Sequence record: OL362041.1
Reading direction: 5' to 3' (one strand)
Length of the DNA stretch: 64,000 nt
Origin: Escherichia phage vB_Eco_OMNI12
In this document: positions 1 to 64,000 of the stretch, in pieces
Layout: each line of letters opens with the position of its first letter
How positions within the stretch are numbered: the stretch's first letter is position 1
The notes under the pieces: generated by a model
Seen by the model: the letters and a program-made list of their open reading frames with translations, nothing else
What the model was told of the DNA's origin: nothing
Database searches by the model: none
Translations under genes and position numbers: made by a program

Positions 1-2068
<2,068 letters not shown>

Positions 2069-2099
2069 ATATATTAAAGCATATTAAAGAGGATTAAAA

Positions 2100-4079
2100 A
2101 TGACTTTATTATCTCCGGGCATTGAGCTCAAAGAAACTACGGTTCAAAGCACCGTGGTTAATAACTCTACTGGTACAGCAGCTTTGGCCGGTAAATTCCA
2201 GTGGGGTCCTGCTTTTCAGATTAAACAGGTTACAAACGAAGTAGATTTAGTTAATACTTTTGGTCAACCTACAGCTGAAACTGCTGACTATTTTATGTCT
2301 GCAATGAATTTCTTACAATATGGAAATGATTTGCGAGTTGTGCGCGCTGTCGATAGAGATACCGCTAAAAACTCATCTCCGATTGCTGGTAATATTGAAT
2401 ACACAATTTCTACCCCAGGTAGTAACTACGCGGTTGGAGATAAAATCACGGTCAAATATGTTTCAGAAGATGTTGAAACAGAAGGTAAAATTACCGAAGT
2501 AGATGCTGATGGAAAAATTAAGAAAATTAATATTCCTACTGCAAAAATTATTGCTAAAGCTAAAGAAGTTGGCGAATACCCAACATTAGGTTCTAACTGG
2601 ACCGCGGAAATTTCTTCATCTTCTTCCGGTTTAGCTGCAGTAATAACTCTTGGAAAAATTATTACTGATTCTGGTATTTTATTAGCTGAAATTGAAAATG
2701 CTGAAGCTGCTATGACAGCGGTTGACTTTCAAGCAAATCTCGAAAAATACGGAATTCCAGGAGTAGTAGCTCTTTATCCAGGCGAATTAGGCGATAAAAT
2801 TGAAATTGAAATCGTATCTAAAGCTGACTATGCAAAAGGAGCTTCTGCATTACTCCCAATTTATCCAGGTGGCGGAACACGTGCATCTACTGCCAAAGCA
2901 GTGTTTGGATATGGACCACAAACTGATTCACAATACGCTATTATAGTTCGTCGCAATGATGCTATTGTTCAAAGTATTGTTCTTTCAACAAAGCGTGGTG
3001 AAAAAGATATTTACGATAGTAACATCTACATTGATGACTTTTTCACAAAAGGCGGTTCAGAATATATTTTCGCAACTGCACAAAACTGGCCAGAAGGATT
3101 CTCTGGAATTTTAACTCTGTCTGGTGGATTATCATCAAATGCTGAAGTAACAGCAGGAGATTTAATGGAAGCCTGGGACTTCTTTGCTGACCGTGAATCT
3201 GTTGACGTTCAGTTGTTTATTGCGGGTTCTTGTGCCGGTGAATCTTTAGAAACAGCATCTACTGTCCAAAAACACGTCGTTTCAATTGGGGATGCTCGCC
3301 AGGATTGCTTAGTATTATGCTCACCACCGCGCGAAACTGTAGTTGGAATTCCTGTAACTCGCGCTGTTGATAACTTAGTCAATTGGAGAACCGCAACAGG
3401 TTCATACACTGATAATAACTTTAATATCAGTTCAACCTATGCAGCAATTGATGGTAACTACAAATATCAGTATGACAAATATAATGATGTCAATCGCTGG
3501 GTTCCATTAGCAGCTGATATTGCCGGTTTATGTGCAAGAACCGATAACGTTTCTCAGACTTGGATGTCTCCAGCTGGTTATAATCGCGGCCAGATTCTTA
3601 ACGTTATTAAACTTGCTATTGAAACTCGCCAAGCTCAGCGCGACCGTTTATACCAAGAAGCTATCAACCCAGTAACTGGTACAGGTGGTGATGGTTACGT
3701 ATTATATGGTGATAAAACAGCTACTTCTGTTCCTTCTCCATTTGATCGTATTAACGTTCGTCGTCTGTTTAATATGTTGAAAACGAATATCGGACGTAGT
3801 TCAAAATATCGTTTGTTCGAATTAAACAACGCGTTTACTCGTTCATCATTCCGCACAGAAACTGCCCAATACTTACAGGGAATTAAAGCTCTCGGTGGAA
3901 TTTATGAATATCGTGTAGTTTGCGATACAACAAATAACACTCCGTCAGTAATTGATAGAAATGAGTTTGTTGCAACATTCTACATCCAACCTGCACGCAG
4001 TATAAATTATATCCAACTTAACTTCGTTGCGACTGCTACTGGTGCAGATTTCGATGAGTTGACTGGTCTTGCAGGTTAA
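2100..4079 (+). CDS. 18: contractile tail sheath protein
   Basis: 659 aa, same length as T4 gp18; follows gene 17; SD-like GAGG upstream. Confidence 0.9.
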   Translation: MTLLSPGIELKETTVQSTVVNNSTGTAALAGKFQWGPAFQIKQVTNEVDLVNTFGQPTAETADYFMSAMNFLQYGNDLRVVRAVDRDTAKNSSPIAGNIEYTISTPGSNYAVGDKITVKYVSEDVETEGKITEVDADGKIKKINIPTAKIIAKAKEVGEYPTLGSNWTAEISSSSSGLAAVITLGKIITDSGILLAEIENAEAAMTAVDFQANLEKYGIPGVVALYPGELGDKIEIEIVSKADYAKGASALLPIYPGGGTRASTAKAVFGYGPQTDSQYAIIVRRNDAIVQSIVLSTKRGEKDIYDSNIYIDDFFTKGGSEYIFATAQNWPEGFSGILTLSGGLSSNAEVTAGDLMEAWDFFADRESVDVQLFIAGSCAGESLETASTVQKHVVSIGDARQDCLVLCSPPRETVVGIPVTRAVDNLVNWRTATGSYTDNNFNISSTYAAIDGNYKYQYDKYNDVNRWVPLAADIAGLCARTDNVSQTWMSPAGYNRGQILNVIKLAIETRQAQRDRLYQEAINPVTGTGGDGYVLYGDKTATSVPSPFDRINVRRLFNMLKTNIGRSSKYRLFELNNAFTRSSFRTETAQYLQGIKALGGIYEYRVVCDTTNNTPSVIDRNEFVATFYIQPARSINYIQLNFVATATGADFDELTGLAG

Positions 4080-4114
4080 TACGGTGCATTCTAAAGGCCT
4101 GTTTCGGCAGGCCA

Positions 4115-4122
4115 TATAAATA
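4115..4122 (+). promoter_or_regulatory. late promoter TATAAATA upstream of gene 19
   Basis: Exact TATAAATA; second copy at 4174..4181. Confidence 0.6.
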
Positions 4123-4195
4123 CACTATATCCTTAATTCTTTAATTCTATATGCCCTAGGTTAAACATAGGGATATAAATACTACAGAGGCTAAT

Positions 4196-4687
4196 ATGTT
4201 TGTAGATGATGTAACACGAGCGTTTGAATCTGGTGATTTTGCTCGACCTAACTTATTCCAAGTAGAAATTTCTTATCTTGGACAAAATTTTACATTCCAA
4301 TGTAAAGCCACTGCTTTACCAGCTGGTATTGTAGAAAAAATTCCAGTCGGATTTATGAACCGTAAAATTAACGTAGCAGGCGATCGTACATTCGATGACT
4401 GGACTGTTACAGTAATGAACGATGAAGCTCATGATGCTCGCCAGAAGTTTGTTGATTGGCAAAGCATTGCTGCTGGTCAAGGAAACGAAATTACTGGTGG
4501 AAAACCTGCAGAGTATAAAAAGAGCGCTATTGTTCGTCAATATGCTCGTGATGCTAAAACAGTAACAAAAGAAATTGAAATTAAAGGTCTGTGGCCTACT
4601 AACGTGGGTGAACTTCAATTAGATTGGGATTCAAACAATGAAATCCAAACCTTTGAAGTAACTCTTGCTCTCGATTATTGGGAATAA
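4196..4687 (+). CDS. 19: tail tube protein
   Basis: 163 aa, T4 gp19 length; two TATAAATA late promoters upstream. Confidence 0.9.
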   Translation: MFVDDVTRAFESGDFARPNLFQVEISYLGQNFTFQCKATALPAGIVEKIPVGFMNRKINVAGDRTFDDWTVTVMNDEAHDARQKFVDWQSIAAGQGNEITGGKPAEYKKSAIVRQYARDAKTVTKEIEIKGLWPTNVGELQLDWDSNNEIQTFEVTLALDYWE

Positions 4688-4719
4688 AATGAATGGGGAG
4701 AAATCCCCATCCTGCTTAA

Positions 4720-6344
<1,625 letters not shown>

Positions 6345-6345
<1 letters not shown>

Positions 6346-6584
6346 TGGAAGGTTTAATTGAAGCTATTAAATCAAACGACCTCGTAGCCGCTCGTAAATT
6401 ATTTGCTGAAGCCATGGCTGCAAGAACGACTGATTTAATTAAAGAAGAAAAAATCGCTATCGCTCGTAATTTCTTAATCGAAGGTGAAGAACCTGATGAC
6501 GAGGATGATGACGAAGACGAAGATAGTGATGATAAAGACGACAAAAAAGACAAAGACTCTGACGAAGACGAGGATGATGAATAA
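6345..6584 (+). CDS. 67: prohead core protein with acidic C-terminal tail
   Basis: 79 aa; poly-Asp/Glu tail; position between 20 and 68. Confidence 0.7.
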
Positions 6585-7009
6585 TGCTTCTGATCCCTGA
6601 AACTCATGAATTAGTTCTCGAGAATGTCGAAGCACTTATTCCTGAAGCACAGGGTCGCTTTGACGAATTGTCTTCTGCTTTAAATAAAGACGATATAAAT
6701 ACAATTGTCGAGAATATGCTTGATGATGAAACTGATTTAGCGGTTGCATTAGCTTCTATTAATGAAAATATGCCGTTAAATGAATTTATCGTTAAACATG
6801 TTTCTGCCCGTGGTGAAATTACTCGCACTAAAGATCGCAAAACCCGCGAACGTAATGCATTTCAAACTACCGGGTTGTCTAAAGCAAAACGTAGACAAAT
6901 TGCTCGTAAAGCTACCAAAACGAAGATTGCCAATCCAGCAGGTCAATCTCGTGCTCAGCGTAAGCGTAAAAAAGCTCTTAAACGCCGTAAAGCATTAGGA
7001 TTAAGCTAA
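6584..7009 (+). CDS. 68: prohead core protein
   Basis: 141 aa; basic C-terminus; position upstream of gene 21. Confidence 0.7.
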
Positions 7010-7647
7010 TGAATGAACCCCAATTACTAATTGAAACTTGGGGTCAACCTGGCGAAATTATTGATGGCGTACCAATGCTTGAATCTCATGATGGAAAAGA
7101 CTTAGGTTTAAAACCGGGTTTATACATCGAAGGAATATTCATGCAAGCGGAAGTCGTCAATAGAAATAAACGTCTTTATCCAAAACGTATATTAGAAAAA
7201 GCGGTAAAAGACTATATTAATGAGCAAGTTTTAACTAAACAAGCTCTCGGAGAATTAAATCATCCTCCACGCGCTAATGTTGACCCGATGCAAGCCGCTA
7301 TCATTATAGAAGATATGTGGTGGAAAGGAAATGACGTATACGGACGAGCTCGTGTTATTGAAGGTGACCACGGTCCTGGAGATAAATTAGCAGCTAATAT
7401 TCGTGCCGGATGGATTCCAGGAGTTTCTTCTCGTGGATTAGGTTCATTGACTGACACAAATAAAGGTTATCGTATCGTAAACGAAGGATTCAAATTAACT
7501 GTAGGTGTTGATGCAGTATGGGGTCCAAGTGCTCCAGATGCATGGGTAACTCCTAAGGAAATTACCGAATCACAGACGGCGGAAGCCGATACAAGTGCCG
7601 ATGACGCCTATATGGCTCTCGCAGAGGCCATGAAAAAAGCGTTATAA
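7009..7647 (+). CDS. 21: prohead core protease
   Basis: 212 aa as T4 gp21; position between 68 and 22. Confidence 0.85.
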   Translation: MNEPQLLIETWGQPGEIIDGVPMLESHDGKDLGLKPGLYIEGIFMQAEVVNRNKRLYPKRILEKAVKDYINEQVLTKQALGELNHPPRANVDPMQAAIIIEDMWWKGNDVYGRARVIEGDHGPGDKLAANIRAGWIPGVSSRGLGSLTDTNKGYRIVNEGFKLTVGVDAVWGPSAPDAWVTPKEITESQTAEADTSADDAYMALAEAMKKAL

Positions 7648-7677
7648 ATATTATTATCTAAACAACAGGACTACAAA

Positions 7678-8487
7678 ATGCTTAAAGAACAACTGATTGC
7701 CGAAGCGCAGAAAATTGATGCTTCCGTTGCTCTTGATAGTATTTTCGAATCAGTTAATATTTCTCCGGAAGCAAAAGAAACTTTCGGCACTGTATTCGAA
7801 GCTACCGTCAAGCAGCACGCCGTTAAATTAGCTGAATCTCATATCGCTAAAATTGCTGAAAAAGCAGAAGAAGAAGTAGAAAAAAATAAAGAAGAAGCAG
7901 AAGAAAAAGCTGAGAAGAAAATAGCTGAGCAAGCTTCTAAATTCCTTGACCATCTTGCAAAAGAATGGCTCGCTGAAAATAAATTAGCAGTTGATAAAGG
8001 CATCAAAGCCGAACTGTTTGAATCCATGCTTGGTGGATTAAAAGAGCTCTTTGTTGAACACAACGTTGTTGTTCCAGAAGAATCAGTTGATATTGTAGCT
8101 GAAATGGAAGAAGAGCTGCAAGAACATAAAGAAGAATCAGCTCGTCTGTTCGAAGAACTCAATAAGCGTGACGCATATATCAATTATGTGCAGCGTGAAG
8201 TGGCATTGAGCGAAAGTACTAAAGATCTGACTGAGTCTCAAAAAGAAAAAGTCTCTGCTCTGGTCGAAGGTATGGATTATTCAGATGCATTCTCAAGTAA
8301 ATTGAGTGCAATCGTAGAAATGGTGAAGAAATCTAATAAAGATGAAAGCACTATTACTGAGAGTATAAATACTCCTGATACTGAAGCAGCCGGACTGAAT
8401 TTCGTCACTGAAGCTGTAGAAGATAAAGCTGCACCTGGTGCAGAAGATATTGTAAGTGTATATGCGAAAGTCGCATCTCGTTTCTAA
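7678..8487 (+). CDS. 22: prohead scaffolding core protein
   Basis: 269 aa; Glu/Lys-rich coiled-coil-like sequence; immediately upstream of major capsid gene. Confidence 0.85.
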   Translation: MLKEQLIAEAQKIDASVALDSIFESVNISPEAKETFGTVFEATVKQHAVKLAESHIAKIAEKAEEEVEKNKEEAEEKAEKKIAEQASKFLDHLAKEWLAENKLAVDKGIKAELFESMLGGLKELFVEHNVVVPEESVDIVAEMEEELQEHKEESARLFEELNKRDAYINYVQREVALSESTKDLTESQKEKVSALVEGMDYSDAFSSKLSAIVEMVKKSNKDESTITESINTPDTEAAGLNFVTEAVEDKAAPGAEDIVSVYAKVASRF

Positions 8488-8505
8488 TTTTAAAGGTTAA
8501 CACAA

Positions 8506-10071
8506 ATGACTATCAAAACTAAAGCTGAACTTTTGAACAAATGGAAGCCATTACTGGAAGGTGAAGGTTTACCGGAAATTGCTAATAGCAAACAAGCGAT
8601 TATCGCTAAAATCTTTGAAAACCAGGAAAAAGATTTCCAGACAGCTCCGGAATATAAAGACGAAAAAATTGCTCAGGCATTTGGTTCTTTCTTAACAGAA
8701 GCTGAAATCGGTGGTGACCACGGTTACAATGCTACCAACATCGCTGCAGGTCAGACTTCTGGCGCAGTAACTCAGATTGGCCCAGCTGTTATGGGTATGG
8801 TACGTCGTGCTATTCCTAACCTGATTGCTTTCGATATTTGTGGTGTTCAGCCGATGAACAGCCCAACCGGTCAGGTATTCGCACTCCGCGCGGTATATGG
8901 TAAAGACCCAATCGCTGCCGATGCTAAAGAAGCATTCCACCCAATGTATGGTCCAGATGCAATGTTCTCTGGTCAGGGTGCTGCTAAGAAATTCCCAGCT
9001 CTGGCTGCTAGCACACAAACCACAGTAGGTGATATCTATACTCACTTCTTCCAGGACACTGGTACTGTGTATCTGCAAGCTTCTGCTCAAGTAACAATCG
9101 ATGCTGGTGCGACTGATGCTGCTAAATTAGATGCTGAAATTAAGAAACAAATGGAAGCTGGTGCACTGGTAGAAATCGCTGAAGGTATGGCTACTTCTAT
9201 CGCTGAACTTCAGGAAGGTTTCAATGGTTCTACCGATAACCCATGGAATGAAATGGGCTTCCGTATCGATAAGCAAGTTATCGAAGCTAAATCTCGTCAG
9301 CTGAAAGCTGCTTACTCTATTGAATTAGCACAAGACCTCCGCGCTGTTCACGGTATGGATGCTGATGCTGAACTGTCTGGTATTCTGGCTACCGAAATCA
9401 TGCTGGAAATCAACCGTGAAGTTGTTGATTGGATTAACTACTCCGCACAGGTTGGTAAATCTGGTATGACCCTGACTCCGGGTTCTAAAGCTGGTGTATT
9501 TGACTTCCAGGATCCGATTGATATTCGTGGTGCTCGCTGGGCGGGTGAATCCTTTAAAGCTCTGTTGTTCCAGATTGACAAAGAAGCAGTTGAAATTGCT
9601 CGTCAGACCGGTCGTGGTGAAGGTAACTTCATTATCGCTTCCCGTAACGTAGTTAACGTTCTGGCTTCAGTTGATACCGGCATTTCTTATGCTGCACAGG
9701 GTCTGGCTACCGGCTTTAACACTGATACTACCAAGTCAGTATTTGCTGGTGTTCTGGGTGGTAAATACCGCGTATATATCGACCAGTATGCTAAACAAGA
9801 TTATTTCACTGTAGGTTATAAAGGTCCGAACGAAATGGATGCTGGTATTTACTATGCTCCATATGTAGCTCTGACTCCGCTGCGTGGTTCCGATCCGAAG
9901 AACTTCCAACCAGTAATGGGATTCAAAACTCGTTACGGTATCGGTATCAACCCATTTGCAGAATCCGCTGCTCAGGCTCCGGCTTCTCGCATCCAGAGCG
10001 GTATGCCTTCTATCCTGAACAGCCTTGGTAAAAACGCTTACTTCCGCCGTGTATATGTTAAAGGTATCTAA
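8506..10071 (+). CDS. 23: major capsid protein
   Basis: 521 aa; N-terminus MTIKTKAELLNKWKPLLEGEG recognised as T4 gp23; strong terminator downstream. Confidence 0.95.
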   Translation: MTIKTKAELLNKWKPLLEGEGLPEIANSKQAIIAKIFENQEKDFQTAPEYKDEKIAQAFGSFLTEAEIGGDHGYNATNIAAGQTSGAVTQIGPAVMGMVRRAIPNLIAFDICGVQPMNSPTGQVFALRAVYGKDPIAADAKEAFHPMYGPDAMFSGQGAAKKFPALAASTQTTVGDIYTHFFQDTGTVYLQASAQVTIDAGATDAAKLDAEIKKQMEAGALVEIAEGMATSIAELQEGFNGSTDNPWNEMGFRIDKQVIEAKSRQLKAAYSIELAQDLRAVHGMDADAELSGILATEIMLEINREVVDWINYSAQVGKSGMTLTPGSKAGVFDFQDPIDIRGARWAGESFKALLFQIDKEAVEIARQTGRGEGNFIIASRNVVNVLASVDTGISYAAQGLATGFNTDTTKSVFAGVLGGKYRVYIDQYAKQDYFTVGYKGPNEMDAGIYYAPYVALTPLRGSDPKNFQPVMGFKTRYGIGINPFAESAAQAPASRIQSGMPSILNSLGKNAYFRRVYVKGI

Positions 10072-10086
10072 TCTTTGACGATTTAA

Positions 10087-10115
10087 GGGACCTTCGGGTC
10101 CCTTTAGTTGTTTTT
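10087..10115 (+). terminator. rho-independent terminator after gene 23
   Basis: GGGACC-TTCG-GGTCCC hairpin followed by T-rich run. Confidence 0.75.
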
Positions 10116-10119
10116 ATGG

Positions 10120-10127
10120 TATAAATA
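10120..10127 (+). promoter_or_regulatory. late promoter TATAAATA for gene 24
   Basis: Exact TATAAATA about 28 nt upstream of start. Confidence 0.65.
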
Positions 10128-10154
10128 AATCATATAAACCAAAAGGAAAGCGCA

Positions 10155-11438
10155 ATGGCTAAAATCAACGAACTTCTGCGCGAATCAACCACAACGAATA
10201 GCAACTCAATCGGTCGCCCAAATCTCGTTGCTTTGACTCGCGCTACCACTAAATTAATATATTCTGACATTGTAGCAACGCAAAGAACTAATCAACCTGT
10301 TGCTGCTTTTTATGGTATCAAATACCTTAACCCAGACAATGAATTTACATTTAAAACTGGTGCTACTTATGCTGGCGAAGCTGGATATGTAGACCGAGAA
10401 CAAATCACAGAATTAACAGAAGAGTCTAAATTAACTCTCAATAAGGGCGATTTATTCAAATATAATAATATCGTTTATAAAGTATTAGAAGATACACCAT
10501 TTGCTGATATTGAAGAAAGCGATTTAGAATTAGCTCTTCAGATTGCAATTGTTCTTTTAAAGGTTCGTCTATTTTCTGACGCAGCGTCAACAAGCAAATT
10601 TGAAAGCTCTGATAGTGAAATTGCGGATGCTAGATTCCAGATTAATAAATGGCAAACCGCAGTTAAATCTCGTAAACTTAAAACTGGTATCACAGTTGAA
10701 TTAGCACAAGATTTAGAAGCAAATGGATTCGATGCTCCTAATTTCTTGGAAGATTTGCTTGCAACTGAAATGGCAGATGAAATCAATAAAGATATTCTGC
10801 AGTCTTTGATTACAGTGTCAAAACGCTATAAAGTTACAGGAATTACTGATACTGGATTCATCGATTTGAGTTATGCATCTGCACCTGAAGCTGGTCGTTC
10901 ATTATACCGAATGGTATGTGAAATGGTTTCGCATATCCAAAAAGAATCAACTTATACAGCAACGTTCTGTGTTGCTTCAGCTCGTGCTGCTGCGATTCTT
11001 GCTGCATCAGGTTGGTTAAAACATAAACCAGAAGATGATAAATATCTTTCACAAAATGCCTATGGGTTCTTAGCTAATGGTTTACCGCTTTATTGCGATA
11101 CTAACAGCCCATTAGATTATGTAATCGTTGGCGTAGTAGAAAATATCGGTGAAAAAGAAATTGTTGGATCAATTTTCTATGCTCCGTATACAGAAGGTCT
11201 TGACTTAGATGACCCTGAACATGTAGGTGCATTTAAAGTTGTAGTTGATCCAGAAAGTTTGCAGCCATCTATCGGTTTATTAGTTAGATATGCTTTATCT
11301 GCAAATCCTTACACCGTAGCAAAAGATGAAAAAGAAGCAAGAGTAATTGATGGTGGAGACATGGATAAAATGGCGGGTCGTTCAGATTTGTCTGTTTTAT
11401 TAGGTGTTAAATTACCAAAAATTATCGTTGATGAATAA
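10155..11438 (+). CDS. 24: capsid vertex protein
   Basis: 427 aa as T4 gp24; late promoter TATAAATA at 10120; paralogous position after gene 23. Confidence 0.88.
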   Translation: MAKINELLRESTTTNSNSIGRPNLVALTRATTKLIYSDIVATQRTNQPVAAFYGIKYLNPDNEFTFKTGATYAGEAGYVDREQITELTEESKLTLNKGDLFKYNNIVYKVLEDTPFADIEESDLELALQIAIVLLKVRLFSDAASTSKFESSDSEIADARFQINKWQTAVKSRKLKTGITVELAQDLEANGFDAPNFLEDLLATEMADEINKDILQSLITVSKRYKVTGITDTGFIDLSYASAPEAGRSLYRMVCEMVSHIQKESTYTATFCVASARAAAILAASGWLKHKPEDDKYLSQNAYGFLANGLPLYCDTNSPLDYVIVGVVENIGEKEIVGSIFYAPYTEGLDLDDPEHVGAFKVVVDPESLQPSIGLLVRYALSANPYTVAKDEKEARVIDGGDMDKMAGRSDLSVLLGVKLPKIIVDE

Positions 11439-11444
11439 AACAAA

Positions 11445-11460
11445 GGGACCAAAAGGTCCC
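11445..11460. terminator. bidirectional terminator between gene 24 and rnlB
   Basis: GGGACC-AAAA-GGTCCC flanked by A-run and T-run. Confidence 0.7.
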
Positions 11461-11467
11461 TTTTTAT

Positions 11468-12472
11468 TTAACTTACCAATTCAATCCAAGCCGGACGAAG
11501 TACATCTTGTACCATTTTAACTAATTCCTTCTTAATCAAAGAAGGATTATCCGCTTGAGCTAAAGTAATACCTTCACGAGAAGTTTCTTCCAAAATATCT
11601 TGAACAGTTAGTCCCATCACCTTTCCAAAATCCTTCGGACCAATTTCACCAATTTTAGAAATAACGTTATTTACTCGGTTCAGTGTAACGTAACAAGCTA
11701 AAATTCCAACCAATTTGTTATCAGCTTCTGACAGTTCAACTTTAGCTTTAATAGGCTTATCAGACTTTTTCTTTTCACTAAATTTAGAGTTCTTGCATTT
11801 GATAGCTACGCGATTGCCATTAGGCATCCAAGAAGGATAACAAGGTTTCAATACATATCCTTCAGCGGTAAATACTTCGCCTTTTACTTCAGCATTCCAA
11901 ACGCATTTATTTGCATCAACTAATCCAGCATGGTCTACCGTAAAATTATAATCCTGGACGACAGAATCTAAATCATTTGGCAATTTAATAAGTTCTTCAA
12001 ATTTACCACGACCTAAAAGTGGAGCCATTTTAAATTTAAATGTATTACAGAATGATTCCATCATATAATCATCGACATAAGTCACATCACCACTTTCGGT
12101 AGTAACAATAATGTCAAATACATAAAAATCTTTATCACCATAATCGACATTCTTCTGAATGCCAGGTCCAGCGAATTCGCCAAAGACTTGATAAGATACA
12201 ACCGCTGAAGTTTCCATAATATCTTGTACTGCTTTAATAGAATCAGCGTAATTCTTCAAAATAATTTCATACCCAAAGAAATCTTCAGCAGGAAGAATAG
12301 GACCAGTGCGTTTAGCGCAAGTTACTTTATCACGCTCAATAATCAATGAGAAATTTGTGCCGTGAATCTTTTCACGAGCTACCCACTCCCCACCAGTCAA
12401 TCCCAAGCTATAAAGTTTTTCAATAAATTTAGAGTTGTAATGATTTTCAAGACTGCTATACTTTTTAAACAT
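11468..12472 (-). CDS. rnlB: RNA ligase 2
   Basis: 334 aa; nucleotidyltransferase KxHG motif (EKIHGTN) near N-terminus; T4 position after gene 24. Confidence 0.85.
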
Positions 12473-12481
12473 AATTAATCC

Positions 12482-12760
12482 TCAAAATGTAATTTCTAAC
12501 CAATCACCATCACGCTGATCACTATTGACTTTAAAGCTAAATCCTTCTTTTCTCAGCCAATCACCAATTTCTTCAGTAATCAATTTATCGCGAGCAGTAC
12601 AATAATAACTAAAATATGTTTTACCTTGTTCAGCTGCTTTATTAGCAAGTTCCGAAAAATCTTTAATAAAACACTCTAGCTTAAACTGTTTACTTTTAAG
12701 TGCTTTTTCGCGTAATCGATTAGCAAAAGATTCATTTTCATAAAGATCATACTGTTCCAT
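12482..12760 (-). CDS. hypothetical protein (24.2-like position)
   Basis: 92 aa ORF tightly packed between rnlB and next ORF. Confidence 0.5.
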   Translation of the reverse strand: MEQYDLYENESFANRLREKALKSKQFKLECFIKDFSELANKAAEQGKTYFSYYCTARDKLITEEIGDWLRKEGFSFKVNSDQRDGDWLEITF

Positions 12761-12763
12761 TTT

Positions 12764-12961
12764 TCACCTTTTATTAATATGTCTTTTTCTATAGACAACT
12801 TTTTCTCGAGTTTCAAATTTATTCTTAGCAGTCATAGCTCGAGCCCATAATACAGCCACTTCTTTCGCCTGTAAGTTTAATTCACGAGCAATTTCAATGA
12901 ATGACTTTCCAGACTCATGAAGAGTAAACACCACAACCTCAGTTCTCATAATCAATCTCAT
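12764..12961 (-). CDS. hypothetical small protein, possible helix-turn-helix (24.3-like position)
   Basis: 65 aa ORF; segment KSFIEIARELNLQAKEV resembles an HTH. Confidence 0.45.
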   Translation of the reverse strand: MRLIMRTEVVVFTLHESGKSFIEIARELNLQAKEVAVLWARAMTAKNKFETREKVVYRKRHINKR

Positions 12962-13030
12962 GTTATCGAGTTGATGCCATTATATACATCATTTTCTGAG
13001 TATGTTTTGTGTGCTTTCAAAATGAAGAAA

Positions 13031-13045
13031 GGGGCCGAAGCCCCT
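13031..13045 (-). terminator. terminator hairpin downstream of hoc
   Basis: GGGGC-CGAA-GCCCC; U-rich on minus-strand transcript. Confidence 0.55.
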
Positions 13046-13056
13046 TATGATTATGA

Positions 13057-14763
13057 TTATGGATAGGTATAGATGATACCAGTTTCTAAAGCAGTTTTAT
13101 GAATGATGTATCCATTGCGTGATTCTTGAACATCAACTTCTGGATAGTCTTTAATCATCTTCTGAAGAGTGTAACGATGCAGGTAGTATTTACTATCTGG
13201 GTCGTCAGTTTTCCAATCTTTACCTTCTTCGGTCATTTTTTGGATTTCATCCATAACCCACCAACCGCACCAGATATAAGCTGAAGTACGATGTGGAAGA
13301 GGATGAACATAAGGCAATTCACCTTCTGGTTCTGGAGCAACTTTATCAGTTACCTGAACTTGACCTTCTGCTGTAATAGTTTTGCTATCGTAATCAGTTG
13401 CAGTAACGACAGCAGTAACTTCAATAGTTTGACTTCCAACAGATGAGGTATCGACAGTATATACGTTAGTTGACCCTTCTACAGGAGAAGAATCTTTCTT
13501 CCATGAGTAAGTAATTTGTGCTTCTTCTGGAGCACCCGTAACATTAGCCGTAAATGTAGCCGAAGCATCTTGCTGAACGTTAATAGAAGGAGGAGTCAAT
13601 GTAACCTGTGGATTCATTGTTTTCTTATTAACAGTCAATGATACTTCATTAGAAGTAACTTCCTTTTCATTGTAATTTTCTGCAGTTACTTGCGCTACAC
13701 ACTTAACTGTTTTAGCTCCAACTGTGGTAGGAGTATAGTTAAATGTAGTAGTAGTTTCTCCATCGACCAGAGAACCGTCAACATACCACTGATACGTAGC
13801 AGACGCTCCTGGTGGCTGTGAATCCAAGGCAGCAGTAAATTGAACTGGGGTTCCAATTACTCCGGCAGCAGGATTAGCAGGAGTTACGGCTAACGTAGTT
13901 GTCTGTGTCTTCTTATTAACTGTTAATGATACTTCATTAGAAGTAACGCTTAGTGCATCATAATCTGTTGCTGTTACTTGCGCTACGCATTTAATTCTTT
14001 TTACTCCACTTGTAGTTGGAGTATAGCTAAATGTAGCAGAAGTCGCTTCACCAATTTGAGAATCATCTACATACCACTGATACGTAGCAGATGCCCCATC
14101 AGGTTGAGAAGCTAAGGCAGCAGTAAATTCAACGGCTGTTCCAATCACTCCAGCTGGAGGACTATCAGGAGTTACTGCCAAGGTAGTCGTCTGCGTCTTT
14201 TTATTAACAGTCAATGATACTTCATTAGAAGTAACGCTTAGTGCATCATAATCTGCCGCAGTTACTTGAGCTACACACTTGATTTTTTTAACTCCGCTTG
14301 TGTCAGGAGTGTAATTGAATGTAGCGTCAGTTGCTTCGTCTACAGGAGAACCGTCAACGTGCCATTGATACGTAGCGTTTGCACCTGATGGCTGTGAAGC
14401 TAAGGCAGCGGTAAATTCAATTGGAGTTCCAATCACTCCAGCATCAGGGCTACCAGGAGTTACTGCCAAAGTAGTTGTTTGTGTCTTATTTTGAACTGTG
14501 ATAGTTGTACTAATTTCAGCTGTTTCAGGTTCAGATTCTGCAACTTGATTGGTTGCAACTACTTTAATAGTCTTTTGACCGGCAGGTCCTTTTAGTACAT
14601 AACTAAAAGTTGCTGACGTTTCTTCCTGTGGAGCGTCGTCTACAGTCCAAGCATATGTAATAGGTCCATCTCCAGTTTGACCACTGGGTGTAGCAGTAAA
14701 CTGCTTAGTTTCATCAATAACCCCTGTCGGTGTTTTAGGAGTTATATCAACTGTAAAAGTCAT
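13057..14763 (-). CDS. hoc: highly immunogenic outer capsid protein Hoc, enlarged (five Ig-like modules plus capsid-binding C-terminal domain)
   Basis: 568 aa; repeated ~96 aa modules with conserved Trp/Cys Ig-like pattern; position rnlB-hoc-inh as in T4 (T4 Hoc recalled as 376 aa). Confidence 0.85.
   Translation of the reverse strand: MTFTVDITPKTPTGVIDETKQFTATPSGQTGDGPITYAWTVDDAPQEETSATFSYVLKGPAGQKTIKVVATNQVAESEPETAEISTTITVQNKTQTTTLAVTPGSPDAGVIGTPIEFTAALASQPSGANATYQWHVDGSPVDEATDATFNYTPDTSGVKKIKCVAQVTAADYDALSVTSNEVSLTVNKKTQTTTLAVTPDSPPAGVIGTAVEFTAALASQPDGASATYQWYVDDSQIGEATSATFSYTPTTSGVKRIKCVAQVTATDYDALSVTSNEVSLTVNKKTQTTTLAVTPANPAAGVIGTPVQFTAALDSQPPGASATYQWYVDGSLVDGETTTTFNYTPTTVGAKTVKCVAQVTAENYNEKEVTSNEVSLTVNKKTMNPQVTLTPPSINVQQDASATFTANVTGAPEEAQITYSWKKDSSPVEGSTNVYTVDTSSVGSQTIEVTAVVTATDYDSKTITAEGQVQVTDKVAPEPEGELPYVHPLPHRTSAYIWCGWWVMDEIQKMTEEGKDWKTDDPDSKYYLHRYTLQKMIKDYPEVDVQESRNGYIIHKTALETGIIYTYP
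13625..14488 (-). repeat. three tandem near-identical 288-bp coding repeats inside hoc
   Basis: Motif TTATTAACAGTCAATGATACTTCATTAGAAGTAAC recurs at 13625, 13913 and 14201. Confidence 0.85.
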
Positions 14764-14772
14764 AAGTTATCC

Positions 14773-15453
14773 TTATTTTAATGTTACGAAAGAAGAGTTG
14801 CGTGTTTCACGAATTAGAACTGATCCGTCACGGTTAATGTAATAAATTAAGCTAAATAAAGTTTGGTGTGCTGACGCATGTTCAAAACTAGTTGGGTGAG
14901 ATTTCCAATCAGGAGTTTCAGCAATCCATTGATAAATCCACCAAGGAACAGTACAGAATCCTGGATTTTTTCCAATCAACTGAAGATTCGGGCTAAAGTT
15001 TTCCGGAAGAGTAAATACAGACTGCTTTTCAGATTCAATAATCTCAGCTACAGCCTGTTCAAATTTTTCTTCAACAAATGGAGTATCTTCAATCAAAACA
15101 TCGGTATTTTCAGGAATTTTATCTGTTTCTACTACTTCAATTTTAATGTCAGATTTAACCGGAGAATCAATCAAAAGTGCTGCTTCTGGATTGACTTCTT
15201 CATCGTCATATTTTAACCCCTCTGCAGCATCAGCAGCATCAATTAAGTCTTTAATAGATAACCCATCAGTCTCCGGCATAGGTTCACTAGCGAGCTTCTG
15301 GAGAGCTTCTTCAATATCATTAACGATATTATCAAAAGATTTATTCTTTTTGACCTTTATACCAAACTGTTCAGCATATTCAGCTAATTTAGCTTTAGCT
15401 TCTTTATTATCATCAAGAGCCTTCAGCTCTGCAATATAATCTTTATCTATCAT
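14773..15453 (-). CDS. inh: inhibitor of prohead protease
   Basis: 226 aa acidic protein immediately downstream of hoc, T4 gene order. Confidence 0.6.
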   Translation of the reverse strand: MIDKDYIAELKALDDNKEAKAKLAEYAEQFGIKVKKNKSFDNIVNDIEEALQKLASEPMPETDGLSIKDLIDAADAAEGLKYDDEEVNPEAALLIDSPVKSDIKIEVVETDKIPENTDVLIEDTPFVEEKFEQAVAEIIESEKQSVFTLPENFSPNLQLIGKNPGFCTVPWWIYQWIAETPDWKSHPTSFEHASAHQTLFSLIYYINRDGSVLIRETRNSSFVTLK

Positions 15454-15466
15454 AATATTTCCTCAG

Positions 15467-15474
15467 TATAAATA
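15467..15474 (+). promoter_or_regulatory. late promoter TATAAATA upstream of uvsW
   Basis: Exact TATAAATA 30 nt before uvsW ATG. Confidence 0.6.
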
Positions 15475-15503
15475 TAGATATATTTATTACATGGTATTTA
15501 GAC

Positions 15504-17015
15504 ATGACTGACATTAAAGTACATTTTTATGATTTTAGTCACGTGAGAATTGATTGCGAAGAAAGTACATTTCATGAACTCCGTGATTTCTTTAGCTTTG
15601 AAGCTGATGGGTATCGTTTTAATCCGAAGTACAAATATGGCCACTGGGATGGACGAATTCGTCTTTTAGATTATAATCGCCTTCTTCCATTCGGTTTAGT
15701 CGGGCAAATTAAAAAGTTCTGCGATAACTTTGGCTATAAAGCCTGGATTGACCCACAGATTAACGAAAAAGAAGAATTATCAAGAAAAGATTTTGATGAA
15801 TGGCTTTCTAAATTAGAAATCTATTCAGGAAATAAAAGAATTGAACCGCATTGGTATCAAAAAGATGCAGTGTTCGAAGGATTAGTTAATCGTCGTAGAA
15901 TTCTTAATCTTCCAACATCCGCTGGTAAATCGTTAATTCAAGCTTTGCTTGCGCGATATTATTTGGAAAATTATGAAGGTAAAATTCTTATCATTGTTCC
16001 AACAACTGCTCTAACAACTCAGATGGCTGATGACTTCGTTGACTATCGTTTATTCAGTCATGCAATGATAAAGAAAATTGGTGGCGGAGCATCAAAAGAT
16101 GATAAATATAAAAATGATGCACCGGTCGTTGTTGGTACATGGCAAACTGTAGTAAAACAACCGAAAGAATGGTTCTCACAGTTTGGAATGATGATGAATG
16201 ATGAATGCCATCTTGCTACAGGAAAAAGTATTTCATCTATCATATCAGGTTTAAATAACTGCATGTTCAAATTTGGTCTATCTGGTTCATTACGTGATGG
16301 CAAAGCCAATATCATGCAGTATGTTGGAATGTTTGGTGAAATATTTAAGCCAGTAACGACTTCTAAATTAATGGAAGATGGACAAGTAACTGAGTTAAAA
16401 ATTAATAGTATTTTTCTTCGCTATCCCGATGAGTTCACTACTAAATTAAAGGGAAAAACTTACCAAGAAGAAATAAAAATTATTACTGGGCTTAGTAAAA
16501 GAAATAAATGGATCGCTAAATTAGCTATTAAGCTTGCACAAAAAGATGAAAACGCTTTTGTCATGTTTAAACACGTATCGCACGGTAAAGCTATTTTCGA
16601 TTTAATTAAAAATGAATACGATAAAGTTTATTACGTATCAGGGGAAGTTGATACCGAAACCCGCAATATAATGAAAACCTTAGCTGAAAACGGTAAAGGA
16701 ATAATTATAGTAGCTAGTTATGGTGTATTTTCTACTGGTATTTCAGTTAAAAATCTGCATCACGTTGTTTTAGCACACGGTGTTAAATCTAAAATTATTG
16801 TATTGCAAACAATAGGTCGCGTATTACGTAAACATGGTTCTAAAACAATCGCAACAGTCTGGGACCTCATAGATGACTGTGGTGTCAAGCCAAAATCTGC
16901 TAATACTAAAAAGAAATATGTTCACTTGAACTATCTTTTAAAACACGGCATTGATCGTATTCAGCGCTACGCAGATGAAAAATTTAATTACGTAATGAAA
17001 ACAGTTAATTTATAA
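15504..17015 (+). CDS. uvsW: UvsW DNA/RNA helicase (SF2)
   Basis: 503 aa; Walker A LPTSAGKS and DExH MMNDECH motifs; late promoter TATAAATA at 15467. Confidence 0.9.
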   Translation: MTDIKVHFYDFSHVRIDCEESTFHELRDFFSFEADGYRFNPKYKYGHWDGRIRLLDYNRLLPFGLVGQIKKFCDNFGYKAWIDPQINEKEELSRKDFDEWLSKLEIYSGNKRIEPHWYQKDAVFEGLVNRRRILNLPTSAGKSLIQALLARYYLENYEGKILIIVPTTALTTQMADDFVDYRLFSHAMIKKIGGGASKDDKYKNDAPVVVGTWQTVVKQPKEWFSQFGMMMNDECHLATGKSISSIISGLNNCMFKFGLSGSLRDGKANIMQYVGMFGEIFKPVTTSKLMEDGQVTELKINSIFLRYPDEFTTKLKGKTYQEEIKIITGLSKRNKWIAKLAIKLAQKDENAFVMFKHVSHGKAIFDLIKNEYDKVYYVSGEVDTETRNIMKTLAENGKGIIIVASYGVFSTGISVKNLHHVVLAHGVKSKIIVLQTIGRVLRKHGSKTIATVWDLIDDCGVKPKSANTKKKYVHLNYLLKHGIDRIQRYADEKFNYVMKTVNL

Positions 17016-17030
17016 GGGCTTCGGCCCTTT
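17016..17030 (+). terminator. terminator-like hairpin after uvsW
   Basis: GGGC-TTCG-GCCC then TTT; GGAG SD of next ORF follows. Confidence 0.5.
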
Positions 17031-17271
17031 GGAGAAAAAGATGTTACTAGAATTTAAACAATTTCTTTATGAAGCTTCTATTGATGAATTTATGGGTAAA
17101 ATTGCCTCTTGTCAAACATTAGAAGGTTTAGAAGAACTTGAAGCTTATTATAAGAAAAGAGTTAAAGAAACTGAATTAAAAGATACTGATGACATCTCAG
17201 TCAGAGATGCTTTGGCAGGAAAAAGAGCTGAATTAGAAGATTCAGACGATGAAGTAGAAGAAAGCTTTTAA
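17029..17271 (+). CDS. uvsW.1: UvsW.1 small acidic protein
   Basis: 80 aa ORF directly after uvsW with GGAG SD. Confidence 0.6.
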   Translation: MEKKMLLEFKQFLYEASIDEFMGKIASCQTLEGLEELEAYYKKRVKETELKDTDDISVRDALAGKRAELEDSDDEVEESF

Positions 17272-17326
17272 ATTAAAAAAGGCCCAACCAAAAAGGAAGG
17301 GCCAAAACTATAGACTAAAGGTCACA

Positions 17327-17494
17327 CTATAGCAAAAGTTGCGTTTCATTTAATTGTTCTTCCGAACTTTCTGAAACTGGTAGTTCTTTAATGTAATTAT
17401 AGCAAGGCCCAGGATGTACAGGACCTTTGTCTGTTTCAACAACCAATGCAGAATCGATTGGAGTTTTACAGACAACACAAATCTTATCTGACAT
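17327..17494 (-). CDS. small Cys-containing protein (uvsY.-2-like), 55 aa; not in the supplied ORF track
   Basis: Hand-translated: ATG preceded by GAGGAG, reads MSDKICVVCKTPIDSALVVETDKGPVHPGPCYNYIKELPVSESSEEQLNETQLLL. Confidence 0.45.
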   Translation of the reverse strand: MSDKICVVCKTPIDSALVVETDKGPVHPGPCYNYIKELPVSESSEEQLNETQLLL

Positions 17495-17522
17495 GATTGT
17501 CTCCTCTGAATTATATATCTAT

Positions 17523-17747
17523 TTATACAACTCTCATATGCATATCAATGCCCATATCTTTAGAATAAAAATATTCATCAAGATATCCGGCAAATTTTCC
17601 TTTAATATAAAGAACATCTTCACCGCACGGGTGGTCGGCCAGGATACGAATATCCTGACGCTTAAGATTATGCTTTTTCATTAAGAATTGAATTTCCGTT
17701 TCAAATTCTTCTTCATAATTAAAAGCATCATCAATGTTATATCTCAT
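17523..17747 (-). CDS. hypothetical protein (uvsY.-1-like position)
   Basis: 74 aa ORF immediately downstream of uvsY. Confidence 0.5.
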   Translation of the reverse strand: MRYNIDDAFNYEEEFETEIQFLMKKHNLKRQDIRILADHPCGEDVLYIKGKFAGYLDEYFYSKDMGIDMHMRVV

Positions 17748-18160
17748 TATTTTCCAGCCTCAAATGCTCGCATGTCTTGAATATGCTTAATAGCAAATCC
17801 ACGTGATTTAATAGCATCAAGAGCTCCGCTACAGAAATCTAATAAAATCCCCCAATACTGTAACGAGGTATCAACCTTTAAAACATCCTTATCAGCTGAT
17901 AGAACTGTCTTCATTTCTGATTTCTCGTAACGATCCATACTAAATTCATCACCATCTCCTCGTCCCGAGTAGTAGTCTAATTTAGCTTTAAGAGCAACTT
18001 TTTTCTGTGCATCAATTCTAAGCATTTCCTTTTTAATACTTGAATGCTTATTAAGCCATTTACTATATAACATCACATTATTAGCTGCTTCATACTGTAA
18101 TTTAGTCGAATCTATAAACACATCTTTCTTCAATTCTTCTTGAAGATCTTCTAATCTCAT
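17747..18160 (-). CDS. uvsY: UvsY recombination mediator
   Basis: 137 aa as T4 UvsY; position upstream of 25/26 block. Confidence 0.8.
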   Translation of the reverse strand: MRLEDLQEELKKDVFIDSTKLQYEAANNVMLYSKWLNKHSSIKKEMLRIDAQKKVALKAKLDYYSGRGDGDEFSMDRYEKSEMKTVLSADKDVLKVDTSLQYWGILLDFCSGALDAIKSRGFAIKHIQDMRAFEAGK

Positions 18161-18226
18161 ATTGTTCTCTATTCAATTGTTATTGGATGGACTTAGATTC
18201 ATTATACCACGTTTATACGTGAAGCA

Positions 18227-18625
18227 TTATACTCTATTACTGGAAGCCAGTTGTAGTTTTATCTGCTCAATATCATCAGGGTTATCGATGACTGAAAAGC
18301 GTATTTCTACTATCAAAGTATAATCATCATAAACCGGTATTACATTAACTGCTAATTTATCAATACGTGGCTCATAGTTTCTTACTGCGCTTTCGATATT
18401 ACGCTCAACCGTGTCAGCAGTAAGAGGAGTCATATTCTCAAAAAGTTGGTCAGATAAATCGCATCCAAATTCAGGGTCAAACGGTCTTGAACCTTTTCTT
18501 GTTGTAATAATTCCTAAAAGACTATTTTTAATTGACCTTAATCCAAGTGATCTTGAAACGTCTTTGTTCCAATCCATTTTCATCTCTGGGTCAATATCAG
18601 AATAAAGCTTATTAATATTTGCCAT
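18227..18625 (-). CDS. 25: baseplate wedge protein gp25
   Basis: 132 aa as T4 gp25; start overlaps stop of gene 26. Confidence 0.85.
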   Translation of the reverse strand: MANINKLYSDIDPEMKMDWNKDVSRSLGLRSIKNSLLGIITTRKGSRPFDPEFGCDLSDQLFENMTPLTADTVERNIESAVRNYEPRIDKLAVNVIPVYDDYTLIVEIRFSVIDNPDDIEQIKLQLASSNRV

Positions 18626-19251
18626 TACAATAGCTCAAAGAATTCTTTGAGTCCTCTTATTACATGAGCGTGAGTTTTTCCACACTCTGGACATTTAATT
18701 GGAACAGCCAAATAAACAGTAGGCTTTAAAAGCATATCTTTTATAGCTACAATATCTGACTCTGTGATGATAGAATATAAATCTTCTAGTTCCTTTTCAT
18801 TTAAGTCTTCAACTGGAATGCTTTCCCCGTTAGCATGAATCGTTTCTATACATGATACTATCATGTGGGCTATATTTTTATCATCAAAAATTTTAGGGTA
18901 TCGGAATTTAATTTTAATGTCACCCAGTGTATACCAAAGGTCTTCTGGTGCATCTATTTGTGTATGTAATAGATTTATATGGGTTGGTATTTCAGTTCCG
19001 CAGGTGCACTTCCAGGAGTTTTCGTGATTAACTTCTCCAAGAGAATGCGCCCATAAATGAATCAACAATAGTTCTGATTCTTGGCGATTTAAATCTTTTG
19101 CATTTGTGCAGTCTTTGATTAGCTTTTTAACAATTACTTCTACAGAACCATTATTTTTGGCAGTAATAAGTTCTAGATATTCTTTAAGAGTAAATGCGCG
19201 ACAGTTGATTATTTTAGAACCAACTCTCACATCAAATTTGTATTCATACAT
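18625..19251 (-). CDS. 26: baseplate hub protein gp26
   Basis: 208 aa; divergent from gene 51 with shared late promoter region. Confidence 0.8.
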
Positions 19252-19272
19252 ATTTAGCTCCTTTATTTATCA

Positions 19273-19284
19273 TATTTATAAATA
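19273..19284. promoter_or_regulatory. overlapping divergent late promoters for genes 26 (minus) and 51 (plus)
   Basis: TATTTATAAATA contains TATAAATA on both strands. Confidence 0.6.
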
Positions 19285-19301
19285 GAATAAAAGGAGCATC
19301 T

Positions 19302-20051
19302 ATGGCAAACATTATTCGTTGTAAATTACCAGATGGTGTTCATCGTTTTAAACCATTTACGGTAGAAGATTATCGAGATTTTTTGTTAGTTCGAAACGAT
19401 ATAGAACATCGGTCACCACAAGAACAAAAAGAAATAATTACTGATTTAATTGATGATTATTTTGGAGACTATCCGAAGACTTGGCAACCATTTATATTTT
19501 TGCAGGTATTTGTAGGTTCAATAGGTAAAACTAAAGTACCAGTCACATTTGTATGTCCAAAATGTAAAAAAGAAAAGACAGTTCCATTTGAAATATATCA
19601 AAAAGAATTAAAGGAACCTATTTTTGATGTAGCTAATGTTAAAATTAAATTAAATTTTCCTTCTGAGTTTTATGAAAATAAAGCAAAGATGATTACTGAA
19701 AATATTCATTCTGTTCAAGTAGATGAAATGTGGTATGATTGGAAGGAAATTAGTGAATCGAGTCAAATAGAACTTGTTGACGCCATCGAGATAGAAACAT
19801 TAGAAAAAATTCTCGATGCAATGAATCCTATTAATTTAACATTGCACATGTCGTGTTGTGATAAGTACATTAAAAAATACACTGATATAGTAGATGTGTT
19901 TAAGCTATTAGTTAATCCAGATGAGATATTTACTTTTTATCAAATTAATCACACGCTTGTAAAAAGTAATTATAGCTTAAATTCAATAATGAAAATGATT
20001 CCTGCCGAGCGCGGATTCGTATTAAAACTGATTGAGAAGGATAAACAATAA
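19302..20051 (+). CDS. 51: baseplate hub assembly protein gp51
   Basis: 249 aa; late promoter TATAAATA 19277..19284. Confidence 0.8.
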
Positions 20052-21223
20052 TGAGTATGTTGCAACGCCCCGGATATCCAAATCTCAGCGTTAAATTATT
20101 TGAGAGTTATGACGCTTGGAGTAATAATAGATTTGTTGAATTAGCTGCTACTATTACCACATTAACTATGCGGGATTCTCTTTATGGTCGAAATGAAGGA
20201 ATGCTACAATTTTATGATTCTAAAAATATCCATACAAAAATGGATGGAAATGAAATAATTCAGATTTCTGTAGCTAATGCAAACGATATTAATAATGTTA
20301 AAACAAGAATTTATGGATGTAAGCATTTTTCTGTATCTGTAGATTCAAAAGGTGATAACATCATTGCTATTGAATTGGGAACTATTCATTCTATAGAAAA
20401 TCTTAAATTTGGTAGACCATTTTTCCCTGATGCAGGTGAATCTATAAAAGAAATGCTTGGTGTCATTTATCAAGACCGCACATTATTAACTCCAGCAATA
20501 AATGCTATAAATGCTTATGTTCCTGATATTCCATGGACTAGCACATTTGAAAACTATTTGTCATATGTAAGAGAAGTTGCTCTAGCGGTAGGAAGCGATA
20601 AGTTCGTATTTGTATGGCAAGACATCATGGGAGTTAACATGATGGACTATGATATGATGATAAATCAAGAACCATATCCAATGATTGTAGGTGAGCCAAC
20701 TTTAATAGGTCAATTCGTCCAAGAATTGAAATATCCATTAGCATATGATTTTGTTTGGTTGACTAAATCAAACCCGCATAAACGTGATCCAATGAAAAAT
20801 GCTACTATCTATGCTCATTCATTTTTAGATTCTTCATTACCAATGATTACTACAGGAAAGGGTGAAAACTCTATTGTAGTGTCAAGGTCAGGTGCTTATT
20901 CTGAAATGACTTATAGAAATGGATATGAAGAAGCTATTCGTCTTCAGACTATGGCGCAATATGACGGCTATGCTAAATGTTCTACTGTCGGTAATTTTAA
21001 CTTGACTCCTGGCGTTAAAATTATTTTTAATGATAGTAAAAACCAATTTAAAACAGAATTTTACGTTGATGAAGTTATTCACGAATTATCAAATAATAAT
21101 TCCGTAACTCATCTATATATGTTCACTAATGCAACGAAACTGGAAACAATCGACCCAGTTAAGGTTAAAAATGAATTTAAAACTGATACTACCACTGAAG
21201 AAAGTAGTTCTTCCGATAAGTAA
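20051..21223 (+). CDS. 27: baseplate hub protein gp27
   Basis: 390 aa; follows gene 51. Confidence 0.85.
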
Positions 21224-21704
21224 TAAAGAAGTTTCTATTCCTAAGATGGGTCTTAAACATTATAACATTTTAAAAGATGTTAAAGGTCCTGATGAAAATT
21301 TAAAGCTTCTTATTGATTCTATTTGTCCAAATTTATCACCGGCAGAAGTTGATTTCGTTTCTATTCATTTATTGGAATTTAATGGAAAGATTAAATCTCG
21401 TAAAGAAATAGATGGCTATACTTATGACATTAATGATGTTTATGTATGCCAAAGATTAGAATTTCAATACCAAGGAAATACATTTTATTTTAGACCTCCT
21501 GGAAAATTTGAACAATTTTTAACGGTGAGCGATATGTTATCTAAATGCTTGCTTAAGGTCAACGATGAAGTTAAAGAAATTAATTTTCTTGAGATGCCAG
21601 CATTCGTTTTAAAATGGGCAAATGATATTTTTACAACTTTAGCAATTCCTGGCCCTAATGGTCCAATAACTGGAATTGGCAATATTATTGGATTATTTGA
21701 ATGA
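21171..21704 (+). CDS. 28: baseplate hub distal subunit gp28
   Basis: ORF 21129..21704; internal Met start gives 177 aa as recalled for T4 gp28. Confidence 0.7.
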
Positions 21705-23473
21705 AAAAGCCACAAGAAATGCAAACGATGCGTAGAAAAGTTATTTCAGATAATAAACCAACACAGGAAGCGGCTAAATCCGCTTCCAATACTTTATCTG
21801 GACTTAATGACATTTCTACAAAATTGGATGATGCTCAAGCTGCTTCTGAATTAATAGCTCAAACCGTTGAAGAAAAATCGAATGAAATAATTGGAGCAAT
21901 TGACAATGTAGAAAGCGCAGTGAGTGATACTACTGCTGGTTCTGAGTTAATTGCTGAAACTGTCGAAATTGGCAATAATATTAATAAAGAAATCGGTGAA
22001 TCGCTCGGAAGTAAATTAGATAAATTAACGAGTTTACTCGAGCAAAAAATCCAGACAGCCGGAATTCAACAAACAGGAACTAGTTTAGCTACGGTTGAAA
22101 GCGCTATTCCTGTTAAAGTTGTTGAGGACGATACAGCTGAATCCGTGGGTCCTTTATTACCAGCTCCTGAAGCAGTTAATAATGATCCTGACGCTGATTT
22201 TTTCCCTGCCCCTCAACCAGTTGAACCTAAGCGAGAGTCACCGGAAGAAAAACAGAAAAAAGAAGCATTTAATTTAAAATTATCTCAAGCTTTAGATAAA
22301 TTAACAAAGACTGTTGATTTTGGATTTAAAAAATCCATTTCAATTACTGATAAAATATCAAGCATGCTATTTAAGTATACTGTCAGTGCTGCTATTGAAG
22401 CTGCTAAAATGGTTGCATTAATAATGGCTGTTGTTATTGGAATAGACCTACTGATGGTTCATTTTAAATATTGGTCAGATAAATTTTCAAAAGCCTGGGA
22501 TTTGTTTAGCACTGATTTTAAAACTTTTTCAAGCGAAACCGGAACTTGGGGTCCTTTATTACAGAGCATCTTTGAATCTATTGATGAAATTAAAAAGTTC
22601 TGGGAAGCGGGAGATTGGGGCGGTTTGACGGTAGCTATTGTAGAAGGGCTTGGAAAGGTTCTTTATAATTTAGGAGAACTTATTCAGCTTGGAATGGCTA
22701 AATTATCAGCAGCAATTCTTCGAGTTATTCCTGGTATGAAAGATACTGCTGACGAAGTAGAAGGAAGAGCACTGGAAAATTTCCAAAATTCTACTGGAGC
22801 ATCTCTCAATAAAGAAGACCAGGAAAAAGTTGCGAATTATCAAGATAAACGAATGAATGGAGACCTTGGTCCGATAGCAGAAGGACTAGACAAAATTGCG
22901 AACTGGAAAACTCGTGCATCTAACTGGATTCGTGGTGTTGATAATAAAGAAGCATTGACAACTGATGAAGAACGCGCAGCAGAAGAAGAAAAATTAAAGC
23001 AGCTTTCACCAGAAGAAAGAAAAAATGCTTTAATGAAGGCTAATGAAGCCCGTGCCGCGATGATTCGTTTTGAAAAATATGCTGATTCAGCTGATATGAG
23101 TAAAGACTCAACGGTTAAATCAGTTGAAGCTGCCTATGAAGACCTTAAAAAACGAATGGATGACCCGGATTTAAATAATTCACCGGCAGTTAAAAAAGAA
23201 CTTGCTGCTAGATTTTCTAAAATTGATGCTACTTATCAAGAGCTCAAGAAAAATCAGCCTAATGCCAAACCTCAAACTTCTGCTAAATCGCCAGAAGCAA
23301 AACAAGTCCAGGTAATAGAAAAGAACAAAGCACAGCAAGCTCCTATTCAACAAGCATCTCCTTCAATCAATAATACTAATAATGTTATTAAGAAAAATAC
23401 TGTCGTTCATAATATGACACCCGTAACGAGCACGACTGCTCCTGGTGTATTTGATGCGACTGGAGTTAATTAA
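21701..23473 (+). CDS. 29: baseplate hub / tail length determinator gp29
   Basis: 590 aa as T4 gp29; gene order 28-29-48-54. Confidence 0.85.
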   Translation: MKKPQEMQTMRRKVISDNKPTQEAAKSASNTLSGLNDISTKLDDAQAASELIAQTVEEKSNEIIGAIDNVESAVSDTTAGSELIAETVEIGNNINKEIGESLGSKLDKLTSLLEQKIQTAGIQQTGTSLATVESAIPVKVVEDDTAESVGPLLPAPEAVNNDPDADFFPAPQPVEPKRESPEEKQKKEAFNLKLSQALDKLTKTVDFGFKKSISITDKISSMLFKYTVSAAIEAAKMVALIMAVVIGIDLLMVHFKYWSDKFSKAWDLFSTDFKTFSSETGTWGPLLQSIFESIDEIKKFWEAGDWGGLTVAIVEGLGKVLYNLGELIQLGMAKLSAAILRVIPGMKDTADEVEGRALENFQNSTGASLNKEDQEKVANYQDKRMNGDLGPIAEGLDKIANWKTRASNWIRGVDNKEALTTDEERAAEEEKLKQLSPEERKNALMKANEARAAMIRFEKYADSADMSKDSTVKSVEAAYEDLKKRMDDPDLNNSPAVKKELAARFSKIDATYQELKKNQPNAKPQTSAKSPEAKQVQVIEKNKAQQAPIQQASPSINNTNNVIKKNTVVHNMTPVTSTTAPGVFDATGVN

Positions 23474-23481
23474 GGAATAAT

Positions 23482-24576
23482 ATGGCAATTGTTAAAGAAA
23501 TAACTGCTGATTTAATTAAAAAGTCCGGTGAGAAAATTTCAGCCGGACAGAGTACTAAATCAGAAGTAGCAACTAAAACATACACTGCCCAGTTTCCAAC
23601 TGGGCGTGCTAGTGGTAATGACACTACAGGGGACTTCCAGGTAACAGATCTATATAAGAATGGATTATTATTTACTGCATACAATATGTCATCTAGGGAT
23701 TCTGGAAGTCTTAGAACGATGAGATCTAACTACTCTTCTTCATCTTCGAGTATTTTACGTACAGCCAGAAACACTATCAGTAATACAGTATCAAAACTAT
23801 CAAATGGACTAATATCAGATAATAATTCAGGAACAATAAGTAAAGTTCCTGTTGCAAATATTCTTTTACCTAGATCTAAATCTGACGTCGATACGTCATC
23901 ACATAGATTTAATGATGTTCAAGATAGTCTTATTACAAAAGGTGGAGGTACTGCTACTGGTGTGCTAAGCAATATGGCTTCAACCGCAGTATTTGGAGCG
24001 CTGGAAAGTATAACACAAGGTATAATGGCTGATAATAATGAACAGATTTATACGACAGCCAGAAGCATGTACGGCGGTGCTGAAAATAGAACTAAAGTGT
24101 TCACTTGGGATTTGACTCCGCGCTCAACAGAAGATTTAATGGCTATTATTAATATCTATCAGTATTTTAACTATTTTTCTTACGGTGAAACTGGTAAATC
24201 TCAATATGCTGCTGAAATAAAAGGATATCTAGATGAGTGGTACCGTTCTACTTTTATTGAGCCGTTAACTCCAGAAGATGCAGTTAAAAATAAGACGTTA
24301 TTTGAGAAAATGACATCGAGTTTAACTAACGTTCTTGTAGTTTCAAACCCGACAATTTGGATGGTGAAAAACTTTGGTGCAACATCTAAGTTTGATGGAA
24401 AAACGGAAATATTCGGTCCATGTCAAATCCAGAGTATCAGATTTGATAAAACACCTAATGGTAACTTTAACGGATTAGCTATTGCTCCAAATCTCCCTAG
24501 TACATTTACTCTCGAGATTACTATGAGAGAAATTATCACGTTAAACCGTGCTTCTTTATATGCGGGGACTTTTTAA
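23482..24576 (+). CDS. 48: baseplate-tail tube junction protein gp48
   Basis: 364 aa as T4 gp48. Confidence 0.85.
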   Translation: MAIVKEITADLIKKSGEKISAGQSTKSEVATKTYTAQFPTGRASGNDTTGDFQVTDLYKNGLLFTAYNMSSRDSGSLRTMRSNYSSSSSSILRTARNTISNTVSKLSNGLISDNNSGTISKVPVANILLPRSKSDVDTSSHRFNDVQDSLITKGGGTATGVLSNMASTAVFGALESITQGIMADNNEQIYTTARSMYGGAENRTKVFTWDLTPRSTEDLMAIINIYQYFNYFSYGETGKSQYAAEIKGYLDEWYRSTFIEPLTPEDAVKNKTLFEKMTSSLTNVLVVSNPTIWMVKNFGATSKFDGKTEIFGPCQIQSIRFDKTPNGNFNGLAIAPNLPSTFTLEITMREIITLNRASLYAGTF

Positions 24577-25541
24577 TGTATTCTTTAGAGGAATTTAATA
24601 ATCAAGCAATAAACGCAGATTTCCAACGTAATAATATGTTCAGCTGTGTTTTTGCTACAACTCCATCAACTAAAAGCTCTTCGTTGATAAGTTCAATTAG
24701 CAACTTTTCTTATAATAACTTGGGCCTAAATTCAGATTGGTTAGGATTAACTCAAGGCGATATTAATCAGGGAATTACTACGCTAATTACAGCTGGCACA
24801 CAAAAACTGATAAGAAAATCAGGGGTTAGTAAATATCTTATTGGTGCCATGAGTCAACGTACAGTTCAAAGTTTATTAGGCTCATTTACAGTTGGTACAT
24901 ATTTAATTGACTTCTTTAACATGGCATATAACTCATCTGGATTGATGATATACTCTGTAAAAATGCCAGAGAATAGATTATCCTATGAAACTGACTGGAA
25001 CTATAATTCTCCTAATATTCGTATAACTGGGAGAGAATTAGACCCTTTGGTTATTTCATTCAGAATGGATTCAGAAGCTTGTAACTATCGTGCAATGCAA
25101 GACTGGGTTAACGCTGTTCAAGACCCAGTAACTGGATTGCGTGCTTTGCCGCAAGATGTCGAGGCTGATATTCAGGTTAATCTTCATTCTCGCAATGGAT
25201 TACCACATACTGCGGTGATGTTCACTGGATGCATTCCAGTGTCCGTAAGCGCTCCTGAGTTATCATATGATGGAGATAACCAAATAACTACATTTGATGT
25301 TACTTTTGCGTATAGAGTCATGCAGGCTGGAGCAGTTGATAGACAAGCTGCGCTTGAATGGCTTGAATCTGCTGCTATAAATGGTATTCAAAGCGTTCTC
25401 GGAAATAGTGGAGGTGTCACTGGACTATCTAATTCGCTTTCACGACTTAGTAGATTAGGGGGAACTGCAGGAAGCATTTCAAATATTAACACTATGACAG
25501 GAATTGTCAATTCGCAAAGTAAAATATTAGGAGCAATATAA
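24576..25541 (+). CDS. 54: baseplate-tail tube initiator gp54
   Basis: 321 aa; followed by bidirectional hairpin terminator. Confidence 0.85.
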   Translation: MYSLEEFNNQAINADFQRNNMFSCVFATTPSTKSSSLISSISNFSYNNLGLNSDWLGLTQGDINQGITTLITAGTQKLIRKSGVSKYLIGAMSQRTVQSLLGSFTVGTYLIDFFNMAYNSSGLMIYSVKMPENRLSYETDWNYNSPNIRITGRELDPLVISFRMDSEACNYRAMQDWVNAVQDPVTGLRALPQDVEADIQVNLHSRNGLPHTAVMFTGCIPVSVSAPELSYDGDNQITTFDVTFAYRVMQAGAVDRQAALEWLESAAINGIQSVLGNSGGVTGLSNSLSRLSRLGGTAGSISNINTMTGIVNSQSKILGAI

Positions 25542-25544
25542 CAA

Positions 25545-25564
25545 TGGGGACCTTTCGGTCCCCA
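25545..25564. terminator. bidirectional terminator between gene 54 and the minus-strand block
   Basis: TGGGGACC-TTTC-GGTCCCCA followed by T-run. Confidence 0.7.
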
Positions 25565-25569
25565 TATTT

Positions 25570-25860
25570 TTATTTACGGAATGAAATGAAAGCAGCAACT
25601 GAAGCAACTAAACTGTCTTCAATATAAACTTCAATTTTTACCGGAGCTTCTGACTCAAATTTACCTGTTACTACACCCTGAAAAATACTTTCAGTCTGTT
25701 CTGGCTTTGAAAAATTTTCAGAAGGAAAAATTCCGAACTTTTTATCTGTTCCAAAAATTTTGATAAATTCATCGTAAACTGCTTCATTAAAAGCATTATC
25801 AGCAGGAATAACGCCTTCAACTACAAGTTCTTGACCTAAAAAGCGCAAAGAAGATTTCAT
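25570..25860 (-). CDS. hypothetical protein downstream of alt
   Basis: 96 aa ORF; its SD lies inside the repeated hairpin element at 25868..25921. Confidence 0.5.
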   Translation of the reverse strand: MKSSLRFLGQELVVEGVIPADNAFNEAVYDEFIKIFGTDKKFGIFPSENFSKPEQTESIFQGVVTGKFESEAPVKIEVYIEDSLVASVAAFISFRK

Positions 25861-25867
25861 TTTGTGT

Positions 25868-25921
25868 TCCTCATGTTATGTCAGTAAGACTACTATAACA
25901 CAACACGAGGGACTTGTAAAC
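25868..25921 (-). repeat. 54-bp repeated hairpin element containing the SD of the downstream gene (copy A)
   Basis: 53/54 identical to 41815..41868; 12-bp stem with SD GAGG in the 3' arm. Confidence 0.8.
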
Positions 25922-27978
25922 TACATCTTGAACTTTTTAGACATTCCGTTGATGTTAACCAAAGAAGCTAAGATTTGAGAAACTTCGTTTTCCTCTTCTT
26001 TTGATTCTTCTACAAGGAATTGATTAAATCCAGCCATTGGACGAACTTCACCAGTTTCCATTAGATGGTCGCCATCATATACTGATTCTTCTAATTGTTC
26101 AGAAGGAGGAACGATTGTACCTTCGATTAGATACTTGTTATAAGCAGTTTCTTTCATAAAGTAAGTACTTACTTTATTAATCTTCAGTAAAATTCCACGT
26201 GGTAGAATAACTTCAGCTTCTGACGGAAATCCTGATAAATGACCCGGAACGATAACTTTGATTCGCTCAGCTCCTTTAATTACCATACCCACGCTAGTTT
26301 CAGCATCTTCATTAGCATATGTAGAATGACTACCCATATGCATCAAATCTTCTGCATCAACGGAACCTTCTCCTTCACCAGAAAATACTGCGCCGGAATC
26401 ATCTAGAGCCATATAGTTTTTACCATGCTCACCGAAGATATTTGGTTTAAGCGATGTGGATACGAAGTTCTTGAAATAGAACATTTTATTTTCAATGTTA
26501 TGACGCAAAGTTTTAAAGGTAACTTCTTGTCCACGGTAAAGTGTAGTTCCTGGAGGAAGAACTGAACCTTTAGCGAATGCAGAATCAAGCGTCTCAATAT
26601 GTTTAATAGCTCGTTCCATATATTCTTCACGGGTAGAATCTGGTTTACCCAAAAGGAACGAGTTCATTTCAACATATGAATCTGCACAATAATCTTCAAT
26701 TACATCAGATTCAGCTTGAGTTAATCCTTTTGGAGTTACTTCAGTGCTTGCGTATTCATATGCCTGAGCAGCAGATTCATTAATCAATTTATAAATGCCA
26801 TTCATGACAAATTGAATAATAGCTGTCTTTTCATCTGGCGTAGCTTTAGAACCTTTAACCAAATCATTGATAATTTTCTTAATAACATCAAAGCTATTAG
26901 AAATATTAATATCAGCAAGATCGCTTAAAATTTTATCAGTCTTATAATCAAAGAATTCTTTATTCTTTAAATATTCTTGAGAACCTTGATATGTTATATC
27001 GCTCTGTAACTTGATAGATGGATCACGTAAACGTGCATGGGCTAATGCAATATGATTTCGGAAGCTTTCGAGTTCATAATCACTAGATTTAAAACGAGAA
27101 GCGCTTCTCATACCGCCTATAGCTCCTTTGCTGAAGTTTGAACCAATTTGAATAACGCCAGAGTTCATTGGTCCTTCTGCTTTATACACCGGAACTTTAG
27201 ATTCAAACTCTTGATATTTCTTAGCAGCGAAGCTATCACCCTGAAGTGAAGCATCAACAGTAGAATATTGAGCTTGTGCTGCTAATCGACGACTAATTTT
27301 AGTTTTCTGAATAACAGCTTGGTCCGTGCGCTTATCATTTTCTAAAGCAATAGAAGCAGCAACAGCAACAGCTTTAGGAACAGCATTACCTGTTTTAACA
27401 TCTACATAAACATCACCAACCTTTGATTCAACTTTTGTGAATAACTCAGTTGAAATAGGAGGTACACCTGGAATGTCTTCTAAATTGGCATTTTTACGAT
27501 AAACCATAATATATGCGTACTTTTTATCATAATCCCAGATTTCCTTTAAAAGAACATATCGACCTGCTCCTTTAGTACGTACTAAACGGTCAGCAATAAC
27601 TTGCATTTGACGAGCAGCGCCATTTGTTTTACTCTTTAGTACGCGGAATAAGCATGCATCAATTTTATACTGTTTCATTGTTTGAAGAGCAGTATCAAAA
27701 ACAGCGTTAATGACGCCAATTGGATTTCCACCCAAGTTTCTAAGTTTAACCAGTGATAATTTCTCGTTGACACCTATCATTACGATATGCATCATTTTAT
27801 CGCCTGGCTTAACGTTTTTATTCGTATCACCACCAGAGGTGTATGTACAAAATCTAAATCCAGGAAGCACGCTTTCTTCGCCGGCTTGAATAGCAAAAAT
27901 TTGTGGTATTTTATGCTTAGGATTTAAGTTAACAACCGGCGCCGAAGCGCCGTCAAATAATTCTGTAATAAGTTCCAT
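25921..27978 (-). CDS. alt: Alt-like ADP-ribosyltransferase, paralog 1
   Basis: 685 aa; N-terminus MELITELFD; C-terminal R-S-E type ART motifs (TLYRGQ ... FVSTSL ... EAEVILPRG). Confidence 0.85.
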   Translation of the reverse strand: MELITELFDGASAPVVNLNPKHKIPQIFAIQAGEESVLPGFRFCTYTSGGDTNKNVKPGDKMMHIVMIGVNEKLSLVKLRNLGGNPIGVINAVFDTALQTMKQYKIDACLFRVLKSKTNGAARQMQVIADRLVRTKGAGRYVLLKEIWDYDKKYAYIMVYRKNANLEDIPGVPPISTELFTKVESKVGDVYVDVKTGNAVPKAVAVAASIALENDKRTDQAVIQKTKISRRLAAQAQYSTVDASLQGDSFAAKKYQEFESKVPVYKAEGPMNSGVIQIGSNFSKGAIGGMRSASRFKSSDYELESFRNHIALAHARLRDPSIKLQSDITYQGSQEYLKNKEFFDYKTDKILSDLADINISNSFDVIKKIINDLVKGSKATPDEKTAIIQFVMNGIYKLINESAAQAYEYASTEVTPKGLTQAESDVIEDYCADSYVEMNSFLLGKPDSTREEYMERAIKHIETLDSAFAKGSVLPPGTTLYRGQEVTFKTLRHNIENKMFYFKNFVSTSLKPNIFGEHGKNYMALDDSGAVFSGEGEGSVDAEDLMHMGSHSTYANEDAETSVGMVIKGAERIKVIVPGHLSGFPSEAEVILPRGILLKINKVSTYFMKETAYNKYLIEGTIVPPSEQLEESVYDGDHLMETGEVRPMAGFNQFLVEESKEEENEVSQILASLVNINGMSKKFKM

Positions 27979-27981
27979 GAT

Positions 27982-30039
27982 TTATCCTTGAACGAACTTG
28001 TAAGGCATGTTTGCAATATCTATACAAGACGCAATAATTCCAAGAGATGATTCTACTTTCTGTTTAACATTTGATGAAACAAATGATGCAAAATCAACTC
28101 TGTCTTCTATTTCAATATCACCTGTCATTGTAACTACTTCGCCGGTTTCCATTAGACGGTCACCGTCATAAATTACCGATTCGGTGAGTTCTTCTGTGGT
28201 CATAACTTCAGCTTGAATAAGCTTGTTGTTAGTTTTAACTGTTCCATCATTGTAAGATGCATCGGTTATTTTATTAACTTTGACCATTAATCCACGTGGC
28301 AAAATGACTTCCATTTCATTTGAAGGTGCTAAACTTCCACCTGGTAAAACAACATTGACTTTATCAGCCCCAGTAATAACCCATCCAATTCCAACTAAAT
28401 TATCGCTAGAATTTACTAGTCCTTCATCAGTTTTATCAATAGAAACACTTAAACGCTTTTCGTCTGGTAAAACACCCACAGATGAATCAGTCATCCAGGT
28501 ACCAAAAATATTTGGATATAATGATGTTGACACAAAATTTCTAAAATAAAAAACTCGATTTTTTACCAGTGCTTCATATATTGAAGGTAACATTCGTTGT
28601 GAACGATACAAAGTAATACCTTTTGGTAATCGTTCACCATTTTTAAAGGCAGAATCTAAATTATCAATAGCTTTTTCTATATCAGATGCTGTCAAAATAC
28701 TTGTACGCTCATCTGGATTATATAATCCCAAAAGAGCGTTATTTATGTCTACATATCCTGAACTTACGTATTCACGAATTCCGCGTTTTTGTGCCGGTGT
28801 GTATTTAGATGAATCTTTATTTTCGACTATAGGATGTAGTGACCATCCAGCGGTAAGAGCATATCCACGCAATTCTCTTCGAATAATCTTTGTTTTTATT
28901 GCATTCCAAGAATTTTGTACTAACTCATTCGCAGCATCTTGATTTAAATGCGAATGCTTGTTAATGTTTCTTTCTAACCAAGCACCTTTATATTTTTCTA
29001 AAGTATCATCAACTATAGAAGCAATAGTTTCTAAAGTTTTTATTGAAGTAATAGATTCTTTTCGTAATCTTTCTAAAGCTTTATTTTTTATTTCTGCATT
29101 AACATCAGATTCTTTATCTTCAGGAATTATAGAAGCTTCTCTGAATGCCATTCCAGCTGTAACACTACTAAGAGCATTCTCTAATGCAAATCCTGAAGTA
29201 GAAATAACAGTTAATTCATTAGCGTCAGAAATTAAAGGAGCGTCAGCAGGTTTATTTAATTCTGCTGCTGAAGCCTCAAATTTTTGAAACATCGGCGTTT
29301 CAAATCTAGAAGATTCCAATGATTGACTTTGCGCAATTGCTCTACGGGAAATTTTAACTTTAACGATTACAGCTTGGTCAGAACGTTTATCATTTTCTTG
29401 TGCAATAGATGCTGCAATTGCCTCATTTTTGGTTACTTGAACTCCGGTATCTTTATTGATATAAACATCACCGACCTTCGATTCAACTTTAGTAAAGAGC
29501 TCGGTACTAATTTCCGGAACTCCTGGAATGTCTTCTAGTGATACATTTTTGCGATGTATAAGAATATATGCATACTTTTTATCATAATCCCAGAGTTCCT
29601 TAAGAAGGACGTATCTGCCACCTGAACGACTACGGATAAGTCTATCAGCAATAACTTGAATTTGTCGAGCTTGACCAGCGGTTTTAGACTTAAGAATACG
29701 AAGCATACAAGCATCAATTTTATACTGACGCATTGTTTGCATTGCAACAGTAAAAACTGAATTGATATAATTAATTGGGCTTGGACCAAGACCTTTTAAT
29801 TTAGCAATTGAACCTTTAGCAGTTAATGTAAAAGGAACAATATGCATCATTTTATCGCCCATCTTTAAATCGCGATTAGTATCACCTCCAGATGTATAGG
29901 TACATAAACGAAAACCTGGTTGTTCAATTGCATCATCAACATGAACTGAAAAAATTTGTGGTATTTTCTTCTTTGGATTTAAGTTTGTAATCGGAAGAGT
30001 AGTATCTTCGTCAAATAATTCTGTAATAAGTTCCATCAT
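27982..30039 (-). CDS. alt: Alt-like ADP-ribosyltransferase, paralog 2
   Basis: 685 aa; same N-terminus; ART motifs (TLYRSQ ... FVSTSL ... EMEVILPRG); late promoter upstream. Confidence 0.85.
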   Translation of the reverse strand: MMELITELFDEDTTLPITNLNPKKKIPQIFSVHVDDAIEQPGFRLCTYTSGGDTNRDLKMGDKMMHIVPFTLTAKGSIAKLKGLGPSPINYINSVFTVAMQTMRQYKIDACMLRILKSKTAGQARQIQVIADRLIRSRSGGRYVLLKELWDYDKKYAYILIHRKNVSLEDIPGVPEISTELFTKVESKVGDVYINKDTGVQVTKNEAIAASIAQENDKRSDQAVIVKVKISRRAIAQSQSLESSRFETPMFQKFEASAAELNKPADAPLISDANELTVISTSGFALENALSSVTAGMAFREASIIPEDKESDVNAEIKNKALERLRKESITSIKTLETIASIVDDTLEKYKGAWLERNINKHSHLNQDAANELVQNSWNAIKTKIIRRELRGYALTAGWSLHPIVENKDSSKYTPAQKRGIREYVSSGYVDINNALLGLYNPDERTSILTASDIEKAIDNLDSAFKNGERLPKGITLYRSQRMLPSIYEALVKNRVFYFRNFVSTSLYPNIFGTWMTDSSVGVLPDEKRLSVSIDKTDEGLVNSSDNLVGIGWVITGADKVNVVLPGGSLAPSNEMEVILPRGLMVKVNKITDASYNDGTVKTNNKLIQAEVMTTEELTESVIYDGDRLMETGEVVTMTGDIEIEDRVDFASFVSSNVKQKVESSLGIIASCIDIANMPYKFVQG

Positions 30040-30059
30040 AGCCTCTCTAGTGTTTATTC

Positions 30060-30067
30060 TATTTATA
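30060..30067 (-). promoter_or_regulatory. late promoter TATAAATA (minus strand) upstream of alt paralog 2
   Basis: TATTTATA on plus strand 21 nt from the alt start. Confidence 0.6.
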
Positions 30068-30073
30068 AAATTA

Positions 30074-30090
30074 AAGGCCCGAAGGCCTTT
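30074..30090 (-). terminator. terminator hairpin downstream of gene 30 block
   Basis: AAAGGCC-CGAA-GGCCTTT. Confidence 0.55.
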
Positions 30091-30277
30091 AGTAATCTAG
30101 TGGTAAGAGAGTACGATATATTTCAAACTTTGGTCCTTTTTCATAGGCATCAAATGTTTCTGTAAATTTATTATAAGCGTATGCATCTACAAATTCGAGA
30201 ATGACTTGTGATACAGAAGTAGAAACATCTCCACCTTCTTTTTGAGCAATGACAATTGTTTCTAAGTAAGCTTTCAT
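30089..30277 (-). CDS. hypothetical small protein
   Basis: 62 aa ORF between gene 30 and alt, start overlaps stop of gene 30. Confidence 0.4.
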   Translation of the reverse strand: MKAYLETIVIAQKEGGDVSTSVSQVILEFVDAYAYNKFTETFDAYEKGPKFEIYRTLLPLDY

Positions 30278-31737
30278 AAACCAGTTACCTCATGAAAATC
30301 ACCAAATACATCCTCGAATGTATTAGCTTTAGTTTTATCTTCACGTAAACGAATCGCAATCGGAAGAAATAATTTAACGTAATCAGTGCGGCCATCAGAT
30401 TTTAACCAACCGTTGCATTCGCACTCTAGAATTTTTCCAATATAATAATTTTGGTTTTCCATAATGCGAGTACGGTCAAGTTCATGCGATTTTACACCGG
30501 CTTTATCTTTTAAGCCTGAACCAGCATTTACCTTAATTTTTCCACACTCTGATTCAAGAATAAATCCACCCGCTTTAGTAGGGTCTTTACGGTGAGGATA
30601 AATTCCTACAATTTTTAAATCAACATCAATTACTTCTTTAAATTTATAGAGATTTTTTGAACGAGCATTTTCCCACAATCCATCGGTATTTTTGAGAATA
30701 ATACCTTCAAGACCTTGGTCAATATACTTTTTATAAATTACCTTAGCTTCATCTAGGTTATTTACTACCTGGTTTTCAATTAAAATTACTTTATCATAAC
30801 CTGATGTCATTTGTTCTAGTTTAGAAAAACGTACATCATATTTCAAACGAAATGCAGGAAGACCGTATATTTCTACCAACGGGACATAATCCCAGACCTG
30901 AAACTTCATGCATTGAGCTTCTTTTTCAGAAATGGTTCCCTTTAAAGATTTATTGGCGATGCCATTAGATGCAGTACGTGATTCAGCTACTTCGGCGAAT
31001 TCTTTAGCTTTACTAATTTCAGGATAAGCATCAAAAAGAAAATCTAGGCCTTCTGGCTCCTTTTCAACTTGCTCATGGTATACCAATTCGCCATCAATTA
31101 ACACACCTTCTGGATGAATCTGGCGGGCTTCAGCAGTCATTTTGATTAACTCTTCCTTAAGAAGATCTAATCCTAGATATTCATTACCAGCTCGTGATAA
31201 AAGACGAACATCATCTAATTCATCACCTCTGACTTCAGCAAAACACCGAGCTCCATCAGCTTTTAACTGGGCAAAGGCTGGAAATTTGATATTCTTACTA
31301 ATGCCTTTTTCATCATAAGAACTTGCAAGCATTTGAGGTTGTTCAGGAATTAAACCTGGCCAAACTTTGTTTGCAATAGATACTGAAGCACCGCATTCAA
31401 GGTCTCGCATCATCACCCGACGCAAAACTTCAACATCATCTTTTTTACCGTCAGTAATATATCCAGTTAATTCCTCAATTGCCGCATTTCCAGTCAATTT
31501 CCGAGTAGCTAACGTGAATTCAATGAAGTCAAGCATATCGGTAAGAGTCAACATTCCAAAACTCTGGGTAGCAATACCCGGTTTAGGCCATTTCTTGATA
31601 TAATACTGTAACCCACGAGAATAAGTCAGACGATATACTCGTTTAAGCAATTCATTATCTTTATTCTTTTCAAGAATTGCTTGCTTCTGCTTAGTTGAAC
31701 CAATAGATGCTATTTCGCTCAGAATTTTAAGAATCAT
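30274..31737 (-). CDS. 30: ATP-dependent DNA ligase
   Basis: 487 aa as T4 ligase; adenylation motif KADG (AQLKADGARC). Confidence 0.9.
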   Translation of the reverse strand: MILKILSEIASIGSTKQKQAILEKNKDNELLKRVYRLTYSRGLQYYIKKWPKPGIATQSFGMLTLTDMLDFIEFTLATRKLTGNAAIEELTGYITDGKKDDVEVLRRVMMRDLECGASVSIANKVWPGLIPEQPQMLASSYDEKGISKNIKFPAFAQLKADGARCFAEVRGDELDDVRLLSRAGNEYLGLDLLKEELIKMTAEARQIHPEGVLIDGELVYHEQVEKEPEGLDFLFDAYPEISKAKEFAEVAESRTASNGIANKSLKGTISEKEAQCMKFQVWDYVPLVEIYGLPAFRLKYDVRFSKLEQMTSGYDKVILIENQVVNNLDEAKVIYKKYIDQGLEGIILKNTDGLWENARSKNLYKFKEVIDVDLKIVGIYPHRKDPTKAGGFILESECGKIKVNAGSGLKDKAGVKSHELDRTRIMENQNYYIGKILECECNGWLKSDGRTDYVKLFLPIAIRLREDKTKANTFEDVFGDFHEVTGL

Positions 31738-32003
31738 TGTTCATCCTTTAGAGTTTGGTTTACAGCTCTATTATAAATCAATTCATCATTAAGCTCAGTC
31801 AAAGACCTGTGGTACGTGGTTCTAACTTTATTTCCTTGCATCCAGTGCTTGACGTAAATGAAACCTTGCTCTACACATTTTTTAAAAATTCGTTCGTCTT
31901 TTTGAGCTCGGAATTCTGGATTGCATCTAAAAAATTGATTTACGTGACCGTAATCACGTGTAGTATTACCTTCATTTTCATAAATAGTATGAACAACAAA
32001 CAT
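31734..32003 (-). CDS. hypothetical protein (30.1-like position)
   Basis: 89 aa ORF translationally coupled to neighbours. Confidence 0.5.
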   Translation of the reverse strand: MFVVHTIYENEGNTTRDYGHVNQFFRCNPEFRAQKDERIFKKCVEQGFIYVKHWMQGNKVRTTYHRSLTELNDELIYNRAVNQTLKDEQ

Positions 32004-32857
32004 TAGAATGCTCCTTGGAAAATATTATCACCACTACCACTAGTAAGTCTATTAAAATACCCTGCATCGCCAGGCTTAATATAACTCCATGTATGAAATG
32101 GATGCACATGATATGGATGTGTATAATATGGATGATATGGATTATAAGGATTAAATCCAGGAGTTCTCCAAGTAGTGTTCCAACGAAAAGAATCGTTTTT
32201 AATCATCTTTTCAATTACATCTTTTATAGCTTTTTCACTATCAAAACTTTCTTTATTTTCCTTTGGTGAAAAAAGCTTATTTTCTACATCATTCCATGTA
32301 TAAACTCGCTGTGCAGTTTTTGGAATACTGTCACGCTCCCCTCGAGCCATCCAATAAACTGGAACATTTAATATTTCACTCGCATGATCGCAGTGGTGAG
32401 CGAGATCGTCAATATAACAAATCACGTTATATTTCTCTTTTGCCTTTTTGAACAACTCTTCTTTTGAAGAATCATGACCACACATCATTACTTCTGAGAA
32501 GGCACCAGGAAAAAGAGCATTCAAATTAAATTGACGATTCAACAGAGCGTCAATAGAATCACCCAGCGCTGTAACAGCTACAAAATTATAATCTTCTTTT
32601 AATTTGTTAATTACACACAGGGCATCTTTATATGGAGACAAGTAACGAATAAAATCTGAACGATTGTATTTTTCAATTAACTTGACGCCAAGTTCTTCAT
32701 CACAATTAAAGAGTTTACCAGGAGAAATAAATTTCTCATCTTGGATCATTTTTAAAATATGTTCTAACGGAAGATTATATTTCTGAGCAAAATAAGGAAG
32801 GCCTGATTGCCAGCTTAAACATACTCCATCAATATCAGTTAAAATAGTAGGCTTCAT
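32003..32857 (-). CDS. HAD-superfamily phosphatase-like protein with His/Pro/Tyr-rich C-terminal tail
   Basis: 284 aa; N-terminal DxD motif (LTDIDGV); tail NPYNPYHPYYTHPYHVHPFHTW. Confidence 0.55.
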   Translation of the reverse strand: MKPTILTDIDGVCLSWQSGLPYFAQKYNLPLEHILKMIQDEKFISPGKLFNCDEELGVKLIEKYNRSDFIRYLSPYKDALCVINKLKEDYNFVAVTALGDSIDALLNRQFNLNALFPGAFSEVMMCGHDSSKEELFKKAKEKYNVICYIDDLAHHCDHASEILNVPVYWMARGERDSIPKTAQRVYTWNDVENKLFSPKENKESFDSEKAIKDVIEKMIKNDSFRWNTTWRTPGFNPYNPYHPYYTHPYHVHPFHTWSYIKPGDAGYFNRLTSGSGDNIFQGAF

Positions 32858-33318
32858 AGAGAGTCTCTTAATAGGTTTAACACATCAATAAATTCAGCTT
32901 CGGTTAATATTGTATCATCTTTTGTTAGACCACTAGCCATGCTGTGCTTCAAAACTTTTCCTTTCGAGGCGTGTAATGCATCACGAAAGCCCTTGTTTTG
33001 GATCGCTGCTTCAAAATATGCATTTGTGTATAATTCTTTCCATGCTGGGGAGTATCTTGAAAACGGAACTCCAAGCCAGAAGAGGGTCCCACGGTCCTGA
33101 GCTCTAGCATAAGACCTTCCAGCTTGTTGGGCGGCAAGCCCGGATAACCCAAATATACGACGTTGTTGTTCAGCATTTTTCACCTTGCATCCTTGGAAGA
33201 ATCCTTCAAGACCTCCGAATTGAATACCATCCATGACGAAAGGCCATTGGGCGAAATTACTTAATGCACACGATGGCCATCTAAAATTGCTTCTAATCTC
33301 TAACTCAGACATTTTCAA
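32854..33318 (-). CDS. NADAR / YbiA-like (DUF1768) domain protein
   Basis: 154 aa; motif LSNFAQWPFVMDG...EGFFQGCK resembles YbiA FSNFAAWP..DG...EHYFQAQK (from memory). Confidence 0.55.
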   Translation of the reverse strand: MKMSELEIRSNFRWPSCALSNFAQWPFVMDGIQFGGLEGFFQGCKVKNAEQQRRIFGLSGLAAQQAGRSYARAQDRGTLFWLGVPFSRYSPAWKELYTNAYFEAAIQNKGFRDALHASKGKVLKHSMASGLTKDDTILTEAEFIDVLNLLRDSL

Positions 33319-33511
33319 TACTTATAATTTCAACATCAGCCCAATGACCATAGCAAGGAAGACGAAATTCAACTGGCCAGTTAGGGTCCTTTTCTAATAT
33401 AATAGACTTAACTTGTGGTTCTTCATGTTCATCAGTATATGGATTTTTATCTGTTACTTTATATGTGACCTTAATGTACTGAATTCCAAAAATCTTATTA
33501 ATTATATTCAT
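33305..33511 (-). CDS. hypothetical protein
   Basis: 68 aa ORF in packed 30.x block. Confidence 0.4.
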   Translation of the reverse strand: MNIINKIFGIQYIKVTYKVTDKNPYTDEHEEPQVKSIILEKDPNWPVEFRLPCYGHWADVEIISIENV

Positions 33512-33705
33512 ACTAATTCCTTTAATCCGTAGATAGGAGATAATTCATCGCCCATACGAAGGTCTTCATTTCCATCTACCCAAGAAACAATATAAGCCTC
33601 TTTTATTTGAATACCACTCCATTTAAACGGAGGTAGAACCTTAGAAATTAATCCAGGTATACCAACTCCCTTTAATTCAACAGTTTGACCTAAAAAGAAT
33701 TTCAT
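33508..33705 (-). CDS. hypothetical protein
   Basis: 65 aa ORF in packed 30.x block. Confidence 0.4.
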   Translation of the reverse strand: MKFFLGQTVELKGVGIPGLISKVLPPFKWSGIQIKEAYIVSWVDGNEDLRMGDELSPIYGLKELV

Positions 33706-34043
33706 TAAAACCTCATCTGAAAACCGTGCGATTTAACATTACCGCCATTAATATCAGAACTATTAATTTCACGTGCAATTGAGGGATCAATGTCAATTTC
33801 GCGATTGAGTTTAGTGATAGCTAAAGTATCGCGCCCATTTACAGTACGGAACTCTAAAGGGCAGACTACATTAACGTAGTTTTTAATCGATTCACTGGTA
33901 GGTTGCAAATGTGCAGGAAGGTCTTTAGGCGCCTTTGAGAAAACTACTTCGCAGAAGTTTTTACGGGTATCAAAATAAGTAGTCATAAACATAACATTTT
34001 CCTCAGTAAGGGGCCAAAGCCCCTCATTTATTTTAAATATCAA
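33705..34043 (-). CDS. hypothetical protein
   Basis: 112 aa ORF in packed 30.x block. Confidence 0.45.
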   Translation of the reverse strand: MIFKINEGLWPLTEENVMFMTTYFDTRKNFCEVVFSKAPKDLPAHLQPTSESIKNYVNVVCPLEFRTVNGRDTLAITKLNREIDIDPSIAREINSSDINGGNVKSHGFQMRF

Positions 34044-34410
34044 ATTCGTTAAGAACTACATCAAAGATTGCTTCAAGATGCTCAGGTTTAGCTCTGTTAC
34101 TCAGAATATGACGAATCCAAGTTTTAACCAAAAGCTTGCGATTAACGCCATTCCAGCAAGGATGAGTCCCTAAATCGCGTTCACGGAAATCATCATCCAG
34201 AGCGATTTTAAAGTTGGAACCTTCCATCGTGATTGAAACCGTGATACCGTTTTCAAATCGCATATAAACGTAATTAGGAGTCATATACTGCTCAATTTCG
34301 CATACTGATCCATTTTGATGTTTCCAAAGGCAAATAGTATCAATAGAACCTGCAATACTATTAGAAACATATTTACGTTCAAAGTTGATGTAGTTCATTT
34401 TATTCTCCAA
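34033..34410 (-). CDS. hypothetical protein
   Basis: 125 aa ORF; hairpin GGTACAGG/CCTGTACC upstream. Confidence 0.45.
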   Translation of the reverse strand: MENKMNYINFERKYVSNSIAGSIDTICLWKHQNGSVCEIEQYMTPNYVYMRFENGITVSITMEGSNFKIALDDDFRERDLGTHPCWNGVNRKLLVKTWIRHILSNRAKPEHLEAIFDVVLNEFDI

Positions 34411-34465
34411 GATGTTTAATTGCGGTACAGGTATATAATATCATATCCTGTACCAAAGTAAACAA

Positions 34466-34798
34466 TTATTTTACTACTTTCCAATGCTGCATGTCAAGTT
34501 TACCAACTTTTTTCATCTTCTCAATTAAGCGTTCGGCACGTTGGCGAGCTGTAACATAATACCATTCACCTAATTCATTTTGTTCAATTTTTCCAACGAT
34601 TACTGTATTCAATTCATAAATCCAACCAGTAAAGAAATTATGAACTTGAATTGTAAAGGTGAAATCTGTTCCCATACCTTCTGTTGTTTCTACTTCAATA
34701 ATATCACCTTCAACTGCCATTAAGAACCACATAGTTTCATCATATTTACCATTGAAGCATTTAGTTTTAACTGCAGCGTTCAGATTAATCGTTTTCAT
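34466..34798 (-). CDS. hypothetical protein
   Basis: 110 aa ORF. Confidence 0.45.
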   Translation of the reverse strand: MKTINLNAAVKTKCFNGKYDETMWFLMAVEGDIIEVETTEGMGTDFTFTIQVHNFFTGWIYELNTVIVGKIEQNELGEWYYVTARQRAERLIEKMKKVGKLDMQHWKVVK

Positions 34799-34885
34799 TT
34801 TATTCTCCTTTGTTTGTGTAAGATAATACTATCACAAAGGAACCATACTGTAAACAACTTTATGCAATCTTTGGAAAATAAAAAA

Positions 34886-34903
34886 GGACTCCCGAAGGAG
34901 TCC
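34886..34903 (-). terminator. terminator hairpin downstream of the 30.9-like ORF
   Basis: GGACTCC-CGAA-GGAGTCC; on minus transcript UUCG loop then U-run. Confidence 0.6.
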
Positions 34904-34908
34904 TCAAC

Positions 34909-35127
34909 TTATGCTTTCTGCTTACCAAAACGAGAAGCATCATCTCGAAGAACCGCACGTGCTCGGCGCATGATCTTCTCAACAGTTTGATTGATACGAG
35001 AGTTCGACCCACGCTTGTAGCCAGCGCGTTTAGAATCACCAACTTTCTTTTCAACTGCTTTCTTTGCTTTAGCTTGTTTTGCCATTATAAATTCTCTTTT
35101 AAATGAAAATGCAGGACTTATTGGCAT
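34909..35127 (-). CDS. small basic protein (30.9-like position); true start may be the internal Met (MAKQAKAKK)
   Basis: 72 aa Lys/Arg-rich ORF followed by UUCG-loop terminator hairpin. Confidence 0.45.
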   Translation of the reverse strand: MPISPAFSFKREFIMAKQAKAKKAVEKKVGDSKRAGYKRGSNSRINQTVEKIMRRARAVLRDDASRFGKQKA

Positions 35128-35402
35128 TGCCTGCGCAAGCCCTCAAGGGGAACATAGGTTTTTTGATATTTAACGACCAGGATAACCATAAACCCGTCAT
35201 CATACCTTATAGCTCTTATCTGTTGCACACCGTTAGCTTAAAGGTTCCGGGTTCGATTTCTCGAGGATAAGATATATACTGATGGATATATAGGCCTTGA
35301 GGCGTACTCCCGATTGGCCATCACCTCGGGGTAGCATGCACTTGCCGCTATAAGAATAACATTCAAGAGGTACACCGTAAAACTGCCGGGGTCTTAAAAC
35401 TA

Positions 35403-35422
35403 TAATGATTCGCAAATCATTA
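35403..35422. promoter_or_regulatory. perfect 8-4-8 palindrome TAATGATT-CGCA-AATCATTA, candidate protein-binding site
   Basis: Read directly; located in 355-bp non-coding island. Confidence 0.35.
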
Positions 35423-35483
35423 ATCAGACAGTTCGACGGCTCCTCGTTTTAACTTCACACTAAGGCAGTGACTCTCCAATAAA

Positions 35484-35732
35484 TTACTTCAGTGTTACCA
35501 CAAAGTGACGAACTGCTTTTCGTGCAGCAGAAGCCAGAGGCTTAGCATATTTAAGTTCATCTTTTTCCTGAAGCTCAGCAGCTAATGCAGTTTGAGCAGG
35601 ATTCAGATGTTTGAAATAACGCAGGATTTCAAGAGCTTCGGCTTCAACATCAATAGATGCGCCATAGTTTTCGTGACCATTATTCCATGCGTTTCGTTGC
35701 AGTTCAAGAGCGTGTTGTAATTGTTTAATCAT
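35484..35732 (-). CDS. rIII: rIII lysis-inhibition accessory protein
   Basis: 82 aa; sequence MIKQLQHALELQRNAWNNGHENYGASIDVEAEALE recognised as T4 rIII; position next to gene 31. Confidence 0.8.
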   Translation of the reverse strand: MIKQLQHALELQRNAWNNGHENYGASIDVEAEALEILRYFKHLNPAQTALAAELQEKDELKYAKPLASAARKAVRHFVVTLK

Positions 35733-35871
35733 TTAAAAATTCTCGTTAGAGATTAAAACTCGGTAGTCACGTTCTTCTGAATTTCATCTTCTTTCGACAG
35801 ATCTCTCAGTTGTAGACTACCACATAGAATTGTTCGGTTAACTTATTATTCCGACACCCAATTCATATTAT

Positions 35872-35879
35872 TATTTATA
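35872..35879 (-). promoter_or_regulatory. candidate late promoter TATAAATA (minus strand) upstream of rIII
   Basis: TATTTATA on plus strand. Confidence 0.4.
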
Positions 35880-36215
35880 TCACTTATAAAGACATGGAAT
35901 AGCTTTATAGTGACAGGTAACGAATTTTTGTTTAATTTCTTTTGGCTGCTTAAGACCCAGAGCTACAAAAGGGTGTGGAACGTTTCGAATTTGACCAACT
36001 GGAAGAGAAGTCAAATCACCAACTTCACAGAAACCTTCAGGAACATCAGGACCGACAGAGTGAACTACACACAGTTCAGGAACTTCACCTTGAACACGTT
36101 TACCGATAATAAGTCCTGATTCTGTAACTTCTTCATCACCGGCTTGTGCAGGTTCAGAAACTAAAATAACATATTCACCGACAGCACGAATTGGTAGCTG
36201 TTGTACTTCAGACAT
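35880..36215 (-). CDS. 31: GroES-like co-chaperonin for capsid folding
   Basis: 111 aa as T4 gp31; N-terminus [19 protein letters not shown]. Confidence 0.85.
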
Positions 36216-36263
36216 CGTTTTTCCTTTTTGTTAACAGATGAATTAATAATAACAAATAATTCT

Positions 36264-36271
36264 TAAAGCAT
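36264..36271 (-). promoter_or_regulatory. candidate MotA box (ATGCTTTA) of a middle promoter for gene 31
   Basis: Match to (a/t)(a/t)TGCTT(t/c)A with TATTAT -10-like element about 13 bp downstream. Confidence 0.35.
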
Positions 36272-36580
36272 TTATTTACCAATAAATTGGAGCAAATGCT
36301 CAACTTTCATACCATTAACGGAAATCAATTTGTCAATAGAAAAACCTCGCCATGCACCAAGTTCAACATCAAATACTGGAATCATATCAGTAGATTCTTT
36401 CCGAGTAGATTCAGTCAATTTACCAGTTTGCATGGTTGGCATAAAGTCAGCATCGCGAGTACCTTTCATAACACGAATAGTACCATCAGACTTTTCAAAA
36501 ACTACGTTTGAAACACCCATGGACAATTTAGTTTTCAAAATTTCACGAATTGCTACTTTTTGTTCAGTCGTCAGTTTCAT
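36272..36580 (-). CDS. hypothetical protein (31.1-like position)
   Basis: 102 aa ORF. Confidence 0.5.
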   Translation of the reverse strand: MKLTTEQKVAIREILKTKLSMGVSNVVFEKSDGTIRVMKGTRDADFMPTMQTGKLTESTRKESTDMIPVFDVELGAWRGFSIDKLISVNGMKVEHLLQFIGK

Positions 36581-36817
36581 TTATTTACCTATTACAGTTT
36601 TAATATGAGTTGTTCCACGTTCTTTAAGAGTGGAAAGTAATTTTTGGCATTTTTCTAAATCAGATTTCCAACTATGTGGTCTATCAATACAAACCCAGTT
36701 TGACTTATAATACTGCTTCCATTTAGAGAAAAAATACTTCTTATACTCTACAGCAAATGAAATGTTCTCATTGGAATAAGAACTAATTGCTGTGAGCTGT
36801 ACCAAACGAAATTTCAT
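36581..36817 (-). CDS. hypothetical protein (31.2-like position)
   Basis: 78 aa ORF. Confidence 0.45.
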   Translation of the reverse strand: MKFRLVQLTAISSYSNENISFAVEYKKYFFSKWKQYYKSNWVCIDRPHSWKSDLEKCQKLLSTLKERGTTHIKTVIGK

Positions 36818-37398
36818 TATTCACCACAGAATTCGTTGATATTTTCCCAGTTTAACTTATTTAAGTTTTTCTTAGGAACATTAAACACTTCAATACCTGC
36901 ATTTCGCAGAATATCATCCCAGCCAGGTTTATTTTTATCGTATGTTTCACAATAAACCAGCTTTTTAATTCCAGATTGAGCTATTGCTTTTGCACAATCT
37001 GGGCAAGGAGAAAGTGTTACATACATAGTAGCACCTTCAATTGAAGAACCGTTTCGTGCAGCAAACAAAATCGCATTTAGTTCAGCATGAATTTCATTTT
37101 TAGACGACCATTCAGAGTGCGCGCTACGATGTTCTTTCGCCAATACAAAACGATCAGTTGAACCAAATGATACACATTCAGGCTTATGACCTTGAATGAT
37201 AGTATGTTTAGGTTTATTCAGCAACCAACCTTGCTCAGCAGCATAATCACAACAGTTCACACCACCTGCAGGTGAACCATTATATCCAGTAGAAATAATA
37301 CGTCCATTCTTTTCAATTACTGCTCCTACTTTCCAGGAGCAACATTTTGATTCTTGTGATACTAAATATGCAATTTGAAGTACTGTACTCGCTTTCAT
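36817..37398 (-). CDS. cd: dCMP deaminase
   Basis: 193 aa; zinc-binding HAELNA ... PCPDCA cytidine/dCMP deaminase motifs. Confidence 0.9.
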   Translation of the reverse strand: MKASTVLQIAYLVSQESKCCSWKVGAVIEKNGRIISTGYNGSPAGGVNCCDYAAEQGWLLNKPKHTIIQGHKPECVSFGSTDRFVLAKEHRSAHSEWSSKNEIHAELNAILFAARNGSSIEGATMYVTLSPCPDCAKAIAQSGIKKLVYCETYDKNKPGWDDILRNAGIEVFNVPKKNLNKLNWENINEFCGE

Positions 37399-37733
37399 TT
37401 CATAATCACCAGATAAGCAGATTTAGCAGTTTCAACACGATAAATTTCGTGACGAAGTTTAGTTATACTTTTAATAACAGAACTAATTATATTCTGCCCA
37501 TCTTTAAAGCGGTTTTTCTTATCAATAAAAATTGCACCAGCCATCTTTTTGTGAAGCTCAACTGGATACTTCGTCACAATAATAGCATCATACACAGAAG
37601 GATGAATACTATTCACTAGAGTATCGTTCATTAAAGTTATTCTAATGAACTGTGCTGTTTCAGAGTCAAGCGCTCTATGATCGCCAGTATCATTTTCAAG
37701 ACAATTATCAATTATATCAGTTAAATTCATCAT
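37395..37733 (-). CDS. hypothetical protein (cd.x block)
   Basis: 112 aa ORF. Confidence 0.45.
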   Translation of the reverse strand: MMNLTDIIDNCLENDTGDHRALDSETAQFIRITLMNDTLVNSIHPSVYDAIIVTKYPVELHKKMAGAIFIDKKNRFKDGQNIISSVIKSITKLRHEIYRVETAKSAYLVIMK

Positions 37734-37966
37734 AGTACGCCATACACCCTTTGTGCTTCAACTAATCCATCAAAATCCAATTTGAGATGTGTTATTTGGT
37801 CACCATCACCTGGATTCACAATTACTAATACCGAACGAGGAGTTTCGGTAATAACACGAACCGACGTTTCAGGAAATCGTTCAGAAACCTTATTTACCAA
37901 TTCTTGAGCAAATAGTTTAACTTTTTCTTGGAATTCTTTAACAGTAATTGGTTTTTCGCTTAGCAT
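37730..37966 (-). CDS. hypothetical protein (cd.x block)
   Basis: 78 aa ORF. Confidence 0.45.
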   Translation of the reverse strand: MLSEKPITVKEFQEKVKLFAQELVNKVSERFPETSVRVITETPRSVLVIVNPGDGDQITHLKLDFDGLVEAQRVYGVL

Positions 37967-38487
37967 GTTGATCCTAGCTCCTTACTTTCAACATTTTTAA
38001 CTAATTTGACAGAAACTAATTCAGCATCTTGGGTAATCATTACCGGACCTTCTTCATGCTCTTCAAGATATTCTAGAGCTTTCTTTTTAGCTTCTTCCTT
38101 CGTATCAGTTTGAGCATAGATATAGAACATACAACCAGTAATACCTACTACTTTCCACTTAATTTCTTTATCAGTTTTAATTTCAAATTTACTTACAGAA
38201 TCATCTTTTTGAACTTCTTCGAAAAAAGAATATTCTAACATATAAGCAATTGAAAATAACGGGCTAACTTTATAGGATTCACCCATTACATCAACAGCTT
38301 TATACCAACAATCATCAATTTCACGTTTAATGCTAATAACATTTTTCGCAGGATCTATTTTTACTTTAAATGAATTTTCCCCAATAAACTGGGCAATTCG
38401 TTTATTAGCCCCGCAAGTTTCATTAAAAATATCTTTATATCCAGCTTTAAAGCGATAAACCTTATCTTCTTCAAACCATTCGCTCAT
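37960..38487 (-). CDS. hypothetical protein (cd.x block)
   Basis: 175 aa ORF. Confidence 0.5.
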   Translation of the reverse strand: MSEWFEEDKVYRFKAGYKDIFNETCGANKRIAQFIGENSFKVKIDPAKNVISIKREIDDCWYKAVDVMGESYKVSPLFSIAYMLEYSFFEEVQKDDSVSKFEIKTDKEIKWKVVGITGCMFYIYAQTDTKEEAKKKALEYLEEHEEGPVMITQDAELVSVKLVKNVESKELGSTC

Positions 38488-38549
38488 TTCAATTTCCTCA
38501 TTTGTTTTGGTAGAGCTATAATATCACAACTCTACCGTAAAGTAAACTA

Positions 38550-38855
38550 TTAAATTGCTTTGAATTCTGATGTCTGTGATTCAAAGCGAATGTCGCCTTT
38601 GATAACTAGCTCAGCATCAAGACCAAATACAACAATGATATGCGCGGAACCTGGATACAACGTAATGGCAATAGAATCCACCTGGTCTGGAAGCAAAGCG
38701 TTCAATACATGAGTCACTTGAGCGTGGATTCGAAGTTCAGCTGCATTATCAAGCTTTTCAAACATGTTATTAGCGATAATTTGGCTAAACACTACTTCTA
38801 CGATTTTAGAGTAAGTCGGAAACATATTTACCTCACATAATTTTCTTCGAGCCAA
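38550..38855 (-). CDS. hypothetical protein (cd.x block)
   Basis: 101 aa ORF. Confidence 0.45.
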   Translation of the reverse strand: MARRKLCEVNMFPTYSKIVEVVFSQIIANNMFEKLDNAAELRIHAQVTHVLNALLPDQVDSIAITLYPGSAHIIVVFGLDAELVIKGDIRFESQTSEFKAI

Positions 38856-39020
38856 TCAATAACATCCAAAGCGTTATCAAAAGTTGCGCCATCTACTTTG
38901 TCTTCTGTTTCATAATCAAGAACATCTAGGCCTACTCTTCCGTCAACAATAGGCCATAGACAAAATAGATATTTCTTTTCTTTTTCAATTTTATCACAAA
39001 GACGATAAATCTTTTCTAGG

Positions 39021-39028
<8 letters not shown>
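38828..39028 (-). CDS. hypothetical protein
   Basis: 66 aa ORF. Confidence 0.4.
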
Positions 39029-40436
<1,408 letters not shown>

Positions 40437-40440
<4 letters not shown>

Positions 40441-40667
40441 TTATTTTTCTCAACTAATGATTGAATATAATCATGCAGGTCTTTAGATGCTTTACCCCAC
40501 TTATTTTGATATTCATTTTTGAGATTAGCACGGGATTGAGCTAATAAAACATCATTAGTTGGAGGTAAAGATTCTAACCGCTGAATCTGGCGTCCATAAA
40601 TCATTGCAGCCATCTCGGATTCATAAATCAATCCTTTGAGATGTTCAAATTGATGCCATGAAATCAT
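40437..40667 (-). CDS. hypothetical protein
   Basis: 76 aa ORF. Confidence 0.4.
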
Positions 40668-40963
40668 TTACATTTATCCTCTTTTAACTCTTGACGATAA
40701 TAACATATCATAGTTTTTTGGTCATGTACATATCGTTTTACATCATTAAGCCAAATACGAAATTCCTGAGAATCTTCAAATGGCATACCGACCCAAGCTT
40801 TACCATCAATAACTTTAACTTGCCAAGATAGTTTAGCTTCATCATATGACTTTATCTGTACAGGCCAATTAGGATGAACTGTTTCTTTCTTTACTTCTAG
40901 AGGCTTTGTCGAACAACCAGCTAGAAGACCGATAGATAATATTACTGCTGATAGTCTAATCAT
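40664..40963 (-). CDS. outer-membrane lipoprotein, candidate o-spanin
   Basis: 99 aa; signal peptide with lipobox LLAGC; sits immediately downstream of the TM/coiled-coil ORF. Confidence 0.55.
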   Translation of the reverse strand: MIRLSAVILSIGLLAGCSTKPLEVKKETVHPNWPVQIKSYDEAKLSWQVKVIDGKAWVGMPFEDSQEFRIWLNDVKRYVHDQKTMICYYRQELKEDKCK

Positions 40964-41313
40964 TTAGAAAGGTCCTGGATGTCTTCTGCGAACTTGTTGA
41001 AGGAGTTGTTGATTTGTTTTTCAACCAATCCTGGCTTACGAGCCACCACATCCGCCTTCTTTGCATCTTTGCGCAGTTTTTCATTTTCACGCTCAATAGC
41101 AGCAATCGCCTCACGATTTTTATTATTCATCGCATCAATATAATTATACTGAATTCGCAAATTATTTAATGCTAAGGCGTTTTCATTGGCCGTTTTTGTA
41201 ATTTCTACAACAGACGTTTCTAATCTTTCAATTTTATTTTTTAAAATTAAAGAAGTTCCGCCTAATGCAATTACAATTAATAGCAAACCTGCTGTCGTAT
41301 TACTTAATTGCAT
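40960..41313 (-). CDS. membrane-anchored coiled-coil protein, candidate i-spanin
   Basis: 117 aa; N-terminal hydrophobic helix GLLLIVIALGGTSLIL then charged heptad-like region. Confidence 0.55.
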   Translation of the reverse strand: MQLSNTTAGLLLIVIALGGTSLILKNKIERLETSVVEITKTANENALALNNLRIQYNYIDAMNNKNREAIAAIERENEKLRKDAKKADVVARKPGLVEKQINNSFNKFAEDIQDLSK

Positions 41314-41810
41314 AAAGTTTTAATAACCTCTATAATATCGTCTTGAGAAAGACCGTTAATTAAAATATGATGTTCAGCCGGAGATTTAGAAATTTTAAAG
41401 CATGCCTCAACATCTTCTGCCATATCCGATGCACTACGATTTGGATTACTAATTCCAAGACGATGCTTTCCAGTCAAAGGATTAACGATGATATAGCATT
41501 TACAACTATTGATATGAACATTAGGTTGAGTCTGATTAATAAATACATCACAATCATATTTCGCAAGCTGATTTTCTAAAAAGACTTTCATCTCTTCAAC
41601 CGCATCAGGAAGCATATCACGGGCTTGCTCAAGACGACGATTTCGATATTCTTTAATGGTCGTTTTCCGCTTGACTTGCTTAGCTAAATCTTTCTTAAGA
41701 TCGGTGATATATCCAACTCGACGGTTTCCTTTAAATACAGAAATCCCATCTGTAGTATCACCGTATGCTTCAACGACCATTTCAGTAGTAATGAGCTGCA
41801 AATCCATCAT
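41304..41810 (-). CDS. alc: Alc-like transcription terminator for cytosine-containing DNA
   Basis: 168 aa; position between the pseT.x block and rnlA as in T4; SD inside repeated hairpin element. Confidence 0.55.
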   Translation of the reverse strand: MMDLQLITTEMVVEAYGDTTDGISVFKGNRRVGYITDLKKDLAKQVKRKTTIKEYRNRRLEQARDMLPDAVEEMKVFLENQLAKYDCDVFINQTQPNVHINSCKCYIIVNPLTGKHRLGISNPNRSASDMAEDVEACFKISKSPAEHHILINGLSQDDIIEVIKTLCN

Positions 41811-41814
41811 AAAG

Positions 41815-41868
41815 TCCTCATGTTATGTCAGTAAGACTACTGTAACACAACACGAGGGACTTGTAAAC
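41815..41868 (-). repeat. 54-bp repeated hairpin element containing the SD of alc (copy B)
   Basis: 53/54 identical to 25868..25921. Confidence 0.8.
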
Positions 41869-41871
41869 AGC

Positions 41872-43459
<1,588 letters not shown>

Positions 43460-43486
43460 AATAAAATGGGCCTTGCGGCCCACTCC

Positions 43487-44665
43487 TTAAAAGTATTTTT
43501 TAAAACTCATCATAACTTTATCATCAACATCATTATCAATCTGTGCAACAAGATAAGATGACAGTTCTACTTCTTGTGGCGCTGATTGAACATTATCAGA
43601 ATTAAGATATTCACGAATCCAAGGATATGGATGTTTAACCGGAGCATCGGTAATTGGGCATGGAAGACCACACTGTTTCATACGAGATACAGTTAAGTAA
43701 TCAATAAAGCTCCACATGCTATTTGTATTTAATCCAGGAACATCGCCATCTTTAAATAAATGAACTGCCCAATCTTTTTCTTGGCGGTTAACTTCCATGA
43801 AAATATCAACTGCTTCTTGCTCGCACTCTTGAGCAATTTTAACCCATTCATCGCCATCAGTACCAGATTGAAGTTGACGAATAATATATTGTGTACCTTT
43901 AAGATGAAGCTGCTCATCACGTGCAATGAACTTCATAATCTTGGCATTACCTTCCATGATTTCCATGTTTTTATGGAAGTTAAAGGTACACGCAAAGGAT
44001 ACATAAAAACGAATAGCTTCTAATGCATTGATTACATGCAAACAGAGGTAAAGAGATTTCATTAGCTCACGCTTCCAATATGTCTCATGCTCAATAGCAT
44101 CTTCAATAACGTCTTCGTCTGCATTAATTTCTTTTTGGTATTCGATATCAGCTTTAGCGTTTTCCCAATAACGAGTTTTAATCAGAACATCATCATAATA
44201 ACGTCCAATGGATTCAGCACGTTTCATAATAGCTTCATCTAATACAATCTCATCAAATACCTTTGACGGATCAGTATAAAGATTTCGCATGATATGAGTG
44301 TATGAACGACTGTGAATAGTTTCACTAAAAGTCCATGTAGCAACCCATGTATCAAGGCTTGGGTCTGAAATTAACGACATAAGTACAGCAGATGGTGCAC
44401 GACCCTGAATGCTATCCAAAAGTGATTGATACTTCAAGTTGTTAGTAAAAATATTTTGCTGATACTGAGGAAGCTTATTAAACTGTGCAGCATCCATCAT
44501 TAAGTTTACTTCTTCCGGGCGCCAGAAAAATGATAAGGACTTTTCTGTAAGTTCTTCAAATACTCGATGCCGTTGAATATCATAACGCGCAATACCAAGA
44601 CCTGAACCAAAAAACATAGGTTCTTTTAAAACATCAACTGGATTTGTATTAAAAACTGTGCTCAT
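43487..44665 (-). CDS. nrdB: ribonucleotide reductase beta subunit, uninterrupted
   Basis: 392 aa continuous ORF with di-iron ligand motifs typical of class Ia R2. Confidence 0.9.
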   Translation of the reverse strand: MSTVFNTNPVDVLKEPMFFGSGLGIARYDIQRHRVFEELTEKSLSFFWRPEEVNLMMDAAQFNKLPQYQQNIFTNNLKYQSLLDSIQGRAPSAVLMSLISDPSLDTWVATWTFSETIHSRSYTHIMRNLYTDPSKVFDEIVLDEAIMKRAESIGRYYDDVLIKTRYWENAKADIEYQKEINADEDVIEDAIEHETYWKRELMKSLYLCLHVINALEAIRFYVSFACTFNFHKNMEIMEGNAKIMKFIARDEQLHLKGTQYIIRQLQSGTDGDEWVKIAQECEQEAVDIFMEVNRQEKDWAVHLFKDGDVPGLNTNSMWSFIDYLTVSRMKQCGLPCPITDAPVKHPYPWIREYLNSDNVQSAPQEVELSSYLVAQIDNDVDDKVMMSFKKYF

Positions 44666-44716
44666 AAATTTTCCGCTTAGTTAATAGTTGGTGACTCGTC
44701 CGTGAGTCAAATTATA

Positions 44717-46981
44717 TCATAATTTACAGGATGAACAATCTTCAGCTTTTGGAGTTTCTATTTCATAATCATCAGTACCAGAACCATCACGGGTATTATG
44801 ATAATAGAAATTTTTAATGCCATAATACCATCCGTATAGCATGTCATCAATCATTATTGACATTGGAACCTTTCCTTTTGGAAAAATCTGCGGGTCATAG
44901 TATGTATTCGCTGAAGCTGATTGACATACCCATTTCAGCATAATAGCTACCTGCGTAAGATAAGGTTTATTACCTTTCTTAGCTAATTTCCATGTATAAT
45001 CATAGAGGTCTATGTTATGCTCAATATTGGGCACGACTTGATTAAAGGAGCCCTCTTTTGATTCTTTAACAGAGACTGGTCCACGTGGAGGCTCGATACC
45101 GTTTGTACTGTTAGAAACTTGGGAAGATGACTCACATGGCATAAGTGCTGATAATGTGCTATTACGGATGCCAAAGAGCTTAAGGTCTTCCCGCAGCGCC
45201 GACCAGTCACAAACGTATTTTGGAGCTGCGATTTGGTCAATCTTTTTATTGTACCAGTCGATAGGTAATTCGCCTCGAGACCAACGAGTGTCTGAATAAT
45301 ATTCGCAAGGTCCTTTTTCTTTGGCGAGCTTAATGGATGCTTTAATGAGCCCATACTGTAATCTCTCAAATAGTTCATGTGTTAAATCGTTAGCATCTTC
45401 ATAAGAAGCAAAGTTACTTGCCAGCCAAGCTGCATAGTTGGTAACACCTACACCGAGGTTACGGCGCTTTTTAGCTTTTTCTGCTTCAGGAACTGGATAT
45501 CCTTGGTAATCCAAAAGATTATCAAGAGCACGAACTTGAACTTCTGCCAATTCATTAATTTTATCTTGGTCTTGCCAGTCAAAATTATCTAGTACGAATG
45601 CAGAGAGAGTACACAATCCAATTTCAGCATCAGGACTATTCACATCATTTGTTGGAATAGCAATTTCACAACACAAGTTGCTCTGACGAATAGGTGCCTT
45701 TTCACGAATAAACGGAGTATAGTTATTCGTATTATCTATGAACTGTACATAAATCCTTGCTGTTCCTGAGCGTTCAGTCATGAGTAATTCAAACAGTTCA
45801 CGGGCTTTAATACGCTTTTTACGAATATTAGGGTCTTTTTCTGCGGCTTCGTATAATTCACGGAAACGGTCTTGGTCTTTAAAATAAGAATAATAAAGCT
45901 CGCCACCCATTTCATGCGGACTGAACAAAGTAATGTAATCGTTCTTTCCAAAACGTTCCATCATCAAATCATTCAGCTGAACACCATAATCCATATGACG
46001 AATGCGGTTTTCTTCTACGCCTTTGTTATTTTTCAAAACGAGAAGATTTTCAACTTCCAAATGCCAAATAGGATAATAAGCAGTAGCAGCGCCGCCACGA
46101 ATTCCGCCCTGTGAACATGATTTAACAGCAGTCTGAAAATGTTTCCAAAAAGGAATAACACCAGTATGGCGTACTTCACCCATGCCAATCTTAGAACCTT
46201 CAGCACGAATCATACCAACGTTAATACCAATTCCAGCACGTTTGGAGATATATTCAACAATTGAAGCAGAAGCCTTATTAATAGACTTTAATGAATCACC
46301 TGCCTCAATAACAACGCATGAACTAAACTGCCGAGTTGGAGTACGGCAACCAGCCATAATAGGAGTTGGTAATGAAATCTGTCGAGTAGATACTGCTTCA
46401 TAAAAACGAATAACATGTTTTAATCTATCAACAGGTTCATCTTGATGCAATGCCATTCCAATAGTCATAAATGCAAACTGTGGAGTTTCATAAATTTGAC
46501 CAGTGGTTTTATCTTTAACTAGATATTTTTCTTTTAATTGCATCGCCCCGGAATAAGTAAATTCCATATCCCGCTCGTGCTTAATTTTTGATTCTAAAAA
46601 TGTAATTTCTTCTGCTGAATATTTTGACAATAATTCAGGGTCATATTTACCTTCATTTACACAGTAAGAAATATGGTCAATAAATGAACGTGGTTCATAC
46701 TGCCCATAAACATGCTTACGAAGAGCAAACATTAAACAGCGTGCAGCTACATATTGATAATCAGGTTCTTCAACCGAAATAGAATTCGCAGCGGCCTTAA
46801 TGACAATAGTCTGAATATCATCAGTTGTCATTCCATCACGGAGATAAGATTTAATATTTTCATATAATTCATAAGGATCTACTGATGTTCCCTCAGCTGC
46901 CCAAGATAAAACTTTAATAATTTTTTGTGGGTCAAAGCTCTGAGAAACACCACTACTTTTGATAACATTAATTAATTGCAT
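44717..46981 (-). CDS. nrdA: ribonucleotide reductase alpha subunit
   Basis: 754 aa; ATP-cone N-terminus and catalytic Cys motifs (NLCCEIAIP, CESSS). Confidence 0.9.
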   Translation of the reverse strand: MQLINVIKSSGVSQSFDPQKIIKVLSWAAEGTSVDPYELYENIKSYLRDGMTTDDIQTIVIKAAANSISVEEPDYQYVAARCLMFALRKHVYGQYEPRSFIDHISYCVNEGKYDPELLSKYSAEEITFLESKIKHERDMEFTYSGAMQLKEKYLVKDKTTGQIYETPQFAFMTIGMALHQDEPVDRLKHVIRFYEAVSTRQISLPTPIMAGCRTPTRQFSSCVVIEAGDSLKSINKASASIVEYISKRAGIGINVGMIRAEGSKIGMGEVRHTGVIPFWKHFQTAVKSCSQGGIRGGAATAYYPIWHLEVENLLVLKNNKGVEENRIRHMDYGVQLNDLMMERFGKNDYITLFSPHEMGGELYYSYFKDQDRFRELYEAAEKDPNIRKKRIKARELFELLMTERSGTARIYVQFIDNTNNYTPFIREKAPIRQSNLCCEIAIPTNDVNSPDAEIGLCTLSAFVLDNFDWQDQDKINELAEVQVRALDNLLDYQGYPVPEAEKAKKRRNLGVGVTNYAAWLASNFASYEDANDLTHELFERLQYGLIKASIKLAKEKGPCEYYSDTRWSRGELPIDWYNKKIDQIAAPKYVCDWSALREDLKLFGIRNSTLSALMPCESSSQVSNSTNGIEPPRGPVSVKESKEGSFNQVVPNIEHNIDLYDYTWKLAKKGNKPYLTQVAIMLKWVCQSASANTYYDPQIFPKGKVPMSIMIDDMLYGWYYGIKNFYYHNTRDGSGTDDYEIETPKAEDCSSCKL

Positions 46982-47298
46982 AAGTCCTCAACTTGAAAAT
47001 CGTCTTTAAACAATCGGTTAACTATATGAGCTATTATATCACCATGACACGGCTTTGGTTTACATGTGCATCCTAGCCTCATTCCACGTAAAGGCTCTAA
47101 ATGTGCTTTAGTTATTTCTCCGGATTTAATTCGACGTATAAAATCTTTTTTGAATAATTCAATGGCAGCCTCCCGGCTGCCAGCATCTTTACCGACGTAA
47201 TTTCCCCAAAATGTACCACGGTGAATATTAACATCAAAGTCGGATTTGTATTTATTCACTACCCGACATAGACGGCCCGCGCGGTGATAATTCGGCAT
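46972..47298 (-). CDS. DUF4326-like protein (nrdA.1 position)
   Basis: 108 aa; WGN...[12 protein letters not shown] pattern. Confidence 0.5.
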
Positions 47299-47515
47299 AT
47301 TGTTTTTCCGTTAAAACAGTAATATCGTAGTAACAGTCAGAAGAAGTTTTAACTGTGGAAATTTTATTATCAAAATACTCACGAGTCATTTTATGAGTAT
47401 AATATTTTTTGCCATAAATGATAATAGGCTGATTTGGTCCTGGAACTTCTAGCTCACTTGGATTAGGAAGTGTAAAAAGAACTACACCAGAAGTATCTTT
47501 AAATCGTAAAATCAT
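47252..47515 (-). CDS. hypothetical protein (nrdA.2 position)
   Basis: 87 aa ORF; 47-nt overlap with downstream ORF. Confidence 0.4.
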
Positions 47516-48372
47516 ATTGCCATTTTCCCTTTAATTGCTGGATGCGATTCATAATTTTCAAGGATAAAATCTTTCGGTTTCATGTATTCAGTTAACCAGT
47601 AAAGCTGTGTTTCGGTGTCACAATTTCCAAACTCTATAGGCCAATCAATTTTAAGTTCACATAGTTCTTTAGGCTCACGACGTAAAATTTCTTTACATTG
47701 CTCAGTATGATTCATATAGATGTGAGTATTACCACCAGAAAATATCAAATCTCCTGGGATAAGATTACACATCTTAGCCACAATATGCGTCAAGGCAGCG
47801 TACGAGGCAATGTTGAATGGCAATCCCAAGAAAACATCTACACTTCTTTGGTACCATTGTAAATCAAGATAACCATTACGCACATTAAACTGATAGAACA
47901 TATGACAGGGCGGTAATGCCATTTGATTGATTTCAGCTGGATTCCATGCTGAAACGATTTGACGTCGATCAGTTGGTAATTTTTTAATACGATCAATAGT
48001 TTCAACTAATTGATCCACACCGCCGAAATCACGCCATTGTTTACCGTATATAGGACCAAGTTCACCACTATGATATCCTAGGTCTTTAGCCTGGTTTTCA
48101 TAGTTATCGTCCCAAATAGTTTTACCTTGAATAAGACTACCATGTGTGCGAAGACGTAAATCATTAACATTGGTAGAACCGGAAATAAACCATAGAAGCT
48201 CAGCAATGCATGCATTCCATGCAAGCTTCTTAGTTGTTACCGCAGGAAAACCTTTAGTTAAATCCCAACGTAATTTAGTACCGAACAAAGCAATTGTTCC
48301 TGTGCCTGTTCGGTCATCGGTTTCATAGCCATTTTCAAAAATGTCTTTAATTAAATCTTGGTATTGTTTCAT
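47512..48372 (-). CDS. td: thymidylate synthase, uninterrupted
   Basis: 286 aa continuous ORF; catalytic PPCH motif ([11 protein letters not shown]). Confidence 0.9.
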
Positions 48373-48417
48373 TTAGTACCTTATATAAATTATAATACAT
48401 TTTATGAAGCTAAATAA

Positions 48418-48765
48418 TCAATACGGTTTAGCATCAAATTTTCTCTCAATTTCAGGCGTGAAATATAATTCTTTACCGCGTTTGGAAAAGCGACCAATAA
48501 TATGATAATTATTCTCATCAAACGTGATATTACCAATATCCATAGCTTTCAACCAAATATCGATATTTCTATCCAGCTTTATGTCAAAATTCCAATACGG
48601 AGAACTATTACCGAAAATACTGCAAGCGGATTCAGTGAAACAACTGCTATAAATCTTGTCTTTAGGAACTACTAATTGATAGACACCTTTAATAAACTGA
48701 GGACCCTGCCACTTTGGCTGTTTCGTGTCTTTTTCTAATAGAATAGGGTAATAATTAAAATTCAT
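48418..48765 (-). CDS. hypothetical protein between frd and td
   Basis: 115 aa ORF; no motif recognised. Confidence 0.45.
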   Translation of the reverse strand: MNFNYYPILLEKDTKQPKWQGPQFIKGVYQLVVPKDKIYSSCFTESACSIFGNSSPYWNFDIKLDRNIDIWLKAMDIGNITFDENNYHIIGRFSKRGKELYFTPEIERKFDAKPY

Positions 48766-48784
48766 ATTTCCGCCACGCGTTATT

Positions 48785-49611
<827 letters not shown>

Positions 49612-49621
49612 ATTATTTTCC

Positions 49622-49864
49622 TTAAACAGACTTTTTCACAATTTTCCAATCAGCTTTAAACTGATCGACGTCAGAGTGATAAATCCAAAATCCTGCGCTT
49701 TCACCGTCTTCATAAAGCGGACACCCATCACATTCATCTTCCCATCCCATGCCACGTAAAAGGTGTTCAGCTTTTTCAACAAGTTCAGAATCTTTACCGA
49801 TGATATTAAAATACCATTTACCTCTAACTTCTGAATCTTTGATGCTCTGGCGTTGTAATCTCAT
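49622..49864 (-). CDS. hypothetical protein (frd.2-like position)
   Basis: 80 aa ORF. Confidence 0.45.
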   Translation of the reverse strand: MRLQRQSIKDSEVRGKWYFNIIGKDSELVEKAEHLLRGMGWEDECDGCPLYEDGESAGFWIYHSDVDQFKADWKIVKKSV

Positions 49865-49874
49865 TTTATTCTCC

Positions 49875-49943
49875 TTAGCAAGCTTTAATCAAAAGATATA
49901 AACAGACCAACATAACTGCTGCCATAATATAAGGTGCGAACAT
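49875..49943 (-). CDS. candidate 22-aa hydrophobic micro-peptide (MFAPYIMAAVMLVCLYLLIKAC); not in the supplied ORF track
   Basis: Hand-translated; GGAG about 9 nt upstream of ATG. Confidence 0.3.
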   Translation of the reverse strand: MFAPYIMAAVMLVCLYLLIKAC

Positions 49944-50002
49944 TTTCTTTTCTCCATTAGTTTTGATAGGGTAATAGTATCACACTACTACCCTTCTGTA
50001 AA

Positions 50003-50368
50003 CTACTTTTTGAAAGTTTTTCGCAAAAGTTCAATGATTTCATCTACATTGTTTTCGTCAACAATGCAGTGAATTTTTGTTACGCCAGAAACTTTGTCTT
50101 TGACTTCATCTTCTTCAGAAGTCGGTTCTTTATACTCACGAAAACAATGAAATTCGTCTTCACAAACGTTAAAGTAAAAATGCTTTCCATTTGCGCATTC
50201 AATGTGTTTTATTACTCTAAATCCATCAACAAAGAAAGCTTCTTTAACTTCAAACCATCCGCCATTTTCTTGAATAATTTTAACTATTGCTGAATTAGAA
50301 CGTGGGCGATAATTAATAAATGTATCAATAAGTCTTGGAACAAGTTCATACTTTTTACCGATATACAT
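50003..50368 (-). CDS. hypothetical protein (frd.3-like position)
   Basis: 121 aa ORF. Confidence 0.45.
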   Translation of the reverse strand: MYIGKKYELVPRLIDTFINYRPRSNSAIVKIIQENGGWFEVKEAFFVDGFRVIKHIECANGKHFYFNVCEDEFHCFREYKEPTSEEDEVKDKVSGVTKIHCIVDENNVDEIIELLRKTFKK

Positions 50369-50412
50369 TATGTTTTCCTCATTTTAACGGGGCTGTAATA
50401 GCCCCTTGATAA

Positions 50413-50706
50413 TTATTGTTCAATCAATCCCATGTAAAATTCTGCGTCTTCAGAATCCATACCATCACAATATTCATTAGCCATAAAGCGGGTGAGGTCT
50501 TCAAGAGGACCTTCAATGACAATAGAAAAATTGCAATAATTGGGATCATCGTGAATACTTGTGATACTAAGTTCAGGATAACGATTACGAATAATTTCTT
50601 CGATATATTCAAAATCAACGATGTCAATATCAACTTTAGCCATATTATTTTCCTCTTTAATCATCAGCAGTATTGCCGATAGTTGTATAGTACCATGGAA
50701 GGACAA
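50413..50706 (-). CDS. hypothetical protein
   Basis: 97 aa ORF downstream of gene 32. Confidence 0.45.
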
Positions 50707-50747
50707 GGATGTAAACCGTTTTGTGAAAAAATTTTTGAAATAAAAAA

Positions 50748-50766
50748 GGGGACCTCTAGGGTCCCC
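50748..50766 (-). terminator. terminator downstream of gene 32
   Basis: GGGGACC-CTAG-AGGTCCCC then U6 on minus transcript. Confidence 0.75.
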
Positions 50767-50788
50767 AATTAATTAGTAATATAATCTG

Positions 50789-51697
50789 TTAAAGGTCATT
50801 CAAAAGGTCATCTAGATCCGTGTCATCAGCACTAGATGAACTGCCAGAGCTTGAGCTCATAAAATCATCTTCAGTTTTTGTTTTGAAGTCATCAACATTG
50901 AATGCATCCAAATCATCAGCAACTTTATCAGCTTTCTTAGCGGCAGTTGCAGCGGCACCACCCATTGCAGCAGTTCCCATAACTTGACTGAACTTAGTGC
51001 TCAGTTCTTCAAATGATTTGAATTTATCTTTAGAAGTCATTTCAGAAAGGTCAACCATTTGTTCGAACAGTTCTTTCTGGAAAGATTCATCGTCAATGTT
51101 TGGAATCGCAGATTGATTCAGGAATTTAGATTCGTCGTAGTTACTAAAACCAGAAACTTGTTTAACTTTCAGTACAAAGTTAGCACCTTCCCACGGACAA
51201 GTTACATCAACCGGAGTTTCACCCATTTCAACATCAACCGCAATCATTGCATTGATTTTATCCCAGATTTTCTTACCGAAACGATATTTAAATACTTTAC
51301 CTTCGTTTTCTGGAGCAGCTGGGTCTTTTACAACAAGAATGTTAGCCCAGTAAGAAGTTTTACGTTTAACAAGACTGTACTCTTTATTGTCAGTGTTGTA
51401 CAAATCATTTTTACTGATATACTGACATACTGGACAAGAATCGTAATCACCGTGGGTAGATGAACATGTTTCAATATACCATTTACCATTTTTCTTGAAA
51501 CCGTGATTTACAAGAATTGCGAATGGTGCTTGTTCATCATTTTTAGACGGAAGAAAACGAATTACTGCTTGACCGTTACCCGCATTATCGAGTTTCAGTT
51601 TCCACTCGCCTTTATCTTCAGAAGAAAAACCACCTTTATTTCCAGCCAGTTTAGCCATTTGTGCAGCGAGTTCAGCAGTAGATTTACGTTTAAACAT
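50789..51697 (-). CDS. 32: single-stranded DNA-binding protein
   Basis: 302 aa; zinc-binding Cys/His cluster and acidic Ser/Asp-rich C-terminus; T4-type leader and terminator. Confidence 0.9.
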
Positions 51698-51770
51698 TTT
51701 TATTTCCTTTTTAATTTAATTAACAGTTGGTGCTATGACGATGTATGACCTCATAGCTGGTCAGTGAGAT
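51698..51770 (-). promoter_or_regulatory. gene 32 autoregulatory translational operator / leader
   Basis: Minus transcript reads ...UUAAUUAAAUUAAAAAGGAAAUAAAAAUG as in T4 gene 32 leader. Confidence 0.6.
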
Positions 51771-51780
51771 AATTATAATC

Positions 51781-51788
51781 TATTTATA
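51781..51788 (-). promoter_or_regulatory. late promoter TATAAATA (minus strand) upstream of gene 32
   Basis: TATTTATA on plus strand. Confidence 0.55.
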
Positions 51789-51796
51789 ATAAGCAA

Positions 51797-52450
51797 TTAA
51801 TACTTGCAAGATTTCACAGTTTCAATGAAAACATTTTTAGCTTTCTGTGAATCAATATTTAAAATTTTTCTATAAGCCTTTAACTTTATAGAATAATTAT
51901 TCCAGACTAAATTATCAGTCTGTTCATCATGTTTATCAATTATATTTAAAAACGAATCAAGCAAGATAAACGTCTCAAACGAAATTATGTTCGATTGCAG
52001 AAGTTTAAAAATATAACTTGACTGAACCTTTGGATTATATTCAAAGATTTCTTTAAAAGCAGAAACTTCAACTTTTTTACTAAAATAATAAATGTTGCGA
52101 ATATCTTCTTCAAACTTAAATTTAATTTGCTTTAAGCGTCCGATATATTCACGATAAAACACAAGTGCATCAGCGTCAGAGATGTCACCAATCCAAGCAT
52201 CTTGGTTAGCAACCAAATTACTTATAAAAATTAAAGCAAGTTCCTTTAATTTATATTTTTCTGATAACTTCTGGAAAAAATACTTATCCCTTCGCCTTTG
52301 ATAAGCGGCATCAGACACCCGCATGCACCAATTATACTTAATAACATCATACTTTCCATTCATATGTTGTTTTATCATTAAGTATAATTTATAAACTGAT
52401 TTACCATCAATGTATCTTTCACCACCAGCAGGCATGCGGAGTTTAATCAT
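51797..52450 (-). CDS. 59: helicase loader gp59
   Basis: 217 aa as T4 gp59; position upstream of gene 32. Confidence 0.8.
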   Translation of the reverse strand: MIKLRMPAGGERYIDGKSVYKLYLMIKQHMNGKYDVIKYNWCMRVSDAAYQRRRDKYFFQKLSEKYKLKELALIFISNLVANQDAWIGDISDADALVFYREYIGRLKQIKFKFEEDIRNIYYFSKKVEVSAFKEIFEYNPKVQSSYIFKLLQSNIISFETFILLDSFLNIIDKHDEQTDNLVWNNYSIKLKAYRKILNIDSQKAKNVFIETVKSCKY

Positions 52451-52785
52451 AGCAGAAAATCTAATGTATTAGTTTTTTCACAACGAACAACAGAAGGACG
52501 TAAAAGATTTTCGTCAATGGCTTCTGACTGAATTTTTTCAATTATACCCGAAGGAATAAATTTAGCAAATTGAGTTTCAGGAATAGAGTTTTCTTCCAAG
52601 AATGCTGTCGTAGCTTCAAGATAACTCATTCCAAATTCTTCTACCATTTTTTCAATAATAAATCCATTTTCTTGACGATCAAGAAGCTTTGCTATTTCAT
52701 CCTTTTCTTTCTTGATTGAAAGTTCTTTTTCTGAAAGACCGGTCTCATCGACCGGACGAATGTCATTTAGAGAAAACTGTGTCAT
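52447..52785 (-). CDS. 33: late transcription co-activator gp33
   Basis: ORF 52447..52794; internal Met gives 112 aa. Confidence 0.7.
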   Translation of the reverse strand: MTQFSLNDIRPVDETGLSEKELSIKKEKDEIAKLLDRQENGFIIEKMVEEFGMSYLEATTAFLEENSIPETQFAKFIPSGIIEKIQSEAIDENLLRPSVVRCEKTNTLDFLL

Positions 52786-53032
52786 AAAGTTCAACTACCT
52801 CTTCAGTTTCAGCTTCAAACACATCACGGTTATCTTTATGATACAAAGCTAATAGACGATTAAACATCTTACCATCAACGCCAAGTTCATCTTTAGCACG
52901 AATTCGAATATCTTTAATCAGTTCATTATAACCGGAAATTTTCAGTTTATGATCAGATGCTTCTTTAATAAATTTAGCCAAGTCTTCGCCATGGATAGCT
53001 TCATCAAATTCAACCATTTCTTTTTTAGCCAT
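52763..53032 (-). CDS. dsbA: dsDNA-binding protein DsbA
   Basis: 89 aa as T4 DsbA; position between rnh and 33. Confidence 0.7.
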   Translation of the reverse strand: MAKKEMVEFDEAIHGEDLAKFIKEASDHKLKISGYNELIKDIRIRAKDELGVDGKMFNRLLALYHKDNRDVFEAETEEVVELYDTVFSK

Positions 53033-53040
53033 TATTCACC

Positions 53041-53958
53041 TCAAAATTCATTAATGCTATTAGTTAATTTAGAAAGACCCGCTTTTACAAAATATGAATA
53101 AATTTTGCCACGCGGTGGTAATTTATATGAATTATAGTAATTCACAATGTTTGAAGCAATATTATCAGGAATATAATCAAAATCAATTAGAACTAAATTT
53201 TCTTTATAACGATTATATTCAGATTCTGTGAGAAGCACCTTAGCTTGCTCACGGTCATTAGCAATAGCTTCAACGATTGAAGTTTTCATTGAAGGAGTCC
53301 GTTCACCTTCAACTCTGGTAAACCAAAAGTCAGAACGTACTTTAACTGAAGCAACGTTATCCTTTTTGTCACCCTTAAGAATTTTAGTCATACAATCAAT
53401 TTCAGCAGAACCGCTTTTAATTTTAACCCATTTCTTGTGCATCGGTGACCATTGCTTAACATTTGGATATTTGTGAAGCTGTGTAAAGTCACCGTCCGAT
53501 GAAATGATTAAAATCTTGTGTCCTTCTAAAGAGAACTTTTTAACAAGAACAGCAATGTGATCATCTGCTTCATACTTATCAATATCCATAACAATGTATG
53601 GCATATAAGCTTTCAATTCATCTATAACTTTATGACTGGATTCAAAATAACCTTCCCAGTCCCAAGTAGATTCTTCTCGTGCTTTTCCACGGTTTTTCTT
53701 GTAATAGTAAGCAAAATCACGACGCCAGTATCCAGATTTCGCGTTATCAATACACAGCACAATTTTAGTGTATCCAAGCGTTTTTGCTTTTTTGACATTA
53801 AACTTAATTGAGTTCAATATCAAATGACGAACCATCGATAAATTAATTTTTTCTTTATCTGGGAAGTTTACCAGAGCAGTTGAAAGAGCAATTTGACTAA
53901 AGTCAATAAAGCAAATTCCTTCTTTGTAATCTTCATCCAGCATCATTTCTAAATCCAT
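53041..53958 (-). CDS. rnh: RNase H / 5'-3' flap exonuclease
   Basis: ORF 53041..53973; internal Met gives 305 aa; acidic metal-binding residues. Confidence 0.85.
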   Translation of the reverse strand: MDLEMMLDEDYKEGICFIDFSQIALSTALVNFPDKEKINLSMVRHLILNSIKFNVKKAKTLGYTKIVLCIDNAKSGYWRRDFAYYYKKNRGKAREESTWDWEGYFESSHKVIDELKAYMPYIVMDIDKYEADDHIAVLVKKFSLEGHKILIISSDGDFTQLHKYPNVKQWSPMHKKWVKIKSGSAEIDCMTKILKGDKKDNVASVKVRSDFWFTRVEGERTPSMKTSIVEAIANDREQAKVLLTESEYNRYKENLVLIDFDYIPDNIASNIVNYYNSYKLPPRGKIYSYFVKAGLSKLTNSINEF

Positions 53959-54020
53959 ATGAACCTCGTTCAATTAGTGAGATTTCTATTATATACTATC
54001 TAAATCTTAAAGTAAACAGG

Positions 54021-54028
54021 TATAAATA
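54021..54028 (+). promoter_or_regulatory. late promoter TATAAATA for gene 34
   Basis: Exact TATAAATA 35 nt upstream of start. Confidence 0.65.
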
Positions 54029-54062
54029 CTTATTATTGAAAACACAATAGGAGCCCGGGAGA

Positions 54063-57000
54063 ATGGCCGAGATTAAAAGAAAGTTCAGAGCAGAAGATGG
54101 TCTGGACGCAGGTGGCGATAAAATAATCAACGTAGCTTTAGCTGATCGTACCGTAGGAACTGACGGTGTTAACGTTGATTACTTAATTCAAGAAAACACA
54201 GTTCAGCAATATGATCCAACTCGTGGATATTTAAAAGATTTTGTAATCATTTATAATAATCGTTTTTGGGCAGCAACGGATAATATTCCAAAACCTGCTG
54301 GAAATTTTAATAGAATTCGTTGGAAAGCATTACGTACTGATGCCGTATATACAACCGTATCATCTGGACCATATCAATTAAAATCCGGAGAAGCAATTTC
54401 AGTAGATACATCAGTTGGCAATGACATTGAGTTTACTTTACCACCTTCTCCGCTTGATGGAGAAACCGTAATAATTCAAGATATCGGTGGAAAACCTGGC
54501 ATAAATCAGGTTAAAATAAATTCTTCAAATCAGAGTATTGTCAATTTTAGAGGTGAACAAGTACGTTCAGTTTTAATGACTCATCCAAAGTCACAGATGA
54601 TATTCATTTTTAATAATCGTTTGTGGCAAATGTATGTTGCTGATTATAGCAGAGAAGCTGCGATTGTTACTCCATCGACTGCGTATCAAGCACAATCTAA
54701 TGATTTTATCGTACGTAGATTTACTTCTGCTGCACCAATTAATGTTAAACTTCCGAGATTTGCTAATCATGGCGATATTATTAATTTCGTCGATTTGGAC
54801 AAATTAAATCCACTTTATCATACAATTGTTACTACATACGATGAAACAACTTCAGTACAAGAAGTTGGAACTCATTCCATTGAAGGTCGTACATCGATTG
54901 ATGGTTTCTTAATGTATGATGATAATGAAAAATTGTGGAGATTGTTTGACGGGGATAGTAAAGCACGTTTACGTATTATAACAACTAATTCTAGTATTCG
55001 TCCAAATGAAGAAGTTATGGTATTTGGAGCGAATAACGGAACAACCCAAACAATTGAACTTCAGCTTCCAACTGATATTTCTATTGGTGATACTGTTAAA
55101 ATTTCCATGAATTACATGAGAAAAGGACAAACAGTTAAAATCAAAGCTGCTGGTGAAGATAAAATTGCTTCTTCAGTTCAATTGCTGCAATTCCCAAAAC
55201 GTTCAGAATATCCGCCTGAAGCTGAATGGGTAACAGTTCAAGAATTAGTTTTTAATGGTGAAACTAATTATGTTCCAGTTTTACAACTTGCTTATATAGA
55301 AGATTCTGATGGAAAATACTGGGTTGTACAGCAAAACGTTCCAACTGTAGAAAGAGTAGACTCTTTAAATGCTTCTACTAGAGCAAGATTAGGCGTAATT
55401 GCTTTAGCTACGCAAGCTCAAGCAAATGCTGATTTAGAAAATTCTCCACAAAAAGAATTGGCAATTACTCCAGAAACGTTAGCTAATCGTACTGCTACAG
55501 AAACTCGCAGAGGTATTGCAAGAATAGCAACTACTGCTCAAGTGAATCAGAACACCACATTCTCTTTTGCAGATGACCTTATCATCACTCCTAAAAAGCT
55601 GAATGAAAGAACTGCTACAGAAACTCGCAGAGGTGTCGCTGAAATTGCTACGCAGCAGGAAACTAATACAGGTACTGATGATACTACAATCATTACTCCT
55701 AAAAAGCTTCAAGCTCGCCAAGGTTCTGAATCATTATCTGGTATTGTAACTTTTGTATCTACCGCAGGAGCTACTCCAGCTTCTAGTCGTGAATTAAATG
55801 GTACGAATGTTTATAATAAAAACACTAATAATTTAGTTGTTTCACCTAAAGCTTTGGATCAGTATAAAGCTACTCCAACGCAACAAGGCGCAGTAATTTT
55901 AGCAGTTGAAAGTGAAGTAATTGCTGGACAAAGCCAAGAAGGATGGGCAAATGCGGTTGTAACACCAGAAACGTTACATAAAAAGACATCAACTGATGGA
56001 AGAATTGGTTTAATTGAAATTGCTACGCAAAGCGAAGTTAATACAGGAACTGATTATACTCGCGCAGTCACTCCTAAAACTTTAAATGACCGTAGAGCAA
56101 CTGAAAGTTTAAGTGGTATAGCTGAAATTGCTACACAGGTTGAATTCGACGCAGGCGTCGACGATACTCGTATCTCTACACCATTAAAAATTAAAACCAG
56201 ATTTAATAGTACTGATCGTACTTCTGTTGTTGCTCTATCTGGATTAGTTGAATCAGGAACTCTCTGGGACCATTATACCCTTAATATTCTTGAAGCAAAT
56301 GAGACACAGCGTGGTACACTTCGTGTAGCTACACAAGTTGAAGCTGCTGCAGGAACATTAGATAATGTTTTAATAACTCCTAAAAAGCTTTTAGGTACTA
56401 AATCTACCGAATCGCAAGAAGGTGTTATTAAAGTTGCAACTCAGTCTGAAACTGTGACTGGAACGTCAGCAAATACTGCTGTATCTCCAAAAAATTTAAA
56501 ATGGATTGTACAGAGTGAACCTACTTGGGCAGCTACTACTTTGGTAAGAGGTTTTGTTAAAACTTCATCTGGTTCAATTACATTCGTTGGTAATGATACG
56601 GTAGGTTCAACACAGTCATTAGAATTATATGAGAAAAATAGCTATGCAGTATCGCCATATGAATTAAACCGCGTATTAGCAAATTATTTGCCGTTAAAAG
56701 CAAAAGCTGTAGATAGTAATTTATTAGATGGTCTAGATTCGCTCCAGTTCATTCGTAGGGACATTGCACAAACAGTTAATGGTTCACTAACCTTAACCCA
56801 ACAAACGAATCTGAGTGCCCCTCTTGTATCATCTAGTACTGCTACATTCGGTGGATCAGTTTCAGCAAATAGTACATTAACTATTTCTAATACTGGAACG
56901 GCAACTCGTCTGATTTTTGAGAAAGGACCTCAAACTGGAACAAACCCAGCTCAAACGATGACAGTCAGAGTGTGGGGAAATCAATTTAGTGGGGAATCAG

Positions 57001-57932
57001 ACACAACACGTTCTACCGTATTTGAAGTTAGTGATGAAACGTCTAGTCATTTTTATTCTCAGCGTAATAAAGCTGGAAATATAACATTTAATATCAACGG
57101 TACAGTAACACCGATAAATGTTAATGCTTCAGGAACATTGAATGCAAATGGTGTAGCAACATTTGGTAATTCAGTCACTGCAACTGGTGAAATTATTTCT
57201 CGAAGCGCAAATGCTTTCCGTGCTATTAGCGGAAATTATGGTTTCATTGTTCGCAATGACGGGTCAGTAACGAATTTTATGCTTACTGCATCGGGTGATC
57301 AGACTGGCGGATTTAATGGATTGCGTCCTTTAGCTATTAATAATGCATCTGGCCAAGTAACGATTGGTGAAAGCTTAATCATTGCAAAAGGTGCTACTAT
57401 AAGTTCGGGTGGTTTGACTGTTAACTCGAGAATTCGTTCTCAGGGTACTAAAACCTCTGATTTATATACCCGTGCGCCAACATCTGATACAGTAGGATTC
57501 TGGTCAATCGATATTAATGATTCAGCCACTTATAACCAGTTCCCGGGTTATTTTAAAATGGTTGAAAAAACTAATGAAGTGACTGGACTTCCATACTTAG
57601 AACGTGGTGAAGAAGTTAAATCTCCTGGTACATTGACTCAGTTTGGTAACACACTTGATTCACTTTACCAAGATTGGATTACTTATCCAACGACCCCAGA
57701 AGCACGTACCACTCGCTGGACACGTACATGGCAGAAAACCAAAAACTCTTGGTCAAGTTTTGTTCAGGTATTTGACGGAGGTAACCCTCCTCAACCTTCA
57801 GATATAGGAGCGATCCCATCTGATAATGGAATAATAGGTAATCTTACTATTCGCGATTTCTTGCGAATTGGTAATGTTCGCATTATTCCTGACCCAGTGA
57901 ATAAAACTGTTAAATTTGAGTGGATTGAATAA
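54063..57932 (+). CDS. 34: long tail fibre proximal subunit
   Basis: 1289 aa as T4 gp34; late promoter at 54021. Confidence 0.9.
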   Translation: MAEIKRKFRAEDGLDAGGDKIINVALADRTVGTDGVNVDYLIQENTVQQYDPTRGYLKDFVIIYNNRFWAATDNIPKPAGNFNRIRWKALRTDAVYTTVSSGPYQLKSGEAISVDTSVGNDIEFTLPPSPLDGETVIIQDIGGKPGINQVKINSSNQSIVNFRGEQVRSVLMTHPKSQMIFIFNNRLWQMYVADYSREAAIVTPSTAYQAQSNDFIVRRFTSAAPINVKLPRFANHGDIINFVDLDKLNPLYHTIVTTYDETTSVQEVGTHSIEGRTSIDGFLMYDDNEKLWRLFDGDSKARLRIITTNSSIRPNEEVMVFGANNGTTQTIELQLPTDISIGDTVKISMNYMRKGQTVKIKAAGEDKIASSVQLLQFPKRSEYPPEAEWVTVQELVFNGETNYVPVLQLAYIEDSDGKYWVVQQNVPTVERVDSLNASTRARLGVIALATQAQANADLENSPQKELAITPETLANRTATETRRGIARIATTAQVNQNTTFSFADDLIITPKKLNERTATETRRGVAEIATQQETNTGTDDTTIITPKKLQARQGSESLSGIVTFVSTAGATPASSRELNGTNVYNKNTNNLVVSPKALDQYKATPTQQGAVILAVESEVIAGQSQEGWANAVVTPETLHKKTSTDGRIGLIEIATQSEVNTGTDYTRAVTPKTLNDRRATESLSGIAEIATQVEFDAGVDDTRISTPLKIKTRFNSTDRTSVVALSGLVESGTLWDHYTLNILEANETQRGTLRVATQVEAAAGTLDNVLITPKKLLGTKSTESQEGVIKVATQSETVTGTSANTAVSPKNLKWIVQSEPTWAATTLVRGFVKTSSGSITFVGNDTVGSTQSLELYEKNSYAVSPYELNRVLANYLPLKAKAVDSNLLDGLDSLQFIRRDIAQTVNGSLTLTQQTNLSAPLVSSSTATFGGSVSANSTLTISNTGTATRLIFEKGPQTGTNPAQTMTVRVWGNQFSGESDTTRSTVFEVSDETSSHFYSQRNKAGNITFNINGTVTPINVNASGTLNANGVATFGNSVTATGEIISRSANAFRAISGNYGFIVRNDGSVTNFMLTASGDQTGGFNGLRPLAINNASGQVTIGESLIIAKGATISSGGLTVNSRIRSQGTKTSDLYTRAPTSDTVGFWSIDINDSATYNQFPGYFKMVEKTNEVTGLPYLERGEEVKSPGTLTQFGNTLDSLYQDWITYPTTPEARTTRWTRTWQKTKNSWSSFVQVFDGGNPPQPSDIGAIPSDNGIIGNLTIRDFLRIGNVRIIPDPVNKTVKFEWIE

Positions 57933-57940
57933 GAGGTATT

Positions 57941-59056
57941 ATGGAAAAATTTATGGCAGAGTTTGGACAAGGATATGTCCAAACGCCATTTTTATCGGAA
58001 AGCAATTCAGTAAGATATAAAATAAGCATAGCGGGTTCTTGCCCGCTTTCTACTGCGGGGCCATATGTTAAATTTCAGGATAATCCCGTTGGAAATCAAA
58101 CATTTAGTGCAGGTCTTCATTTAAGAGTTTTTGACCCTTCTACGGGAGCATTAGTTGATAGCAAGTCATATGCTTTTTCTGCTTCAAACAATACAACATC
58201 TGCCGCTTTTGTCAGTTTCATGAATTCTTTGTCAAACAATAGACTTGTTGCTATATTAACTAGCGGAAAGGTTAATTTTCCTCCTGAAGTGGTATCTTGG
58301 TTAAGGGGAGCAGGAACTTCAGTTTTTCCATCAGATTCAGTATTGTCAAGATTTGACGTATCATATGCTGCTTTTTATACTTCTTCTAAAAGAGCTATTG
58401 CATTAGAGCATGTTAAACTAAGTAATAGAAAAAGCACAGATGATTATCAAACTATTTTAGATGTTGTATTTGATAGTTTAGAAGACGTCGGAGCGACAGG
58501 ATTTCCAAAAAGAACTTATGAAAGTGTCGAGCAATTCATGTCAGCAGTTGGTGGAACTAATAACGAAATTGCGCGATTGCCAACTTCAGCTGCTATAAGT
58601 AAACTTTCTGACTATAATTTAATTCCTGGTGATGTTCTTTATCTTAAAGCACAGTTATATGCTGATGCTGATTTACTTGATCTTGGAACTACAAACATAT
58701 CCATTCGTTTTTATGATGCATCAAATGGATATATTTCCTCTACCCAAGCTGAGTTTACTGGGCAAGCTGGGTCTTGGGAATTAAAAGAAGACTATGTAGT
58801 TGTTCCTGAAAATGCAGTAGGATTTACGATATATGCACAAAGAACTGCCCAAGCAGGTCAAGGCGGCATGAGAAATTTAAGCTTTTCTGAAGTATCAAGA
58901 AATGGCGGCATTTCAAAACCTGCCGAATTTGGCGTCAACGGTATTCGCGTTAATTATGTCTGCGAATCGGCTTCACCTCCAGATATAATGGTACTTCCTA
59001 CACAAGCCTCTTCTAAAAATGGCAAAGTGTTTGGACAGGAATTTAGAGAAGTTTAA
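57941..59056 (+). CDS. 35: long tail fibre hinge protein
   Basis: 371 aa; order 34-35-36-37. Confidence 0.85.
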   Translation: MEKFMAEFGQGYVQTPFLSESNSVRYKISIAGSCPLSTAGPYVKFQDNPVGNQTFSAGLHLRVFDPSTGALVDSKSYAFSASNNTTSAAFVSFMNSLSNNRLVAILTSGKVNFPPEVVSWLRGAGTSVFPSDSVLSRFDVSYAAFYTSSKRAIALEHVKLSNRKSTDDYQTILDVVFDSLEDVGATGFPKRTYESVEQFMSAVGGTNNEIARLPTSAAISKLSDYNLIPGDVLYLKAQLYADADLLDLGTTNISIRFYDASNGYISSTQAEFTGQAGSWELKEDYVVVPENAVGFTIYAQRTAQAGQGGMRNLSFSEVSRNGGISKPAEFGVNGIRVNYVCESASPPDIMVLPTQASSKNGKVFGQEFREV

Positions 59057-59061
59057 ACTGA

Positions 59062-59079
59062 GGGAGCCTTCGGGTTCCC
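59062..59079 (+). terminator. terminator hairpin after gene 35
   Basis: GGGAGCC-TTCG-GGTTCCC then T-run. Confidence 0.65.
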
Positions 59080-59087
59080 TTTTTCTT

Positions 59088-59095
59088 TATAAATA
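59088..59095 (+). promoter_or_regulatory. late promoter TATAAATA for gene 36
   Basis: Exact TATAAATA. Confidence 0.65.
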
Positions 59096-59118
59096 ATATT
59101 AAAATAAAGGGGCATATA

Positions 59119-59769
59119 ATGGCTGATTTAAAAGTAGGTTCAACTGTAGGTGGATCTGTCATTTGGCATCAAGGAAATTTTCCATTGAATTCAGCCGGTG
59201 ACGATGTACTCTACAAATCATTTAAAATATATTCAGAATATAATAAACCGCAGGCAGCTGATAACGATTTCGTTTCTAAAGCTAATGGTGGTACTTACGC
59301 CGGTCCAATTACTATTAATTACGGGGTAAATAGTTATCTTCAATTAAGTAATAATGAAACCCCTATCCGAATTCGTTCTGGTGGCGGCACTGGTAATACT
59401 CTTGTAGTTGGCGGCTCTTCCGGTGGTATTAGTTTTAGACCTGCAGGTAGTGAAATCACTACTGGACAAATTACTATTACGCCAGAAGGTTTGACAACAT
59501 TTACCAGGGCTGTAACGGCTCCATCGGTAACTGTTACATCTACTCCTTCCGCAGCATCTGATGTTACTCGCAAAGATTATGTTGATGGAGCAATAAATAC
59601 TGTTACAGCAAATGCAAACTCTAGGGTATTACGCTCTGGAGACACTATGACAGGAAATTTAACTGCGCCAAACCTTTTTTCACAGAATCCTGCATCTCAA
59701 CCTTCACACGTTCCACGATTTGACCAAATCGTAATTAAGGATTCTGTTCAAGATTTCGGCTATTATTAA
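59119..59769 (+). CDS. 36: long tail fibre distal connector
   Basis: 216 aa; late promoter and terminator hairpin upstream. Confidence 0.85.
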
Positions 59770-59777
59770 GAGGACTT

Positions 59778-62744
59778 ATGGCTACTTTAAAACAAATACA
59801 ATTTAAAAGAAGCAAAACTGCAGGAGCACGTCCTGCCGCTTCAGTATTAGCCGAAGGTGAATTGGCTATAAACTTAAAAGATAAAACAATTTTCACAAAA
59901 GATGACTCAGGTAGTGTTATAGAATTAGGTTTAAAATATGGAGGAACTATAAATGGGTCTTTAGAGGTTACAGAAAATATAACTGGAACTTTAATTGGAA
60001 ATTCTAGCACAGCTACTAAATTGCAAACACCTAGGAAAATTAATGGTATATCTTTTGATGGGTCAAAGGACATTACCTTAACTCCATCTGACATAAATGT
60101 CAATAGCACAACATTTATAAAAAATAATGGCGAATTACCTACTGATGCTAATTTAGATACGTATGGGCCCATTGAAGAATATCTTGGTGTTTGGTCGAAA
60201 TCTACTTCAACAAATGCGCAACCAGCAAATAAATTCCCAGAAGAAAATGCCGTAGGTGTACTAGAAGTGTTTGTGGCCGGCCAATTTGCTGGCACTCAGC
60301 GTTATACTGTAAGATCTGGTAACGTCTATATTCGTTCCTTATCTGCTAAATGGAATGGCGTCGATGGTCCATGGGGTGTGTGGCGTAATGTTCAAGCGTC
60401 AACTCGTCCACTTTCACAAACGATTGACCTTGATAGCTTGGGAGAATTAGAACATTGCGGCTTATGGCGAAACAGTTCAAGCGCAATCGCATCATTTGAT
60501 CGCCATTATCCAGAAGAAGGATCAGCCGCACAAGGATTTTTAGAAATATTTGAAGGTGGTTTATACACGAGAACTCAGCGTTATACTACCCGAATGGGTG
60601 TTGTATATGTTCGTTGTCTTGCTGGTGCATGGGATCCAGAAGCTCCGAATTGGGGACCGTGGCAACAAGTAGGTATGGTTACTCCCAACACATTCTATGA
60701 CGGGGATCTTAATAATTTTCGTTCTCCTGGCTTATATAATATTTTAGGCACTGATGCCGTTATTAACCGTCCAGTTGCAGAAGGTGTTCCGGTTGAGATG
60801 ACCGGATTGCTTGAGGTTAAACAGCGTGCTTCCGGTGCCGCTATTTTCCAACGTTTCACTACCGCAGGAACGGGTGCAACTACGCGATCTCGCGTGTTTG
60901 AACGTGCGATGACAAATAACATCTGGGGAAATTGGTACGAAGTATATACGTCCTATTCTATGCCGATCACTCTGGGTATGGGTGGTGTTAAATCTCAATT
61001 AGCGGAGCTAGACTGGCAAACCTTTGATTTTGTCCCTGGTAGTATGTTTAGTGTTCCTTTGAACAAAATAAAGAATATGCCAGCAAATATGGATTGGGGG
61101 ACGATTGACGGAAACTTGGTTATGTTTTCTGTCGGTCCTAGCGAACATACCGGAACGGGTCGAACTGTTCAAGTGTGGCGCGGTACTGTATCTCAGGCGA
61201 ACTATCGTTATTTCGTTGTTCGTATCGCTGGTAATCCAGGAAGTAGGACTAATACTTGTCGTCGTGTTGTTGTGGAAGATGGTCGCCACACATGGACAGC
61301 ACAGCAAGATTTTAATGGTGCTGTCAACTTTGGTGGTTCGACAACTTTTAAGTCCACTACAACTTTTAACACAGAAGTTAAATTCCGTTCATCCAATGCA
61401 TTTAAAATGTATGGCGGTAATTTTGGCACAATTTTCCGTAATGATGGTGAAAGTCTTTATATTCTTTCCACCGACGAAGATGATCAAGATGGAAACTTTA
61501 ATACAAATAGACCTTTCCGTTATGAATTAAGAACTGGTGATGTTACTTTAGGTGGTACTAGTGGTGCTAACGTTTTAAAATTAAAACGTGATTCTCTCAC
61601 CGCATTTTTTGGTGGTGATATTAACATGAAAGGCTTGATGACTTTTGACGCCGGACGTTTAGGATCACGAGATTATTTTAAATTTAACCATTGGGGTGAT
61701 AGTAATAATGCGCGCGATAACATTATTCAGTTAGAAGACAGCAAAGGCGTTCATTTTTCCACTGAACGTACTTTAGCGACAGGTGCAATTAAGACTAAAT
61801 TTTTTGGTGAAATTGAATCCGATGGTAAATTGATTATTAAACGTCCGGGCGATTCTATTGTATTATCAACAACTGCTAGTAATTCTTTGCATATTCGCGG
61901 TGATATAGACGGGACTGGTAACTGGTATATTGGTAAAGGTGGTGCTGATAATGGATTAGCGTTCTATAGTTATGCTACTAATGCTGGTGTATACATTACA
62001 AACGCAGGAGATATCTCGCTAAGTCCAAAGGGTGCCGAAATGGCTCAGGTCAATAACGTTCGATTATATGTTCATGGTGAACGTTGGACCGCTAGTCAAC
62101 CAGGTGATTGGGGCAGTCAGTGGCAAGTGGAAGCGCCAATATTCGTCGATCATGGTTATGTTGGACCAGATAGCTATTATCCAATTATTAAAGGAAGAAG
62201 TGTAGTCACCAATCAAGGGTTTGTAACTGCCGTCGATCTTGGTATTCGTCGTGTCCCTAACAATTGGGGGCAAGCAATTATTCGTGTTGGATCTGCAGAG
62301 GCATCGCCAGCGGCTGGACACCCTAACGCGGTATTTGAATTTCATTACGACGGTACTTTCTATTCTCCTGGTAATGGTAACTTTAACGATGTGTATATTC
62401 GTTCCGATGGTCGTCTTAAGATTAATAAAAAAGAGCTAGAAAACGGAGCACTTGAAAAAGTATGTCGACTGAAAGTTTATACATACGATAAGGTTAAGTC
62501 TATTAAAGATCGTAGTGTTATTAAACGTGAAGTTGGTATTATTGCTCAGGATCTTGAAAAAGAATTATCAGAAGCTGTATCTAAAGTTGAAGTTGATGGA
62601 TCTGATGTTCTGACAATTTCTAACTCCGCTGTAAATGCTCTTTTAATTAAGGCTATCCAAGAAATGAGCGAAGAAATTAAAGAATTGAAAACGCCTTTCT
62701 TCACTAAAATTGCTCGCAAAATTGGTAAATACTTTAAATTCTAA
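59778..62744 (+). CDS. 37: long tail fibre distal subunit with C-terminal intramolecular-chaperone-like domain
   Basis: 988 aa; C-terminus SDGRLK ... [11 protein letters not shown] resembles the S74-type chaperone domain of other fibre proteins. Confidence 0.85.
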
Positions 62745-62750
62745 TAACAA

Positions 62751-62763
62751 GGGGCATTGCCCC
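62751..62763 (+). promoter_or_regulatory. hairpin between genes 37 and 38 adjacent to the gene 38 SD
   Basis: GGGG-CATTG-CCCC followed by TTT GGAG. Confidence 0.5.
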
Positions 62764-62777
62764 TTTGGAGATAAATT

Positions 62778-63578
62778 ATGGCAGTAGTTGGTGTTCCTGG
62801 TTGGATTGGAAGTTCATCCGTAAATGAAACAGGGCAACGATGGATGAGTCAAGCGGCTGGTCAATTAAGATTGGGTGTTCCTTGCTGGATGAGTCAATTT
62901 GCAGGTCGCTCGCGAGAAATTATTCACACGCTTGGAGCAGACCATAACTTCAATGGTCAATGGTTCCGAGATAGATGTTTTGAGGCAGGTAGTGCACCTA
63001 TAGTGTTTAATATTACAGGTGATTTAGTATCATATTCTAAAGATGTTCCTTTATTCTTCATGTACGGGGATACGCCTAATGAATATGTTGTTCTTAATAT
63101 TCATGGCGGTGTTCATATGTGGGGTCGTGGTGGTAATGGTGGATACACTCACTCAGGAGGCGACGGTAACGGTACACAAGGCGGTCATGTTATTCAAAAT
63201 GATATCGGTGGACGGCTTCGTATTTGGAACTACGGTGTTATAGCTGCTGGCGGTGGCGGCGGTGGTGGTATTGCATATCGTCCACACTCAGGGGCAAACT
63301 GGCAAGATATCGGTGGCGGTGGTGGTCGACCTTTCGGTGCCGCGGGCGGTGGCGGTTATTCCGGTGGTGCTGCTTCGTATGAAGGTCCGGGTGGTGGTTA
63401 TGACTATGGTAACGCACACTCCGGCGCAGGTGGTAATGCTGGTGCTGCTGGTCAGAATGCATGGTCTGACGGCGGTAAAGTTCTTAAAGTTGGTGTTGGT
63501 GGTGCGTCTGGTCATGCAGTGTTTGGGTCTTCTCCAACTTGGGGTGCTGTTGGAACAATTTACGGACCAAGAGTATAA
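62778..63578 (+). CDS. 38: T2-type receptor-recognising adhesin gp38 with glycine-rich motifs
   Basis: 266 aa; poly-Gly motifs ([25 protein letters not shown]) separating short variable segments. Confidence 0.8.
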
Positions 63579-63608
63579 TGTGAATAAATACCCTTAAAAG
63601 GAGGGTCT

Positions 63609-64000
63609 ATGGCAGCACCTAGAATATCATTTTCGCCCTCTGATATTCTGTTTGGTGTTCTAGATCGCTTGTTCAAAGATAACGCTACCGGGAAGGTTCT
63701 TGCTTCCCGAGTAGCTGTCGTAATTCTTTTATTTATGATGGCGATTGTTTGGTATAGGGGAGATAGTTTCTTTGAGTACTATAAGCAATCAAAGTATGAA
63801 ACATACAGTGAAATTATTGAAAAGGAAAGAAATGCACGCTTTGAATCTGTCGCCCTGGAACAACTCCAGATAGTTCATATATCATCTGAGGCAGACTTTA
63901 GTGCGGTGTATTCTTTCCGCCCTAAAAACTTAAACTATTTTGTTGATATTATAGCATATGAAGGAAAATTACCTTCAACAATAAGTGAAAAATCACTTGG
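63609..64000 (+). CDS. t: holin t, N-terminal part (3' end outside window)
   Basis: Hand-translated MAAPRISFSPSDILFGVLDRLFKDNATGKVLASRVAVVILLF matches T4 holin; frame open to window end. Confidence 0.85.
   Translation, partial: MAAPRISFSPSDILFGVLDRLFKDNATGKVLASRVAVVILLFMMAIVWYRGDSFFEYYKQSKYETYSEIIEKERNARFESVALEQLQIVHISSEADFSAVYSFRPKNLNYFVDIIAYEGKLPSTISEKSL

What the first reader, a model, noticed from the sequence alone, without database searches (positions are those of the whole stretch)
48418..48765. Unassigned 115-aa ORF between frd and td
In T4, frd and td are directly adjacent as far as I recall. Here a 115-aa ORF with no motif I recognise sits between them, so it may be an accessory insertion in a nucleotide-metabolism operon.
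Basis: partly seen in the sequence, partly recalled or inferred. Interest (0 to 1): 0.4.

Follow-up and report, generated by a model that had tools for sequence, protein, structure and literature searches.

The report
Td.1: small conserved T-even phage protein
The ORF is a real, strongly conserved small phage gene (already catalogued as "td.1", function unknown) that most T4-like phages carry between their dihydrofolate reductase and thymidylate synthase genes, and phage T4 is the exception that has deleted it.

Summary
A 115-aa ORF lies at 48418..48765 on the minus strand, between frd and an intronless td. In T4 those two genes overlap by 4 bp. The reading "accessory insertion" is only partly right.

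- **Already known gene.** T6 names it td.1, RB14/RB51 records call it RB32ORF229c, and it belongs to PHROG 1928. It is always annotated as hypothetical.
- **Distribution.** About 70% of Tequatrovirus genomes carry it. Diverged orthologues (28-46% identity) sit in the same slot in at least eight other T4-like genera, usually followed by a tandem paralogue and sometimes a 68-aa ORF.
- **T4 lost it.** The T4 junction is what remains after a 416-bp deletion between two 9-bp repeats (TAAATGAAA).
- **Selection.** dN/dS is 0.05-0.06, as tight as for td.
- **Structure.** AlphaFold gives a confident beta-rich fold (pLDDT 92). It has no significant PDB match, but the weak hits are almost all OB folds.
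- **Not an enzyme.** There is no nuclease or other enzyme signature, and the invariant residues are Q, W, K and three G.

Best guess: a non-catalytic, OB-like binding protein co-expressed with frd and td and dispensable for the phage. Its ligand is unknown. Interest is low to moderate.

The parts
48418..48765 (-). td.1 coding sequence, 115 aa, 13.7 kDa, pI 8.5. It belongs to PHROG 1928.
   Evidence: ORF. PHROG match at E=1e-35. Named td.1 in T6 record AY262134.2. dN/dS 0.05-0.06. AlphaFold2 pLDDT 92. The exact sequence is on 104 public contigs, always named 'hypothetical protein'.
48785..49366 (-). frd (dihydrofolate reductase), the gene upstream of td.1 in the same transcription direction.
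   Evidence: ORF. Annotated as dihydrofolate reductase in matching records. 43-53% identical to Frd of other genera.
47512..48372 (-). td (thymidylate synthase), the gene downstream of td.1. It is intronless here.
   Evidence: Continuous 286-aa ORF. T4, T6 and KarlGJung have td in two joined pieces with I-TevI inside.
48783..48791 (-). Left copy of the 9-bp direct repeat TAAATGAAA. It spans the frd stop codon.
48367..48375 (-). Right copy of the 9-bp direct repeat TAAATGAAA. It spans the td start codon. Deleting 48367..48782 (416 bp) recreates the T4 frd/td ATGA overlap.
   Evidence: the virtual deletion matches T4 at 127 of 130 positions. The 416 bp equals the extra span seen in td.1-bearing records (717 against 301).
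48766..48784 (-). 19-nt frd-td.1 spacer (AATAACGCGTGGCGGAAAT). It holds a weak Shine-Dalgarno-like GGCGGA. At the frd stop there is a relic ATGAAATAA that resembles the td start ATGAAACAA.
   Evidence: Sequence read directly.
48373..48417 (-). 45-nt td.1-td spacer, absent from T4. It holds the td Shine-Dalgarno AAGG and part of a sigma-70-like promoter match (TTGATT, 18 nt, TATTAT, at 48421..48392). A MotA-box-like TAGCTTCA also lies here.
   Evidence: Promoter scan (a consensus match only, 9 of 12). Sequence. T6 has a 44-nt spacer. Mosigvirus-type alleles have only 13-15 nt.

Best explanation
The ORF is td.1, a genuine protein-coding early-region gene that was already in the frd-td gap of the common ancestor of the T4-like (Tevenvirinae) phages. 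There it was probably the first of a small set: td.1, a tandem paralogue (called td.1b here), and a 68-aa gene.

It is read in the same direction as frd and td. In other genera it overlaps them, so it is made together with the nucleotide-precursor enzymes.

The product is a 13.7-kDa, mildly basic, single-domain protein. It is beta-rich with one helix between the third and fourth main strands, which is an OB-like layout. It has no conserved catalytic residues.

It therefore most likely acts by binding a partner stoichiometrically rather than as an enzyme. The candidate binding face is formed by the conserved Q16-x-x-W19 loop, Y29, and the G91-R92-F93-x-K95-x-G97 hairpin. The partner could be a single-stranded nucleic acid or a protein and is not known.

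The gene is dispensable. T4 and a minority of relatives removed it by a 416-bp deletion between two 9-bp repeats, which fused frd and td into the familiar ATGA overlap.

Shown: the gene is real, conserved, syntenic and under purifying selection; the model is confident; the repeats and the deletion geometry are as described. Inferred: co-expression with frd and td, the non-catalytic binding role, the OB-like classification, the binding face, and the direction of the event (loss in T4).
For: **Real gene**
- dN/dS is 0.05-0.06, against 0.07-0.08 for td and 0.10-0.20 for frd in the same phage pairs.
- 362 records carry it at 90% identity or more.
- The exact protein is on 104 contigs.

**Ancestral and syntenic**
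- The order frd, td.1, (paralogue), (68-aa ORF), td is found in eight further genera, in a metagenomic T4-like contig, and in 15 of 15 IMG/VR loci.
- Td.1 identity is 28-46%, against 43-53% for Frd and 71-80% for Td.
- There is no GC anomaly.

**Paralogy**
- The HMM of the second-ORF family hits the window's Td.1 at E=4e-7, and nothing else in the window scores below E=0.4.
- Both genes fall in PHROG 1928.

**Deletion in T4**
- 9-bp repeats flank a 416-bp cassette, and a virtual deletion matches T4 at 127 of 130 positions.
- The T4-type junction is present in only about 9% of the sampled records.

**Non-catalytic**
- The invariant residues across 28 family members are Q16, W19, G27, G91, K95 and G97.
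- No His, Asp, Glu, Cys or Ser column is invariant.
- No Pfam, NCBIfam or PADLOC match.

**Fold**
- pLDDT 92, pTM 0.84 for Td.1 and pLDDT 87.6 for the paralogue.
- Both models independently draw weak PDB hits that, by my reading of the hit names, are mostly OB folds: SSB, RPA14/32, Stn1/Ten1, RMI2, RuvA domain I, PriB, CspA, aIF1A.
- The family is mildly basic, median pI 8.6.
Against: - No PDB match is significant. The best Foldseek E-values are 0.5 and 0.2 and TM-scores are 0.39 or lower, so 'OB-like' rests on enrichment among weak hits plus the order of secondary structure.
- No ligand, partner or phenotype is known, and no paper mentions the gene.
- Conserved gene order in T4-like early regions is common and does not by itself imply a functional link to frd and td.
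- The relic ATGAAATAA at the frd stop could also be read as a trace of a former T4-type junction. On that reading td.1 was re-introduced into Tequatrovirus by recombination with a relative.
- The presence/absence percentages come from a systematic sample of 57 records, not a full census.
Confidence: 0.55

Rival explanations
1. Td.1 is a host-takeover or counter-defence protein. Like many small, dispensable T-even early proteins, it binds and neutralises a host protein or a defence-system component. Its position next to frd and td would then be historical only.
For: - It is dispensable and polymorphic among close relatives, with an unrelated 68-aa gene or nothing in the same slot.
- The family is confined to T4-like phages: about 20 true clusters among 1.84 billion representative proteins.
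- Tandem paralogues exist.
- It is very conserved among E. coli-group phages (93-100%) but only about 30% identical in Klebsiella or Salmonella phages. That pattern would fit a host-specific target.
- It has no catalytic residues.
Against: - dN/dS of 0.05 shows no sign of an arms race at the scale measured.
- The strict position between frd and td holds across every genus examined.
- There is no match to any defence-related model, although PADLOC covers defence systems rather than anti-defence proteins.
- No phenotype is reported.
Confidence: 0.25
2. Td.1 is a dedicated accessory subunit of the phage nucleotide-precursor machinery. It would bind dihydrofolate reductase and/or thymidylate synthase, or tether them to gp32 and the replisome, and it is kept between their genes for stoichiometric co-translation.
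For: - Placement between frd and td is invariant, usually with overlapping stop and start codons, in nine genera and 15 IMG/VR genomes.
- Purifying selection is as strong as on td.
- The weak structural hits are to OB proteins that work as small subunits of complexes, such as RPA14/32, Stn1/Ten1 and RMI2.
Against: - T4, the phage in which the dNTP-synthesising complex was defined (established knowledge), lacks the gene altogether. About 28% of sampled Tequatroviruses also lack it.
- None of the roughly 45 family members retrieved by the protein-database searches (all 95-119 aa) is fused to a nucleotide-metabolism domain.
- Gene order in T4-like genomes is conserved for many functionally unrelated neighbours.
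Confidence: 0.12
3. Td.1 is a recent accessory insertion into an ancestral T4-like operon in which frd and td were adjacent.
For: - The cassette is bounded by 9-bp direct repeats, and a relic ATGAAATAA resembling the td start lies at the frd stop.
- The gene is present or absent among near-identical phages.
- Td.1 is 93% identical between phages whose Frd is only 60-87% identical, which shows recombinational exchange of this segment.
Against: - Orthologues occupy the same slot in every other genus examined, with divergence comparable to Frd.
- The T4-type junction is the rarest allele.
- The composition is native.
- No mobility gene is attached.
Confidence: 0.1
4. Td.1 is a free-standing homing endonuclease, as it is labelled in some GenBank records (for example phages KarlGJung and FriedrichMiescher).
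For: - The annotation 'putative homing endonuclease' appears in those records.
- The locus is polymorphic and lies in a region rich in homing endonuclease genes (I-TevI, mobE, segG).
Against: - No GIY-YIG, HNH, LAGLIDADG or other nuclease domain matches in Pfam for any of 23 family members.
- The family HMM scores I-TevI, I-TevIII, MobE and a GIY-YIG protein at 2.5 bits or less.
- No invariant His, Asp, Glu or Asn is present.
- At 115 aa it is smaller than the endonucleases compared here (I-TevI 245 aa, T6 MobE 213 aa, T4 MobE 141 aa).
- It has a fixed locus, unlike the sporadic distribution of the seg and mob genes.
Confidence: 0.02

Closest known systems
Td.1 of phage T6 (GenBank AY262134.2, ABI48938.1), also labelled RB32ORF229c in RB14/RB51 records; PHROG family phrog_1928 (unknown function)
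   Same: It is 99% identical to the T6 protein and sits in the same position between frd and td. It matches the full PHROG profile at E=1e-35. This is the same gene.
   Different: Nothing of substance differs. The family has no described function, structure or phenotype, so membership explains nothing about mechanism.
Small OB-fold subunits (RPA14/RPA32D, Stn1/Ten1, RMI2, SSB, RuvA domain I)
   Same: - The secondary-structure order fits: strands, one helix between the third and fourth main strands, then a long terminal hairpin.
- Most of the top 50 weak Foldseek hits for both Td.1 and its paralogue are, by my reading of the hit names, OB folds.
- The conserved aromatic and basic residues fall where the L12 loop, strand 2 and the L45 hairpin of an OB fold would be (inference).
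- Tandem paralogues recall heterodimeric OB pairs.
   Different: - There is no significant structural or sequence match: E 0.2 or higher, TM 0.39 or lower, identity 5-17%.
- Extra short strands are present at residues 38-64.
- No evidence of nucleic-acid binding exists.
- Membership is not established.
Other small uncharacterised ORFs embedded in the T4 nucleotide-metabolism cluster (frd.1/DUF5417, nrdA.1/DUF4326, nrdA.2/DUF5496)
   Same: They have the same genomic neighbourhood, the same orientation, similar size and unknown function, and are conserved among T4-like phages.
   Different: There is no sequence relationship. Unlike those genes, td.1 is missing from T4 itself.
Free-standing homing endonucleases of T-even phages (Seg/GIY-YIG, Mob/HNH)
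   Same: They share presence/absence polymorphism between close relatives and a location between conserved genes.
   Different: Td.1 has no nuclease motifs and no similarity to them, is a smaller protein, and occupies a fixed ancestral locus.

Membership tests
Td.1 / PHROG 1928 | Full-length match to the family profile | tested here: met
   phrog_1928 at E=1e-35, residues 4-111 against profile positions 2-125 of 126. 99% identical to T6 Td.1.
Td.1 / PHROG 1928 | Location between frd and td on the same strand | tested here: met
   Window. T6. Eight further genera. IMG/VR loci.
Td.1 / PHROG 1928 | Conserved motifs Q-x-x-W near the N-terminus and G-R-F-x-K-x-G in the C-terminal hairpin | tested here: met
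   Q16, W19, G91, K95 and G97 are invariant, and R92 and F93 are conserved in 25 and 27 of 28 sequences.
Homing endonuclease (GIY-YIG, HNH, LAGLIDADG, PD-(D/E)XK) | Recognisable nuclease catalytic domain or motif | tested here: not met
   No Pfam hit for any of 23 members at E of 1 or less. The family HMM scores T4 I-TevI, I-TevIII, MobE and a GIY-YIG ORF at 2.5 bits or less.
Homing endonuclease (GIY-YIG, HNH, LAGLIDADG, PD-(D/E)XK) | Invariant metal-binding or catalytic residues (His, Asp, Glu, Asn, Tyr, Arg sets) | tested here: not met
   Only D13 (22 of 28), H26 (21 of 28, and K in this protein), N79 (22 of 28) and E107 (20 of 28) are even partly conserved.
Homing endonuclease (GIY-YIG, HNH, LAGLIDADG, PD-(D/E)XK) | Site-specific DNA cleavage and homing into genomes that lack the gene | not testable with these tools
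   This needs cleavage assays and mixed-infection crosses.
OB fold (oligonucleotide/oligosaccharide-binding) | Five-stranded closed beta-barrel with a helix between strands 3 and 4 | tested here: inconclusive
OB fold (oligonucleotide/oligosaccharide-binding) | Binding of single-stranded nucleic acid or another oligomeric ligand on the L12/L45 face | not testable with these tools
   Only indirect evidence exists: conserved W19, Y29, R92, F93 and K95, and median pI 8.6.
Dihydrofolate reductase (the label given to this ORF in some records, e.g. phages ADUt and JLBYU24) | Match to the DHFR_1 domain | tested here: not met
   No Pfam hit. The true frd is the neighbouring 193-aa ORF. The label is a misannotation.
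Known anti-phage defence components (PADLOC) | Match to a defence-system protein model | tested here: not met
   No hit at E of 1 or less.

The most novel reading that the evidence does not exclude
Td.1 and its tandem paralogue would be a phage-specific, highly diverged pair of OB-fold proteins. They would work as a homo- or heterodimer, in the manner of RPA14/32 or Stn1/Ten1, binding single-stranded DNA or RNA. In that role they could couple the nucleotide-precursor enzymes to the replication apparatus or regulate translation of the frd-td message. T-even phages would have reduced the pair to one gene and T4 to none.
Probability: 0.15. Interest if true: 0.5.

Novelty: already known. Interest (0 to 1): 0.25.

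Why it matters
**Annotation.** T4 is used as the reference map for its relatives, and at this locus it is atypical. The "extra" gene is the ancestral state, and T4's well-known frd/td overlap is a secondary fusion.

**Biology.** Td.1 is one of the many conserved, strongly constrained T-even proteins with no known role. It has a confident predicted fold with no significant match among solved structures and a clear set of conserved surface-type residues. That makes it a tractable target: it is small and soluble, natural knock-outs exist, and natural allelic replacements exist.

**Limits.** Nothing here points to a new kind of system.

Tried and rejected
**Searches that found nothing**
- Pfam, NCBIfam and PADLOC scans, and a profile search of PDB sequences.
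- A word-indexed protein search with the single sequence, which returned only 3 close relatives.
- A full HMMER scan of 1.84 billion representatives found 22 hits. Two of them (P0021 and P0023) are low-complexity repeat artefacts and were discarded.
- Foldseek against PDB for both models gave nothing significant.
- Foldseek against BFVD returned only uncharacterised T4-like phage proteins.
- An Rfam scan of 47000..50000 gave only a chance sub-threshold hit to a Drosophila lncRNA model.
- Literature searches for td.1, RB32ORF229c and phrog_1928 found no paper that discusses the gene. The mobE paper only cites the T6 accession.

- The search for related loci with the mixed alignment A5 failed because no stretch was conserved enough. 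The paralogue alignment A6 worked.

**Tests that did not work as planned**
- A 52-bp T4 junction query could not separate the alleles, because the tool joined the two halves across the insert. It was replaced by a 301-bp query read by span and number of pieces.

**Ideas rejected**
- Homing endonuclease and DHFR labels.
- DNA mimic: the family is basic, not acidic.
- Foreign origin: the GC content is native.
- A second copy in the window: none.
- A second copy in T4: none in 1-50000 or 138000-148500. The remaining 108 kb of T4 was not scanned.

Full report
**1. The observation**

One search lists an ATG-initiated ORF at 48418..48765 on the minus strand, 115 aa long. Upstream in the same direction lies a 193-aa ORF at 48785..49366, which is dihydrofolate reductase (frd). 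Downstream lies an uninterrupted 286-aa ORF at 47512..48372, which is thymidylate synthase (td). The 20-kb region is about 98% identical to Tequatrovirus phages such as APTC-EC-2A and vB_EcoM_G4498.

In T4 (NC_000866), frd (145109..145690) and td exon 1 (ending at 145112) overlap by 4 bp with nothing between them.

**2. It is a real gene and is already catalogued**

- A tblastn search of 50,697 phage records finds the protein in 588 records. In 362 of them identity is 90% or more.
- The T6 record AY262134.2 names it td.1, "hypothetical protein". RB14 and RB51 records call it RB32ORF229c.
- It matches PHROG 1928, "unknown function", at E=1e-35.
- The exact sequence occurs on 104 public contigs, always as "hypothetical protein".
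- Against alleles that are 92-93% identical in protein, dN/dS is 0.052-0.058 at dS 0.63-0.73. For td the value is 0.07-0.08, and for frd it is 0.10-0.20.
- An AlphaFold2 model built from 23 sequences has pLDDT 92 and pTM 0.84.

The short plus-strand ORFs overlapping it have no support. No Rfam family is present.

**3. Distribution and history**

Orthologues sit immediately after frd in eight further genera:
- Kanagawavirus (ZX14)
- Mosugukvirus (PM2)
- Jiaodavirus (KP17)
- Gelderlandvirus (S16)
- Marfavirus (P545)
- Moonvirus (CF1)
- Winklervirus (Kc304)
- Mosigvirus (Shf125875)

Excluding Mosigvirus (93%), Td.1 identity to the window protein in these genera is 28-46%. Frd identity is 43-53% and Td identity is 71-80% in the same genomes. 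The gene has therefore diverged with its neighbours. Its GC content (0.30-0.35) is like the surroundings.

In most of these genera a second ORF of 113-124 aa follows td.1.
- It is a paralogue. Its HMM hits the window's Td.1 at E=4e-7, and nothing else in the window scores below E=0.4.
- It also falls in PHROG 1928.

Some genomes add a 68-69-aa ORF (PHROG 9550) before td.

All 15 IMG/VR T4-like loci found with the paralogue profile show Frd, td.1b, (the 68-aa ORF), Td, NrdA in that order; td.1 precedes td.1b in 14 of them and was not detected in L027.

Within Tequatrovirus-type records the junction has three alleles. These come from a systematic sample of 57 classifiable records out of 514 matches:

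| Allele at the frd-td junction | Records | Share | Examples |
|---|---|---|---|
| td.1 | 41 | 72% | T2, T6, RB3, RB14, RB51 |
| 68-aa ORF alone | 11 | 19% | fPS-65, pSs-1 |
| T4-type direct overlap | 5 | 9% | T4, vB_EcoM_112, HY03, G28 |

Independent counts agree roughly. There are 362 records with td.1 and 135 with the 68-aa ORF at 90% identity or more.

On the coding strand the td.1 cassette is flanked by the 9-bp direct repeat TAAATGAAA. One copy covers the frd stop (48783..48791) and the other covers the td start (48367..48375). Deleting the 416 bp in between reproduces the T4 junction at 127 of 130 positions.

The simplest history is an ancestral set of small genes in the frd-td gap that has been whittled down differently in different lineages. 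T4 is the end point.

There is one caveat. The sequence ATGAAATAA at the frd stop resembles the td start. It could instead be a scar of a T4-type junction into which td.1 was recombined back from a relative. Recombination certainly shuffles this segment: Td.1 is 93% identical between phages whose Frd is only 60-87% identical.

**4. What the protein is**

The sequence-based searches found no characterised relative:
- Pfam, NCBIfam and PADLOC give nothing.
- A profile search of all PDB sequences gives nothing credible.
- A full HMMER scan of 1.84 billion representative proteins finds only about 20 true clusters, all 95-119 aa and stand-alone.
- A profile search of the 5.8-billion-protein collection adds only paralogues, again with no fusions.

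The family is thus confined to T4-like phages.

The residues invariant across 28 orthologues and paralogues are Q16, W19, G27, G91, K95 and G97. L9, Y29, R92, F93 and F102 are nearly invariant. No His, Asp, Glu, Cys or Ser column is invariant, and position 26, which is His in most members, is Lys here. This pattern fits a scaffold or binding protein, not an enzyme.

The family is mildly basic, with median pI 8.6 and net charge +2. It is therefore not a DNA mimic.

The model has this order of elements:
- strands at residues 6-12, 27-34, 38-40, 48-50 and 62-64;
- a helix at 68-76;
- a strand at 80-82;
- a long hairpin at 86-96 and 99-104.

Foldseek against PDB gives no significant match, with best E=0.5 and TM about 0.3. 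However, most of the top 50 hits are, by my reading of their names, OB-fold proteins: SSB, RPA14/32, RMI2, RuvA domain I, Stn1/Ten1, PriB, CspA, aIF1A and the LysRS N-domain.

An independent model of the paralogue (pLDDT 87.6) draws the same set, with best E=0.2, probability 0.77 and TM 0.39 or lower. BFVD returns only uncharacterised T4-like phage proteins.

I read this as a divergent OB-like barrel, held at moderate confidence. If that is right, the conserved Q-x-x-W loop, Y29 and the GRFxKxG hairpin fall on the canonical ligand-binding side of an OB fold (the L12 loop, strand 2 and the L45 hairpin). That last step is inference.

**5. How it most likely works**

The protein is probably made with Frd and Td; this is inferred from gene arrangement and was not tested. 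It has the same orientation, a 19-nt spacer after frd in this phage, and overlapping stop and start codons in other genera. It probably acts as a non-catalytic binder.

Which partner it binds cannot be decided here. My estimates are:
- a host or defence protein, about 0.25;
- a single-stranded nucleic acid, about 0.25 (this falls within the best explanation);
- Frd, Td or the replisome, about 0.12.

It is dispensable for growth on laboratory hosts, since T4 lacks it.

**6. Labels to reject**

- "Putative homing endonuclease", used in BASEL-collection records, is not supported. There is no nuclease domain, the family HMM scores I-TevI, I-TevIII and MobE at 2.5 bits or less, there are no catalytic residues, and the locus is fixed.
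- "Dihydrofolate reductase", used for this ORF in a few records, is a misannotation.

**7. Verdict**

It is an already catalogued gene of unknown function. Interest is low to moderate. Its main value is as a correction to T4-centred annotation and as a tractable uncharacterised protein with a confident fold that has no significant match in the PDB.

Noticed in passing
L011:754-960 (Yersinia phage fPS-65 g232c); also L008:3148-3354 and L015:6670-6879: An unrelated 68-69-aa ORF (PHROG 9550, unknown function) occupies the frd-td gap instead of td.1 in about 19% of sampled Tequatroviruses and in JS98-like Dhakaviruses. In Marfavirus and in one metagenomic contig it sits alongside td.1 and the paralogue. 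Homologues at about 43% identity occur in Phapecoctavirus phages, which are not T4-like.
   Followed up: partly
window 47512..48372 (-): td is a continuous 286-aa ORF with no group I intron and no I-TevI. T4, T6 and KarlGJung carry the intron. Presence of td.1 and presence of the intron are independent: T6 and KarlGJung have both, T4 has only the intron, and this phage has only td.1.
   Followed up: partly
window 49366..49611 (-): An 81-aa ORF (PHROG 3183, no Pfam match) lies between frd and frd.1, where T4 has only a 71-bp gap. KarlGJung has this ORF plus a further 119-aa ORF there. This is another small-gene polymorphism next to frd.
   Followed up: no
window 48392..48421 (-) and the 45-nt spacer 48373..48417: A sigma-70-like promoter match (TTGATT, 18 nt, TATTAT) and a MotA-box-like TAGCTTCA lie in the td.1-td spacer, which T4 lacks. 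T6 has the same long spacer, whereas Mosigvirus-type alleles have only 13-15 nt. If the element is functional, td would have its own promoter in td.1-bearing T-even phages.
   Followed up: no
L013 (Escherichia phage NHEP36) 917-2724: The segment is mosaic. Compared with the window, Frd is only 60% identical, while Td.1 is 93% and Td 88% identical. This indicates a recombination breakpoint at or near the frd/td.1 boundary.
   Followed up: no
GenBank records hit (e.g. OQ466432.1, OK272476.1, OK274152.1, PQ571308.1, MZ501089.1): The td.1 ORF is variously mislabelled as 'dihydrofolate reductase', 'putative glucose-1-phosphate adenylyltransferase' or 'putative homing endonuclease'. None of these labels is supported by domain searches.
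   Followed up: yes
window 46972..47298 (-) and 47252..47515 (-): nrdA.1 (DUF4326, 108 aa) and nrdA.2 (DUF5496, 87 aa) overlap by 47 nt, as they do in T4. Both are conserved proteins of unknown function lying between td and nrdA.
   Followed up: no

Follow-up and report, generated by a model that had tools for sequence, protein, structure and literature searches.

The distal subunit of the long tail fibre (gp37) encoded by Escherichia phage vB_Eco_OMNI12 (OL362041.1) carries, as the last 113 of its 988 residues and thus at its extreme C-terminus, a domain of the Peptidase_S74 / CIMCD / ICA family (residues 876-988). The identity of this domain, the conservation of its catalytic residues, its predicted fold and its gene context support the explanation that we favor with high confidence, namely that a self-cleaving S74 chaperone folds the tip of gp37 and then leaves, with gp38 capping the fibre. 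The main finding is already in the literature, including the domain family, its mechanism, its occurrence in gp37 of the T2/T6/S16 type and the exact sequence of the site, and the domain is also in Pfam; the value of the present analysis is practical, for annotation and engineering, and it adds nothing new to biology.

By the window we mean the whole stretch of 64,000 nucleotides that was analyzed. A T-even long-tail-fibre cluster on the + strand fills its last 10 kb, with the following features:

54063-57932, + strand: gp34, 1289 aa
57941-59056, + strand: gp35
59119-59769, + strand: gp36
59778..62744, + strand: gene 37, precursor of the distal subunit of the long tail fibre (988 aa; 108.5 kDa; ORF and PHROG 1699)
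62749..62765, + strand: intergenic hairpin AAGGGGC-ATT-GCCCCTT, followed by the gene 38 ribosome-binding site GGAG
62778..63578, + strand: gene 38, tail-fibre adhesin of the T2/T6/S16 type, 266 aa, with Gp38_N and GP38 domains
ATG at 63610, + strand: further ORF running off the window end, in the position of gene t (holin) of T4, T6 and ESCO58

PHROG 1699 ('long tail fiber protein distal subunit') matches gp37 with E=1.5e-216. Over the final 24 kb, the window is ~96% identical to several Tequatrovirus coliphages (e.g. G29, ES12 and DalCa), while the segment with genes 37 and 38 is 93.8% identical to that of Shigella phage Sf21, and Escherichia phage vB_EcoM_ESCO58 is essentially identical from about 62000 onwards. 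Two ORFs on the opposite strand, 62546-62719 (57 aa) and 62064-62345 (93 aa), probably merely shadow the gp37 frame, since it is the latter that shows strong homology in Pfam and PHROG over this stretch. In the T2 record X04442, the annotation gives a stem-loop equivalent to the intergenic hairpin as a potential terminator/RBS; the hairpin of the window was not retained as a terminator, as a consensus terminator scan made no call and its folding stability was unexceptional (z=-1.36).

Within gp37, the domain comprises the following:

62403..62741, + strand: complete C-terminal intramolecular chaperone domain, residues 876-988, 113 aa, 12.8 kDa, pI 9.3, predicted to be released
62403..62579, + strand: Pfam Peptidase_S74 match, residues 876-934, 42.2 bits

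The sequence-only reading had likened about the last 110 residues of gp37 to the chaperone of endosialidase-type tail spikes and fibres, and an HMM search bears this out, with PF13884 (Peptidase_S74, 'Chaperone of endosialidase') matching the whole protein at the above score (E=1e-10) against a curated cut-off of 22 bits. The domain fragment alone yields E=3.5e-12 and covers profile positions 1-57 of 58; in addition, many PHROG tail-fibre and tail-spike families align to the C-terminal stretch of gp37. The extent proposed earlier was also nearly exact: the span 62400-62744 starts at the Arg875 codon, one before that of Ser876 (62403-62405), and ends with the stop codon at 62744, the domain counts 113 residues from Ser876 to Phe988 (62739-62741), and the three quoted peptide strings (47 letters) are all found in the gp37 translation.

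A homologue search with the single sequence returned chiefly short fragments of near-identical proteins, and a profile search was used instead, starting from an 11-sequence alignment and yielding 283 homologues. The reference alignment included K1F, T5, S16 gp37 (the PDB 6F45 construct), gp37 of T2, T6, M1, RB43, phiAS4 and VH7D, and a pneumococcal PblB-type protein; conservation was scored on 108 sequences (107 homologues plus the query). Run against all six reading frames of the 64-kb window, an HMM built from 108 homologues matched the gp37 ORF with E=1.6e-30, and this same scan found no second S74 domain in the window, e.g. in the other fibre genes. The 113-residue domain was found by tblastn in 1247 phage records, including a 100% identical copy in ESCO58, which is an isolated phage.

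The predicted cleavage site lies at the N-terminal boundary of the domain:

62388..62402, + strand: DVYIR, residues 871-875, last strand of the predicted mature fibre, with Arg875 as P1; predicted gp38 docking end
62403..62420, + strand: SDGRLK motif with the predicted catalytic dyad, Ser876 (62403-62405) and Lys881 (62418-62420)

The Ser-x4-Lys spacing of the family is present at this boundary, where the junction of the window protein reads NDVYIR875^S876DGRLKINKK (^, predicted cut). In the alignment, Ser876 and Lys881 share columns with S911/K916 of the K1F endosialidase and S1264/K1269 of T5 pb1, the published numbering of both pairs having been confirmed against the genome records, and Ser876 also with the cleavage-site serine of S16. 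Judging from these positions, Ser876 would be the nucleophile and the first residue of the released fragment, with Lys881 as the predicted general base. Six residues are invariant among the 108 sequences (S876, D877, K881, G920, A923 and Q924), R879 is conserved in 96%, and L880 and several others in at least 90%. Upstream of the cut, DVYIR is identical in gp37 of T6, M1, RB43, phiAS4, RB9 and T4_ev240, and T2 has NVYIR; the junctions are NVYIR^SDIRLK at residue 1243 in T2, DVYIR^SDSRLK at 882 in T6 and DLNVS^SDRRIKK in S16. By analogy with these proteins, cleavage between Arg875 and Ser876 would give a mature subunit of 875 residues (95.7 kDa) and a basic fragment of 12.8 kDa. An alignment to the S16 site likewise led Salem 2021 (PMC7917993) to predict a cut that follows DVYIR. 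Two positions depart from other members: 1) the column of the sensor arginine of K1F and T5 (T5 Arg1250) is occupied by Asn870 in the window gp37; 2) residue 931 is a serine, at a position where the family shows 95% conservation of proline. As for the sensor, no conserved upstream arginine position was found across 104 homologues, arginines being scattered at -11, -10, -9 or -1, and either the P1 residue Arg875 or the highly conserved Arg879 is a candidate for the oxyanion/sensor role. Ser931 is also found in ESCO58, and since the identical domain occurs in this isolated phage, a domain with Ser931 is presumably functional.

To view the domain in three dimensions, residues 836-988 were modeled with AlphaFold2 on the 108-sequence alignment as a single chain, in a family whose active site is completed in the trimer. 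The mean pLDDT was 81.6, with values >87 over most of the domain, and the elements follow in the order helix, two strands, helix, two strands and a 37-residue C-terminal helix:

62622..62732, + strand: long C-terminal helix, residues 949-985 (model helix H114-150), expected to build the trimeric coiled coil at the centre of the chaperone

In a Foldseek search of the PDB, the top nine matches consisted only of chains from four ICA entries, namely the MyRF ICA (7DC3; E=3e-5, TM 0.60-0.66), GA-1 (3GUD), T5 pb1 (4UW8) and K1F (3GW6). The model thus shows the small alpha/beta unit with a long helix that is the characteristic fold of this chaperone family.

The precedents for self-cleavage come from several related systems. 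In T5 pb1 (Garcia-Doval 2015, PMC4690869), the chain is cut at Thr1263-Ser1264, the S1264A mutation blocks cleavage and only the processed protein is functional; across the family, the C-terminal domains associate as trimers and assist the folding of the beta-structured fibre, the serine is placed beside the lysine only in the folded trimer, with an arginine of the neighbouring chain stabilising the oxyanion, and the chaperone leaves after the bond preceding the serine is cut. The Ser/Lys dyad and the concept of a folding sensor have been summarised by Li 2013 (PMC3742443), and K1F is a further member known for autoproteolytic release. Among the adhesin-bearing fibres, processing of T2 gp37 was shown by Drexler, Riede & Henning 1986 (J Mol Biol 191:267), as cited in PMC3157838, and according to this review gp38 caps the C-terminus of T6 and T2 gp37 after its cleavage. 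The gp37 of S16 loses its last 113 residues by autocleavage (Dunne 2018), baring the gp38 docking surface (PMC7917993).

From these homologues we infer that the window protein, too, cleaves itself in a trimer-dependent manner and at exactly this bond, that the fragment is released and that gp38 docks, in a sequence of events that would run as follows. Three nascent gp37 chains would associate via their S74 domains, with the long C-terminal helices forming a trimeric coiled coil, and the chaperone trimer would then nucleate and register the folding of the beta-structured fibre tip, starting at its C-terminal end. Correct folding of the tip would complete the active site, in which Lys881 would activate Ser876 for attack on the Arg875-Ser876 peptide bond in each gp37 chain. 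The 113-residue fragment would dissociate, leaving a subunit that ends in ...NDVYIR, and one copy of gp38 would cap the exposed three-fold end, with each helix of its N-terminal three-helix bundle probably putting one tryptophan (W9, W22 and W37) into a pocket of the gp37 trimer.

The properties of gp38 are in line with this last step. The gene next to gene 37 encodes a protein with Gp38_N (E=3.2e-19) and GP38 (E=2.1e-68) domains in Pfam, matched by PHROG 2056 ('tail fiber protein; host specificity'), in agreement with the N-terminal attachment domain and Gly-rich specificity domain of such adhesins, and it aligns with the S16 gp38 chain 6f45_D (E=1.3e-43) as well as with the PP01 gp38 structure 9v85. 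In S16 (Dunne 2018, PDB 6F45), the gp37 trimer has three equivalent pockets that receive three tryptophans of gp38, and the three docking tryptophans are kept in the window gp38. It is 100% identical to gp38 of ESCO58, and a BLASTP comparison with T4 gp38 revealed no similarity. The T2-type arrangement proposed from the sequence, in which gp38 binds the processed tip, therefore has its adhesin gene in place, with the binding itself suggested by analogy with S16.

Three other explanations have to be weighed against this reading. One could argue that an S74-like domain is present in gp37 but inactive, such that virion gp37 is full-length and gp38 attaches elsewhere or alongside; the asparagine at the folding-sensor position of K1F and T5 and the serine in place of the conserved proline at 931 would speak for such a view. 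However, none of the Ser/Asp/Lys and G..AQ signature residues is altered, and T2 gp37, which shares the xVYIR^SDxRLK site, is processed (Drexler 1986, via PMC3157838). S16 is likewise devoid of arginine at the K1F/T5 position, yet is reported to be autocleaved, and the gp38 docking surface is bared only once the chaperone leaves (both PMC7917993). We consider an inactive domain to be very improbable.

We give the same low standing to the idea that a cut near Arg875^Ser876 is made not by gp37's own domain but by another protease, of phage or host origin. The processing of T2 was established in 1986 before any mechanism was known, and a trypsin-like enzyme could in principle cut here, because P1 is an arginine; on the other hand, recombinant homologous domains cleave themselves, a single Ser-to-Ala change abolishes cleavage in T5 (PMC4690869), and the catalytic dyad is conserved in the window gp37. 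The least probable account, to which we lend hardly any credence, is that the similarity arose by chance or from coiled-coil composition, with no S74 domain there at all, as this is refuted by a Pfam score far beyond the cut-off and by residues that are invariant across 108 sequences. The self-cleaving chaperone thus remains the preferred explanation.

The closest published counterpart of this site is found in the Yersinia T4-like fPS phages (Salem 2021, Viruses 13:296, PMC7917993), in which the junction DVYIR^SDGRLKI is identical to that of the window gp37 and the same Arg-Ser cut, baring the gp38 docking tip, was proposed; cleavage is only predicted there too, and these phages are other isolates from other hosts, with upstream shaft and tip sequences that may differ. 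By its sequence, the window fibre is of the T6 type, with T6 gp37 being 88.6% identical over the full length. Both T2 and T6 share the Peptidase_S74 domain (T2 residues 1243-1300, 56.5 bits; T6 residues 882-940, 39.6 bits), the xVYIR^SDxRLK junction and a gp38 adhesin as the next gene, but the similarity of T2 gp37 (1341 aa) to the window protein is confined to its N-terminus and its last ~125 residues (44% identity there), and its chaperone has 99 residues and lacks the amphipathic tail described below. S16 also has a 113-residue C-terminal chaperone and a single gp38 that caps the trimer via three tryptophans; its alignment with the window gp37, however, spans 105 residues at a phmmer E-value of only 2.4e-4, P1 is serine instead of arginine, the last strand is DLNVS instead of DVYIR, and the tail is missing.

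More distant members include the CIMCDs of K1F (3GW6), the GA-1 neck appendage (3GUD) and T5 pb1 (4UW8), which are 9-22% identical to the window domain; the long insertions of K1F and T5 ('tentacle' hairpins) are missing from it, and the mature tips of all three bind their receptor directly, whereas the tip of the window type would, by analogy, be capped by an adhesin. The eukaryotic MYRF ICA domain (7DC3; 18-20% identity) belongs to a non-virion protein and frees a transcription factor from the ER membrane. T4 gp37, which has gp38 and gp57A as its chaperones, occupies the same gene position and is homologous at its N-terminus (75% identity over residues 1-64), but its tip, with Collar and Phage_fiber domains, is itself the receptor binder, and T4 gp38, an unrelated protein from a gene of its own, serves as an assembly chaperone, does not stay in the fibre and has no Pfam match. 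The difference from T4-type gp37 claimed in the sequence-only reading was upheld, T4 gp37 having no S74 match while T2, T6 and the window gp37 all have one.

The S74 domain explains how this phage builds a receptor-binding tip with no separate gp38 chaperone of the T4 kind, and also accounts for the role that gp38 can take here as an exchangeable host-range adhesin. Given that the mature gp37 is predicted to end at Arg875, constructs for swapping fibres or adhesins must keep residues 876-988 for folding, and the loss of these residues from the product should be expected.

The predicted released fragment ends in a feature of its own:

62691..62741, + strand: basic amphipathic tail of 17 residues, residues 972-988

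This tail has a net charge of +5 and a hydrophobic moment of 0.72, a value reached by 66 of 10000 shuffles. It is present in gp37 of T6, M1, RB9 and T4_ev240, but not in T2, S16, RB43, T5 and K1F in the alignment. Of the 108 aligned sequences, 105 are devoid of it, and the remaining 3 are the window protein and two close relatives. Among fibres of the T6/M1/RB9 type, the tail starts with proline and is nearly invariant even where the remaining domain differs, and an analogous sequence, KRPWWKKLLRL, forms the tail in Vibrio phage VH7D. We speculate, as a long shot, that the freed 12.8 kDa fragment of T6-type fibres may do more than fold the fibre, by way of this tail, which could act as a membrane tether, either for fibre assembly or for the fragment once freed, or could recruit gp38 or gp57A for a hand-over at cleavage. 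A more mundane alternative is that the tail is conserved only through lying in a block of DNA that T-even phages use to recombine adhesin cassettes.

This block, at about 62600-63080, takes in the chaperone's 3' half together with the intergenic hairpin and the attachment domain of gp38. Its identity to RB9 and T4_ev240 is 88-97%, apart from a single 60-nt bin in which the value for T4_ev240 is 80%, and the fibre tips of RB9 and T4_ev240 just upstream of the block are unrelated to that of the window. Conservation of the block fits the published pairing of subtypes of the gp37 C-terminus with subtypes of the gp38 N-terminus (PMC3157838). Beyond the window, a T6-type tip and chaperone were also found on a 1140-aa fibre encoded by a contig of an E. 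coli assembly that has siphovirus-like genes. The next protein on this contig, an odd one of 303 aa, combines the gp38 attachment domain with a second chaperone, whose junction is DVYIR^SDRRLK, in a single chain.

The predicted released chaperone fragment of gp37, cut between Arg875 and Ser876, ends in a short basic segment, and the DNA that follows leads into gene 38 through a small inverted repeat:

62691-62741 (+): 17-residue amphipathic tail, gp37 residues 972-988, closing the predicted released chaperone fragment at its C-terminus
62749-62765: hairpin AAGGGGC-ATT-GCCCCTT, with a 7-bp GC-rich stem

The tail opens with a proline, carries a net charge of +5 and is strongly amphipathic, with a hydrophobic moment of 0.72 that was matched or exceeded in only 66 of 10000 shuffles. 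It is near-invariant among the gp37 proteins of T6, M1, RB9 and T4_ev240; T2, S16, RB43, T5 and K1F lack it. Of the 108 aligned sequences, 105 are without the tail; the three carriers comprise the protein of the window plus two others closely related to it. The Vibrio phage VH7D displayed an analogous tail, KRPWWKKLLRL.

Just before the chaperone domain, the arginine that senses trimer folding in K1F and T5 (Arg1250 in T5) aligned with Asn870 of the window gp37, and an arginine instead occupies P1 in T-even gp37 of the DVYIR type (window 62388-62402), as it does the -1 position in 26 of 104 homologues. Based on this alignment, we surmise that the way in which the active site is completed may differ between members of the S74 family. 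In addition, Ser931 (window 62568-62570) lies where 95% of S74 domains have proline, turning LPEAV into LSEAV; T6 and M1 retain the proline at this position, whereas phage ESCO58 has serine, as in the window.

ESCO58, a phage of avian-pathogenic E. coli, also provided the match for gp38 (62778-63578), its adhesin being 100% identical to that of the window vs. only 64% overall identity for T6 gp38, whose attachment domain at the N-terminus is nearly the same but whose Gly-rich and hypervariable segments are divergent. Given that the fibre shaft is nearer to T6 and Sf21 while gp38 is the ESCO58 adhesin, these sequence comparisons indicate that the fibre locus is mosaic. The block at ~62600-63080 showed 88-97% identity to RB9 and T4_ev240, apart from a single 60-nt bin (80% to T4_ev240). 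Directly upstream of this block, the fibre-tip sequence showed just 32-45% identity in most bins, and the block itself looks like a conserved recombination cassette that would keep the end of gp37 paired with the N-terminus of gp38. Gene 37 closes with the double stop TAATAA and gene 38 has the ribosome-binding site GGAG; the hairpin sits between the two, and the T2 record labels its counterpart a potential terminator/RBS stem-loop. The folding energy of the hairpin was unexceptional (z=-1.36), and it lacks a T-run.

A related fibre was present outside the window:

2542-6912, E. coli assembly GCA_031535085.1, contig ABMKHH010000064.1: locus encoding a 1140-aa fibre

The setting, which includes a pb9-like distal tail protein as well as a Peptidase_S78-capsid fusion, is siphovirus-like and non-T-even, and the distal 443 residues of the fibre are 68% identical to the window gp37, T6-type chaperone and tail included. 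After it comes a 303-aa fusion protein (P0032), which joins a gp38 attachment domain and the first Gly-rich motifs to a second fibre end plus a chaperone domain with the junction DVYIR|SDRRLK; this protein could be a genuine branched or adaptor fibre protein, or else a recombination scar.

Follow-up and report, generated by a model that had tools for sequence, protein, structure and literature searches.

The window analyzed here is a 64,000-nucleotide stretch of Escherichia phage vB_Eco_OMNI12 (sequence record OL362041.1), which as a whole belongs to a Tequatrovirus; over 24 kb it shares approximately 96% identity with G29, G4500, and DalCa. Near its 3′ end the genes run in the order g35, g36, g37, g38, t, an arrangement that matches T2, T6, S16, and AR1. 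The gene under study, gene 38, occupies positions 62778-63578 of the plus strand (ATG start; TAA stop, included in the coordinates) and encodes a protein of 266 amino acids, gp38. GGAG lies 8 nucleotides 5′ of the start codon, and a gap of 33 nucleotides separates the gene from the 988 codons of g37. The neighborhood comprises the following features:

57941-59056: g35, upstream of g36
59088-59095, plus strand: T4-type late-promoter motif TATAAATA, an exact match just upstream of g36
59119-59769: g36, upstream of g37
59778-62744, plus strand: gene 37, the 988-aa distal long-tail-fiber subunit, predicted to bear gp38 on its tip (Pfam Gp34_trimer and Peptidase_S74; synteny with T2, T6, S16, and AR1)
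62403-62741, plus strand: intramolecular chaperone domain of gp37, residues 876-988 (Peptidase_S74, PF13884, E = 1e-10 over residues 876-934)
62778-63578, plus strand: gene 38
63609-64000, plus strand: 5′ part of gene t (holin), which runs out of the window (Pfam Phage_holin_T, 1.1e-63; position as in T2, T6, T4, and S16)

A single exact copy of the late-promoter motif stands just ahead of g36, and no further copy occurs between this site and gene 38, nor between g37 and g38; this distribution suggests that gene 38 is probably transcribed late together with g36 and g37, from a start near the motif at 59088. The motif occurs 18 times in the window, against 8.5 copies expected by chance, and a second exact copy, at 54021-54028, lies where a promoter of g34 would be expected. 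Between the g37 stop and the g38 Shine-Dalgarno sequence lies a perfect, GC-rich 7-bp hairpin (62749-62765, AAGGGGC-ATT-GCCCCTT). It was considered as a terminator and rejected, as it has no U-tract and does not significantly exceed shuffled sequence in stability (z = -1.4); it may serve in RNA stability or processing. Farther upstream, gp35, the hinge connector, matches the Pfam family ILEI (interleukin-like EMT inducer; 8e-08, residues 58-112), an unexpected family name for a phage fiber protein.

The C-terminal domain of gp37 contains the motif SDGRLK at S876, a Ser-...-Lys cleavage motif, and its last 112 amino acids are predicted, by analogy with such domains, to be removed autoproteolytically once the trimer has folded, which would free the tip for gp38. 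C-terminal processing of roughly 120 residues has been reported for gp37 of T2, in agreement with the 112 amino acids predicted to be cut here. A sequence search of gp37 against the S16 gp37 tip chains in 6F45 yielded no match at E up to 0.001; the similarity found was confined to gp34-like trimerization repeats.

The composition of gp38 sets it apart from the other long open reading frames of the window. Glycine accounts for 68 of the 266 residues (25.6%), while the runner-up reaches 11.1% when all 41 ORFs with 150 or more amino acids in the six frames of the whole window are compared. The glycines are concentrated in the second part of the protein, where they make up 35.8% of residues 116-266, versus 12% of residues 1-115, and they occur as runs at G158-G164 (seven), G179-G183 (five), G190-G193 (four), and G205-G207 (three), in addition to ten GG pairs. 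The corresponding GGN codons lift the local GC fraction to 0.52-0.57, compared with 0.365 window-wide. In an alignment of 76 homologs, from which per-column entropy was calculated, the glycine blocks show little or no variation, and variability peaks in the columns of the intervening segments; entropy averages 2.56 bits over residues 164-178 versus 0.44 bits over residues 179-189. The preliminary description of this gene, made from the letters alone, had spoken of poly-Gly motifs separating short variable segments, and this pattern is present in gene 38 far beyond what chance would produce.

A region of this kind could in principle be a low-complexity tract or a frame artefact with no functional coding feature, and ORFs of 44-114 amino acids do also exist on the opposite strand and in other frames of the GGN-rich DNA. 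The reading frame of gene 38 is, however, kept end to end in 788 records, spanning hundreds of phages; synonymous differences far exceed non-synonymous ones (15 nucleotide and four amino-acid differences from Ox2; 43 and four from Sf21); and the protein matches two solved structures in sequence. These observations refute the artefact, to which we assign a vanishingly small probability. A search of the GGN-rich region for DNA tandem repeats able to cause slippage found just a trivial 7-nucleotide, two-copy repeat at 62950-62964, outside the glycine-rich motifs.

To delimit motifs and segments, as the preliminary description had proposed, gp38 was aligned with its counterparts from Ox2, T2, T6, AR1 (PP01-like), S16, M1, FL08, AV119, FL18, and MX01. 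The alignment recovers glycine-rich motifs (GRMs), five in number and conserved, in fixed order, with four hypervariable segments (HVSs) between them and a conserved C-terminal motif last. This five-GRM, four-HVS scheme is that of Trojet et al. (2011; PMC3157838), and it is also used in PMC12032242 and in a 2026 receptor-prediction preprint (bioRxiv 10.64898/2026.04.02.716166). The residue map that results, with conservation taken from the 76 homologs and strands from an AlphaFold2 (AF2) model, is as follows:

62778-62903, plus strand: residues 1-42, N-terminal attachment domain (Pfam Gp38_N), which would dock gp38 on the gp37 trimer's tip, a role taken from the S16 complex 6F45 following PMC12032242
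62916-63122, plus strand: residues 47-115, first part of the beta-helix domain (AF2 strands at pLDDT 92-96; aligns to PP01 and S16 gp38)
63123-63143, plus strand: residues 116-122, GRM1, GRGGNGG (G116, R117, G118, G119, and G121 invariant)
63144-63179, plus strand: residues 123-134, HVS1 (variable columns; near-identical to FL08 and AV119)
63180-63248, plus strand: residues 135-157, a conserved rung of the beta-helix (entropy averaging 0.65 bits over residues 137-163; G135, G136, I139, N141, G144, L147, I149, N151, G153, and I155 invariant)
63249-63269, plus strand: residues 158-164, GRM2, GGGGGGG (G160-G162 invariant; G158, G159, and G163 at least 90% conserved)
63270-63311, plus strand: residues 165-178, HVS2 (the most variable block, with the 2.56 bits given above for residues 164-178)
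63312-63338, plus strand: residues 179-187, GRM3, GGGGGRPFG (G182, G183, P185, and G187 invariant; 0.44 bits over residues 179-189)
63339-63422, plus strand: residues 188-215, HVS3, which holds A188 (variable columns except G190 and G205)
63423-63452, plus strand: residues 216-225, GRM4, GAGGNAGAAG (G216, G218, G219, G222, and G225 at least 90% conserved)
63453-63497, plus strand: residues 226-240, HVS4 (mean entropy 2.04 bits over residues 225-242)
63498-63527, plus strand: residues 241-250, GRM5 (G242, G245, A247, V248, and G250 at least 90% conserved)
63528-63575, plus strand: residues 251-266, C-terminal strands completing the beta-helix (P253, W255, G259, I261, Y262, and G263 at least 90% conserved; AF2 strands at 254-257 and 260-262)

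Profile searches place gp38 in the family of phage tail fiber adhesins over its whole length. Pfam GP38 (PF05268, "Phage tail fibre adhesin Gp38") matches residues 47-266 across the full profile (2.1e-68; 230.9 bits against a cut-off of 25), Gp38_N (PF21721) matches residues 1-42 (3.2e-19; 69.1 bits against a cut-off of 25), and PHROGs returns phrog_2056, "tail fiber protein; host specificity" (1.4e-110). By sequence, phmmer matches gp38 to only two PDB entries, both of them solved gp38 adhesins: 9V85, the receptor-binding domain of PP01 gp38 (1.5e-65), and 6F45_D, the S16 gp38 chain of the gp37-gp38 tip complex (1.3e-43), the latter aligning end to end, residues 5-263 against 5-246. The AF2 model of gp38, a prediction built from the 76 homologs, has a pLDDT of 86.8 and a pTM of 0.79, with beta strands in residues 48-115, 139-178, and 234-262. 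Its glycine-rich region has block means of 77-97, mostly above 88, and is without DSSP helix or strand, as would be expected for polyglycine-II (PGII) helices. The attachment domain is modeled at a pLDDT of 36-67, and weakly over residues 1-14; low values of this kind are expected where a segment folds on its partner. A Foldseek search of the PDB with this model returned 9V85 (E = 4.8e-26; target-normalized TM 0.87) and 6F45_D (E = 7.6e-21; target-normalized TM 0.82), and nothing else under E = 3. The predicted fold thus matches the layout of attachment domain, beta-helix, and PGII sandwich seen in T2/T6-type adhesins.

The same layout unites gp38 with relatives that use other receptors. PP01 and S16 gp38, whose receptors are OmpC and Salmonella OmpC, have the same three-part fold, with an identity in structural alignment of 60% for the PP01 receptor-binding domain and 41% for S16 (in sequence alignment, 64% for the PP01-like AR1 and 48% for S16); their HVS loops, however, are completely different from those of the present protein, in line with the difference in receptor. 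T2 and T6 gp38, adhesins for OmpF/FadL and Tsx, respectively, belong to the same family and share the GRM scaffold and the gene order, but are 48% (T2) and 73% (T6) identical and have other HVSs.

Gene 38 of T4 also occupies the slot between g37 and t, and several database records call close homologs of the present protein "distal long tail fiber assembly catalyst." One alternative is that gp38 is a T4-type chaperone, a non-structural protein that assists gp37 assembly and stays outside the virion while the gp37 tip binds the receptor. The best BLASTP alignment with T4 gp38 (NC_000866, NP_049864, 183 aa), however, has an E of 3.6 and covers seven residues, so that the full-length match which the preliminary description had named as its refutation is absent. 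T4 gp38 belongs to no Pfam family, whereas the gp38 proteins of the window, Ox2, and T2 all carry both GP38 and Gp38_N; the fold of gp38 matches solved adhesins exclusively; and gp37 here ends in an S74 self-chaperone, not in a T4-like needle tip. The "assembly catalyst" labels are annotation carried over from T4, as the note in NC_000866 itself says. The chaperone is thus ruled out at the level of sequence and fold, and we regard it as extremely improbable.

The preliminary description had identified gp38 as an adhesin of the T2/T6 type with glycine-rich motifs, and the Pfam matches, the solved structures, the fold, and the GRM and HVS alignments all agree with it. Protein family, domain layout, fold, synteny, and near-identity to Ox2 and ESCO58 are direct observations. 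For the explanation as a whole, that gene 38 encodes a T2/T6/Ox2-type gp38 adhesin that caps the long tail fiber and has OmpA as its predicted receptor, we estimate a probability of roughly 0.93.

Gp38 would thus act as the monomeric receptor-binding adhesin of a T2/T6/Ox2-type Tequatrovirus. Gene 38 would be transcribed late, along with g36 and g37, and gp37 would trimerize aided by the S74-type chaperone domain at its C-terminus, which would then cut itself off at S876. The N-terminal 42 residues of gp38 could then dock on the exposed tip; the location of gp38 there in the virion, and its role in adsorption, are suggested by analogy with Ox2, T2, T6, and S16. Beyond the attachment domain, residues 47-157 and 251-266 would form a small beta-helix, and the five GRMs would pack as PGII helices into a compact sandwich from which the four HVSs would protrude as loops at the distal end. 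In the proposed mechanism, these loops would bind extracellular loops of an outer-membrane protein, predicted to be OmpA for this allele.

That the variable segments of such adhesins set receptor specificity, as the preliminary description had assumed, is established in the literature (PMC3157838; PMC12032242; bioRxiv 10.64898/2026.04.02.716166). OmpA is the receptor of Ox2 and K3 (PMC12032242; PMC3157838). The "type 1" phages FL08 and AV119 need ompA and infect strains with all eight OmpA loop variants tested (PMC12032242). In that study, R165-V-H-S-G-A170 of HVS2 is modeled as the main OmpA contact of type-1 adhesins; the counterpart in the present gp38 is R168-P-H-S-G-A173, and HVS2 as a whole reads IAYRVHSGANWKDI in FL08. 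HVS1, HVS2, and HVS4 are near-identical to those of FL08 and AV119, and HVS3 is closely similar with a few more substitutions. Given this near-identity to the HVSs of Ox2 and of FL08 and AV119, OmpA is predicted as the receptor of this allele. The resemblance to the type-1 proteins (80-81% identity, with the R-x-H-S-G-A of HVS2 present) is not complete: they differ in their N-terminal attachment subtype (MAVTG--PW versus MAVVGVPGW) and by HVS substitutions, for example at P169 (versus V) and at E202/G203 (versus V/A).

The closest characterized protein is Ox2 gp38 (X05675.1 / CAA29158.1; Montag et al. 1987), likewise of 266 amino acids and identical at 262 of them (98.5%), with the same GRMs, the same flanking genes (the gp37 C-terminus and t), and the same expected receptor. 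The four differences, written from the window to Ox2, are N174K in HVS2, A188G and G193R in HVS3, and A257V in the C-terminus. A comparison across the clade (n = 10: Ox2, DalCa, ph0021, ACG-C40, VEc20, Sf21, Nami, G29, ECML-134, and OE5505) distinguishes among them. At 174 and 193 the window carries N and G, the residues common to FL08, AV119, and the nine clade members other than Ox2. At 257, A and V alternate within the clade. A188 alone is shared by this allele and ESCO58 but by none of the ten clade members, which all have G188; A is also found in T6 and M1, and P in FL08 and AV119. Neither the window nor any of the nine other members has K174 or R193, and in the 1987 record of Ox2 these two residues may reflect adaptation of the laboratory strain or differences in early sequencing.

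Within this clade, up to 73 nucleotide differences translate into no more than 12 amino-acid changes, most of which fall in the beta-helix and the N-terminus. HVS1 and the GRMs show no change, save at one GRM4 site; in HVS2, as in HVS4, a single site varies. The many nucleotide and few amino-acid changes, together with HVSs that are almost unchanged, indicate purifying selection on a working receptor-binding surface, and not diversification.

It is also conceivable that gp38 is an adhesin whose receptor is not OmpA but, for example, OmpC, OmpX, Tsx, or LPS, by virtue of its differences from Ox2, A188 above all. Single substitutions in HVSs can switch the receptor: they have done so in RB51/RB68, Q206L changes OmpF to OmpW (both bioRxiv 10.64898/2026.04.02.716166), and mutations in the hypervariable regions of Ox2 altered specificity (Drexler 1989, 1991, as cited in PMC12892980). 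A188, directly after GRM3 and found in none of the ten clade members, could therefore matter in principle. Yet nearly every clade member has identical HVS1, HVS2, and HVS4, which also closely match those of the OmpA-dependent FL08 and AV119; site 188, the first after GRM3, tolerates variation, as its residues in T6, M1, FL08, and AV119 attest; and N174 and G193 move toward the clade consensus, not away from it. On this evidence a different receptor seems quite unlikely. There is a similarly slim chance that A188 alters which OmpA loop variants, or which secondary receptors, the adhesin accepts, so that its host range would be unlike that of Ox2, DalCa, and Sf21; were this the case, the fiber might, together with an unusually divergent gp37 shaft, behave unlike those of its relatives. 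Ox2 itself is reported to depend on more than a single host factor to become fully infective (Trojet et al., PMC3157838).

OmpA stands as the predicted receptor on the strength of the HVS comparison with Ox2, FL08, and AV119. A search for published receptor data on the closest relatives, Sf21 and ESCO58, found none; the papers on ESCO58 give host range only, describing a Tequatrovirus that lyses 31% of the tested APEC (avian-pathogenic E. coli) strains. The OmpA phage LHE83 was considered as a close relative and set aside, its genome having 40% GC and Bp7 as its closest relative.

The preliminary description had also named gene 38 as the likeliest place to find host-range novelty in the window, and this expectation finds no support. 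By megablast, the gene is 100% identical in DNA over 801 nucleotides to that of Escherichia phage vB_EcoM_ESCO58, 98.8% identical to that of DalCa, and 98.1% identical to the 1987 Ox2 record (X05675), with 393 phage records matched in all. At the protein level, five records reach 99% identity or more and another 30 fall at 95-99%, approximately 35 at 95% or above, and the four HVSs are essentially invariant over the ten clade phages. Literature and databases already contain this allele along with its architecture, fold, and likely receptor, and, judged by these alignments, few stretches toward the window's 3′ end are less novel than gene 38.

It is gp37 that diverges more from public sequences. 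Its best full-length match is Sf21 at 93.5%, and positions 60500-61450 in the middle of the gene, the most divergent stretch near gene 38, have KMB43 as their best public phage match at 93.6%. Identity to ESCO58 (OM386666.1, UPW39839.1) is unbroken from approximately position 62333 to 64000, but mid-gp37 (60533-61432) is 67-78% identical (96% in one 100-nucleotide bin), and the 10.7 kb upstream are 97.2% identical; on these values the possibility that the window is ESCO58 itself was rejected. Mid-gp37 looks like a recombination mosaic with junctions near 61430 and 62330, and the pattern of identity across gp37 and gene 38 is the well-known mosaicism of the tail-fiber locus.

For applied purposes, a predictable primary receptor of this kind (OmpA; type 1, with a broader range of OmpA variants) helps in the design of phage cocktails and in anticipating resistance through loss of ompA. 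Gene 38 raises no new question, and the main value of the analysis lies in a correct annotation and in a warning about how close homologs are labeled. Their GenBank labels are inconsistent, and include "tail protein and peptidase," "distal long tail fiber assembly catalyst," and "hypothetical protein." One copy, 99.2% identical to the present protein, comes from a record that bears the name Pseudomonas phage PsgM02F; for a coliphage adhesin of the OmpA type such a host is implausible.
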